DNA of 4,631 nt from UHGV virus genome UHGV-0038887; one strand, given 5' to 3'. Positions within the stretch are counted from its first letter, which is position 1. Each line of letters starts with the position of its first letter. A model generated the notes under the pieces. That model saw nothing but the letters and a program-made list of their open reading frames with translations, was not told where the DNA came from and did no database searches. The translations under genes were made by a program, and so were the position numbers. Origin of the DNA: a virus. This document shows, one piece after another, positions 1 to 4,631 of the stretch.

Positions 1-62
1 TCGTTGTTAATGAGCACGACAATCATGACCGCCAACGACTGGATTCTTCCTTGGTTTATACT

Positions 63-90
63 GGTGCGCATAATGTAAAGTTATGTCAAA
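63..90 (+). other. dif-like Xer recombination site, left prophage junction (attL-like)
   Basis: GGTGCGCATAA-TGTAAAG-TTATGTCAAAA. The 11-nt XerC arm is identical to E. coli dif (GGTGCGCATAA, from memory). The spacer is 7 nt (TGTAAAG) instead of TGTATA, and the XerD-like arm matches TTATGTTAAAT at 9 of 11 when shifted by 1 nt (ungapped 20 of 28 overall). Confidence 0.75.
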
Positions 91-107
91 AGGTGCCAGA
101 TTTGCGA

Positions 108-227
108 TTATAAACGGATACCGCCACGCATTGAGCGGGCTTTAAAGTTCTTCTTATGCGACTTCGCATACTTGCGGAACGAACGGCGGGAAGAACGCTT
201 AGACATACGTCTACGGGAACGAGCCAT
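108..227 (-). CDS. VP8: Small basic DNA-binding protein (VP8/ORF8-like, analogous to phiX174 J), 39 aa
   Basis: Hand translation of the reverse complement of 108-227 gives MARSRRRMSKRSSRRSFRKYAKSHKKNFKARSMRGGIRL then TAA; 17 of 39 residues are Arg or Lys. GGAGG lies 5 nt upstream of the ATG and overlaps the VP2 stop codon. Not in the supplied ORF track, presumably below its length cutoff. Confidence 0.75.
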   Translation of the reverse strand: MARSRRRMSKRSSRRSFRKYAKSHKKNFKARSMRGGIRL

Positions 228-229
228 AA

Positions 230-1000
230 TTACCTCCGATAATTGTTAATCAACTGCTGCTGGAACTGTGAAGGGGGGAAGCGTCCCCCCTTGTTTACTT
301 TCTTCGCCGAATTAGCCTCATGGTCACGCTTATAAGAACTAAGCCAAGTATTAAGCCCGCCGATAAGACCGCCAGAAGAAGCATCCATATTGACACGTGC
401 ACTTTCAGCTCCAACAGGTGTATTCAAATAATCAGCCAGAACCTTGTCCTGAACAGTCTGATATTGAGTTCTAATCCGCTGTGCAGAGCTAAGGCCTGTC
501 TGTGCTTCGATATTAGCTCTCCGACTTGCCTCGGTCAAAATCTGCTGATTGGTCAGATTAGACTGTGTTTTCATGTTCTCAACGTTCTGGAGAGCGGCAG
601 CAGCCTGTGCATCCTTAAGACGTACATCAGCCGCACTATTCGCAATCTGGTTACGCTGCAAAGCAATCTGTGACTCAATACCTTCCTTAGCAACCTGTTG
701 CTGTTGACGCTTCGTTAAGGCATCAAATGCAGCAACGGCAGAACTGACGGCACCAGAAAAATCAGCAGGCTGGGCAGCCTGAATACCTGACGAACTGACG
801 GAACCAAGACCACCGGAACCTGTAACGGCCAGAATCGGGTTAAGGCCAGCTTTCCGTAAATCCTGAACACGATACTGGATACCATTTTTGGCCAAATCCA
901 TCGTAATCTTATTGGCACGGTCAGCCGAAGATTTCGCGGAATGGGCACCAAGAAGAGCAGAACCAATAGCGCCAGCAGCGCCAGCAATTGCACTCCACAT
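230..1000 (-). CDS. VP2: Minor capsid / DNA pilot protein VP2
   Basis: 256-aa ORF directly downstream of the capsid gene. Gly/Ala-rich N-terminus (AIAGAAGAIGSALLGA), a Gln-rich central segment, and an RKAGLNP motif typical of gokushovirus VP2 as I recall it. AGGTGA Shine-Dalgarno 4-5 nt before the ATG. Confidence 0.85.
   Translation of the reverse strand: MWSAIAGAAGAIGSALLGAHSAKSSADRANKITMDLAKNGIQYRVQDLRKAGLNPILAVTGSGGLGSVSSSGIQAAQPADFSGAVSSAVAAFDALTKRQQQQVAKEGIESQIALQRNQIANSAADVRLKDAQAAAALQNVENMKTQSNLTNQQILTEASRRANIEAQTGLSSAQRIRTQYQTVQDKVLADYLNTPVGAESARVNMDASSGGLIGGLNTWLSSYKRDHEANSAKKVNKGGRFPPSQFQQQLINNYRR
271..292. repeat. GC-rich inverted repeat (AAGGGGGGA / TCCCCCCTT, 4-nt loop AGCG) inside the 3' end of VP2
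   Basis: Direct reading: 271-279 is the reverse complement of 284-292, giving a 9-bp stem with a G6/C6 core. It encodes the GGRFPPS segment of VP2, about 45 nt upstream of the VP8 start. Function unknown. Confidence 0.5.
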
Positions 1001-1013
1001 AATTTCACCTCAT

Positions 1014-1036
1014 AAAAAAAGGCCTCCGAAGAGGCC
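1014..1036 (-). terminator. Intrinsic-terminator-like hairpin between VP1 and VP2
   Basis: On the minus-strand transcript: GGCCUC-UUCG-GAGGCC (6-bp GC-rich stem, UUCG tetraloop; plus 1021-1036) followed immediately by U7 (plus A7 at 1014-1020). It sits 15 nt after the VP1 stop and just upstream of the VP2 ribosome-binding site. Confidence 0.6.
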
Positions 1037-1050
1037 AAATGACGAAACGA

Positions 1051-2763
1051 TTAAAAATGGTCAATAAGACCTGGTACAGAGTATACAGGCATGGGCCGCA
1101 CACACTTCAAGTCAAAGAACGCATCCATAATGAACTGGGGTTCGTCCTGTACAGCAAGAACGCGTTTCATCGGTGGATTCTCTTCAATGAATTCCTGATT
1201 CAGTGCAGGAAGAGAGTCGAACCGCTGGGCTAAATGCCACACATCGAGAGATTGCGGGTCTGTGGAACGTAATTTACCAGTAATCTGAGATGGTCGGTAG
1301 CGGTACTCTGCATAACGTTCCTGATAACCAAAAACTTCCTCATCCTTCTCGTTACCTTGTGCATAAATCTCCTTGTTAAAAACAGCCTGTTCGCCCAGAT
1401 GGGCCAGTGCAGGCCAGTAAAAATCAAAACGAGTCAGACGGGAAAACATACGCGGAATACCTTGCTGATAGGTCAAGTCGGCACGAACGCTGACAAGACC
1501 AATCACAAAACAATGCTCAACGAAGGAATGAGAGAAACCACGGTTTACACCTCCTGCAACGCCATAAGCGGCTAAGTTACCCTGTGGGGTGGAGTCGGTA
1601 GTAGCGGAGTTCTGGAGAACGGGGTTCACATTAATATCAAACGTACCAGAACCAAGATACTCGGGACGCTGTACACGGGCATCCGGCGAAATAACGCCAA
1701 AATGGGAGCGGATAATCTCAATATAACGAGTACCACCGCGAGCATCACGCTCAAGCAGCCGCTGAAGCTGGAACGCCTGACGAAGCGAATTGATTGTCAG
1801 ATTATCAACAACCTCACCGCCAGACTGCTTCAACTTAACGGGCGGATTTCTTTCATCAAATCCGGCAACCGCATAAGACAACGCACCTTCATCACCAATA
1901 GTAACAGGTGGAAACTTCCAATTACCTACACGATCCGTAGATAAATACATTTGAGAAGCCCCAATGTCATCATATGCAGAATTGGGCTGCGTACCCATAA
2001 CCAATTTATAGGGGTCGGAAAGACCAACAGAACCATTACCAGAAAAACCATAAGTCTTAAAGCCTAAACCACCTGGATAGCTGGGATATTCCAGACTGTA
2101 AGACGGTGGAACGCCAAGAGCAATCTCAACGCCTTCACCTTTCTGAGGCCATGGAAGGGCACTGGTGAAATAATCATGACGTTTTGCACGCTTACGCAAC
2201 GGAAAATTTGCAAGACCTGTTTCCGTCTCATCACCAAGCGGAAGCGGGGCGGAATTAATCAGGTTTTCATCACGATACCATTCGTTATAAATCAGGTTGT
2301 ACGCGCGAAACGGCAGAGCGCTCACACTGATACCTTCAATACCTGTGGGAACGCCAAAATAATCGGCAAGGGAACCTACAGGGAAACCGCCAGAAGGGGC
2401 TTTAATCTGCGGGATAAGATAATCCGTCGAATCACCAGGATTCTTCTGCTCACCGTTGAACTGTTGCCAGTGGTCCCAGACAAGACGATAGGGCACGGAA
2501 AAATACTGGATATCCAGGCGAAGGTTATCCATAAAAGGCACCACTGGCGTGGAGAGACGCGCCAGAATGGACGTCTTCAGATGGAACGTATCACCTGGTA
2601 AAGCCTCATCCAGAAACACGGGAATTAAATAACCTGCATCAAAAGAAGTTTTATAACCGGAACTGCGGTTAAAAACCGAACGCTGAATGTTGGCACTCGG
2701 GATAACTGAAAAATTATGCTGACTTTTTGAATTACTGGGCACTTTGCGACCAAATTTACTCAT
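1051..2763 (-). CDS. VP1: Major capsid protein VP1 (gokushovirus F-like)
   Basis: 570-aa ORF whose length and N-terminal region (…MDNLRLDIQYFSVPYRLVWDHWQQF…) match my recollection of gokushovirus VP1. Strong Shine-Dalgarno (GAGGGGGG) 3 nt before the ATG. Confidence 0.95.
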   Translation of the reverse strand: MSKFGRKVPSNSKSQHNFSVIPSANIQRSVFNRSSGYKTSFDAGYLIPVFLDEALPGDTFHLKTSILARLSTPVVPFMDNLRLDIQYFSVPYRLVWDHWQQFNGEQKNPGDSTDYLIPQIKAPSGGFPVGSLADYFGVPTGIEGISVSALPFRAYNLIYNEWYRDENLINSAPLPLGDETETGLANFPLRKRAKRHDYFTSALPWPQKGEGVEIALGVPPSYSLEYPSYPGGLGFKTYGFSGNGSVGLSDPYKLVMGTQPNSAYDDIGASQMYLSTDRVGNWKFPPVTIGDEGALSYAVAGFDERNPPVKLKQSGGEVVDNLTINSLRQAFQLQRLLERDARGGTRYIEIIRSHFGVISPDARVQRPEYLGSGTFDINVNPVLQNSATTDSTPQGNLAAYGVAGGVNRGFSHSFVEHCFVIGLVSVRADLTYQQGIPRMFSRLTRFDFYWPALAHLGEQAVFNKEIYAQGNEKDEEVFGYQERYAEYRYRPSQITGKLRSTDPQSLDVWHLAQRFDSLPALNQEFIEENPPMKRVLAVQDEPQFIMDAFFDLKCVRPMPVYSVPGLIDHF

Positions 2764-2813
2764 AAACCCCCCTCGGGAATCTGACTAAATTATAAACAAA
2801 CCACTGTATAAAC

Positions 2814-2900
2814 TGACACCTTTTTACAGGCTTCGTGGGAGCCGCCTGTAAGTTTCGGTGTCACCTGGCACAGTTACATCAAGTAGGACACTGTGCCAGG
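2814..2900. repeat. Tandem stem-loop module in the VP3-VP1 intergenic region
   Basis: Perfect 11-bp inverted repeat CCTGGCACAGT (2864-2874) / ACTGTGCCAGG (2890-2900) around a 15-nt loop. Immediately adjacent is an interrupted hairpin: TGACACC (2814-2820) pairs with GGTGTCA (2857-2863), and TTACAGG (2824-2830) pairs with CCTGTAA (2845-2851), around a 14-nt loop. No U-run follows on the coding strand. Confidence 0.6.
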
Positions 2901-2908
2901 CTGCAGGG

Positions 2909-3421
2909 TCAGGAGCCGTCTGCAGGTTTCGCGGGTTCAACACCCGCATCTGCTGAATTATTCACATCAGCACCGGAACGCTCCCGCGGGGACGCCGGAG
3001 CAGGACTCGACTCGCGAACGCTGACGCGTTCGGTCGCCGACTCCTCTCCGCCGCTCAATAATCCAAGCTCACGCGCTTTACTCCAGTTCTGCGGGTCACT
3101 CATCCACTCAACGTACTGCTTAACGTTGTTACCAAACATCGAGCGAATCGTGGACGGCAGGCTGTTAAAGTCGTCGTTAACGTCGTCAATTAAAGCCATT
3201 GCGTCCACATAATCAGTAATCGCAGAGGCATCGTAAAATTCACCACGCTGAGCACTGGTAAACACTGTCGTATCTCCCGTTCTTATCGCACGCTCAACAA
3301 TCTTGTTAACATCGCACTCATCGCGGAAATGCTGCTGGGTCATCGTAGGCTCTGTAAACTCGATGCCGGGCGACGGCGGCGGGTTATAACGGGTATGAAA
3401 CTTAGGCTTCGATGTACGCAT
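2909..3421 (-). CDS. VP3: Putative internal scaffolding protein (VP3-like); start uncertain
   Basis: ORF between VP5 and VP1 with an acidic, Ser/Pro-rich low-complexity C-terminus. The track ORF runs to 3511 (200 aa), but that first ATG has no Shine-Dalgarno and would overlap VP5 by 110 nt. The ATG at 3421 (MRTSKPKF…, 170 aa) has GGAG about 10 nt upstream and overlaps the VP5 stop by 20 nt. Assignment is by position and composition, not a recognised motif. Confidence 0.6.
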   Translation of the reverse strand: MRTSKPKFHTRYNPPPSPGIEFTEPTMTQQHFRDECDVNKIVERAIRTGDTTVFTSAQRGEFYDASAITDYVDAMALIDDVNDDFNSLPSTIRSMFGNNVKQYVEWMSDPQNWSKARELGLLSGGEESATERVSVRESSPAPASPRERSGADVNNSADAGVEPAKPADGS

Positions 3422-3671
3422 CTTCCATTTTCTCCAGGAACGCCGGACTGGCATCACAAACATAAACGCGGTCAATATCGACCGGAACCAGCTGCTGGTC
3501 CACAAAGTCATAAGCAGTCACACGGTGCAACGAAAAATCAACACGCTGCATACGATTACAGAACGCGTGCAGATTGCCTTTCGCAATACCATCATGCTGG
3601 GCCATAAACATAAAAACATCAGCATTAATCAGCTTGTCATGAATTACATAAACTGCATCAGAGTGAGCCAT
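3402..3671 (-). CDS. VP5: VP5-like small protein (proposed role in DNA synthesis/packaging, by analogy to phiX174 C)
   Basis: 89-aa ORF immediately downstream of VP4, with its start overlapping the VP4 stop by 14 nt and AGGAAG upstream of the ATG. Size and position match gokushovirus VP5. Confidence 0.7.
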   Translation of the reverse strand: MAHSDAVYVIHDKLINADVFMFMAQHDGIAKGNLHAFCNRMQRVDFSLHRVTAYDFVDQQLVPVDIDRVYVCDASPAFLEKMEDAYIEA

Positions 3672-4521
3672 CTTCTAACTTCCTCATCATTCGCTGGAAT
3701 TTAACCAGATTAAACTTATCCATATCCTGTAAGCGCCACGGGTCCAGTATATTTGCATTCAACTGGCGACACTCTTTATTCTGCTGCAACTTTTCCAAAT
3801 CACAGCCTGATAATAACTTGTCATAATAGCGGGGCGGTTTTATCTGACGACCACCACGACCAATACACGCATCTGAATTAACTATGTCATCGTAATATTC
3901 CATAAAAAAATCATAACCAATACCGGGTCTGTTACTCATGGCAGAAAACTCGGGGATACGGTCTCCGTAATGCTCCGAAGCACGGGAACCGGTGACTTTT
4001 TTAACACAGTATCGCGCCACGTAAGCAGCCGACTCAAAACTAAAAGCAGCAACAACAGACCAGCCAAAAGTCCAACATCTCTCAAGAAGCGAAGACCTAT
4101 ATAAATTAAATCTTCCAGCCTTGTGTAATGTCTTATCCGGAAAATCATAACCAAAAATAATCGCATGATAATGCGGTCGTTCTAATTTAGAACCATATTC
4201 ACCACAACCAAAAAATCGAATTGAAATATCATCAACAGCCAAAGACTTACGCAAACGCTTCATAAAATCAGTGAAATGTTTACGTACAAGAGAACCATTT
4301 TCAGGCAAATTCTCAGGGGAATAAGTCAGAGTGATAAAACAATTGTAATCATGCATGTGGGCTTCATGAACGCAACGGGTAGCCCAGTCACGAGAATGAG
4401 CAAGACGGCAACCGATGCACTGACCGCAGGGCAACTGGATGAATTTAGCGCCACGTGACGGCGTGAAAAAAATCTTTCCCGATGGCATCTGGTACGCGTT
4501 TAAAGGACGAGTACAAGCCAT
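3658..4521 (-). CDS. VP4: Replication initiation protein VP4 (HUH rolling-circle endonuclease)
   Basis: Rolling-circle Rep motifs: motif 1 CFITLTY, motif 2 HYHAIIFG (HUH), motif 3 YVARYCVKK with YxxxY catalytic tyrosines; also an N-terminal CGQCIGC cluster. Preferred start is the ATG at 4521 (MACTRPLNAY…, 287 aa), which has GGAGGTG 6 nt upstream. The track ORF start at 4563 (301 aa) has no Shine-Dalgarno and lies inside the dif XerC arm. Confidence 0.92.
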   Translation of the reverse strand: MACTRPLNAYQMPSGKIFFTPSRGAKFIQLPCGQCIGCRLAHSRDWATRCVHEAHMHDYNCFITLTYSPENLPENGSLVRKHFTDFMKRLRKSLAVDDISIRFFGCGEYGSKLERPHYHAIIFGYDFPDKTLHKAGRFNLYRSSLLERCWTFGWSVVAAFSFESAAYVARYCVKKVTGSRASEHYGDRIPEFSAMSNRPGIGYDFFMEYYDDIVNSDACIGRGGRQIKPPRYYDKLLSGCDLEKLQQNKECRQLNANILDPWRLQDMDKFNLVKFQRMMRKLEDGSL

Positions 4522-4554
4522 GACACACCTCCAGAAATCAAGGAGGCACCTCTT

Positions 4555-4582
4555 AGTGCGCATAATGTATATTATGTTAAAT
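4555..4582 (+). other. dif site (XerC/XerD), right prophage junction (attR-like)
   Basis: AGTGCGCATAA-TGTATA-TTATGTTAAAT matches E. coli dif (GGTGCGCATAATGTATATTATGTTAAAT, from memory) at 27 of 28 positions. The only mismatch is position 1 of the XerC arm. Same orientation as the left site. Confidence 0.85.
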
Positions 4583-4631
4583 CATGTCTGAGTGATGCGA
4601 AGTGCTTTTCTGGTAGTCGTTATTCGTTCAG

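Follow-up and report, generated by a model that had tools for sequence, protein, structure and literature searches.

Gokushoviruses residing as prophages in enterobacteria were described by Kirchberger and Ochman (2020, eLife 9:e51599; PMC7062461), who reported about 95 of them, with a size range of 4,316-4,692 bp, and resurrected the type phage, Escherichia phage EC6098 (MT185428). Integration requires XerC, XerD and the phage dif motif (PMC7062461). For EC6098 it was abolished by each of the deletions ΔxerC, ΔxerD, ΔdifC, ΔdifD and ΔdifCD; xerC could be complemented, xerD could not, and the exact mechanism is called unresolved by the authors (PMC7062461). Lysogenic colonies of EC6098 contained a mixture of occupied and empty sites and the integration is reversible (PMC7062461). 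Infectious virions and lysogeny of E. coli have been demonstrated for EC6098 alone (PMC7062461). The prophage class, its att sites and its dependence on XerC/XerD are thus already known (published in 2020; PMC7062461), and for EC6098 the genus has also been assigned and the capsid structure solved. Microviridae residing as proviruses are also found in Bacteroidetes, i.e. the Alpavirinae-type proviruses (Krupovic and Forterre, 2011; PMC3091885), for which Xer-type integration was proposed (PMC3091885, PMC7062461). These differ from the element described below in subfamily, host phylum and gene content.

The element and its chromosomal locus

The window, i.e. the whole stretch of 4,631 nucleotides that was analysed, very probably (at roughly 93%) contains an intact enterogokushovirus prophage, a small circular ssDNA phage, at E. 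coli dif. A gokushovirus genome of 4,492 bp is bracketed by two direct dif-type sites at 63-91 and 4555-4582. Their start-to-start distance equals the size of the circular genome (4,492 nt), which falls within the published range. The borders are as follows.

1..62, no strand: left host flank, intergenic, directly 3' of hipA, matching E. coli 07-4299
63..91, plus strand: attL, hybrid dif-like site (11+7+11; the 28-mer at 63-90 is GGTGCGCATAATGTAAAGTTATGTCAAA)
4555..4582, plus strand: attR, the working chromosomal dif (AGTGCGCATAATGTATATTATGTTAAAT; 27/28 against E. coli dif)
4583..4631, no strand: right host flank, 100% identical to 3091-3139 of the E. coli 07-4299 locus

With EC6098 the element shares the six genes and their order, the size class, the site, the orientation and the lack of an integrase, as well as a near-canonical dif by VP4 and a variable dif-like site by VP8. 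The features that define the class were all found: at most one mismatch to dif by VP4, a variable spacer and XerD arm by VP8, the six-gene order, a genome of 4.3-4.7 kb and a gokushovirus VP1 near that of EC6098. The nucleotide identity to EC6098 is 87.7% over 84% of the window, and the prophage of E. coli C5 is about 93% identical to the window; among the members compared, both values lie below the 95% used for clades in PMC7062461. Taking about 95% genome identity as the assumed species criterion, membership of the same species as EC6098 was rejected: the two belong to the same genus but to different lineages.

Positions 1-62 are identical to 3001-3062 of the E. coli 07-4299 locus, where hipA ends at 2986, and this left-flank context is common to E. 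coli C5 and the source contig. When 1-62 was joined to 4555-4631, the reconstructed empty site matched the dif locus of E. coli 07-4299, which lacks the prophage, in 138 of 139 positions, with a single dif, hipA on one side and a fimbrial operon on the other. The earlier note had proposed that the flanks should adjoin around one dif in a strain lacking the prophage, and had regarded flanks made of phage sequence as fatal to its reading; the flanks proved to be E. coli chromosome, rejoined in thousands of genomes. They were matched in 4,142 of 5,426 complete E. coli genomes, only seven of which carry such a prophage, in all seven cases between hipA and the fimbrial operon, while empty single-dif sites number thousands in E. 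coli. The window adds one more case of a prophage that is rare among complete E. coli genomes (about 0.1%). The enterobacterial host suggested by the same note could be narrowed to E. coli: the whole window recurs at 100% identity on a contig of the E. coli assembly GCA_012754475.1, which is absent from the table of PMC7062461, and the NCBI naming of the proteins is that of E. coli. Its statement that such prophages had been reported in Enterobacteria is borne out by PMC7062461.

Microvirus genomes are circular and are frequent contaminants, and the 14 identical bases common to both sites could mislead an assembler, so that a circular phage genome linearised at a dif-like site and mis-joined to host DNA has to be considered. 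However, the identical 4,631-bp sequence is found from junction to junction, with host genes on both sides, in an NCBI contig of 75 kb and in an independent Logan assembly, and it also lies on a metagenome contig with both host flanks. Homologous prophages occur at the same spot in the seven finished E. coli chromosomes, and attL and attR differ from each other as recombination predicts. In view of the empty-site reconstruction and the host-flanked independent assemblies this artefact was rejected, its probability being negligible.

The two attachment sites

The claim that two directly repeated dif-type sites form the borders, the right one nearly identical to E. coli dif, holds to the base: attR matches in 27 of 28 positions, and attL is real in its context. 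Read without a gap, attL (63-90) matches E. coli dif in 20/28 positions, which taken alone is the upper edge of the chance range (best dif match 15-20/28 in 200 shuffles of the window). Its XerC arm, however, matches in 11/11 positions (10-11/11 for the phage-site reading overall), and its XerD arm in 9/11 with a 7-bp spacer (63-91) versus 4/11 with a 6-bp spacer. Moreover, attL and attR lie on the same strand and share an identical 14-bp core. For these reasons attL was accepted as a genuine site despite its 20/28. A second dif-like attP was not found inside the window, where the other dif matches reach only 17/28, the modal value of the shuffles.

In the table of PMC7062461 the 28-mer of attL is printed for clade D as its 'phage dif-site', and the pair of 28-mers in the window is the exact pair given there for clade D, e.g. 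for E. coli C5. In its make-up attL combines a host-type XerC arm (GGTGCGCATAA) with a phage spacer (TGTAAAG) and a phage XerD arm (TTATGTCAAAA), whereas in attR a phage-type, A-first XerC arm precedes the host spacer TGTATA and the host XerD arm. Position 1 is the sole base that separates the host from the phage XerC arm, and it is polymorphic among hosts: empty sites are overwhelmingly G-first, and A-first is rare (at least four empty sites). In every prophage examined attL is G-first and attR A-first, the A at position 1 of attR being preceded by CTT in 8/8. The crossover falls within the shared GTGCGCATAATGTA, so that attL and attR are both host/phage hybrids, a refinement beyond PMC7062461.

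A free counterpart is offered by Microvirus mar4 (MZ089750), a circular, unintegrated genome from marmot faeces that aligns with 92% of the window at 86.8% identity. Its only attP lies between VP8 and VP4 and has identical TGTAAAG and TTATGTCAAAA, but the XerC arm is G-first and not A-first.

Genes, hairpins and intactness of the copy

The genes are ordered VP4-VP5-VP3-VP1-VP2-VP8, all on the minus strand and collinear with the EC6098 annotation. They are listed below by coordinate, together with two intergenic hairpins.

108..227, minus strand: VP8, 39 aa, basic, putative DNA-binding protein (phrog_10695, 7.6e-10)
230..1000, minus strand: VP2, DNA pilot/minor capsid protein, 256 aa (phrog_8693 pilot protein, 9e-17)
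1021..1036, minus strand: intrinsic-terminator-like hairpin in the VP1/VP2 gap, GGCCTCTTCGGAGGCC then T7 (consensus match)
1051..2763, minus strand: VP1, major capsid protein, 570 aa (Pfam Phage_F, 1.8e-180; phrog_514, 1e-214)
2864..2900, minus strand: conserved VP3-VP1 intergenic hairpin, viral strand CCTGGCACAGT-GTCCTACTTGATGTA-ACTGTGCCAGG
2909..3421, minus strand: VP3, internal scaffolding protein, 170 aa (Pfam Chlamy_scaf, 8e-34)
3402..3671, minus strand: VP5, small non-structural protein, 89 aa (Pfam Phage_ORF5, E=0.0014, below the curated cut-off)
3658..4521, minus strand: VP4, rolling-circle replication initiator, 287 aa (phrog_942, 2e-112; Pfam REP_ORF2-G2P, 1e-20)

The earlier note had read a complete gokushovirus gene set, and six intact genes with family matches and collinearity with EC6098 agree with this. 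Its reading would have failed had VP1 and VP4 lacked homology to Microviridae; besides the Phage_F and phrog_942 matches, VP1 aligns with the 566-aa major capsid protein of PDB 8DES (E=0) across residues 1-570. The amino acid identities to EC6098 amount to 95.8% for VP4, 94.9% for VP8 (dN/dS 0.10), 91% for VP5, 85.5% for VP1 and 72% for VP2, the last being 99.6% identical to its counterpart in E. coli C5. For VP3 the ATG at 3421 was taken as the start; the open frame reaches 200 aa, and the homologue of E. coli C5 has 170 aa in the RefSeq annotation. VP4 contains the motifs FITLT, HYHAIIF and YVARYCVKK and is preceded by GGAGG 6 nt 5' of its ATG (4521). An alternative VP4 start at 4563, giving 301 aa, falls within the XerC arm. 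An integrase or recombinase was not detected by Pfam or PHROG in sense or antisense: the six genes match capsid, scaffold, pilot, Rep or small-protein families only, and Pfam gave no match for the four longest antisense ORFs.

The hairpin at 1021..1036 presumably acts as a terminator. The VP3-VP1 intergenic region has a folding z of -3.9. The stems of its hairpin are exact in eight IMG/VR microviruses with about 53% (VP1), 34% (VP3) and 39% (VP4) identity to the proteins of the window, and the hairpin is present in 68 GenBank microvirus records and in Microvirus mar4. Its loop ACTTGAT matches the phiX174 origin AACTTG/ATATT (nick at the slash). This hairpin, with ACTTG/AT in the loop, may be the viral-strand origin of gokushoviruses, previously unannotated.

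It could be argued that the prophage is a defective or domesticated remnant of an old integration that has lost excision and virion production. A free circular copy of the exact lineage is lacking in IMG/VR (zero matches to the predicted attP), the short metagenome contigs of the lineage are integrated copies, and of the four prophages that were resurrected one, EC6098, plaqued on E. coli K-12 and served for the experiments (PMC7062461). Against this, none of the six ORFs is truncated and all evolve under purifying selection (dN/dS 0.02-0.27), and the HUH and double-tyrosine motifs of Rep, the Shine-Dalgarno sequence, the VP3-VP1 hairpin and both att sites are intact. Positions 62-898 recur at 99.5% identity in another sequence with a different host left context. 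The divergence from C5 is mosaic along the genome, which implies ongoing phage recombination, and the rarity (7/5,426 genomes) and patchiness are those expected of a mobile, unstable element. A remnant is consequently regarded as improbable, and we infer that this particular copy is active. Virion production and lysogeny of the intact prophage would likewise be supported by its intact genes and the purifying selection on them.

The value of the case lies in confirmation, as a reading of the sequence without tools had the element, its borders, the class of mechanism and the host right. To what was known are added the hybrid nature of both att sites, a 29-bp attP resembling that of VGJφ, mosaic recombination between lineages and a conserved hairpin with a φX174-like nick motif. 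Possible uses are the engineering of gokushovirus replicons and the prediction of which microviruses are capable of lysogeny.

Proposed route of integration and comparison with other Xer-exploiting elements

In the proposed mechanism, the double-stranded replicative form would contain one dif-like attP, located between VP8 and VP4. With no phage integrase, XerC/XerD of the host would bring this attP together with the chromosomal dif and recombine them, with the crossover inside the shared GTGCGCATAATGTA. XerC would catalyse the exchange of one strand pair, and replication would complete the Holliday junction, as in VGJφ. The resulting attR, 27/28 canonical, would be able to go on resolving chromosome dimers, and the same XerC route taken backwards would lead to spontaneous excision of the prophage, as the reversibility of this route implies. 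The phage spacer and that of dif (TGTA followed by AAG and by TA, respectively) are homologous only on the side of the XerC arm. With a spacer of 7 bp whose match to dif (TGTA) is confined to the XerC side, an exchange by XerC alone is the most likely, and the sequence suggests this chemistry.

A different chemistry, in which XerC and XerD exchange strands in two steps or XerD acts first as in TLCφ, is rather unlikely, though far from negligible. The attP of EC6098 has a spacer of 6 bp (TGTATA) that is equal to that of dif and an XerD arm of 7/11, so that a complete exchange is possible there, whereas the attP of the window has a 7-bp spacer (TGTAAAG) with 4 bp of dif homology and an XerD arm of 9/11. 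Towards the XerD arm the latter spacer reads AAG where dif has TA, so that a second exchange by XerD would give mismatches. The loss of integration in ΔxerD (PMC7062461) is in line with a two-step exchange, but XerD is also structurally required in XerC-only systems (PMC4246890). In the published table the prophages of the TGTAA[A/G]G type always have the phage spacer by VP8 and the host spacer by VP4; the swapped arrangement, which would occasionally be expected from heteroduplex segregation, is seen in none of the roughly 50 prophages of this type in that table. Nor was a XafT-like additional gene found in the window (ORF list, Pfam, PHROG).

Tentatively, and with the odds somewhat against it, enterogokushoviruses may use two Xer strategies: XerC-only integration and excision of the VGJφ kind in the lineage of the window, and a complete or XerD-involving reaction in the EC6098 type. 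If so, the attP of a microvirus would have come by convergence to resemble that of filamentous Vibrio phages, and the supposedly 'bacterial' dif in lysogens would be a phage/host hybrid.

CTXφ and TLCφ likewise enter dif by means of the host's XerC/XerD. CTXφ folds two inverted attP sites of its ssDNA into a hairpin, attP(+), and integrates irreversibly; this type was rejected for the window, in which no second site rises above chance (17/28). In TLCφ the whole spacer is homologous to dif, the XerD arm is defective and the element itself encodes the activator XafT; this model was rejected since the spacer of the window differs, the XerD arm matches in 9/11 and an extra gene is absent. Phages of the VGJφ class have a single 29-bp dsDNA attP without spacer homology by the XerD arm, and their exchange is by XerC only, resolved by replication and reversible (PMC4246890). 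The window shares with VGJφ one double-stranded attP (about 29 bp) comprising a XerC and a XerD arm, a spacer homologous to dif solely next to the XerC arm, two Xer sites left after integration, a functional dif that is kept, probable reversibility and the lack of an integrase. XerC-only catalysis was demonstrated for VGJφ and is deduced from sequence for the window. VGJφ belongs to the unrelated filamentous Inoviridae of Vibrio and integrates at dif1, whereas the window holds a microvirus. The element appears to work like VGJφ without being its relative.

Integration site and host

The interpretation put forward in the earlier note, a gokushovirus gene set enclosed by two directly repeated dif-type sites, is accurate, and the coordinates that it gave proved to be exact. 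The two sites, both read on the plus strand and in direct orientation, are the following:

4555-4582, plus strand: right dif-type site (attR, on the VP4 side), AGTGCGCATAATGTATATTATGTTAAAT, 27/28 to E. coli dif
63-90, plus strand: left dif-type site (attL, on the VP8 side; 28-mer, ungapped), GGTGCGCATAATGTAAAGTTATGTCAAA, 20/28 to E. coli dif

In 200 shuffles of the window the best match to the 28-bp dif was 15-20/28 per shuffle, against which the 20/28 of the left site alone is borderline. The left site is real by its arms and by the core that it shares with the right one: its XerC arm is perfect, introduction of a one-base gap gives an 11+7+11 site (63-91) with an XerD arm of 9/11, and a 14-bp identical core is common to both sites.

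The flanks were found to rejoin around a single dif, as had been predicted. Joining 1-62 to 4555-4631 gives a 139-mer that matches the chromosome of E. coli 07-4299 at 138/139 positions, where this empty site is situated between hipA and a fimbrial operon. Both flanks belong to the host chromosome rather than to the phage, so that an artefactual linearised circle is ruled out. The anticipated enterobacterial host is E. coli: contig DABDDE010000026.1 (assembly GCA_012754475.1) matches all 4,631 bases at 100% identity, and NCBI labels the matching proteins E. coli. The Logan assembly of run ERR1010218 is likewise identical to the whole window, as is one metagenome contig, both host flanks included. 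Matches to the flanks were obtained in 4,142 of 5,426 complete E. coli genomes; the prophage is present at the locus in only 7 of the 5,426, always in the same position and orientation.

Metagenome contigs extend these observations. Contig Ga0233370_1000023 (L018) is 99.5% identical to the window over 62-898, with a different host context on the left. In this contig about 2.8 kb (211-2979) lie between hipA and the dif-like site. The insert encodes a 450-aa SIR2-like protein (Pfam SIR2_2, 4e-26; PADLOC candidate defence system PDC-S25, 2e-82) and fragmented ORFs read as remnants of IS transposases (no Pfam match in the one that was scanned); no dif-like site was present at its hipA-side junction. 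Two ENA contigs, L014 (ERZ27287548) and L017 (ERZ27287542), both terminate 64-65 nt past the right end of the window. Counted from where attR begins, the ends are one assembler k-mer (141) away, the pattern left when an assembly graph branches at dif. This pattern is suggestive only of occupied and empty (or otherwise occupied) dif alleles coexisting in the samples concerned.

Gene content and intergenic structures

Six uninterrupted full-length genes, all on the minus strand, are present between the sites:

VP4, 287 aa, minus strand: replication initiator; phrog_942 2e-112, Pfam REP_ORF2-G2P 1e-20
VP5, 89 aa, minus strand: sub-threshold Phage_ORF5 match only
VP3, 170 aa, minus strand: Chlamy_scaf 8e-34
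VP1, 570 aa, minus strand: Phage_F 1.8e-180, PDB 8DES E=0
VP2, 256 aa, minus strand: pilot-protein PHROGs
VP8, 39 aa, minus strand: phrog_10695

The Microviridae homology that the earlier note expected of VP1 and VP4 is therefore evident from their Phage_F, 8DES and phrog_942 matches. VP4 has kept the rolling-circle motifs FITLT, HYHAIIF and YVARYCVKK. Two starts can be considered for this protein. The ATG at 4521 gives the 287-aa RefSeq form, which is favoured because GGAGG is found six bases before it. The ATG at 4561-4563, which falls within the XerC arm, would give the 301-aa form annotated in the GenBank record of EC6098, the type phage of Enterogokushovirus, and is devoid of a GGAGG-type signal. 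No integrase, repressor or other family was detected with Pfam in the sense ORFs or the four longest antisense ORFs, and hidden integrase or repressor genes on the plus strand were rejected on the latter result. Rfam returned zero RNA families at E<=1 on both strands of the window.

Every gene is under purifying selection, with a dN/dS of 0.02-0.27 in comparisons of the window with EC6098 and with the E. coli C5 prophage. Divergence from the latter is mosaic over 230-4521: VP2 and VP4 are 99.6% and 98.3% identical in amino acids (dS 0.06-0.09), as against 88.6% and 83.1% for VP1 and VP5 (dS 0.65-0.77). This points to recombination between enterogokushovirus lineages. Taken together, the intact genes, the purifying dN/dS, the mosaic recombination and the occurrence of the lineage in a second host context suggest that the phage is active and mobile and speak against a remnant in decay.

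Three structures were noticed outside, or at the variable end of, the coding sequences:

2864-2900, minus (viral) strand: VP3-VP1 intergenic hairpin, perfect 11-bp stem, 15-nt loop
1036-1021, minus strand: strong intrinsic-terminator-like hairpin, GGCCTCTTCGGAGGCC then TTTTTTT, between VP1 stop and VP2 start
271-292, plus strand (scores as terminator): G6/C6 palindrome, AAGGGGGGAAGCGTCCCCCCTT, inside the variable 3' end of VP2

The VP3-VP1 intergenic region folds at z=-3.9. The hairpin is shared by the free circular relative Microvirus mar4. Its stems are exactly conserved, always between VP3 and VP1, even in IMG/VR microviruses (L019-L026) whose VP1, VP3 and VP4 have identities to the window proteins of no more than about 53, 34 and 39%. 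It also occurs in GenBank, in 68 microvirus records whose sources are soil, springs, faeces, insects and plants. On the viral strand its loop reads CCTACTTGATGTA. The motif ACTTGAT, which occurs once in the window, is the core of the nick site of the φX174 origin, AACTTG|ATATT, annotated at position 4306. Our preferred guess for the hairpin is an origin of the viral strand at which VP4 would nick; alternatively it might be a priming site for the complementary strand. No description of this hairpin in gokushoviruses was found in the full-text literature open to search; a 2022 paper deals with different hairpins in different microvirus clades. The terminator-like hairpin between VP1 and VP2 may dampen expression past the capsid gene, and the palindrome at 271-292 faces the direction in which read-through from host hipBA would enter the prophage in antisense.

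Hybrid attachment sites and the phage attP

The attachment sites of eight prophages were compared with those of EC6098 and free mar4. The VP8-side site of all integrated copies has the host-type G as its first base and host sequence upstream, and continues with a phage spacer and XerD arm; this spacer and this arm, as present in the left site of the window, recur in the single attP of mar4. On the VP4 side, phage sequence (CTT) precedes the site in all eight prophages and its first base is A; the spacer (TGTATA) and XerD arm there are those of the host. The great majority of empty E. coli sites start with G: in the top identity band the G-first query gave about 1,200 records, the T-first query 64 and the A-first query 53. 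The A at 4555 is for that reason best explained as phage-borne. Judged from these sequences, attL and attR are both phage/host hybrids, with the crossover within GTGCGCATAATGTA. In the published prophages a near-canonical dif adjoins VP4 and a variable dif-like motif adjoins VP8 (PMC7062461). Since both sites are hybrids, it is a simplification to label the VP4-side site the 'bacterial' dif and the other the 'phage' dif, as that paper does. For two of these prophages, OLC1558 and VREC0615, the 'bacterial' site is given as AGTGCGCATAATGAGGCGTTATGGTAAA or GGTGCGCATAATGAGGCGTTATGGTAAA (PMC7062461 Supplementary file 1). Neither is a canonical dif, and a further Xer-exploiting element may lie in tandem at these loci.

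Among the matches listed, at least four empty sites are A-first, full-length and exact, and T-first sites also exist. That the A-first sites are excision scars was rejected, since excision by the same exchange would restore the G-first host arm; a polymorphism of the host at position 1 explains them better.

On the circle, of 4,492 nt, the predicted attP junction consists of CACCTCTTAGTGCGCATAA followed directly by TGTAAAGTTATGTCAAAAGGTGCC. A search of IMG/VR with this attP, A-first or with the first bases omitted, gave no match to a free circular form of the exact lineage. A metagenome scan yielded one contig, an integrated copy in another host context. ENA metagenome contigs of 4.7 and 3.6 kb with identical proteins were rejected as circular genomes, because they contain host flanks and are thus integrated copies.

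The phage XerD arm, when read on the viral strand, provides a TTGACA upstream of VP4, so that integration would part a -35 box from the rep gene and might permit lysogeny without a repressor. However, an acceptable -10 is missing at 16-18 nt from TTGACA, the hexamer is absent from EC6098-type and PSS-15-type attP sites, and promoter-like sites number 5 in the window vs 5.9 in shuffles. This promoter uncoupling was rejected as unsupported.

Exchange reaction and comparison with known elements

About 95 such prophages of 4,316-4,692 bp with the same six-gene order have been described (Kirchberger and Ochman, eLife 2020; PMC7062461). Supplementary file 1 of that study gives exactly the two 28-mers of the window for clade D, which includes E. 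coli C5; the source assembly accessions are absent from it (compared by accession). C5 is also the closest prophage among complete genomes (about 93%). The nearest phage records are mar4, a circular genome recovered from marmot faeces (identity 86.8% across 92% of the window), and EC6098 (87.7% across 84%); judged by the 88% identity to the latter the element is outside the EC6098 species. Resurrected EC6098 failed to integrate in ΔxerC or ΔxerD hosts, as did phages lacking one or the other arm of the dif motif, and its lysogenic colonies always included empty-site cells, which implies that integration is reversible (PMC7062461).

The phage spacer of the window lineage has 7 bp, of which only the four beside the XerC arm agree with dif. 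VGJφ has a single 29-bp double-stranded attP, the spacer of which lacks dif homology beside the XerD arm; XerC alone carries out the exchange, replication resolves the junction and excision is XerC-mediated (PMC4246890). A VGJφ-like, XerC-only exchange would accordingly suit the attP of the window lineage, and on sequence grounds we give it a probability of roughly 0.5-0.6. The main alternative is a complete reaction of XerC plus XerD. If heteroduplex segregation followed such a two-step exchange, swapped spacers would be expected in some prophages; none of the approximately 50 in the published table that have a TGTAA[A/G]G spacer shows them (PMC7062461 Supplementary file 1), which indirectly supports the XerC-only exchange. 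The EC6098 attP, with a 6-bp spacer identical to dif and an XerD arm of 7/11, may behave differently.

With respect to the other Xer-exploiting phages, the CTXφ model was excluded, as it needs two inverted sites in single-stranded DNA and the window has no second dif-like site above chance, and TLCφ is a misfit in spacer, XerD arm and gene content. The window attP fits the layout of VGJφ closely, although the element is unrelated to that phage. In all features that can be read from DNA it agrees with the Enterogokushovirus prophages and with Xer-exploiting integrative elements in general. The phenomenon, the att sites and the class of mechanism have all been published and are already known.

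Follow-up and report, generated by a model that had tools for sequence, protein, structure and literature searches.

Hybrid attachment sites of an enterogokushovirus prophage at the Escherichia coli dif locus and a probable VGJphi-like mode of integration

Enterogokushovirus prophages located at dif and dependent on XerC/XerD were described by Kirchberger & Ochman (2020, eLife, PMC7062461), with EC6098 (GenBank MT185428) as the type phage. The same study revived circles from prophages (PMC7062461). For lysogeny, EC6098 depends on xerC, xerD, and both arms of attP, and its lysogens undergo continuous loss and reacquisition of the prophage in culture (PMC7062461). Complementation of xerD failed, so the role of XerD is not cleanly established even for EC6098 (PMC7062461). 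The two motifs that flank a prophage are labeled there as 'bacterial' and 'phage', of which the bacterial one 'remains unchanged', and the mechanism of integration is said to remain to be elucidated (PMC7062461). A search of the text of this paper found no mention of hybrid sites, attP, strand exchange, or Holliday junctions, and a full-text literature search found no later paper on the integration mechanism of enterogokushoviruses.

Other phages illustrate several ways of using Xer recombination. The attP of VGJphi is one 29-bp site used as dsDNA. Heterology beside its XerD arm leads to exchange by XerC only, which is resolved by replication and is reversible (PMC4246890, PMC5357621). CTXphi uses a folded ssDNA attP with two inverted sites about 90 nt apart; the exchange is made by XerC, and integration is irreversible as the fold is lost in the prophage (PMC4246890). 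TLCphi has a dif-identical central region and almost no XerD arm, and its recombination is XerD-first and reversible (PMC4246890, PMC5357621). TLCphi is also described as needing its own activation factor, XafT (PMC4246890; PMC6744903, PMC9226527).

The locus considered here is the 4,631-nt stretch of DNA given above (the window), which is 100% identical over its full length to contig DABDDE010000026.1 of E. coli GCA_012754475.1 and to one metagenome contig. It contains a prophage of Enterogokushovirus (Microviridae, Gokushovirinae) that very probably entered the E. coli dif site by means of host XerC and XerD in a VGJphi-like exchange. The prophage shows 87.7% nucleotide identity to EC6098 over 84% of the window, 86.8% to Microvirus mar4, and 93% to the prophage of E. 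coli strain C5. In one representation, based on open reading frames, identity to relatives, and reconstruction of the circle, the prophage proper occupies positions 74-4565 on the minus strand. Its length of 4492 nt is within the 4316-4692 nt range of described members (PMC7062461). The host flank downstream of hipA, on the left chromosomal side of dif (1-62), and the flank on the right chromosomal side (4583-4631) both align to unoccupied E. coli dif loci; for the left flank, hipA is annotated in the complete-genome lysogens. In seven complete E. coli lysogen genomes the same kind of element is located between hipA, directly upstream, and a fimbrial cluster. Unoccupied E. coli genomes have a single dif at the hipA-side locus, and the empty site aligns across the join.

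All sizeable genes of the prophage are on the minus strand in the order vp4-vp5-vp3-vp1-vp2-vp8, and the same set and order are observed in EC6098 and mar4. The vp4 gene (3658-4521, 287 aa, Pfam REP_ORF2-G2P) encodes the rolling-circle replication initiator Rep, which is 90% identical to the representative of a 341-member cluster, and starts 33 nt from the XerC arm. It is followed by vp5 (3402-3671, 89 aa), a small nonstructural protein identified by its reading frame and the annotation of relatives, vp3 (2909-3421, 170 aa), the internal scaffolding protein (Pfam Chlamy_scaf, PF09675), and vp1 (1051-2763, 570 aa), the major capsid protein (Pfam Phage_F, PF02305). The DNA pilot protein vp2 (230-1000, 256 aa) was again assigned from its reading frame and the annotation of relatives. 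The last gene, vp8 (108-227, 39 aa), encodes a basic, putatively DNA-binding protein; it is called in the identical contig L093, and the homologous coding sequence is vp8 in EC6098. The matches to the three Pfam domains (Phage_F, Chlamy_scaf, and REP_ORF2-G2P) were taken from a contig identical to the window. No integrase or recombinase domain was present among the precomputed Pfam matches of the six phage genes. The window's phage and EC6098 share the genus-level group, the six genes in order, the dif locus, and the size range.

Each end of the prophage carries a dif-like site. The left site, attL (63-91, plus strand), was defined by its match to the dif arms and by identical sites in the lysogens L003, L092, L094, L114, and L115. 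It reads as a 29-bp hybrid of the host XerC arm GGTGCGCATAA (63-73), the central region TGTAAAG (74-80), whose first four bases are common to dif, and the phage XerD arm TTATGTCAAAA (81-91). The right site, attR (4555-4582, plus strand), was defined by its match to dif and reads as a 28-bp hybrid of the phage XerC arm AGTGCGCATAA (4555-4565), the host central region TGTATA (4566-4571), and the host XerD arm TTATGTTAAAT (4572-4582). With a 7-nt spacer allowed, the left site departs from the E. coli dif arms at two positions, the right site has one mismatch to canonical dif, and in each case none of 200 shuffles (dinucleotide shuffles for the left site) gave a match. Each is the only match of its kind within the window. 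This composition had been described in the original prediction, namely a host-identical XerC arm with a divergent 7-nt spacer and XerD arm on the left and a one-mismatch XerC arm with a canonical spacer and XerD arm on the right, and the sequence confirms it on both sides. The left site had been assigned to positions 63-90; the location is right, but the site is 29 nt long, so that the end was placed one base short.

The only exact repeat common to both ends is a 14-nt block, GTGCGCATAATGTA, at 64-77 on the plus strand, which is shared with 4556-4569. The two copies are direct and spaced by 4492 nt, in agreement with the circle size proposed earlier. The 4492-nt circle has the same sequence whichever cut point is chosen from 64 to 78, and 74-4565 is therefore one valid notation. 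The attP reconstructed in this way is AGTGCGCATAA-TGTAAAG-TTATGTCAAAA, a 29-bp site (11+7+11) located within the 78 nt that separate the vp8 stop from the vp4 start. Its central region has TGTA in common with dif on the XerC side, followed by AAG versus TA. Its XerD arm matches dif at 9 of 11 positions; hence the XerD side, which had been called degenerate, hardly deserves this description. The attP of EC6098, AGTGCGCATAA-TGTATA(T)-TTAGTTTAAC(G), differs by a dif-identical central region and a poorer XerD arm, compared with TGTAAAG and the 9/11 arm in the window.

An independent view of this junction is provided by mar4 (MZ089750), a free virus from marmot faeces with a circular genome of 4589 nt. 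The region that separates its vp4 from its vp8 contains GGTGCGCATAA-TGTAAAG-TTATGTCAAAA, which corresponds to the predicted circle junction at 28 of 29 bases, and the flanks of the mar4 site are homologous to window positions 4522-4554 on one side and 92-107 on the other. Thus, the 7-nt spacer, the XerD arm, and the vp4/vp8 junction of the predicted attP are all found in a free circular relative, as the proposed comparison with free gokushoviruses called for, but the agreement does not extend to position 1 of the XerC arm, where mar4 has G instead of A. No free circle of exactly this phage was found: an exact search of IMG/VR for attP gave zero matches, and the only match in a single scan of metagenomes was another lysogen. 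A 4.7-kb contig with an identical capsid gene (L096) was considered as a free circle and rejected, as it is a lysogen fragment with host flanks.

The mar4 sequence bears directly on the question of which parent contributed each XerC arm. In the published drawing, the right site would be an untouched bacterial dif and the left site a whole phage dif, G63 being of phage and A4555 of host origin. The left site is indeed identical to the mar4 attP at 29 of 29 positions, including G at position 1, and the 28-mer AGTGCGCATAATGTATATTATGTTAAAT that forms attR is the native dif in about 400 of 5,426 E. coli genomes, e.g., ATCC 8739. We nevertheless consider this assignment extremely unlikely. It demands a crossover outside the recombinase cut sites. 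Most free relatives have A: among seven natural genomes known as free phages or viral contigs, position 1 is A in five (L097, L108, L013, L105, and L107) and G in two (mar4 and L014). EC6098, rebuilt from a prophage, also has A. The assignment demands A in every lysogen host as well: all Escherichia lysogens examined have A as the first base of the vp4-side arm and G as that of the host-flank arm. The set comprises the seven complete genomes, the window's clone, L094/L095/L115, and L113, among them a 99.2% variant from a different host background and one more Escherichia contig. Three types of phage spacer and XerD arm are represented, all with this pattern.

The host side of this argument depends on the polymorphism of dif itself. 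Position 1 of E. coli dif was surveyed in 5,426 complete genomes with seed-restricted 30-mers; the base was G in 4,800 genomes, A in 410 (the seven lysogens among them), and T in 22. Thus, A is a native minority allele of about 7% of E. coli, exemplified by ATCC 8739 and C41(DE3), and is not confined to phages. In the sampled rows the A alleles mostly occur with a mismatch at flank base -2, as in ATCC 8739 (tatatt). Among unoccupied sites with the exact 48-nt flank haplotype of the window, a haplotype-matched query puts the number of genomes with G at about 1,100 (13 of 60 rows sampled at even spacing), and A is present in 4. If the right site were an untouched host dif, all lysogen hosts would have to belong to a haplotype of roughly 0.4%, with A on the window's flank. 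The hybrid reading of both sites, in which G63 comes from the host and A4555 from the phage, holds and is supported by mar4, the lysogens, and the host flank haplotype. As attR coincides with the native dif of about 400 E. coli genomes, it should function as dif.

The BW25113 dif coordinates printed in PMC7062461 (NZ_CP009273.1, 3046436-3046463) lie within ubiH according to RefSeq, and the record of a BW25113 substrain has its dif region near 1,584,993-1,585,040. The 'dif-motif' feature in the GenBank entry of EC6098 begins one base inside the 28-bp frame and so omits position 1.

Tandem prophages provide another test case for the origin of the arms. L111 (Intestinirhabdus alba GCA_009711095.1) and L112 (JGI 3300056856, Ga0562375_0008), both from a non-Escherichia enterobacterial host, each carry a tandem pair of different gokushovirus prophages at dif; a single prophage is present in Enterobacter cloacae (L109). 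In L112 the three successive sites combine the host XerC arm with the XerD arm of phage A, the arm of phage A with the XerD arm of phage B, and the arm of phage B with the host XerD arm. The XerC arm of phage B, AGTGCGTATAA, differs from the host arm at positions 1 and 7 and recurs as the XerC arm of L108, a free circular genome. L111 shares the host flank of L112 and has AGTACGCATAA as its attR arm. The XerC arm thus changes with the adjacent phage and the host flank stays constant, which again speaks against an untouched bacterial site. In these arrays, each XerC arm goes with the phage on its vp4 side, in support of the hybrid model.

The hybrid composition limits the position of the crossover. 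On the plus strand, position 63 is of host origin (G) and position 78 is of phage origin (A, with T in dif); hence, the strand changed parent in between. The XerC cut site (73|74) is inside the interval 64-77, and the XerD cut site, at the far end of the central region, is beyond it. An exchange at the boundary between the XerC arm and the spacer, as originally proposed, is thus consistent with the data and would be expected mechanistically, but the sequence narrows it only to 14 nt. All type-1 lysogens (the window, L094/L095, L003, and, for attL only, L092) have the phage central region at attL, and the host central region is present at attR in the three type-1 lineages for which this site can be read. 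In this small sample, the pattern corresponds to the outcome carried by the XerC-exchanged strand.

The following scheme is suggested for integration. The dsDNA replicative form carries a single attP and would be used as dsDNA. With no integrase of the phage, host XerC and XerD would bind attP and dif. XerC would cut the top strand of both sites at the border of its arm and the central region and swap the strands; pairing and ligation of the swapped strands would be possible because the first four central bases (TGTA) are common. On the XerD side, an additional base and a mismatch (AAG versus TA) would block exchange by XerD, and the Holliday junction would be converted to product through replication or another host process. 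The expected products are attL (63-91) and attR (4555-4582), the latter remaining a working dif. Excision would be the reverse reaction, in which attL and attR recombine to give the 4492-nt circle with the junction ...CACCTCTT-AGTGCGCATAATGTAAAGTTATGTCAAAA-GGTGCCAG... (as a k-mer, CTCTTAGTGCGCATAATGTAAAGTTATGTCAAAAGG) and the restored empty site TATACTGGTGCGCATAATGTATATTATGTT. We infer catalysis by XerC only and resolution by replication from VGJphi, for which both have been shown, and from cer. The requirement for XerC, XerD, and both attP arms, together with ongoing excision, is carried over by analogy from the relative EC6098.

An alternative scenario is complete two-step recombination, in which XerC and XerD both exchange strands, either activated by FtsK as at dif or with XerD acting first as in TLCphi, and the same flanking sites arise by chance segregation of the heteroduplex. 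XerD should bind the 9/11 arm, and EC6098 lysogeny needs both xerC and xerD (PMC7062461), but VGJphi and CTXphi likewise need XerD to be present and not its catalysis. Relatives with the dif-identical TGTATA (EC6098, L004, and L005-L009) could in principle permit both exchanges. The 7-nt central region of the window is unlike dif on the XerD side, and the same arrangement stops XerD exchange in VGJphi (PMC4246890, PMC5357621). Independent type-1 lysogens (the window, L094, L003, and L092 for attL only) all show the XerC-strand outcome, although these three or four events are too few to reject a 50:50 segregation. On balance, the two-step scenario seems rather improbable for this phage, and exchange by XerC only is preferred.

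The resemblance to CTXphi that had been suggested earlier, with stable integration explained by a poor reverse reaction, does not withstand comparison. Both are ssDNA phages that have no integrase and use Xer recombination at dif, XerC-catalyzed exchange there would be common to both, and the central region of the window's attP is heterologous on the XerD side. The irreversibility of CTXphi, however, results from the forked hairpin of two inverted ssDNA sites, a structure that the prophage no longer has (PMC4246890). A second site and a forked-hairpin fold are both missing from the window's phage: the reconstructed circle contains a single dif-like site, counting either strand, with no inverted partner, and the attP junction, when folded as ssDNA, does not exceed shuffles in stability (z = -0.73). 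Moreover, a XerC arm and TGTA are retained in attL as well as in attR, so that excision should be no less feasible than integration. In EC6098 lysogens the prophage is continually lost and regained (PMC7062461); as the attP class of EC6098 differs from that of the window, reversibility of the window's phage is an extrapolation. A stable insertion that is essentially irreversible owing to a poor XerD-side site is therefore very unlikely.

By its sequence features, the window's attP matches the VGJphi class and not the CTXphi class. As in VGJphi, there is a single 29-bp attP (11+7+11), and homology to dif in the central region is found beside the XerC arm only. Integration as dsDNA, a working dif left on one side, and flanking sites that both stay Xer substrates would be further common features. 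The systems differ in that VGJphi is an inovirus and uses XerCD and dif1 of V. cholerae. TLCphi is similar in the use of Xer at dif and in an asymmetric attP with the weaker XerD side; it differs from the window, which has TGTAAAG in place of TGTATA and a 9/11 XerD arm, and is nearer to the attPs of L105 and EC6098. The cer site of ColE1 is also an E. coli XerCD site with a central region other than 6 bp (8 bp), at which the exchange is made by XerC only and the junction is resolved by other host functions (PMC5357621). Unlike the phage site, cer has about 180 bp of accessory sequence with ArgR and PepA, and it resolves plasmid dimers and is no integration site.

Relatives of the phage divide by the structure of attP. 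Among the 29-bp sites in which TGT is followed by four heterologous bases, the circular contig L097 and the internal site of the Intestinirhabdus tandem array have TGTTGCA, the circular L108 has TGTTGCC, and the Enterobacter cloacae lysogen has TGTTGCG. The dif-identical central region TGTATA with a weak XerD arm is observed in EC6098, L105, and L112. As sites of both the TGTTGC/TGTAAAG type and the TGTATA type are present, the group holds two attP designs: a 29-bp one with a 7-nt central region and heterology on the XerD side (the window, mar4, L097, L108, L109, and L111) and a 28-bp one with a dif-identical central region and a degenerate XerD arm (EC6098, L105, L112, and others). Tentatively, these designs might reflect two ways of exploiting E. 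coli XerCD, a VGJphi-like one with exchange by XerC only at the 29-bp sites and a TLCphi-like one, perhaps with XerD exchange, at the 28-bp sites, but we regard this as doubtful. If the two-design reading is true, integration would also swap the host XerC arm of dif for the arm of the phage. If both pathways operate, enterogokushoviruses would be an E. coli model for mobile elements that escape FtsK control of Xer.

The advance over published work is modest. The phage group, its location at dif, and its dependence on XerC/XerD and the attP arms were already published in 2020, and the hybrid-site reading is a correct refinement and not a discovery. The established picture of lysogeny by hijacking XerCD at dif is unchanged. 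The explicit dissection of the hybrid sites and the precise attP were new in the original prediction, and the present analysis places this attP in the VGJphi class and contributes the evidence of the tandem arrays. The published drawing of an unchanged bacterial dif plus a phage dif is thereby corrected. A practical consequence is a base-exact rule for excising enterogokushovirus prophages from genomes and rebuilding the infectious circle: the vp4-side XerC arm belongs to the phage, the host-flank XerC arm belongs to the host, and any cut in the shared 14 nt gives the same circle. Membership in the VGJphi class predicts catalysis by XerC only, a need for XerD solely as a binding partner, independence from FtsK, and reversibility.

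Several further features were observed around the attachment sites. The contig L092 (Ga0233370_1000023) contains a 99.5% identical phage with an identical attL, in which about 2.8 kb (214-2980) is inserted precisely where the hipA flank meets position 1 of the XerC arm, at the site corresponding to window junction 62|63. The insert includes a gene with a SIR2-like domain (Pfam SIR2_2, E = 4e-26), a transposase-like reading frame with no Pfam match, and, at approximately L092 307-333, a dif-like site in inverted orientation, GGTTCGCATAA-TGACG(T)-TTATGCTAAAG. The prophage may thus be adjoined by a second dif-associated element, possibly with a defence gene.

On the vp4 side of the site, the longest vp4 reading frame (301 aa) begins at an ATG within the XerC arm (4561-4563, minus strand); Rep as called starts at 4521 and is preceded by a GGAGGTG ribosome-binding site (window 4522-4563, minus strand). 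An overlap of dif motifs with the vp4 N-terminus has been reported for some members (PMC7062461). In the reconstructed circle the attP core is flanked by a 10-nt inverted repeat, GGCACCTCTT ... AAAAGGTGCC (window 4545-4554 and 88-97; 9 of 10 pairs). The equivalent repeat of mar4 is GGCGACTTTT ... AAAAATCGCC, and in this one independent comparison two-sided changes keep the pairing at two positions. A T-to-C change in the phage XerD arm, which gives TTGACA on the coding strand, was considered as part of a promoter; this was dropped because promoter-like sites are not above chance and none is located at attP in the window or mar4.

Relatives of the TGTATA type have an inverted copy of the XerC arm that abuts the real arm on the vp4 side (L014, reverse complement, about 626-661; L002, 4478-4508; L004, L007-L009, L105, and L106). 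In L014 it forms a perfect 10-bp palindrome, TATGCGCACC-TT-GGTGCGCATA; the window retains only GCAC...GTGC. This palindrome could act as a hairpin in ssDNA or in the vp4 leader.

Within the prophage, a terminator-like hairpin, GGCCTCTTCGGAGGCC, followed by seven T's is located between the vp1 stop and the vp2 start (1021-1036, minus strand), and it may attenuate transcription past the capsid gene. An inverted repeat at 84-102 and 2810-2828 was discarded, as it is no better than other chance pairs in the repeat list. No Rfam match was found anywhere in the window, including the vp1-vp3 intergenic stem-loop at 2857-2900. The latter has a perfect 11-bp stem (2864-2874 and 2889-2899) with a 14-nt loop, and as coding-strand ssDNA its stability is above that of shuffles (z = -2.79). 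This 44-nt stretch is a candidate for a conserved replication origin or priming signal. About 95% identity is kept there in very distant gokushoviruses that otherwise do not align, with 95.5-95.6% in Eel River basin pequenovirus and bajarodmic viruses and 91.5% in Kummerowia striata gokushovirus.

Follow-up and report, generated by a model that had tools for sequence, protein, structure and literature searches.

The 39-codon open reading frame (ORF) at 108..227 on the minus strand of the window (the whole 4,631-nucleotide stretch of viral DNA analysed here, UHGV-0038887) is almost certainly vp8 of an enterogokushovirus prophage at the E. coli dif site, probably doing the job that protein J does in phiX174. 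As judged from the sequences of its relatives, purifying selection acts on the translated peptide. Gene, name, position and virion location have all been published before, so the ORF adds nothing new to biology; its practical value is one of annotation, many metagenomic microvirus records omitting VP8. The features discussed below are as follows.

63..90, strand not assigned: phage-type dif-like site GGTGCGCATAATGTAAAGTTATGTCAAA, VP8-side end of the prophage (sequence)
108..227, minus strand: VP8 coding sequence, 39 codons plus TAA (ORF listing; EC6098 vp8 match; phrog_10695; pN/pS)
233..237, minus strand: Shine-Dalgarno GGAGG (sequence; conserved in 10/10 sequences)
230..1000, minus strand: VP2, DNA pilot (minor capsid) protein (phrog_8693 'pilot protein for DNA ejection', E = 9e-17; EC6098 vp2)
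1051..2763, minus strand: VP1, major capsid protein (Pfam Phage_F, E = 1.8e-180)
2909..3421, minus strand: VP3, internal scaffolding protein (Pfam Chlamy_scaf, E = 8.4e-34)
3402..3671, minus strand: VP5 (weak Pfam Phage_ORF5, E = 0.0014; length and position of EC6098 vp5)
3658..4563, minus strand: VP4, replication initiation protein (phrog_942, E = 1.5e-112; Pfam REP_ORF2-G2P)
4555..4582, strand not assigned: near-canonical bacterial dif that bounds the prophage on its VP4 side (a single mismatch to the E. coli consensus; chance expectation 0)

The basic frame and the prophage that carries it

The ORF begins with an ATG at 227-225 and ends with a TAA at 110-108 (ORF listing), exactly where the earlier note had placed an arginine-rich minus-strand frame of 39 aa. 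Its neighbours are also those described there: the VP2 stop (TAA 232-230), past which the VP8 ATG begins 2 nt later, and the left dif, which follows 17 nt after its end. The product, MARSRRRMSKRSSRRSFRKYAKSHKKNFKARSMRGGIRL, holds 11 Arg, 6 Lys and 1 His and no Asp or Glu, and with 17 Lys/Arg in 39 aa, a pI of 12.0 and a net charge of about +16.6 it is as extremely basic as had been claimed. Its length alone is not beyond chance, because 23 ATG-started ORFs of at least 39 aa were observed in the window against a mean of 15 in shuffles. As to composition, 0 of 300 shuffles yielded an ORF of VP8's length with at least 40% K+R, and VP8 is the sole ORF of such length in the window with that content. 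The window ORF falls in the size class of VP8/ORF8 proteins (about 35-47 aa, Arg/Lys-rich, with essentially no acidic residues). Reading it as a lysis or membrane peptide was rejected, there being no hydrophobic segment.

A PDB sequence search with the peptide returned one match, 8DES chain E ('Putative DNA binding protein', 39 aa), with 37/39 residues identical (95%, E = 2.3e-17). This chain is VP8 of EC6098 (MT185428, CDS 4355..4474, QIQ61034.1), a CDS of the same length starting 2 nt after vp2 and annotated as 'vp8, putative DNA binding protein'. The earlier note had called the gene unlisted: its absence from the ORF track is plausible, but the gene has been in print since 2020, and MT185428 carries its annotation.

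All identified phage genes of the window are on the minus strand, and between the two dif motifs the six genes run VP4-VP5-VP3-VP1-VP2-VP8, the six-gene set of enterogokushovirus prophages (PMC7062461). The proposal that the ORF completes the gokushovirus gene set is borne out, VP8 being the sixth gene, collinear with EC6098, and the others having Pfam/PHROGs identities. The dif arrangement likewise matches the published description (PMC7062461). The phage dif at 63-90 has a perfect XerC arm (GGTGCGCATAA) and a divergent spacer and XerD arm, and the identical motif occurs in the circular genome of Microvirus mar4; compared with canonical dif, the XerD arm is shifted by one base. In about 4,100 E. 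coli genomes the match is confined to the window's two ends (the empty site), and a collinear prophage adjoins hipA in seven complete E. coli genomes. Among phage records, Microvirus mar4 and Escherichia phage EC6098 (genus Enterogokushovirus) come closest to the window, with 87-88% identity.

Several parts of the prophage vary among these relatives or overlap in ways worth recording. The bacterial dif at 4555..4582 shares 9 nt with the start of the VP4 frame, an arrangement also seen in EC6098 (dif 1-28, vp4 from 21), and so places XerCD recombination inside the 5' end of the replication gene; PGAP calls a shorter VP4, of 864 nt, in the seven E. coli prophage genomes. At the other end, the spacer from the VP8 stop to the phage dif (91..107 of the window) is 17 nt long in the window, in E. 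coli C5 and in mar4. A longer spacer with a GATCGTAACGATC palindrome is found in prophage L004 (about 53 nt), the same type occurring in EC6098, L007, L008 and L009, and prophages L005 and L006 have a longer spacer too, with GATCGTGACGATC. The C-terminus of VP2 varies sharply (prophages L006 and L009 end in …PRR, not …NNYRR), which matches the variable region noted in PMC7062461, and a G6/C6 palindrome, AAGGGGGGAAGCGTCCCCCCTT, lies at 271..292 inside this variable part.

A further element, apart from VP8, is a hairpin of about 44 nt at 2857..2902, just 3' of VP3 and within the VP3-VP1 intergenic region (2764..2908). On the coding (minus) strand it reads CCTGGCACAGTGTCCTACTTGATGTAACTGTGCCAGG, with the parts CCTGGCACAGT-GTCCTACTTGATGTA-ACTGTGCCAGG, and its folding as ssDNA is significantly better than that of shuffled sequences (z = -3.9). 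Conserved matches to it, with 82-96% nucleotide identity, occur in 68 Microviridae records of very diverse origin that can otherwise hardly be aligned in their coding DNA; most of these matches fall in unannotated DNA immediately 3' of the scaffolding gene. The loop has ACTTGAT, the heptamer that spans the nick site of the phiX174 viral-strand origin, CAACTTG^ATATTAATAAC; the hairpin may plausibly be the VP4 nick site, the viral-strand origin of gokushoviruses. An Rfam scan of the whole window, hairpin included, gave no match, and we found no discussion of the VP3-VP1 hairpin in the literature searched on it.

Conservation, selection and family of the peptide

Syntenic regions were taken from nine relatives (seven E. 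coli prophages, EC6098 and Microvirus mar4). The earlier note had suggested looking there for the ORF and its Shine-Dalgarno, and had named a missing syntenic counterpart, or frameshifts or stops in homologous regions, as evidence against the gene. We found intact counterparts throughout: the ORF is ATG-started and 39 codons long in 9/9 relatives, and the Shine-Dalgarno is kept in each. The 8 distinct DNA sequences encode just 3 protein variants, differing at residues 23 (S/T) and 26 (K/R), and third codon positions hold 20 of the 25 variable nucleotide columns. In the VP8 frame the pN/pS, summed over every pair of sequences, is 0.07, compared with 2.4-7.5 in four of the five other frames; the remaining one, an antisense frame that shares third positions with VP8, has 0.16. 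Because of the third-position bias, the pN/pS of 0.07 and the Shine-Dalgarno conserved in relatives, we regard the VP8 ORF as a selected gene.

These data bear on two other readings of the region. In one, the frame is open by chance in the spacer between VP2 and dif, and the constraint is on the DNA, e.g., as a recombination accessory sequence, and not on a protein. ORFs of at least 39 codons are indeed common in the window (23 against about 15 in shuffles), and PGAP leaves this one uncalled in seven genomes. Yet a constraint on DNA would hardly place 20/25 substituted columns at third positions with a pN/pS of 0.07, or keep the ATG, the stop and the Shine-Dalgarno in all relatives; homologous proteins occur in distant gokushoviruses without dif sites, a near-identical EC6098 peptide is present in a solved virion structure, and no shuffle produced a comparably basic ORF. 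We take the chance-ORF reading to be already effectively refuted and give it practically no weight. The other places the selected product on the plus strand, in the antisense frame across 112..249, which is open in all relatives (stop-free in 8/8 distinct sequences) and whose pN/pS of 0.16 is low. Such a value is expected as a by-product of the third positions shared with VP8, and the sense frame has both the lower pN/pS (0.07 vs 0.16) and the fewer protein variants (3 vs 5). Besides, the one start codon that the antisense frame offers in the window is a TTG at 172, with no Shine-Dalgarno comparable to that of VP8, every identified phage gene is on the minus strand, and microviruses transcribe one strand. 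We therefore hold a plus-strand product to be just as remote, and treat the ORF as the minus-strand gene vp8 in what follows.

The window VP8 matches phrog_10695 (E = 7.6e-10, residues 3-39 of 39), as does ORF8 of Chlamydia phage Chp2 (E = 5.8e-19), so a profile comparison with Microviridae ORF8/VP8, which the earlier note had recommended, puts the two in one family; BLASTP aligns their C-terminal parts. PHROGs labels phrog_10695 as 'unknown function', and a Pfam search with the VP8 ORF gave no matching model. A phmmer search of a protein collection, in which a 39-aa query has little power, returned 3 representatives at E <= 0.001, the yield being low because the query is short, the library huge and short ORFs rarely predicted. 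When phages were searched by tblastn, residues 19-39 alone were aligned, the low-complexity filter masking the Arg-rich N-terminus.

We aligned 10 sequences: the window, EC6098 VP8, the three database representatives, four ORFs from distant microvirus records, and Chp2 ORF8. The residues M1, R5, F17, H24, N27 and R34 G35 G36 I37 R38 are invariant, and the last residue, after RGGIR, is L or F (C-terminal motif RGGIR[L/F]); relatives of VP8 span 37-47 aa. On the circular map, every aligned genome has the VP8 gene as the immediate upstream neighbour of VP4. The window order VP2-VP8-dif … dif-VP4 brings VP8 next to VP4 after circularisation, as in EC6098 and Chifec UA13_19, and the order is VP3-[VP8]-VP4 in Chp2 and in Ciona-associated microviruses. 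One distant gokushovirus record annotates the syntenic ORF as 'DNA binding protein'.

Annotation of the gene is otherwise patchy. That short-ORF filters would miss it, as the earlier note expected, agrees with what we found: 39 aa is below the ORF lister's default cut-off of 60 aa, and PGAP has no CDS for VP8 in 7/7 RefSeq E. coli prophage copies. Tblastn matched eight phage records that are more distantly related, six of which have no matching annotation at that place, and in an exact look-up in a collection of 15 billion proteins neither the window VP8 nor EC6098 VP8 was present. The label of vp8 is 'nonstructural protein' in RefSeq NC_048874 vs 'putative DNA binding protein' in GenBank MT185428, and the former is a mislabel. 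Pipelines that drop ORFs under about 40-60 aa would systematically report gokushoviruses without a DNA-packaging protein.

Expression and role in the virion

On the coding strand the VP2/VP8 junction reads …TAT CGG AGG TAA TT ATG, the last two VP2 codons making a GGAGG at 237-233, 5 nt 5' of the VP8 ATG. GGAGG is kept 4-5 nt 5' of the ATG in all 10 sequences (the window and the nine relatives). It is retained also in two prophages with an unrelated VP2 C-terminus, and it is still there in mar4, in which VP8 follows another small ORF and the junction reads …GGA GGT TAA T ATG. The strong Shine-Dalgarno reported in the earlier note, set against the VP2 stop, was thus present in every copy examined. 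Reading VP8 as a read-through extension of VP2 was rejected; the frame is open past the VP2 stop in some relatives, but not with a 1-nt gap.

The small ORF of mar4 (MZ089750, 2533..2631) is an extra one between VP2 and VP8, with its own Shine-Dalgarno and a hydrophobic product of 32 aa, MFSRLLTPVLLALDSLYVAVDAIVKIVRSFGG; its last codons recreate the GGAGG-TAA-N-ATG junction before VP8. It has no PHROG family match and is absent from the window and the E. coli prophages, and it is conceivable that it encodes a small membrane or lysis-type peptide.

Transcription of vp8 probably runs on from vp2, because we saw no terminator-like site between these two genes, whereas the gap between vp1 and vp2 has a GC hairpin and a T-run. 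This terminator-like hairpin, GGCCTCTTCGGAGGCC followed by T7, lies at 1036-1021 on the minus strand, past the VP1 stop (1051) and ahead of the VP2 start (1000). Intergenic terminators attenuate transcription in phiX174, and by analogy the hairpin at 1021..1036 could attenuate transcription into VP2 and VP8.

From the junction we infer that translation of VP8 may be helped by that of VP2: ribosomes ending VP2 could re-initiate at VP8, and free ribosomes could also load at the GGAGG. Strict coupling is doubtful on stoichiometry and unlikely to be the whole story. In phiX174, a virion holds about one J-type protein for each capsid subunit (60 copies), as against about 10-12 pilot proteins. If this stoichiometry holds, VP8 is needed in excess over VP2, and independent initiation at the strong Shine-Dalgarno is therefore implied; the site probably recruits ribosomes independently of VP2 as well.

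Mietzsch et al. (Viruses 2024, PMC11281519) describe VP8 as a polypeptide rich in Arg and Lys that is the analogue of phiX174 J. It was observed inside the SpV4 and EC6098 capsids, with its C-terminal tail on the VP1 inner face and its basic N-terminal part toward the genome; in phiEC6098 VP8 the C-terminal 10 residues are ordered, and the C-termini of VP8/J-type proteins fill the same buried capsid-protein pocket (PMC11281519). Small J/VP8 DNA-binding proteins are a general feature of the family (PMC3091885). Given its 95% identity to the EC6098 protein, the window VP8 would also lie on the inner capsid surface. The same identity, to a chain in a virion cryo-EM entry (8DES), lends support by analogy to the earlier reading of the ORF as a packaged DNA-condensing protein.

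The charge of the peptide and the analogy with phiX174 J suggest that VP8 binds ssDNA and that packaging depends on it. Its Arg/Lys/Ser-rich N-terminal two thirds would bind and neutralise the ssDNA genome as it enters the procapsid, and the C-terminal tail (…MRGGIRL) would dock on the VP1 inner face and so tether the DNA to the shell. VP8 would thereby guide the ssDNA in packaging and then stay in the virion.

It is very unlikely, in our judgement, that the peptide, instead of being packaged to condense DNA, is a non-structural nucleic-acid-binding factor, e.g., one that regulates replication or gene expression. The label 'nonstructural protein' on vp8 in NC_048874 and on Chp2 ORF8 would speak for such a factor, as would an older view that gokushovirus virions had just two identified structural proteins (PMC3091885). 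Cryo-EM of EC6098 (PDB 8DES chain E) and SpV4, however, puts VP8 on the capsid interior, and the invariant C-terminal RGGIR[L/F] fits a capsid-docking anchor. Since VP8 is the prophage-terminal gene beside the phage dif, it might bind replicative or excised DNA and so have a second, non-structural role, in XerCD recombination, pseudolysogeny or superinfection immunity. We think the chance slim that it has such a role, or that its expression is set by an unusual mix of re-initiation and independent initiation where the conserved Shine-Dalgarno, the stop and the start meet; the evidence gathered holds no positive sign of either. A DNA-binding protein packaged in the virion remains the reading that we prefer.

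Comparison with known systems

The closest known counterpart of the window VP8 is that of EC6098. Common to the two are the length of 39 aa, the 2-nt gap after vp2, the GGAGG site and the position as last gene before the phage dif. The proteins differ by two conservative substitutions, S23T and K26R, and the spacer from the VP8 stop to dif is 17 nt in the window against about 53 nt in EC6098-like prophages.

Chp2 ORF8 shares with the window VP8 an N-terminal Arg-rich run, the F, H and N residues, and the MRGGIR[L/F] end, with about 51% identity over aligned positions. It is longer (44 aa), and it comes after VP3 rather than VP2, because the gene order differs. The RefSeq record of SpV4 has one annotated CDS, and the Spiroplasma genetic code differs. 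SpV4 VP8 is described as small and Arg/Lys-rich, with its C-terminus in a hydrophobic VP1 pocket and its N-terminus toward the DNA; it has 11 basic residues vs 16 in EC6098, and it is ordered over aa 9-38 vs the last 10 aa in EC6098 (PMC11281519).

Protein J of phiX174, MSKGKKRSGARPGRPQPLRGTKGKRKGARLWYVGGQQF, is a member of Pfam PF04726 Microvir_J (E = 1.7e-16) and of phrog_2354 'DNA condensation'. The search for homology to J that the earlier note had suggested came out negative by Pfam, BLASTP and PHROG: the window VP8 has no Microvir_J match at Pfam E <= 1 and no BLASTP alignment with J at E <= 100, and the two proteins fall in different PHROGs (phrog_10695 vs phrog_2354). Because neither a Microvir_J nor a BLASTP match was found, we regard VP8 as a functional analogue of J that stands outside the J family; had J been the only target searched, the result would have been falsely negative. 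The J gene sits between D/E and F, unlike that of VP8. Like VP8, J is short (38 aa) and strongly basic in its N-terminal part, with a brief C-terminal tail that is not basic and has a hydrophobic last residue, and it is a DNA-packaging protein that stays in the virion.

What the first reader, a model, noticed from the sequence alone, without database searches (positions are those of the whole stretch)
1014..1036. UUCG-tetraloop hairpin plus U7 between capsid and pilot genes
A compact GC stem with a UUCG tetraloop followed by seven U residues lies exactly between the VP1 stop and the VP2 ribosome-binding site on the coding strand. Partial termination here would set the VP1:VP2 ratio, which is 60 to about 12 per virion in known microviruses, and the hairpin could also protect the 3' end of VP1 mRNA.
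Basis: partly seen in the sequence, partly recalled or inferred. Interest (0 to 1): 0.4.

Follow-up and report, generated by a model that had tools for sequence, protein, structure and literature searches.

The report
Transcription terminator after gokushovirus capsid gene
A short, highly conserved RNA hairpin followed by seven U's sits between the capsid and pilot-protein genes of a small single-stranded-DNA phage integrated in Escherichia coli, and it is almost certainly an ordinary intrinsic transcription terminator, like those long known in phage phiX174.

Summary
On the minus (coding) strand, GGCCUC-UUCG-GAGGCC (1036..1021) is followed directly by U7 (1020..1014). It lies 14 nt after the VP1 stop and just before the VP2 Shine-Dalgarno sequence and ATG (1000).

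The window is an Enterogokushovirus prophage, about 87% identical to phage EC6098, inserted at the E. coli dif site. A motif this strict appears in only 17 of 20,000 dinucleotide shuffles, and it is the only such site in the window.

All 13 related enterogokushovirus sequences keep the stem and a T6-7 run. Only loop base 2 varies (UUCG, UGCG, UCCG, all UNCG). By contrast, 37 of 41 fourfold-degenerate sites in the adjacent VP1 vary, and the flanking spacers cannot be aligned.

Most other gokushoviruses (123 of 171) place VP2 within 15 nt of the VP1 stop and have no hairpin. A few unrelated lineages carry different hairpin-plus-T-run elements at the same spot.

Best reading: a canonical Rho-independent terminator, functionally like phiX174 T_F but not homologous to it. 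VP2 and VP8 have no detectable promoter of their own, so some read-through is inferred. Termination efficiency, the effect on the VP1:VP2 ratio and mRNA protection remain untested. I rate this a new member of a known kind, of modest interest.

The parts
1051..2763 (-). VP1 major capsid protein gene (570 aa). Its stop codon TAA is at 1053..1051.
   Evidence: Pfam Phage_F, E = 1.8e-180; ORF list; homologous to EC6098 vp1.
1037..1050 (-). Variable pyrimidine-rich spacer between the VP1 stop and the hairpin.
   Evidence: It is 5-27 nt long and cannot be aligned among the 13 relatives. Its predicted pairing with the Shine-Dalgarno sequence is no better than that of shuffled spacers.
1021..1036 (-). 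Terminator hairpin GGCCUC-UUCG-GAGGCC: 6 bp stem (5 G-C) with a C(UUCG)G tetraloop.
   Evidence: Sequence; scan; energy -10.8 to -12.0 kcal/mol. The stem is invariant and only loop base 2 varies in 13 relatives.
1014..1020 (-). U7 tract directly abutting the stem.
   Evidence: Sequence. T6-T7 is kept in all relatives, including L044 and L214, where the sequence downstream of the T run is replaced.
1005..1011 (-). Shine-Dalgarno sequence GAGGUGA of VP2.
   Evidence: Sequence. Conserved as (c)atgaggtgaaatt in relatives.
230..1000 (-). VP2 DNA pilot protein gene (256 aa). Its expression must depend on read-through of the terminator.
   Evidence: ORF list. Aligns with the annotated VP2 of EC6098 and mar4. 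No promoter-like site lies between the terminator and VP2.
108..227 (-). VP8, a small basic J-like protein (39 aa), also downstream of the terminator.
   Evidence: Read from the sequence. It corresponds to the 120-nt vp8 of EC6098.
2789..2794 (-). Candidate -10 hexamer TATAAT of a promoter for VP1 (low confidence). It would mark the start of the transcript that ends at the terminator.
   Evidence: Sequence. In relatives the same region reads GTGTCA-17 nt-TATAGT. It was not picked up by the consensus scan.

Best explanation
The element is a canonical intrinsic (Rho-independent) transcription terminator for E. coli RNA polymerase. It acts on the rightward, coding-strand transcript of an Enterogokushovirus prophage or replicative form.

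Proposed mechanism: as RNA polymerase passes the VP1 stop, the nascent RNA folds into the 6-bp G+C-rich C(UUCG)G hairpin directly ahead of a U7 tract. The weak rU:dA hybrid then releases a fraction of transcripts at about 1014-1018. This produces VP1-ending mRNAs whose 3' stem-loop resists 3' exonucleases.

Polymerases that read through carry on into VP2 and VP8, which have their own strong Shine-Dalgarno sequences but no detectable promoter. The element should therefore lower VP2/VP8 mRNA relative to VP1 mRNA.

Shown here: the anatomy, the strand and position, the E. coli host, strong purifying selection, and RNA-type loop variation. Inferred: that termination occurs, that it is partial, that it tunes the capsid:pilot ratio, and that it stabilises VP1 mRNA.
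For: 1. Anatomy. A perfect 6-bp stem (5 G-C), a UUCG loop and seven U's directly adjacent, 14 nt after the VP1 stop on the coding strand. RNA energy is -10.8 to -12.0 kcal/mol. A d'Aubenton-Carafa-type score is +33 to +42, where above 0 indicates a terminator (the formula was recalled from memory).

2. Not chance. The strict motif appears in 17 of 20,000 shuffles and at only one site in the window. It is likewise the only strong terminator-like site on the coding strand of EC6098, mar4 and L005.

3. Host. The window flanks are the E. coli chromosomal dif region, and the nearest phage, EC6098, is an Escherichia phage.

4. Selection. Among 13 enterogokushovirus sequences, 37 of 41 fourfold-degenerate sites in the adjacent VP1 vary (mean pairwise difference 35%). 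Only 1 of 22 columns of hairpin plus T6 varies. The spacer on the 5' side cannot be aligned, and in L044/L214 the 3' side is replaced by an insertion, yet hairpin plus T6 is kept.

5. RNA signature. The single variable column is loop base 2 (UUCG, UGCG, UCCG), which is the free N of the UNCG motif.

6. Recurrence with different sequences. L006 (AGGCGUCCC-CCCG-GGGACGCUU + U6-8), L109 (AGGCCC-UUCG-GGGCCU + U5) and L153 carry unrelated hairpin-plus-U-run elements at the same VP1-VP2 position.

7. The same 22-25 nt (CCATGGCCTCTTCGGAGGCCTTTTT) lies about 40 nt after an ORF, upstream of the nin genes, in lambdoid E. coli prophages. Lambda has a hairpin-plus-T-run between ren and ninB; I recall this as tR2.

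8. Precedent. phiX174 has leaky intrinsic terminators T_J, T_F, T_G and T_H in its intergenic regions. T_J, T_F and T_G block 20-40% of transcription (bioRxiv 10.1101/2020.03.05.979765).
Against: - There are no transcript data, so neither termination nor its efficiency has been shown.
- The stem shows no compensatory changes. It is invariant within the clade, so structure is supported only by the loop pattern and by non-homologous analogues, not by covariation.
- The 6-bp stem is short and has no upstream A-tract, so strength cannot be predicted. In phiX174, folding energy did not correlate with measured efficiency.
- VP8, possibly needed in many copies, is also downstream.
- 123 of 171 surveyed gokushoviruses manage without any hairpin here. 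Another 30 have hairpins at this position without a U tail, so a hairpin alone may have another role.
- Absolute invariance of both arms, against 35% neutral divergence, could hint at an additional sequence-specific constraint.
Confidence: 0.75

Rival explanations
1. An RNA stability or processing hairpin with little or no termination. The stem-loop would act mainly as a 3' exonuclease barrier, or as an insulator that uncouples VP2 translation from VP1, on a polycistronic mRNA. The U run would be incidental or only a spacer before the Shine-Dalgarno sequence.
For: Thirty other gokushovirus lineages carry stable hairpins in the VP1-VP2 spacer without any U tail, often with UUCG or GNRA loops. 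One clade has 12-14 bp hairpins of differing sequence directly before the VP2 Shine-Dalgarno sequence. In phiX174 the same regions were described as mRNA-stabilising signals (Hayashi et al., cited).
Against: The T6-7 run directly abutting the stem is invariant in all 13 enterogokushoviruses. This holds even in L044/L214, where everything after it has been replaced. That is the defining difference between a terminator and a plain hairpin. Protection of the 3' end is also not exclusive of termination.
Confidence: 0.12
2. A hairpin in the packaged single-stranded DNA. It would be a signal for complementary-strand priming or packaging, by analogy with the phiX174 primosome assembly site and the G4 complementary-strand origin. 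Both of those lie in the intergenic region after the capsid gene (my knowledge).
For: The packaged strand has mRNA polarity, so the hairpin would also form in virion DNA. The DNA fold is -6.8 kcal/mol with z = -2.4. Its position after the capsid gene matches phiX174 and G4. The invariant stem sequence could reflect protein recognition.
Against: - It is a single 16-nt hairpin with unalignable flanks, whereas known origins are multi-hairpin elements of about 55-140 nt.
- Loop variation follows the UNCG rule, whose extra stability is an RNA property (recalled: Antao and Tinoco).
- The adjacent T run has no role in this model.
- The almost invariant 145-nt VP3-VP1 spacer, with two hairpins and a phiX-ori-like ACTTGAT loop, is a much better candidate for replication signals.
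Confidence: 0.05
3. A palindromic double-stranded DNA binding site (operator) for a dimeric host or phage regulator.
For: It is a perfect 6+6 inverted repeat that is invariant in sequence.
Against: - Three of the four central bases are invariant and the variable one is exactly the N of UNCG, whereas operator centres are usually the least constrained part.
- No regulator gene was found in the roughly 4.5-kb genome.
- Unrelated sequences with the same hairpin-plus-T architecture occur in other lineages.
Confidence: 0.03
4. A translational control helix. The spacer upstream of the hairpin would pair with the VP2 Shine-Dalgarno sequence, with the terminator hairpin on top, to throttle VP2 translation.
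For: The minimum-free-energy folds of the window, EC6098 and mar4 pair the spacer with AUGAGGUGA.
Against: Shuffled spacers of the same composition sequester the Shine-Dalgarno sequence as well as the real spacer in 12-83% of trials. L004, L005 and L044 do not form the helix.
Confidence: 0.03

Closest known systems
phiX174 intergenic terminators, especially T_F (after capsid gene F)
   Same: Both are in Microviridae of E. coli with unidirectional transcription. Both place a Rho-independent terminator in the spacer right after the major capsid gene, ahead of minor structural genes including the pilot protein (H or VP2). The phiX174 terminators are leaky and give nested mRNAs.
   Different: There is no sequence similarity. 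The phiX174 F-G spacer (110 nt) contains no site that passes the same terminator scan, whereas this element is textbook-canonical. In phiX174 two terminators (T_F and T_G) and gene G precede H; here a single element precedes VP2. The element is a clade-specific gain within Gokushovirinae, not inherited from a common ancestor.
Canonical E. coli and lambdoid intrinsic terminators with UUCG tetraloops (for example the lambda ren-ninB terminator, tR2 from memory)
   Same: They share a G+C stem, a stable tetraloop and a U run. An identical 22-25 nt sequence sits in lambdoid prophages upstream of the nin genes. Lambda has AGGCCTGC...GCAGGCCTTTTTATTT between ren and ninB.
   Different: The genomic context differs (dsDNA temperate phages). 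Whether the shared sequence reflects transfer or convergence was not resolved.
Hairpin-plus-U-run elements after VP1 in other gokushoviruses (L006, L109, L153)
   Same: They have the same position and the same architecture.
   Different: Stem sequences, stem lengths (6-10 bp) and spacers are unrelated. These look like independent origins or complete sequence turnover.

Membership tests
Intrinsic (Rho-independent) terminator | G+C-rich stem of about 5-12 bp with a 3-8 nt loop | tested here: met
   6 perfect pairs (5 G-C) with a UUCG loop; -10.8 to -12.0 kcal/mol.
Intrinsic (Rho-independent) terminator | U-rich tract directly abutting the 3' arm | tested here: met
   U7 at 1020..1014 with no gap. 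T6-7 in all 13 relatives.
Intrinsic (Rho-independent) terminator | On the transcribed sense strand, downstream of a stop codon, in a host with a bacterial RNA polymerase that uses such signals | tested here: met
   14 nt after the VP1 stop on the strand carrying all genes. The host is Escherichia.
Intrinsic (Rho-independent) terminator | Conserved beyond neutral expectation | tested here: met
   1 of 22 columns varies, against 37 of 41 fourfold-degenerate sites.
Intrinsic (Rho-independent) terminator | Base pairing maintained by compensatory changes | tested here: inconclusive
   The stem is invariant in the clade, so there is no covariation. Only non-alignable analogues in other lineages have different stems.
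Intrinsic (Rho-independent) terminator | RNA 3' ends in the U tract, or measured termination | not testable with these tools
   No transcript data are available. The EC6098 paper does not mention transcription.
phiX174-type leaky intercistronic terminators (T_J, T_F, T_G, T_H) | In a spacer after a structural gene of a microvirus, within a co-oriented gene array | tested here: met
phiX174-type leaky intercistronic terminators (T_J, T_F, T_G, T_H) | Partial efficiency with read-through into downstream genes | not testable with these tools
   Read-through is inferred only from the absence of a promoter-like site before VP2/VP8.
phiX174-type leaky intercistronic terminators (T_J, T_F, T_G, T_H) | Homology to phiX174 T_F | tested here: not met
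   The phiX174 F-G spacer has no similar sequence and no site passing the same scan. The element is absent from most gokushoviruses.
UNCG tetraloop hairpin | Loop U-N-C-G closed by a C-G pair, with only N free to vary | tested here: met
   C(UUCG)G here, and C(UGCG)G and C(UCCG)G in relatives. No other column varies.
Complementary-strand origin of ssDNA phages (phiX174 primosome assembly site, G4 origin) | Extended, conserved multi-hairpin structure of about 55-140 nt | tested here: not met
   Only one 16-nt hairpin is present. The flanks are unalignable and variable in length.

The most novel reading that the evidence does not exclude
The Enterogokushovirus lineage replaced the ancestral tight VP1-VP2 junction (no more than 15 nt, presumably translationally coupled) with a transcription-level valve. 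This element is the only canonical intrinsic terminator on a circular genome transcribed in one direction. It would therefore define the 3' ends of essentially all phage mRNAs and gate VP2/VP8 supply. The absolute invariance of both stem arms, despite 35% neutral divergence, would reflect a second, sequence-specific role, for example in the packaged single strand.
Probability: 0.2. Interest if true: 0.45.

Novelty: new member of a known kind. Interest (0 to 1): 0.3.

Why it matters
EC6098-like phages are the only gokushoviruses that can be grown in E. coli, and nothing about their transcription turned up in the paper searches made here.

A well-defined, conserved terminator after VP1 gives a concrete handle for mapping their transcription units. 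It would allow tests of how capsid:pilot stoichiometry is set without the multiple terminators of phiX174, and it is relevant to engineering these phages.

It also shows that the phiX174 logic (capsid gene, leaky terminator, pilot gene) has arisen independently within Gokushovirinae. Most gokushoviruses instead abut the two genes directly. The mechanism itself is textbook.

Tried and rejected
- Chance occurrence: rejected by the shuffle test and by conservation.
- Known RNA family: no Rfam match in the window at E up to 1.
- Shine-Dalgarno-sequestering helix between the spacer and the VP2 ribosome-binding site: predicted in some folds but no better than shuffled spacers and absent in three relatives.
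- Coding explanation (overlapping ORFs 715..1038(-) and 888..1067(+)): rejected. Relatives differ by T6/T7 and spacer-length indels, and the variation shows no codon pattern.
- Bidirectional terminator: rejected. The other strand has A's, not T's, after the stem.
- Separate promoter for VP2: none was found with the consensus scan or by eye in the VP1 3' end.
- Rep (plus-strand) origin: a better candidate lies in the VP3-VP1 spacer.
- Homology to phiX174 T_F: none.
- Stem covariation within the clade: impossible to assess because the stem is invariant.
- Literature: the EC6098 eLife paper does not mention terminators, hairpins or transcription. The EC6098 cryo-EM paper, PMC9645218, is not held.
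- One Python run timed out and was repeated in faster form.
- TransTermHP and ARNold are not available. A consensus scan and a recalled d'Aubenton-Carafa score were used instead.

Full report
**What the window is.** All long ORFs lie on the minus strand:
- a replication initiator (3658..4563; Pfam REP_ORF2-G2P)
- a Chlamydia-phage-type scaffold protein (2909..3511)
- the major capsid protein VP1 (1051..2763; Phage_F, E = 1.8e-180)
- a 256-aa ORF (230..1000)

The DNA is 87-88% identical to Escherichia phage EC6098 (genus Enterogokushovirus) and to Microvirus mar4. Their annotation gives the order vp4-vp5-vp3-vp1-vp2-vp8.

The two ends of the window (4556..4631 and 1..90) match the E. coli chromosomal dif region. 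In genomes without the phage they overlap by 26 nt. The window is therefore a gokushovirus prophage inserted at dif of an Escherichia chromosome. That fixes the host polymerase as the E. coli enzyme.

**The observation.** On the coding strand:
- the VP1 stop is TAA at 1053..1051
- a 14-nt spacer follows
- then GGCCTC (1036..1031), TTCG (1030..1027) and GAGGCC (1026..1021)
- then seven T's (1020..1014)
- then atGAGGTGaaatt and the VP2 ATG at 1000

The hairpin is 6 perfect pairs (5 G-C) with a C(UUCG)G loop, at -10.8 to -12.0 kcal/mol as RNA. The consensus scan finds it.

A strict version of the motif (at least 6 perfect pairs, at least 5 G-C, then at least T6 directly) occurs once in the window, on the coding strand. 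It is found in 17 of 20,000 dinucleotide-preserving shuffles. A d'Aubenton-Carafa-type score, with the formula recalled from memory, is +33 to +42 for the window and its relatives, where positive values indicate terminators. Rfam has no match.

**Comparative evidence within the clade.** I collected 13 enterogokushovirus sequences:
- EC6098 and mar4
- IMG/VR and metagenome contigs found with a pattern in the VP1 C-terminus, which is unbiased with respect to the hairpin
- E. coli prophages

. All 13 carry GGCCTC-TNCG-GAGGCC followed by T6 or T7.

The only variable column in hairpin plus T6 is the second loop base, giving UUCG, UGCG or UCCG. That is the unconstrained N of the UNCG tetraloop. In the adjoining 110 codons of VP1, by contrast, 37 of 41 fourfold-degenerate sites vary, with a mean pairwise difference of 35%.

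The spacer between the stop codon and the hairpin is 5-27 nt long and cannot be aligned. In two sequences (L044 and L214), 28 unrelated nucleotides separate the T run from the Shine-Dalgarno sequence. So selection acts on hairpin plus T run as a unit, independently of the ribosome-binding site.

Because the stem never varies, there is no covariation. The case for an RNA structure rests on the loop pattern and on the analogues described next.

**Comparative evidence outside the clade.** I surveyed 171 distinct gokushovirus VP1 ends that share the PGLIDHF C-terminus:
- 123 have the next long ORF (VP2) starting within 15 nt, often as TAATG, with no hairpin.
- 48 have longer spacers.
- 9 of those 48 contain a hairpin with a T-rich tail. 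Five of the nine are enterogokushoviruses. L109 (AGGCCC-TTCG-GGGCCT + T5) and L153 are convincing and unrelated in sequence.
- 30 contain a hairpin without a T tail.

L006 (60% VP1 identity) has AGGCGTCCC-CCCG-GGGACGCTT + T6-8. The nearest enterobacterial relative outside the genus, an Intestinirhabdus prophage with 62% VP1 identity, has none.

The element is therefore a derived, clade-specific insertion at a junction that is ancestrally tight. The hairpin-plus-U-run architecture has arisen more than once at this junction.

**Other support.** An identical 22-25 nt sequence (CCATGGCCTCTTCGGAGGCCTTTTT) occurs in lambdoid E. coli prophages. There it lies about 40 nt after a co-oriented ORF and upstream of the nin genes. 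Phage lambda has a hairpin plus T run between ren and ninB, which I recall as tR2.

In EC6098, mar4 and L005 this is the only strong terminator-like site on the coding strand. L004 has one more, described under "Seen in passing".

**How it most likely works.** It is an intrinsic terminator. The nascent RNA hairpin forms against a U7:dA7 hybrid and releases a fraction of polymerases just after VP1.

No promoter-like site lies between it and VP2/VP8, and VP2 is an essential virion protein in microviruses. Some read-through must therefore occur. The element should make VP1-ending mRNAs more abundant than VP2/VP8-containing ones and leave them with a protective 3' stem-loop.

This is the logic established for phiX174. 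There, T_J, T_F, T_G and T_H sit in the intergenic regions, and the first three stop only 20-40% of transcription. The steps from "has the anatomy" to "terminates partially and sets the ratio" are inference.

Three cautions apply:
- The figure of 60 to about 12 is the phiX174 F:H ratio, from my knowledge. I found no gokushovirus measurement.
- VP8 is also downstream of the terminator.
- In phiX174, folding energy did not predict efficiency.

**Rivals.**
1. *A stabilising or insulating hairpin without termination.* The many U-less hairpins in other lineages favour this. The invariant abutting T run argues against it for this clade.
2. *A hairpin in the packaged single strand, such as a complementary-strand origin like those in the phiX174 and G4 F-G spacers (my knowledge).* The hairpin does fold as DNA at -6.8 kcal/mol. 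However, it is a lone 16-nt hairpin with unalignable flanks, and its loop variation obeys an RNA-specific rule. The nearly invariant VP3-VP1 spacer is a much better home for replication signals.
3. *A palindromic operator.* This does not fit a constrained centre or the lack of any regulator gene.
4. *A helix pairing the spacer with the VP2 Shine-Dalgarno sequence.* It appears in some folds but is no better than shuffled spacers and is missing in three relatives. I rejected it.

**Comparison with known systems.** In function it matches phiX174 T_F. It is not homologous to T_F: the phiX174 F-G spacer has no similar sequence and does not pass the same scan. It meets every sequence-level criterion of an intrinsic terminator. 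The experimental criterion cannot be tested here. The EC6098 description paper does not mention terminators, hairpins or transcription, and a full-text search for gokushovirus plus terminator found nothing relevant.

**Verdict.** The feature is real, strongly conserved and almost certainly functional. It is of an ordinary kind: a new member (a gokushovirus example) of a known kind (intrinsic terminators between microvirus structural genes). Interest is modest.

**Seen in passing.**
- A probable replication origin hairpin in the VP3-VP1 spacer, with a loop resembling the phiX174 nick site.
- A conserved G6/C6 hairpin inside the VP2 3' end.
- A separate gokushovirus clade with long hairpins of differing sequence, without U tails, before VP2.

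Noticed in passing
window 2866..2900 (minus strand), within the VP3-VP1 spacer 2764..2908: Hairpin CCTGGCACAGT-(gtcctacttgatgta)-ACTGTGCCAGG. Its loop contains ACTTGAT, the core of the phiX174 origin nick site (ACTTG/ATA, recalled from memory). About 44 nt here match distant gokushoviruses at 95% (Eel River pequenovirus, bajarodmic viruses, Kummerowia gokushovirus), where the stretch is unannotated. The whole 145-nt spacer is almost invariant in the clade. It is probably the Rep origin, but the exact stem was found in only 5 of 240 fetched loci.
   Followed up: partly
window 271..292 (minus strand), inside the VP2 3' end: A 9-bp hairpin, AAGGGGGGA-CGCT-TCCCCCCTT, about 40 nt before the VP2 stop and the VP8 start. 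It is conserved at the nucleotide level in all relatives. In L004 and L175 it is followed by TGTTTTTCC (terminator-like), and the VP2 C-terminal reading frame differs after it, with the G run differing by one base. It could be a second RNA or ssDNA element, or a slippery run.
   Followed up: partly
window 4556..4582 and 63..90; flanks 4583..4631 and 1..62: The window is a prophage bounded by the host dif site (ATTTAACATAATATACATTATGCGCAC) and a phage-borne dif-like copy (TTTGACATAACTTTACATTATGCGCACC). The flanks are E. coli chromosome. The VP4 start codon lies inside dif, as annotated for EC6098.
   Followed up: yes
L084, L091, L125, L138, L108, L151, L075 (VP1-VP2 spacers): Another gokushovirus group has 7-14 bp hairpins of differing sequence but the same shape. 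They have UUCG, GAAA, GATA or TTAC loops and end directly before ...AAGG-n-GAAAGGTTTTTATG (the VP2 start), with no U tail after the stem. This looks like a conserved structure of unknown role that is not a terminator.
   Followed up: no
L290 1497..1525; L291 and L292 at about 1501: The same CCATGGCCTCTTCGGAGGCCTTTTT sequence occurs in lambdoid E. coli prophages between a small ORF and the ybcN/ninB genes. Whether this is a shared terminator module or convergence was not resolved.
   Followed up: partly
window 1005..1013 (minus strand): ATG-AGG-TGA forms a two-codon mini-ORF overlapping the VP2 Shine-Dalgarno sequence. It is conserved as (c)atgaggtga in most relatives. It probably only reflects the Shine-Dalgarno sequence itself.
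   Followed up: no
window 2789..2820 (minus strand): Candidate promoter for VP1: TATAAT at 2794..2789. In relatives the region reads GTGTCA-17 nt-TATAGT. The consensus scan did not pick it up.
   Followed up: partly
window 108..227 (minus strand): A 39-aa, arginine- and lysine-rich ORF (VP8, J-like) lies directly after VP2. It falls below the 40-aa ORF cut-off used and matches the vp8 of EC6098.
   Followed up: partly

Follow-up and report, generated by a model that had tools for sequence, protein, structure and literature searches.

Background

In gut, marine and soil viromes, gokushoviruses rank among the most abundant ssDNA phages, and their replication is assumed to follow that of phiX174. 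In the searchable literature, we found no paper that maps a gokushovirus origin. The natural reference is the viral-strand origin, ori(+), of phiX174 and its relatives G4 and alpha3. In phiX174, this site, which we checked (CAACTTG/ATATTAATAACACTATAGACCAC, the slash marking the cut; rep_origin annotated at 4306), is cleaved by the gene A protein between G4305 and A4306 (bioRxiv 10.64898/2026.07.25.740675). It is located inside gene A and has a 30-nt layout consisting of a key sequence, an AT-rich spacer and a terminal GACCAC, with no inverted repeat or hairpin.

The hairpin origins of geminiviruses and circoviruses, pT181 and pMV158 resemble the gokushovirus element described here in having a conserved loop motif (in our case, the predicted cut site), a variable paired stem, an adjacent motif and an intergenic location. 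The loop is NANTATTAC in geminiviruses and circoviruses and CTACTTGATGTA in gokushoviruses, and the gokushovirus Rep is a two-tyrosine protein of the phiX A type without a helicase domain, unlike those of the hairpin-origin replicons. The n'/PriA hairpin in the F-G gap of phiX174 and the three oriC hairpins of G4 provide another point of comparison, being stable intergenic hairpins of the packaged strand that lie beside a capsid gene and overlap transcription signals. Such hairpins are present in the gokushovirus locus as well but are not specific to complementary-strand origins. In the Ff phages (M13, f1), contiguous hairpins of the intergenic region place both origins, (+) and (-), next to the packaging signal. 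This arrangement is a possible model for the three hairpins analyzed below, although the Ff phages form a separate, unrelated family whose cut sequence differs. Finally, the reekeekee- and roodoodooviruses, which belong to other clades than the gokushoviruses and are compared here by description only, possess one or two intergenic hairpins beside Rep, with a loop that is identical in distant genomes and compensatory changes in the stems; a minus-strand origin was among the functions that the authors weighed, without settling on one, and they drew no connection to the phiX cut site (PMC9865509).

Organization of the VP3-VP1 intergenic region

The window analyzed here, a stretch of 4,631 nt (UHGV virus genome UHGV-0038887), is an enterogokushovirus prophage that occupies the dif site of E. 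coli and whose genes lie on the minus strand. These include VP4 (3658..4521; Pfam REP_ORF2-G2P, E = 9.7e-21), the initiator of rolling-circle replication, presumed to work with the element described below; VP3, the internal scaffolding protein (2909..3421; Pfam Chlamy_scaf, E = 8e-34); and VP1, the major capsid protein (1051..2763; Pfam Phage_F, E = 1.8e-180). The gap between the VP3 stop codon (2909-2911) and the VP1 start codon (2761-2763, both on the minus strand) comprises 145 nt (2764-2908). The first-pass annotation of this sequence noticed two adjacent stem-loops in the gap, one of them a perfect 11-bp palindrome, and both the coordinates and the ssDNA and RNA folds bear out this observation.

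All the structures are on the minus strand, which is the coding strand. Hairpin I (2864-2900) consists of two 11-nt arms (2864-2874 and 2890-2900) that are 100% complementary and enclose a 15-nt loop; the coding strand reads CCTGGCACAGT in the 5' arm (2900-2890), GTCCTACTTGATGTA in the loop (2889-2875) and ACTGTGCCAGG in the 3' arm (2874-2864). The loop core ACTTGAT (2878-2884) is identical to the core of phiX174 ori(+). Directly 3' of hairpin I lies the tail TGACACC (2857-2863), which doubles as the 5' arm of the outer stem of hairpin II, a compound structure (2814-2863) with a 7-bp outer stem (TGACACC/GGTGTCA, 2863-2857 with 2820-2814), an 8-bp inner stem (TTACAGGC/GCCTGTAA, 2851-2844 with 2831-2824) and a 12-nt loop. 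On its other side, hairpin I abuts hairpin 0 (2901-2925), which has a CTGCAG/CTGCAG stem and a 13-nt loop that contains the VP3 stop codon; neither hairpin 0 nor the conserved loop sequence of hairpin I featured in the first-pass annotation.

When the coding strand was folded as ssDNA and compared with 200 shuffles, hairpin I reached -13.5 kcal/mol (z = -4.98; 0 of 200 shuffles as good) and hairpin II -11.8 kcal/mol (z = -3.48; 2 of 200), with hairpin 0 being weak on its own (-4.8 kcal/mol, z = -1.96). The contiguous 117-nt block that includes all three (2812-2928) folds at -30 kcal/mol (z = -5.68; 0 of 200 shuffles), and the gap folded as RNA (148 nt) yields -56.3 kcal/mol (z = -3.98). The hairpins are real and more stable than expected by chance.

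The remainder of the gap is an unstructured VP1 leader (2764-2813, minus strand), in which a TATAAT hexamer (2794-2789) and a Shine-Dalgarno sequence, GAGGGGGG (2774-2767), precede the ATG (2763-2761). The hexamer is not established as a VP1 promoter: an acceptable -35 hexamer is absent, and the sequence becomes TAGTAT in relatives. The earlier remark that the hairpins lack a U-tract and hence do not form a classic terminator agrees with a consensus scan that detected no promoter or terminator within the gap (for terminators, none in 2764-2925), the loops being 15 and 12 nt long; the same scan finds a textbook terminator after VP1, between VP1 and VP2, at 1036-1021. An Rfam covariance-model scan of positions 2600-3100 on both strands gave no match up to E = 1.

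Hairpin I is widespread in gokushoviruses

Literature searches that combined the motif and the terms origin or hairpin with gokushovirus or Microviridae returned no description of this element, although an older mention is possible given that the genome papers on phiMH2K, Chp2, SpV4 and Chp1 were not covered. The distribution of the element was assessed in a census of 80 loci that were chosen by VP1 peptides only and include 73 near-complete genomes. Hairpin I is present in at least 66 of the 73, as one copy per genome. This copy lies on the coding strand except in contig L143, where the element is inverted. A strict scan identifies it in 51 of these genomes (52 with the window), and the covariance model adds L169, L152, L185, L155, L188, L132, L147, L178, L175, L197 and the inverted copy in L143, along with weaker matches in L198, L174 and L194. 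Among the cultured phages, the covariance model recovers phiMH2K with 22.4 bits and SpV4 with 10.7 bits (E = 0.58), and a relaxed hairpin search near the VP3 end adds L150, L195, L200 and cultured Chp2, in which the element reads CTAGCGTATAACAG-tctacttgat-CTGTTATACGCTAG. The strict loop motif (up to 3 mismatches) misses Chp2, and covariance model R1, which matches the window with 66.3 bits (E = 1.9e-17, at 2853-2908 on the minus strand), assigns Chp2 only 5.9 bits; the tails differ in the Chlamydia-phage and SpV4 versions (GTGATAGC, TTGACGAC), which score poorly with the model. CTCACAG is a further tail variant. The SpV4 capsid was left out of the protein alignment, where it is unusable because TGA encodes Trp in its host. 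A loose detector of a hairpin with CTTGAT flags 67 of the 73 genomes, which is only an upper bound considering its background of 31% of shuffled genomes and 23 of the 73 opposite strands. No convincing copy was found in about 4 of the 73 VP1-selected genomes (L138, L146, L171 and the L172/L179 type).

The element is non-coding and deeply conserved. Positions 2857-2900 match 92 phage records and are about 95% identical among genomes whose capsid proteins are only 44-47% identical, and the sequences CTTGATGTAA and CTTGATGTAACT are, respectively, the most widely shared 10-mer and 12-mer in the 73 genomes, above every capsid-coding k-mer. Phages of Enterobacteria and Bdellovibrio share this loop and tail with phages from gut, marine and soil metagenomes, and phages of Chlamydia have the core only. 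The near-invariance of the loop across such different habitats and hosts points to the phage's own conserved Rep rather than to host priming proteins as its partner. One record labeled as a pequenovirus was rejected as a sign of spread beyond gokushoviruses, its capsid protein being of the gokushovirus kind (47% identical to the VP1 of the window and without a match to phiX F). When rolling-circle plasmids were searched for the element, the only matches were an episome of a gokushovirus and a prophage carried on a plasmid.

Constraint on sequence and pairing

In the alignment, the loop of hairpin I and its 3' tail TGACACC are close to invariant, and the stem varies under a constraint on pairing. 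Among 100 distinct homologs, 80.6% of the stem cells are paired, compared with 29-40% when the partners are slid, a proportion that is inflated by the choice of seeds according to the loop motif and at least 6 stem pairs, a procedure that cannot create the variety of stem sequences. Cells in which both partners changed number 195, against 80.5 +/- 9.7 in shuffles, and compensatory changes are found at all 12 stem pairs. Loss of base-pairing in homologous intergenic regions had been named in advance as the refuting outcome, and this strong covariation is the opposite.

The TGACACC tail is kept with or without a downstream complement, and it is a candidate Rep-binding determinant. Such a complement within 100 nt was detected for 21 of 109 elements (about 19%), compared with 3.4% in shuffles, so that the TGACACC/GGTGTCA hairpin seen in the window was rejected as a universal feature. 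Beside hairpin I, no Rep-binding iterons or direct repeats were found, only the single TGACACC and, in that same fraction of the elements, the inverted second copy.

Hairpins 0 and II are accessory and lineage-dependent. Ten enterogokushoviruses share an identical outer stem in hairpin II, with register-shifted compensatory variants in the inner stem, and many genomes have hairpin I without hairpin II. Hairpin 0 takes the form CTGAAG...CTTCAG in relatives, with both sides of the stem changed, and a stable hairpin directly 5' of hairpin I is present in 70% of 106 elements, compared with 22% of random 30-mers.

Position of the element and gene order

In all 52 genomes in which it could be placed, the element is located at the 3' end of VP3, whatever gene comes next: VP1 in 20, VP8 in 19 and VP4 in 13. 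VP1 is the downstream neighbor only in the lineage of the window, in which the element is about 750 nt away from the VP4 gene. Because the element is fixed at the VP3 end while the next gene changes, the gene-order breakpoints coincide with its 3' side, as expected of a Rep cut-and-join site. In some genomes, the entire intergenic region is reduced to the hairpin, the tail and a ribosome-binding site, which therefore delineates a minimal cis element. The proposal that the structure is an mRNA element of VP1 finds no support in this gene order, VP1 being the next gene in only the 20 genomes noted above.

Similarity to phiX174 ori(+) and homology of the Rep proteins

The gokushovirus element reads CTACTTGATGTAACTGTGCCAGGTGACACC and, in one register, is identical to phiX ori(+) at 16 of 30 positions. 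The identity is concentrated in the loop (CTACTTGATGT on the coding strand), with 7 of 7 positions in ACTTGAT and 9 of the first 11 positions matching phiX. The element further resembles the origins of phiX174, G4 and alpha3 in its occurrence as a single copy on the viral strand, in the predicted cut after G, in the distance of 17 nt from this cut to GAC, which is the same in phiX ori(+), and in the homologous Rep. Its total length and spacing are those of the phiX layout, with GACACC at the end, but the spacer is a GC-containing stem arm, namely the 3' arm of a covarying stem of 8-14 bp, the predicted cut falls in a loop, and the location is intergenic, at the 3' end of VP3.

A weight matrix derived from the element ranks the true phiX174 origin 5th of 10,772 positions in that genome, and a matrix of the 12-nt core alone ranks it 2nd, in contrast to the other 18 positions (13-30), which rank it only 295th, and the tail, which ranks it 402nd. 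Covariance model R1 does not detect the phiX174 origin, and the position weight matrix was used for this comparison. The homology to the phiX origin rests on a core of 7-12 nt together with the spacing, and the match in the 3' half is only modest.

On the protein side, VP4 is similar to phiX174 protein A across the HUH region (BLASTP E = 3e-6). The HUH motif is RPHYHAIIF in VP4 and RLHFHAVHF in phiX A, and the tyrosine motif is AYVARYCVKK (Y167, Y171) and FYVAKYVNKK (Y343, Y347), respectively. The Rep proteins of the two subfamilies are reported to be monophyletic (PMC6668415). We propose that the hairpin I module is a form of the 30-nt phiX174 ori(+) embedded in a hairpin.

Function of the element and alternative explanations

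In view of its anatomy, conservation, covariation, strand, position and match to phiX ori(+) and of the Rep homology, hairpin I with the TGACACC tail (2857-2900 on the minus, that is, coding and packaged, strand) is probably the (+)-strand origin of rolling-circle replication, with VP4 nicking the loop. The first-pass annotation had framed the region as a candidate ssDNA origin or packaging signal, which holds up, and had favored an analogy with complementary-strand origins, which fits hairpin I less well, given that its loop corresponds to the viral-strand cut site of phiX (CAACTTG/ATA). On this best reading, the main role of hairpin I is neither that of a complementary-strand origin nor that of an mRNA element for VP1. 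Complementary-strand priming or packaging could be served just as well by a hairpin of the viral strand whose loop is conserved, and strand specificity cannot separate these roles because all of them act on the coding, packaged strand.

A complementary-strand (minus) origin, in which the hairpins remain double-stranded under SSB and recruit the PriA primosome, DnaG or RNA polymerase, is a site that every ssDNA phage requires, and several features of the locus would suit it. The three contiguous stable hairpins of the packaged strand recall the intergenic region of Ff and G4 oriC; the sequences of hairpins 0 and II differ while the structures recur, as might be the case for host-adapted priming sites; the ori(-) hairpin of phiX174 overlaps a terminator in the F-G gap; and similar conserved hairpins of other small microviruses have tentatively been read in this way (PMC9865509). 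We nevertheless consider this explanation unlikely. The phiX n' and G4 oriC sites are host-factor sites particular to the phage group, whereas the sequence of hairpin I is conserved across hosts, with a loop and tail that hardly change between bacteria whose priming signals differ; the loop matches the (+) origin cut site of phiX and not the (-) origin; and hairpin II is missing from many genomes that carry hairpin I. The only candidates left for a complementary-strand origin are hairpins 0 and II.

An element acting in RNA, be it a leaky terminator, a stabilizer of the VP4-VP5-VP3 3' end or a stabilizer or processing site at the 5' end of the VP1 message, would account for the invariable location at the VP3 end on the mRNA-sense strand and for the strong RNA fold of the gap. 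Several genomes have a T-rich run after the second hairpin (e.g., GGTGTCTTTTT and GGTGTCTTGTT), and the terminators of phiX174 are themselves weak hairpins that overlap other signals. However, the gap lacks terminator and promoter consensus sequences, in contrast to the textbook terminator after VP1, and has no Rfam match; the downstream gene varies among genomes; hairpins of this kind have no need of an invariant 12-nt loop and 7-nt tail; and transcription must read through the element because, in many genomes, the next ATG is about 20 nt after the tail. An RNA-level role thus appears quite improbable. Conservation of the loop and tail does imply a conserved protein partner, and VP5 and VP8 are conserved as well, so the element might instead be a nicking-independent site for another phage protein, such as a packaging or condensation signal for VP8, VP5 or VP3, with only a coincidental likeness to phiX. 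The two roles are hard to separate, phiX174 having its origin and packaging signal at one site; plasmids with the 30-bp phiX origin yield packaged circular ssDNA upon infection. This reading is nonetheless very improbable: a rank of 5th of 10,772 for the pre-specified phiX site is unlikely by chance (~5e-4), the active site of the Rep is shared with phiX A, and no other candidate origin was seen, the element being the most conserved nucleotide string in the 73 genomes.

Under the viral-strand origin model, the 11-bp inverted repeat would be extruded or melted in the supercoiled replicative form, exposing the loop CTACTTG/ATGTA as single-stranded DNA. VP4, a HUH endonuclease with a YxxxY pair, would dock on the 3' arm and TGACACC, and is predicted to cut between G (2880) and A (2879) on the minus strand, remaining attached to the 5' end while the 3'-OH is elongated by a host polymerase. 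Once a round is complete, the hairpin, now regenerated, would be cut again and the ends rejoined with the participation of the second tyrosine, releasing a circular ssDNA that, by analogy with stage III of phiX174 replication, might be fed into procapsids. The same site would then serve also as the terminator and the packaging entry point. As for hairpins 0 and II, candidate roles include complementary-strand priming, a second, inverted Rep site, and formation of a transcript 3' end between the VP4-VP5-VP3 and VP1-VP2 units.

Implications

We lean, with some reserve, toward the broader hypothesis that the module of about 45-56 nt, the hairpin with TGACACC, is the universal viral-strand origin of the Gokushovirinae, a homolog of phiX ori(+) placed in a hairpin loop and, by analogy with phiX, a packaging entry site, and that Rep cut-and-join at this site drove genome rearrangement. 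One possibility is that the variable hairpins 0 and II form a host-adapted complementary-strand origin, in which case both origins would fall within a single block of about 115 nt. The origin hypothesis is testable now because a close relative of the prophage in the window, EC6098, was revived and can be grown in E. coli (PMC7062461).

If the hypothesis is correct, the element would set a natural zero position and mark the strand in thousands of metagenomic genomes, it would serve as a nucleotide probe better conserved than the capsid gene, and it would suggest a minimal cis element for gokushovirus phagemids and reporter replicons. Rep-mediated cutting and joining would offer a mechanism for the two gene orders of the subfamily, and the module would connect phiX174, whose origin has no hairpin, with other HUH-Rep replicons, whose origins typically lie in hairpin loops.

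Genomic context of the VP3-VP1 gap

The window shares 87-93% identity with seven E. coli prophages, Escherichia phage EC6098 (genus Enterogokushovirus) and Microvirus mar4, and its outer flanks correspond to the chromosomal dif region that adjoins hipA in over 4,000 E. coli genomes. On the strength of this identity and of these flanks, we assign the window to an enterogokushovirus prophage that has inserted at dif, a site of integration already described for enterogokushoviruses; each end carries a dif-like motif (62-90, GGTGCGCATAATGTAAAGTTATGTCAAAA; 4556-4583, AGTGCGCATAATGTATATTATGTTAAAT). The minus strand encodes the replication initiator VP4 (3658-4521; Pfam REP_ORF2-G2P, E = 9.7e-21), VP5 (3402-3671), the scaffold protein VP3 (2909-3421; Chlamy_scaf, E = 8e-34), the capsid protein VP1 (1051-2763; Phage_F, E = 1.8e-180), VP2 (230-1000) and VP8 (108-227), a J-like DNA-binding protein encoded by an arginine-rich ORF (MARSRRRMSKRSSRRSFRKYAKSHKKNFKARSMRGGIRL) that, at 39 aa, falls under the 40-aa cut-off of the ORF list. 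Microviridae package their coding strand, which in this window is the minus one. A 9-bp perfect palindrome (AAGGGGGGA-agcg-TCCCCCCTT) at 271-292, within the 3' end of the VP2 ORF, was scored as terminator-like on the plus strand in the consensus scan.

Among the collected loci, a circular 'plasmid' of 4,549 bp from E. coli RHB37-C16 (CP057117.1, whole record) is an episomal enterogokushovirus genome, and an IncF plasmid of 171 kb from Citrobacter sp. TSA-1 (NZ_CP053574.1, 54983-63034) carries a gokushovirus with one ISNCY transposase copy on either side. Two related contigs, L172 (~246-290) and L179 (~15-60), carry the dif-like ATAATGTATATTATGTTAAAT near the VP3 end, which suggests that they are further lysogenic gokushoviruses; a relaxed hairpin search near the VP3 end detected no origin-type hairpin in either.

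The VP3-VP1 gap (2764-2908, 145 nt) is highly structured on the minus strand. Hairpin I (2864-2900) consists of a perfect 11-bp stem (2864-2874 paired with 2890-2900) and a 15-nt loop, and is followed directly by the tail TGACACC (2857-2863); we refer to the two together as the element. The tail is itself the 5' arm of the 7-bp outer stem (2814-2820 paired with 2857-2863) of the compound hairpin II (2814-2863), which encloses an 8-bp inner stem (2824-2831 paired with 2844-2851). On its other side, hairpin I is directly adjoined by hairpin 0 (2901-2925; CTGCAG-13 nt-CTGCAG), within which the VP3 stop codon falls. When folded as coding-strand ssDNA, hairpin I reaches -13.5 kcal/mol (z = -4.98; equalled by none of 200 shuffles), with TAC pairing with GTA inside the predicted loop to leave the apex TTGAT; hairpin II reaches -11.8 kcal/mol (z = -3.48), and the contiguous 117-nt block including hairpin 0 reaches -30 kcal/mol (z = -5.68; 0 of 200 shuffles). 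The two stem-loops and perfect 11-bp palindrome reported for this 145-nt gap by the first-pass annotation are thus more stable than shuffled sequence, and its view that a gap lacking a U-tract holds no classic terminator agrees with the consensus scan, which found neither terminator nor promoter there. In contrast, a textbook rho-independent terminator with a T run (GGCCTCTTCGGAGGCC followed by TTTTTTT, 1036-1021 on the minus strand) follows the VP1 stop, ahead of the VP2 start. Rfam yielded no match. A perfect TATAAT at 2789-2794 (minus strand), 26 nt upstream of the VP1 ATG, occurs in the window only, nine relatives having TAGTAT or TATTAT at this position; the consensus scan found no acceptable -35 hexamer for it.

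A widely conserved element at the 3' end of VP3

When the whole window was searched against phage records, 2857-2900 was the only stretch to match (~95% identity) in microviruses that could not be aligned elsewhere. With the gap by itself as query, a sensitive search found this ~44-nt stretch to be common to 92 records, and in three of the genomes that share it, the VP1 protein is only 44-60% identical to that of the window. IMG/VR yielded 120 loci with ACTTGATGTAACTG; in ~70 contigs of microvirus size, this motif is set in the same frame of 5' arm, loop, 3' arm and TGACACC, with the loop ending in (Y)CTACTTGATGTA, the 3' arm starting with ACTG and TGACACC directly after the stem.

For a census, 80 loci were chosen by VP1 peptide patterns alone, 73 of which are near-complete genomes. 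A strict scan placed the element in 51 of these 73 (52 of 74 with the window), and a covariance model built from an alignment of 100 distinct copies added ten further loci and an inverted copy in L143, a metagenomic contig. Three more loci and two phages in culture, phiMH2K (22.4 bits) and SpV4 (10.7 bits, E = 0.58), matched it more weakly. The relaxed hairpin search contributed another three loci and Chlamydia phage Chp2, whose version is CTAGCGTATAACAG-tctacttgat-CTGTTATACGCTAG-gtgatagc. Combining strict scan, covariance model and relaxed search, we found no convincing copy in about four census genomes. In a k-mer census, CTTGATGTAA (35 of 73 genomes) and CTTGATGTAACT (31 of 73) were the most widely shared 10-mer and 12-mer, respectively, outranking all capsid-coding k-mers although the loci had been picked by capsid motifs. 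The CTTGATGTAA loop (2875-2889, minus strand, and homologues) contains stop codons in two of three frames (TGA, TAA).

Each of the 52 genomes in which the strict scan placed the element has it at the VP3 3' end, its position varying between a 51-nt overlap with the VP3 stop and a distance of 378 nt downstream of it. The VP3 ORF of 12 genomes enters the element and terminates 1-51 nt into it. In phiMH2K the element follows VP5. The next gene varies (VP1, 20 genomes; VP8, 19; VP4, 13). Two gene orders, VP4-VP5-VP3-[element]-VP1-VP2-VP8 and VP4-VP5-VP1-VP2-VP3-[element]-VP8, place the rearrangement breakpoint at the 3' side of the element. This arrangement argues against a VP1-specific role and fits a site where DNA is cut and rejoined. 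Every genome except L143 carries the element on the VP1-coding strand. In L143 (4112-4169) it still comes right after VP3 but is inverted relative to all the genes, with a 10-nt inverted repeat (TTTTGCTCTT/AAGAGCAAAA) around it; the inversion may be genuine or may have arisen in assembly.

Covariation in the stem and invariance of the loop and tail

In the alignment of 100 copies, the 12-pair stem is 80.6% paired, compared to 29-40% when partners are slid by 1-3 columns; the seeds were chosen via the loop motif and at least 6 contiguous pairs, which inflates the paired percentage but cannot create variety of stem sequence. Double-sided changes amount to 195 cells vs 80.5 +/- 9.7 in shuffles, with none of 500 shuffles attaining 195. 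The covariation that the first reading had proposed to look for is strong in hairpin I: compensatory changes affect all 12 pairs (for example, pair 16-44 is CG in 52 copies, AU in 32, GC in 6 and UA in 3), and the loop core and tail are invariant or nearly so. The stem is maintained for pairing and the loop and tail for sequence, and the latter implies a protein partner with sequence specificity.

The accessory hairpins differ between lineages. A downstream complement of at least 6 nt to TGACACC accompanies 21 of 109 elements vs 3.4% in shuffles, so it is enriched but confined to some lineages; in many genomes the tail runs straight into a ribosome-binding site and ATG. Among 10 enterogokushoviruses, whose genomes are ~87% identical, nearly all of the gap is invariant, with register-shifted compensatory variants in the inner stem of hairpin II (TTACAGGC/GCCTGTAA vs T(T/C)CA[C]AGGC/GCCTTGA(A/G)). 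Hairpin 0 is CTGAAG/CTTCAG in relatives vs CTGCAG/CTGCAG in the window, both sides of the stem having changed. Of 106 elements, 70% have a stable hairpin immediately 5' of hairpin I, vs 22% for random 30-mers. On the plus strand at 2782-2824, the 3' half of the element is weakly and partially repeated in inverted form (ACTGT...CTGACACC; 14.2 bits, E = 0.02), as it also is in the E. coli relatives; this copy represents the TGACACC/GGTGTCA inverted repeat of the hairpin II outer stem and could be a second Rep-binding site. For hairpins II and 0, the candidate roles are a complementary-strand origin adapted to the host, another Rep site in inverted orientation, and structures at transcript 3' ends.

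Similarity to the phiX174 origin and the predicted function of hairpin I

The viral-strand origin of phiX174 is CAACTTG|ATATTAATAACACTATAGACCAC, with rep_origin annotated at 4306 in the RefSeq record; according to a recent mutagenesis preprint (bioRxiv 10.64898/2026.07.25.740675), ori(+), 30 nt in length, is cut between G4305 and A4306. Aligned in one register to CTACTTGATGTAACTGTGCCAGGTGACACC on the coding strand of the window, ori(+) is identical at 16 of 30 positions, including all 7 of ACTTGAT, and the distance from the cut to GAC is 17 nt in both. When a 30-position weight matrix from the 100-copy alignment was run over both phiX174 strands (10,772 positions), the true origin ranked 5th in the exact register; with partial matrices, it ranked 2nd for the 12-nt core, 295th for the other 18 positions and 402nd for the tail. 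The match is strong in the core and only suggestive in the 3' half. VP4 is similar to phiX protein A across the HUH region (E = 3e-6; RPHYHAIIF vs RLHFHAVHF) and in the catalytic tyrosine motif (AYVARYCVKK vs FYVAKYVNKK, with Y343 and Y347 in phiX), which Chp2 and phiMH2K also carry. The two proteins are homologous; the Reps of the two subfamilies are reported to be monophyletic (PMC6668415).

The anatomy, conservation, covariation and synteny of the element, together with the sequence match and the Rep homology, argue that hairpin I with TGACACC is probably the rolling-circle (+) origin. The inverted repeat would be extruded or melted in the supercoiled replicative form, and VP4 would dock on the 3' arm and tail and cut the loop between G and A (2880|2879, minus strand). 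Replication would run from the 3'-OH, and cutting and sealing of the regenerated site would free circular ssDNA, a release that may be coupled to packaging by analogy with phiX174 stage III.

A complementary-strand origin, as favored by the first-pass annotation, is unlikely overall and more plausible for hairpins 0 and II than for hairpin I, where it fits neither the invariance across hosts nor the resemblance to the phiX (+) site. An RNA-level terminator or stabilizer would be consistent with the position at the end of VP3 but is improbable, given that it leaves the invariant loop and tail and the missing U-tract unexplained and requires read-through in genomes where the next ATG is ~20 nt away. 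We consider an independent protein-binding or packaging site very improbable; it would make the phiX match a coincidence.

A full-text search on the motif, and on origins, hairpins or stem-loops in gokushoviruses or Microviridae, found no description of the element; the genome papers of phiMH2K, Chp2, SpV4 and Chp1, where an early mention is possible, fell outside its scope. Neither the paper defining enterogokushoviruses nor either of two large surveys of microvirus genomes mentions the element. In print, the nearest parallel comes from reekeekee- and roodoodooviruses, whose conserved intergenic hairpins have compensatory stems and were tentatively tied to minus-strand synthesis (PMC9865509). 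What appears to be new here is a phiX-type origin core held in a hairpin loop. The rolling-circle origin proposed here gives a concrete, testable answer to the question of where gokushoviruses begin rolling-circle replication, and the culturable EC6098 offers a system for testing a gokushovirus origin (PMC7062461).

Follow-up and report, generated by a model that had tools for sequence, protein, structure and literature searches.

The 76-aa open reading frame embedded in the replication gene VP4 is, in our view, a non-functional by-product of T-rich codon usage and no gene. We put the probability of this reading at roughly 0.9 and infer that any translation of the frame falls short of a functional level. 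A preliminary description of this DNA had already judged the frame most likely a compositional artefact, and this is borne out by a length and a hydrophobicity at chance level, by the lack of a Shine-Dalgarno (SD) sequence and by a start codon that is not conserved. The missing SD sequence and the unconserved start, together with the loss of the hydrophobic segment in related lineages, also speak against the weak alternative raised there, that of a lysis gene resembling E of phiX174. Another embedded frame, in the 3' region of the pilot protein gene VP2 (the VP2-3' ORF), shows the conservation, the codon bias and the SD/start arrangement that the VP4 frame lacks, and its sequence features mark it as an unannotated candidate overprinted gene.

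The window, by which we mean the whole stretch of 4,631 nucleotides analysed, is an E. coli Enterogokushovirus prophage with dif sites at both flanks and about 88% identity to phage EC6098; a contig search for close relatives turned up just one, I. alba. Pfam and PHROG assignments comprise the Rep protein (PF23343), the scaffold (PF09675), the capsid (PF02305) and the pilot protein, with no lysis function among the six recognisable genes, as the preliminary description had noted and in agreement with published work, where these phages have no annotated lysis function (PMC7062461, PMC9239249). The broader statement that a lysis gene is not evident is correct for the annotated genes but incomplete, as the ORF embedded in VP2 (295-402, minus strand) was overlooked. 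Anti-SD duplex energies range from -6.3 to -11.4 kcal/mol at all six real genes (VP1, VP2, VP3, VP4, VP5 and VP8). T occupies 0.44 of the third codon positions genome-wide and 0.46 in VP4, and A only 13-16%. An Rfam search of the whole window matched no family. The hairpin in the VP3-VP1 intergenic region is a far better candidate for the replication origin than VP4 codons 148-180, and recombination mosaicism is present among these prophages.

VP4, the HUH Rep that initiates rolling-circle replication, extends over 3658..4521 on the minus strand, is annotated in RefSeq in E. coli prophages, and matches PF23343 over residues 60-175 (E=1e-20). Relatives share the start of MACTRP at 4521 but not the ATG further upstream, at 4563. 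Besides the Pfam Rep domain, the sequence contains both PHYHAIIF and AAYVARYCVKK, as expected of an HUH Rep. According to the codon table, the HUH motif (H-Y-H, codons 117-119) lies at 4165..4173 and the catalytic Tyr motif Y-V-A-R-Y (codons 167-171) at 4009..4023, both on the minus strand; the latter we take to be the active-site motif by analogy with superfamily I HUH Reps (phiX174 gpA YVAKY). VP2, the DNA pilot protein, is encoded at 230..1000 on the minus strand, and the PHROG pilot-protein families cover its residues 2-179 only. Its C-terminal quarter is hypervariable (pN ~0.4 and pS ~0.47 at alignment columns 196-221); variation near the VP2 C-terminus has been described previously (PMC7062461).

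The 76-aa ORF is present in the ORF listing at 3936..4166 on the minus strand with an ATG start (product MRLFLVMIFRIRHYTRLEDLIYIGLRFLRDVGLLAGLLLLLLVLSRLLTWRDTVLKKSPVPVLRSITETVSPSFLP), in an alternate frame of VP4 as first reported. This is the +1 frame, the offset from the start at 4563 being 397 nt (397 mod 3 = 1), and the ORF spans VP4 from the HUH motif to the catalytic Tyr motif. The initial ATG (ATG1) is composed of the last two bases of His119 and the first base of Ala120, and a further in-frame ATG at codon 7 (4146..4148, minus strand) arises from the Tyr-Asp codons TAT GAT of the conserved VP4 motif FGYDFPDK. The hydrophobic stretch VGLLAGLLLLLLVLSRLL (residues 31-48; 4023..4076, minus strand) is the +1 reading of VP4 F-G-W-S-V-V-A-A-F-S-F-E-S-A-A-Y, and the catalytic Tyr motif overlaps the ...LLTWRDT... 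segment. The Leu run corresponds to the VP4 codons TCT GTT GTT GCT GCT TTT AGT TTT ... GCT GCT shifted by one base, and therefore derives from T-ending Ser, Val, Ala and Phe codons. It had been attributed to frame-shifted GCT and GCA codons; GCT does contribute, but GCA does not. The run is preceded by a charged segment of 30 residues and contains no Pro, and its hydrophobic core comprises only about 14 residues before a Ser-Arg.

Such a composition follows from the codon usage of VP4. A T at VP4 position 3 becomes position 2 of a +1 codon and so gives Leu, Phe, Ile or Val, and the scarcity of A or G after a T at VP4 position 2 leaves few stops in that frame. With third positions that are rich in T and poor in A, long, Leu-rich open +1 frames are therefore the expected background. 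In synonymous-codon shuffles of VP4, the longest +1 open stretch (81 codons) equals the shuffle mean of 81.1 (P=0.40), and the longest +1 ATG ORF (76 codons) is close to the mean of 69.5 (P=0.34). A +1 ATG ORF that reaches 60 aa and holds a 17-mer of equal hydrophobicity has P=0.14 for VP4 alone; over the whole genome one appears in 52% of shuffles, because 44% of third codon positions are T. Four separate +1 stretches with KD17 >=2.4 are open in all members of the clade. Searches with the ORF product among 5.8 billion predicted proteins yielded no homologue, the one match being of low complexity with 12% coverage, and no family was matched in Pfam or PHROG.

As the preliminary description had observed, the ORF has no SD sequence: the best anti-SD energy is 0 kcal/mol both at ATG1 (4166) and at the codon-7 ATG (4148), compared with -6.3 kcal/mol or better at every real gene. 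E. coli can, however, initiate translation without an SD sequence where the context is AU-rich. ATG1 reads ACG in 6 of 13 close relatives, EC6098 among them, and mar4 has a stop at codon 3 of the ORF. The codon-7 ATG is kept in all 13, VP4 codon 125 being an invariant TAT, and all 17 sequences of the Escherichia/Citrobacter subclade have an uninterrupted frame between Met7 and the shared stop. The frame stays open and similar in these close relatives because VP4 hardly varies in its amino acids and identity among the relatives is 89-98%; its openness is a matter of inheritance, not of selection on the ORF.

Both sequence checks that had been proposed at the outset, for synonymous constraint and for conservation of the alternate frame, came out in favour of an artefact. 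Pairwise synonymous diversity of VP4 hardly differs between the overlap (0.220) and the rest of the gene (0.223; column permutation P=0.48), and variable third positions number 25/54 inside versus 82/176 outside (Fisher P=1.0). The ORF product changes about three times faster than VP4 itself: between the window and its relative L086, a hand count from the +1-frame translations gave ~23/76 differing residues versus 11% for VP4. In ERZ27235452 and ERZ27336805 the VP4 core SFESAAY(V/T)ARYC is kept, yet the KD19 of the +1 peptide falls to 0.27 and 0.42, respectively. Two I. alba copies also keep this core, and their +1 peptide has a KD19 of 1.14 in one and reads GLLDFPQSQRFLSNLLRMSLDT in the other. 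The peptide of ERR11525728 is Pro-rich (KD19 1.71), and in the robinz microviruses the frame lacks an ATG and soon runs into a stop. In all, 4-5 sister lineages have lost the hydrophobic segment with unchanged VP4 amino acids. Deep conservation was sought among 77 IMG/VR gokushoviruses with 42-53% VP4 identity and rejected, as most have stops in the frame and those with an open frame are not hydrophobic there.

The VP2-3' ORF, in the +1 frame of the hypervariable VP2 3' region, occupies 295..402 on the minus strand and encodes 35 aa, (M)HVSIWMLLLAVLSAGLILGLVLISVTMRLIRRRK, from a GTG start at 400-402 (with an alternative ATG at 382-384) to a TAA stop at 295-297. The predicted product has one transmembrane segment followed by a basic tail; it is 31 aa long in EC6098 (MMQNLAGFQLLVIIFLVLALVSLVIKVLRKR) and 22-46 aa across relatives. 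The frame is open and contains a transmembrane-grade segment in all 15 relatives and in all 10 sequences fetched prospectively, i.e. in 25/25, which include Salmonella, Citrobacter and I. alba prophages and a robinz microvirus. These fall into about 16 types of the hypervariable region, with KD19 values of 2.48-3.66, and in 5 of the 25 peptides the basic residues are N-terminal, not C-terminal, to the transmembrane segment. The sequence thus evolves fast while its architecture is kept. In a genome-wide scan, the VP2-3' bin was the only +1-frame bin that is hydrophobic in 7/7 lineages. Synonymous shuffles of VP2, as a gauge of codon choice biased towards the product of the ORF, gave P values of 0.0003-0.19 per sequence and, by Fisher's method, combined values of 8e-11 (8 lineages) and 2e-11 (10 new loci), from lineages that are not fully independent. 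T at third positions reaches 0.50-0.77 in this region versus 0.38-0.46 gene-wide.

A GGAG SD sequence (409..412, minus strand), contributed by the VP2 Gly-Ala codons GGA GCT, is located 6 nt upstream of the GTG, as measured from the GGAG core; the duplex energy (GGAGC) is -5.6 kcal/mol, at a spacing of 5 by the count of the script. In 24 of the 25 sequences the transmembrane segment is closely preceded by a start whose SD energy is at least as favourable as -5.2 kcal/mol, compared with a background rate for such combinations of 13% per 15-codon window, and at least 5 distinct SD/start solutions are found among the relatives. Codon choice in VP2 is biased at the positions concerned. In the sequences that use GGAG-N6-GTG, Gly is GGA in 9/9 (GGA usage in VP2 overall is 11%) and Ser is AGT in 9/9 (usage 20%). 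Among all 25 sequences, the stop is made by a Val codon, GTA or GTG, in 23 (combined usage 33%). No match was obtained with the peptide in PHROGs, nor by BLASTP with phiX174 E and K. The ORF is clade-specific. We rejected the notion that it is general to Gokushovirinae, as hydrophobic +1 segments were not clearly enriched at any position along 93 distant VP2 genes (0.06-0.10 observed vs 0.03-0.08 expected per decile).

Two further embedded frames were discarded. The 107-aa ORF with a TTG start, which had been listed as a similar candidate, does exist at 715..1038 on the minus strand (ORF listing), in the +1 frame over the VP2 N-terminus, but is refuted by stops in most relatives (L088, L086, L094, L083, L093, L085 and L089), and the synonymous diversity of VP2 over it is not reduced (pS 0.47). 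A hydrophobic +1 stretch in VP1 (~1626-1754; bin 12 of 19) has low shuffle P values in some lineages, but its starts and stops vary between lineages and it is located in a highly conserved VP1 segment.

Of several other explanations for the VP4 frame, we consider it improbable that this is a young overprinted gene, specific to Escherichia/Citrobacter and translated at a low level from Met7 without an SD sequence. The product would be a membrane protein whose single transmembrane segment is flanked by basic N- and C-termini, and would contribute to lysis or another membrane function. Such a gene would account for the frame being open from Met7 to the common stop in every subclade member, but at 89-98% identity this agreement is inherited. 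Local enrichment of T at third positions makes the +1 peptide more hydrophobic than in shuffles, with a KD17 of 2.48 vs a shuffle mean of 1.34 (post-hoc P=0.02) and P values of 0.005-0.07 for the hydrophobic bin of individual genomes within the subclade; for three well-separated lineages the values are 0.07, 0.90 and 0.12. Lysis gene E of phiX174, the positive control, reached only P=0.025 in the same test, so that a shuffle test on a single genome is unable to exclude a young gene. The synonymous diversity of VP4 has its minimum at codons 148-180 (pS 0.10 vs 0.24 elsewhere, uncorrected P=0.003), coinciding with the hydrophobic segment and basic part of the ORF; this dip is not significant once corrected for the scan (P=0.07-0.16), and constraint over the ORF as a whole is absent. 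The gene reading is further opposed by the lack of an SD sequence, by the shortness of the hydrophobic core, by the loss of the segment in sister lineages with the same VP4 amino acids, and by the expectation that overprinted genes do not arise in the most constrained part of Rep (PMC9865509). Slightly less probable still is a constraint on codons 148-180 at the level of DNA or RNA, not of a +1-frame protein, for example by a replication or packaging element, or through mRNA stability or translation of the region encoding the Rep active site. The low pS without a reduction in pN and the ten successive invariant third positions at codons 171-180 would fit such a constraint, and the replication origin of phiX174 is located within its Rep gene. 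However, the same scan correction applies here, many of these synonymous sites differ in the I. alba and robinz relatives, the intergenic hairpin is the far better origin candidate, and recombination mosaicism can by itself yield local dips in diversity. We favour the reading of the VP4 frame as a by-product of codon usage.

The question of how these phages lyse their host is a separate one. If the missing lysis function is overprinted, as in phiX174, the VP2-3' ORF would more plausibly encode it than the VP4 frame. It may be a real hidden gene whose SD-started, single-pass membrane peptide is the lysis protein (Sgl) of enterobacterial gokushoviruses, a proposal that we make tentatively and at less than even odds. 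The phages could also lack a dedicated lysis gene and be released by a structural or replication protein, for instance through membrane damage by the pilot protein VP2, which has a hydrophobic, Gly-rich segment at its N-terminus, or by host autolysis; this we find possible but rather doubtful. To our knowledge, every small lytic phage studied to date encodes a lysis protein (Sgl systems), which argues against such a release, as does the SD-preceded transmembrane-peptide ORF conserved in 25/25 relatives. EC6098 is viable and lyses cultures, which also weighs against it; on the other side are the absence of an annotated lysis function in Pfam, PHROG and the literature (PMC7062461, PMC9239249) and the capacity of the phages to persist in a carrier state with continuous release of virions (PMC7062461). 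In the literature consulted, our search for a lysis gene or an overprinted gene of gokushoviruses found no description of either.

Gokushovirinae are among the most abundant phages in gut and environmental viromes, and no lysis mechanism is known for them (PMC7062461, PMC3394797, PMC9239249). The VP2-3' ORF provides a concrete lysis hypothesis that is genetically testable in the EC6098/E. coli system. Were it confirmed as a lysis gene, Microviridae would have a second overprinted lysis gene, evolved independently of the first, its peptide could be a "protein antibiotic" of a new kind with a target in the envelope, and the VP2 C-terminus would owe part of its hypervariability to the overprinted gene that this region accommodates. 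The VP4 frame, on the other hand, calls for caution: in microvirus genomes with T-rich third positions long, Leu-rich +1 ORFs belong to the background, and where they overlie conserved Rep motifs they will appear conserved without being genes.

The VP4 frame is reminiscent of lysis gene E of phiX174, located in gene D, in that both are sense-strand +1 ORFs wholly within another Microviridae gene, and in both the Leu-rich segment (LAFLLLLSLLLPSLLIMF in E) stems from T-ending codons of the enclosing gene; in gene D, T at third positions is 0.56 over the transmembrane region of E vs 0.42 for the whole gene. The two are otherwise unlike. There is no sequence similarity (BLASTP 3/11 identities, E=3.1), and E has its own SD sequence, GAGG, 9 nt upstream, whereas the VP4 frame has none. 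The transmembrane domain of E is N-terminal and carries an essential Pro (Pro21), followed by a basic cytoplasmic part, and lysis of the E type is a SlyD-dependent block of MraY; in the VP4 frame the segment occupies residues 31-48 out of 76 and lacks Pro. E is enclosed by an external scaffold gene and the VP4 frame by the catalytic core of Rep, and E is conserved across Bullavirinae, whereas the hydrophobic segment of the VP4 frame is already lost among members of the same genus-level clade. Either embedded ORF could alternatively have a role like that of K of phiX174, also a small, hydrophobic, overprinted Microviridae protein (56 aa, on genes A and C), which is dispensable for lysis; there is no similarity to K, and genomic position and enclosing gene differ.

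A closer parallel to the VP4 frame is a non-coding ORF of phiX174 that overlies a conserved Rep motif and is likewise conserved across relatives (PMC9865509). Both are rich in Leu, Arg and Ser and are carried by the constraint on Rep without selection of their own. That study covers phiX174-like phages, and we found no description of an equivalent enterogokushovirus ORF in the literature consulted. The VP2-3' ORF, for its part a putative lysis gene, resembles Sgl peptides in its architecture, being very short with one transmembrane segment; examples are the 37-aa LysM of phage M and the many Sgls that arose de novo in ssRNA phages. Also like Sgls, it is overprinted on the variable region of a structural gene, evolves fast and is confined to a narrow clade.

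The minus strand carries all genes of the window: VP4, which encodes Rep (3658-4521), VP5 (3402-3671), VP3 (2909-3421), VP1 (1051-2763), VP2 (230-1000) and VP8 (108-227). The longest VP4 ORF starts at ATG 4563 (MRTKRCLLDFWRCV-); its extension (4522-4563, minus strand) is not kept in relatives, and RefSeq together with a conserved GGAGG Shine-Dalgarno (SD) sequence point to ATG 4521 (MACTRP) as the real start. Escherichia phage EC6098 (Enterogokushovirus), for which lysis of E. coli has been demonstrated (PMC7062461), shares 87.7% DNA identity over 84% of the window length, microvirus mar4 shares 86.8%, and prophages in seven complete E. coli genomes, adjoining hipA and the fim operon, share 88-98%. 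The last ~79 bases (beyond 4552) match thousands of E. coli chromosomes, and the prophage is flanked on both sides by dif-like 28-mers, one of phage type (63-90, GGTGCGCATAATGTAAAGTTATGTCAAA) and one nearly identical to E. coli dif (~4555-4582, AGTGCGCATAATGTATATTATGTTAAAT). From these motifs and matches we take the window to be a gokushovirus prophage integrated at dif, of the type that PMC7062461 reports, and the flanking motifs fit the XerCD-mediated integration set out there. According to PMC7062461 and PMC9239249, these phages have no known lysis gene, and overprinted genes were not looked into.

The 76-aa ATG ORF that the preliminary description had placed in an alternate frame of VP4 was recovered at 3936-4166 (minus strand), in the +1 frame. 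It extends from the HUH motif to just past the catalytic Y-V-A-R-Y motif and thus spans the Rep core (Pfam PF23343, residues 60-175). Its first ATG (4166) takes two bases from the end of His119 and one from the start of Ala120; a second in-frame ATG at codon 7 (4148) is kept in all close relatives solely through its position within TAT GAT, the invariant Tyr-Asp codons of VP4. Read in the +1 frame, the VP4 codons TCT GTT GTT GCT GCT TTT AGT TTT ... GCT GCT yield the Leu run. T makes up 44% of third codon positions and A 13%, a bias that enriches the +1 frame in NTN codons (hydrophobic residues) and leaves few stops.

When synonymous codons were permuted within VP4, holding protein and codon usage fixed, the longest +1 open stretch was 81 codons as observed against a shuffle mean of 81 (P=0.40), and the longest +1 ATG ORF 76 against 69.5 (P=0.34). 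Shuffling VP4 produced a +1 ATG ORF of 60 aa or more containing a 17-mer of equal hydrophobicity in 14% of cases; shuffling five genes did so in 52%. Four different +1-frame stretches, each open in all clade members, reach a hydrophobicity over 17 residues of at least 2.4. The VP4 ORF does not exceed chance. Each of the six real genes is preceded by an SD sequence (anti-SD duplex energy -6.3 to -11.4 kcal/mol); at both candidate ATGs the energy is 0, and the SD is as absent as previously remarked. Of 13 close relatives, 6 read ACG in place of the first ATG, EC6098 among them, and in mar4 codon 3 of the frame is a stop.

Synonymous constraint on VP4 over the ORF is likewise absent: synonymous diversity (pS) among 14 distinct VP4 sequences sharing 89-98% identity was 0.220 in the overlap vs 0.223 outside (P=0.48), with 25 of 54 and 82 of 176 third positions variable, respectively. 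The dip at codons 148-180 was tested because it is the lowest of the gene (pS 0.10) and coincides with the hydrophobic segment; the scan statistic gave P=0.07-0.16. The enterobacterial gokushovirus prophages compared are recombination mosaics, which gives rise to local dips of this kind. The decisive comparison was with sister lineages having an unchanged VP4 core (G-x-S-x-V-A-x-F-S-F-E-S-A-A-Y-x-A-R-Y-C), among which the +1 peptide is hydrophobic only in the Escherichia/Citrobacter-like subclade (hydrophobicity over 19 residues, KD19, 2.0-2.7). In ERR11525728 the peptide has three prolines and a KD19 of 1.7, and the values are 1.14 for one Intestinirhabdus alba prophage, 0.42 for ERZ27336805 and 0.27 for ERZ27235452; the second I. 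alba copy reads GLLDFPQSQRFLSNLLRMSLDT, and robinz microviruses have the stretch without the ATG and with a stop directly after it. Stops interrupt the frame in most of 77 more distant gokushoviruses, and a search of 5.8 billion predicted proteins found no homologue of the product. The same phenomenon is described for phiX174, where a non-coding ORF owes its conservation to the Rep motif that it overlaps (PMC9865509).

In a relative on a Logan SRR23636743 contig (1-260), a deletion joins the Rep frame after PHYHAII to the +1-frame Leu run (…HYHAIIVGLLLLLLVLSQLH…) and truncates Rep to 162 aa; this is probably a defective prophage. The 107-aa TTG ORF over the VP2 N-terminus (715-1038, minus strand) was rejected as a gene, with stops in 7 of 10 VP2 variants. 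Within a conserved VP1 segment, the +1 frame holds a 42-aa TTG ORF (~1626-1754, minus strand; bin 12 of the genome-wide scan) whose hydrophobic stretch surpasses synonymous shuffles in several lineages; where it starts and stops is inconsistent among lineages, so it is probably another by-product of composition.

A different ORF was spotted in the list of +1-frame stretches open in all relatives, inside VP2 (295-402, minus strand). This hypervariable 3' part of VP2 diverges strongly among lineages and evolves almost neutrally (non-synonymous diversity, pN, ~0.4; pS ~0.47). Every lineage nevertheless has a +1 ORF with a shared end, within the conserved VP2 motif S-A-K-x-V. It spans 22-46 codons (75-140 nt), encodes a transmembrane segment and is present in 25 of 25 relatives; the product has ~20 hydrophobic residues followed in most by a basic tail (window MHVSIWMLLLAVLSAGLILGLVLISVTMRLIRRRK, EC6098 MMQNLAGFQLLVIIFLVLALVSLVIKVLRKR, I. 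alba MQVAQLLVLSSSLLVGLMMLLVFLVVRAIRRRK), and in the 5 of 25 peptides missing the tail the basic residues are N-terminal. Synonymous shuffles of VP2 gave P=0.001-0.04 in 14 of 15 sequences and 0.13 in the remaining one, and the Fisher combination over 8 lineages (8e-11) is overstated because the lineages share ancestry. In a genome-wide scan (47 bins, 7 lineages) this bin is unique in carrying a +1 segment of transmembrane grade in all 7 lineages (P<=0.026 per lineage); the VP4 bin fails in I. alba. A prospective test used ten more VP2 variants picked by protein diversity alone, Salmonella and Citrobacter prophages included, and the ORF was present in all ten (KD19 2.48-3.37; Fisher P=2e-11, overstated by kinship). 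The feature is absent in 93 distant gokushoviruses.

In 24 of 25 sequences a start preceded by an SD of -5.2 kcal/mol or stronger stands just ahead of the transmembrane segment, against a background of 13% per 15-codon window, and at least five different SD/start solutions are in use among relatives. One, GGAG-N6-GTG, is composed of the VP2 codons Gly-Ala-Glu-Ser, where Gly is GGA in 9/9 (usage 11%) and Ser is AGT in 9/9 (usage 20%), while adjoining synonymous sites vary freely; a Salmonella phage has GGC...AGC there and another SD-preceded ATG downstream. GTA or GTG, Val codons with a combined usage of 33%, supply the stop in 23 of 25 sequences. These codon choices show synonymous constraint at the SD, start and stop codons.

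We regard the VP2 ORF as a well-supported candidate for an unannotated overprinted gene, never called because the original annotation accepted no gene shorter than 110 bp and no overlap longer than 50 bp (PMC7062461). That it is an expressed gene seems somewhat more likely than not; that it is the lysis gene seems less likely than not. Similarity to phiX174 E, K or any PHROG was sought and not found. Instead of lysis, the ORF could serve superinfection immunity, play an accessory part as K does, or represent a frameshifted isoform of VP2. The candidate makes the question of gokushovirus lysis directly testable.

Several other elements were observed. Between VP3 and VP1 (2855-2891) lies a perfect 11-bp hairpin (CCTGGCACAGT / ACTGTGCCAGG; DNA fold -13.5 kcal/mol, z=-3.3), in a region ~95% identical in very distant gokushoviruses. 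Its loop 13-mer (~2866-2878, minus strand; coding-strand loop sequence GTCCTACTTGATGTA) occurs as TACTTGATGTAAC in 58 of 184 loci compared, on the coding strand wherever a Rep match gives the orientation. ACTTGAT resembles the phiX174 origin nick site CAACTTG/ATATTAATAAC, which makes the element the probable nick site of Rep and origin of the viral strand. In the GC-rich C-terminal part of VP3 (~2930-3060, minus strand) pS falls to 0.04-0.11 vs 0.3-0.4 elsewhere in the gene, and pN stays at ~0.1. Its hairpin CGAACGC-gtca-GCGTTCG is replaced in relatives by CGAAC-cgaag-GTTCG, so the indel keeps the pairing; this suggests a structured DNA/RNA element (complementary-strand origin or regulatory element) or another overlapping feature. 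I. alba NZ_WMJZ01000007.1 (1-8849) contains a tandem pair of different gokushovirus prophages, the first with VP1 at 1252-2934 and VP2 at 2858-3760, the second with VP4 (3920-4852), VP3, VP1 (5630-7282) and VP2 (7283-8092), plus a third, partial Rep at the left end.

The VP4 and TTG ORFs are ordinary products of codon composition, and the suspicion of an artifact that the preliminary description voiced for the former is borne out by its chance-level length and hydrophobicity, missing SD, unconstrained synonymous sites and loss of hydrophobicity in relatives. A young gene specific to the subclade that has the hydrophobic peptide is the alternative, and we consider it very improbable. The VP4 ORF differs from phiX174 E in homology, SD, position of the transmembrane segment and conservation, and we therefore judge it a by-product (probability roughly 0.88). 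The loose likeness to E drawn earlier fails on these four points and holds for the mode of origin: in the phiX174 D gene, T at third codon positions reaches 0.56 over the E transmembrane region vs 0.42 gene-wide, and E itself gives P=0.025 in the same shuffle test, so that the resemblance is real as regards how such sequences originate.
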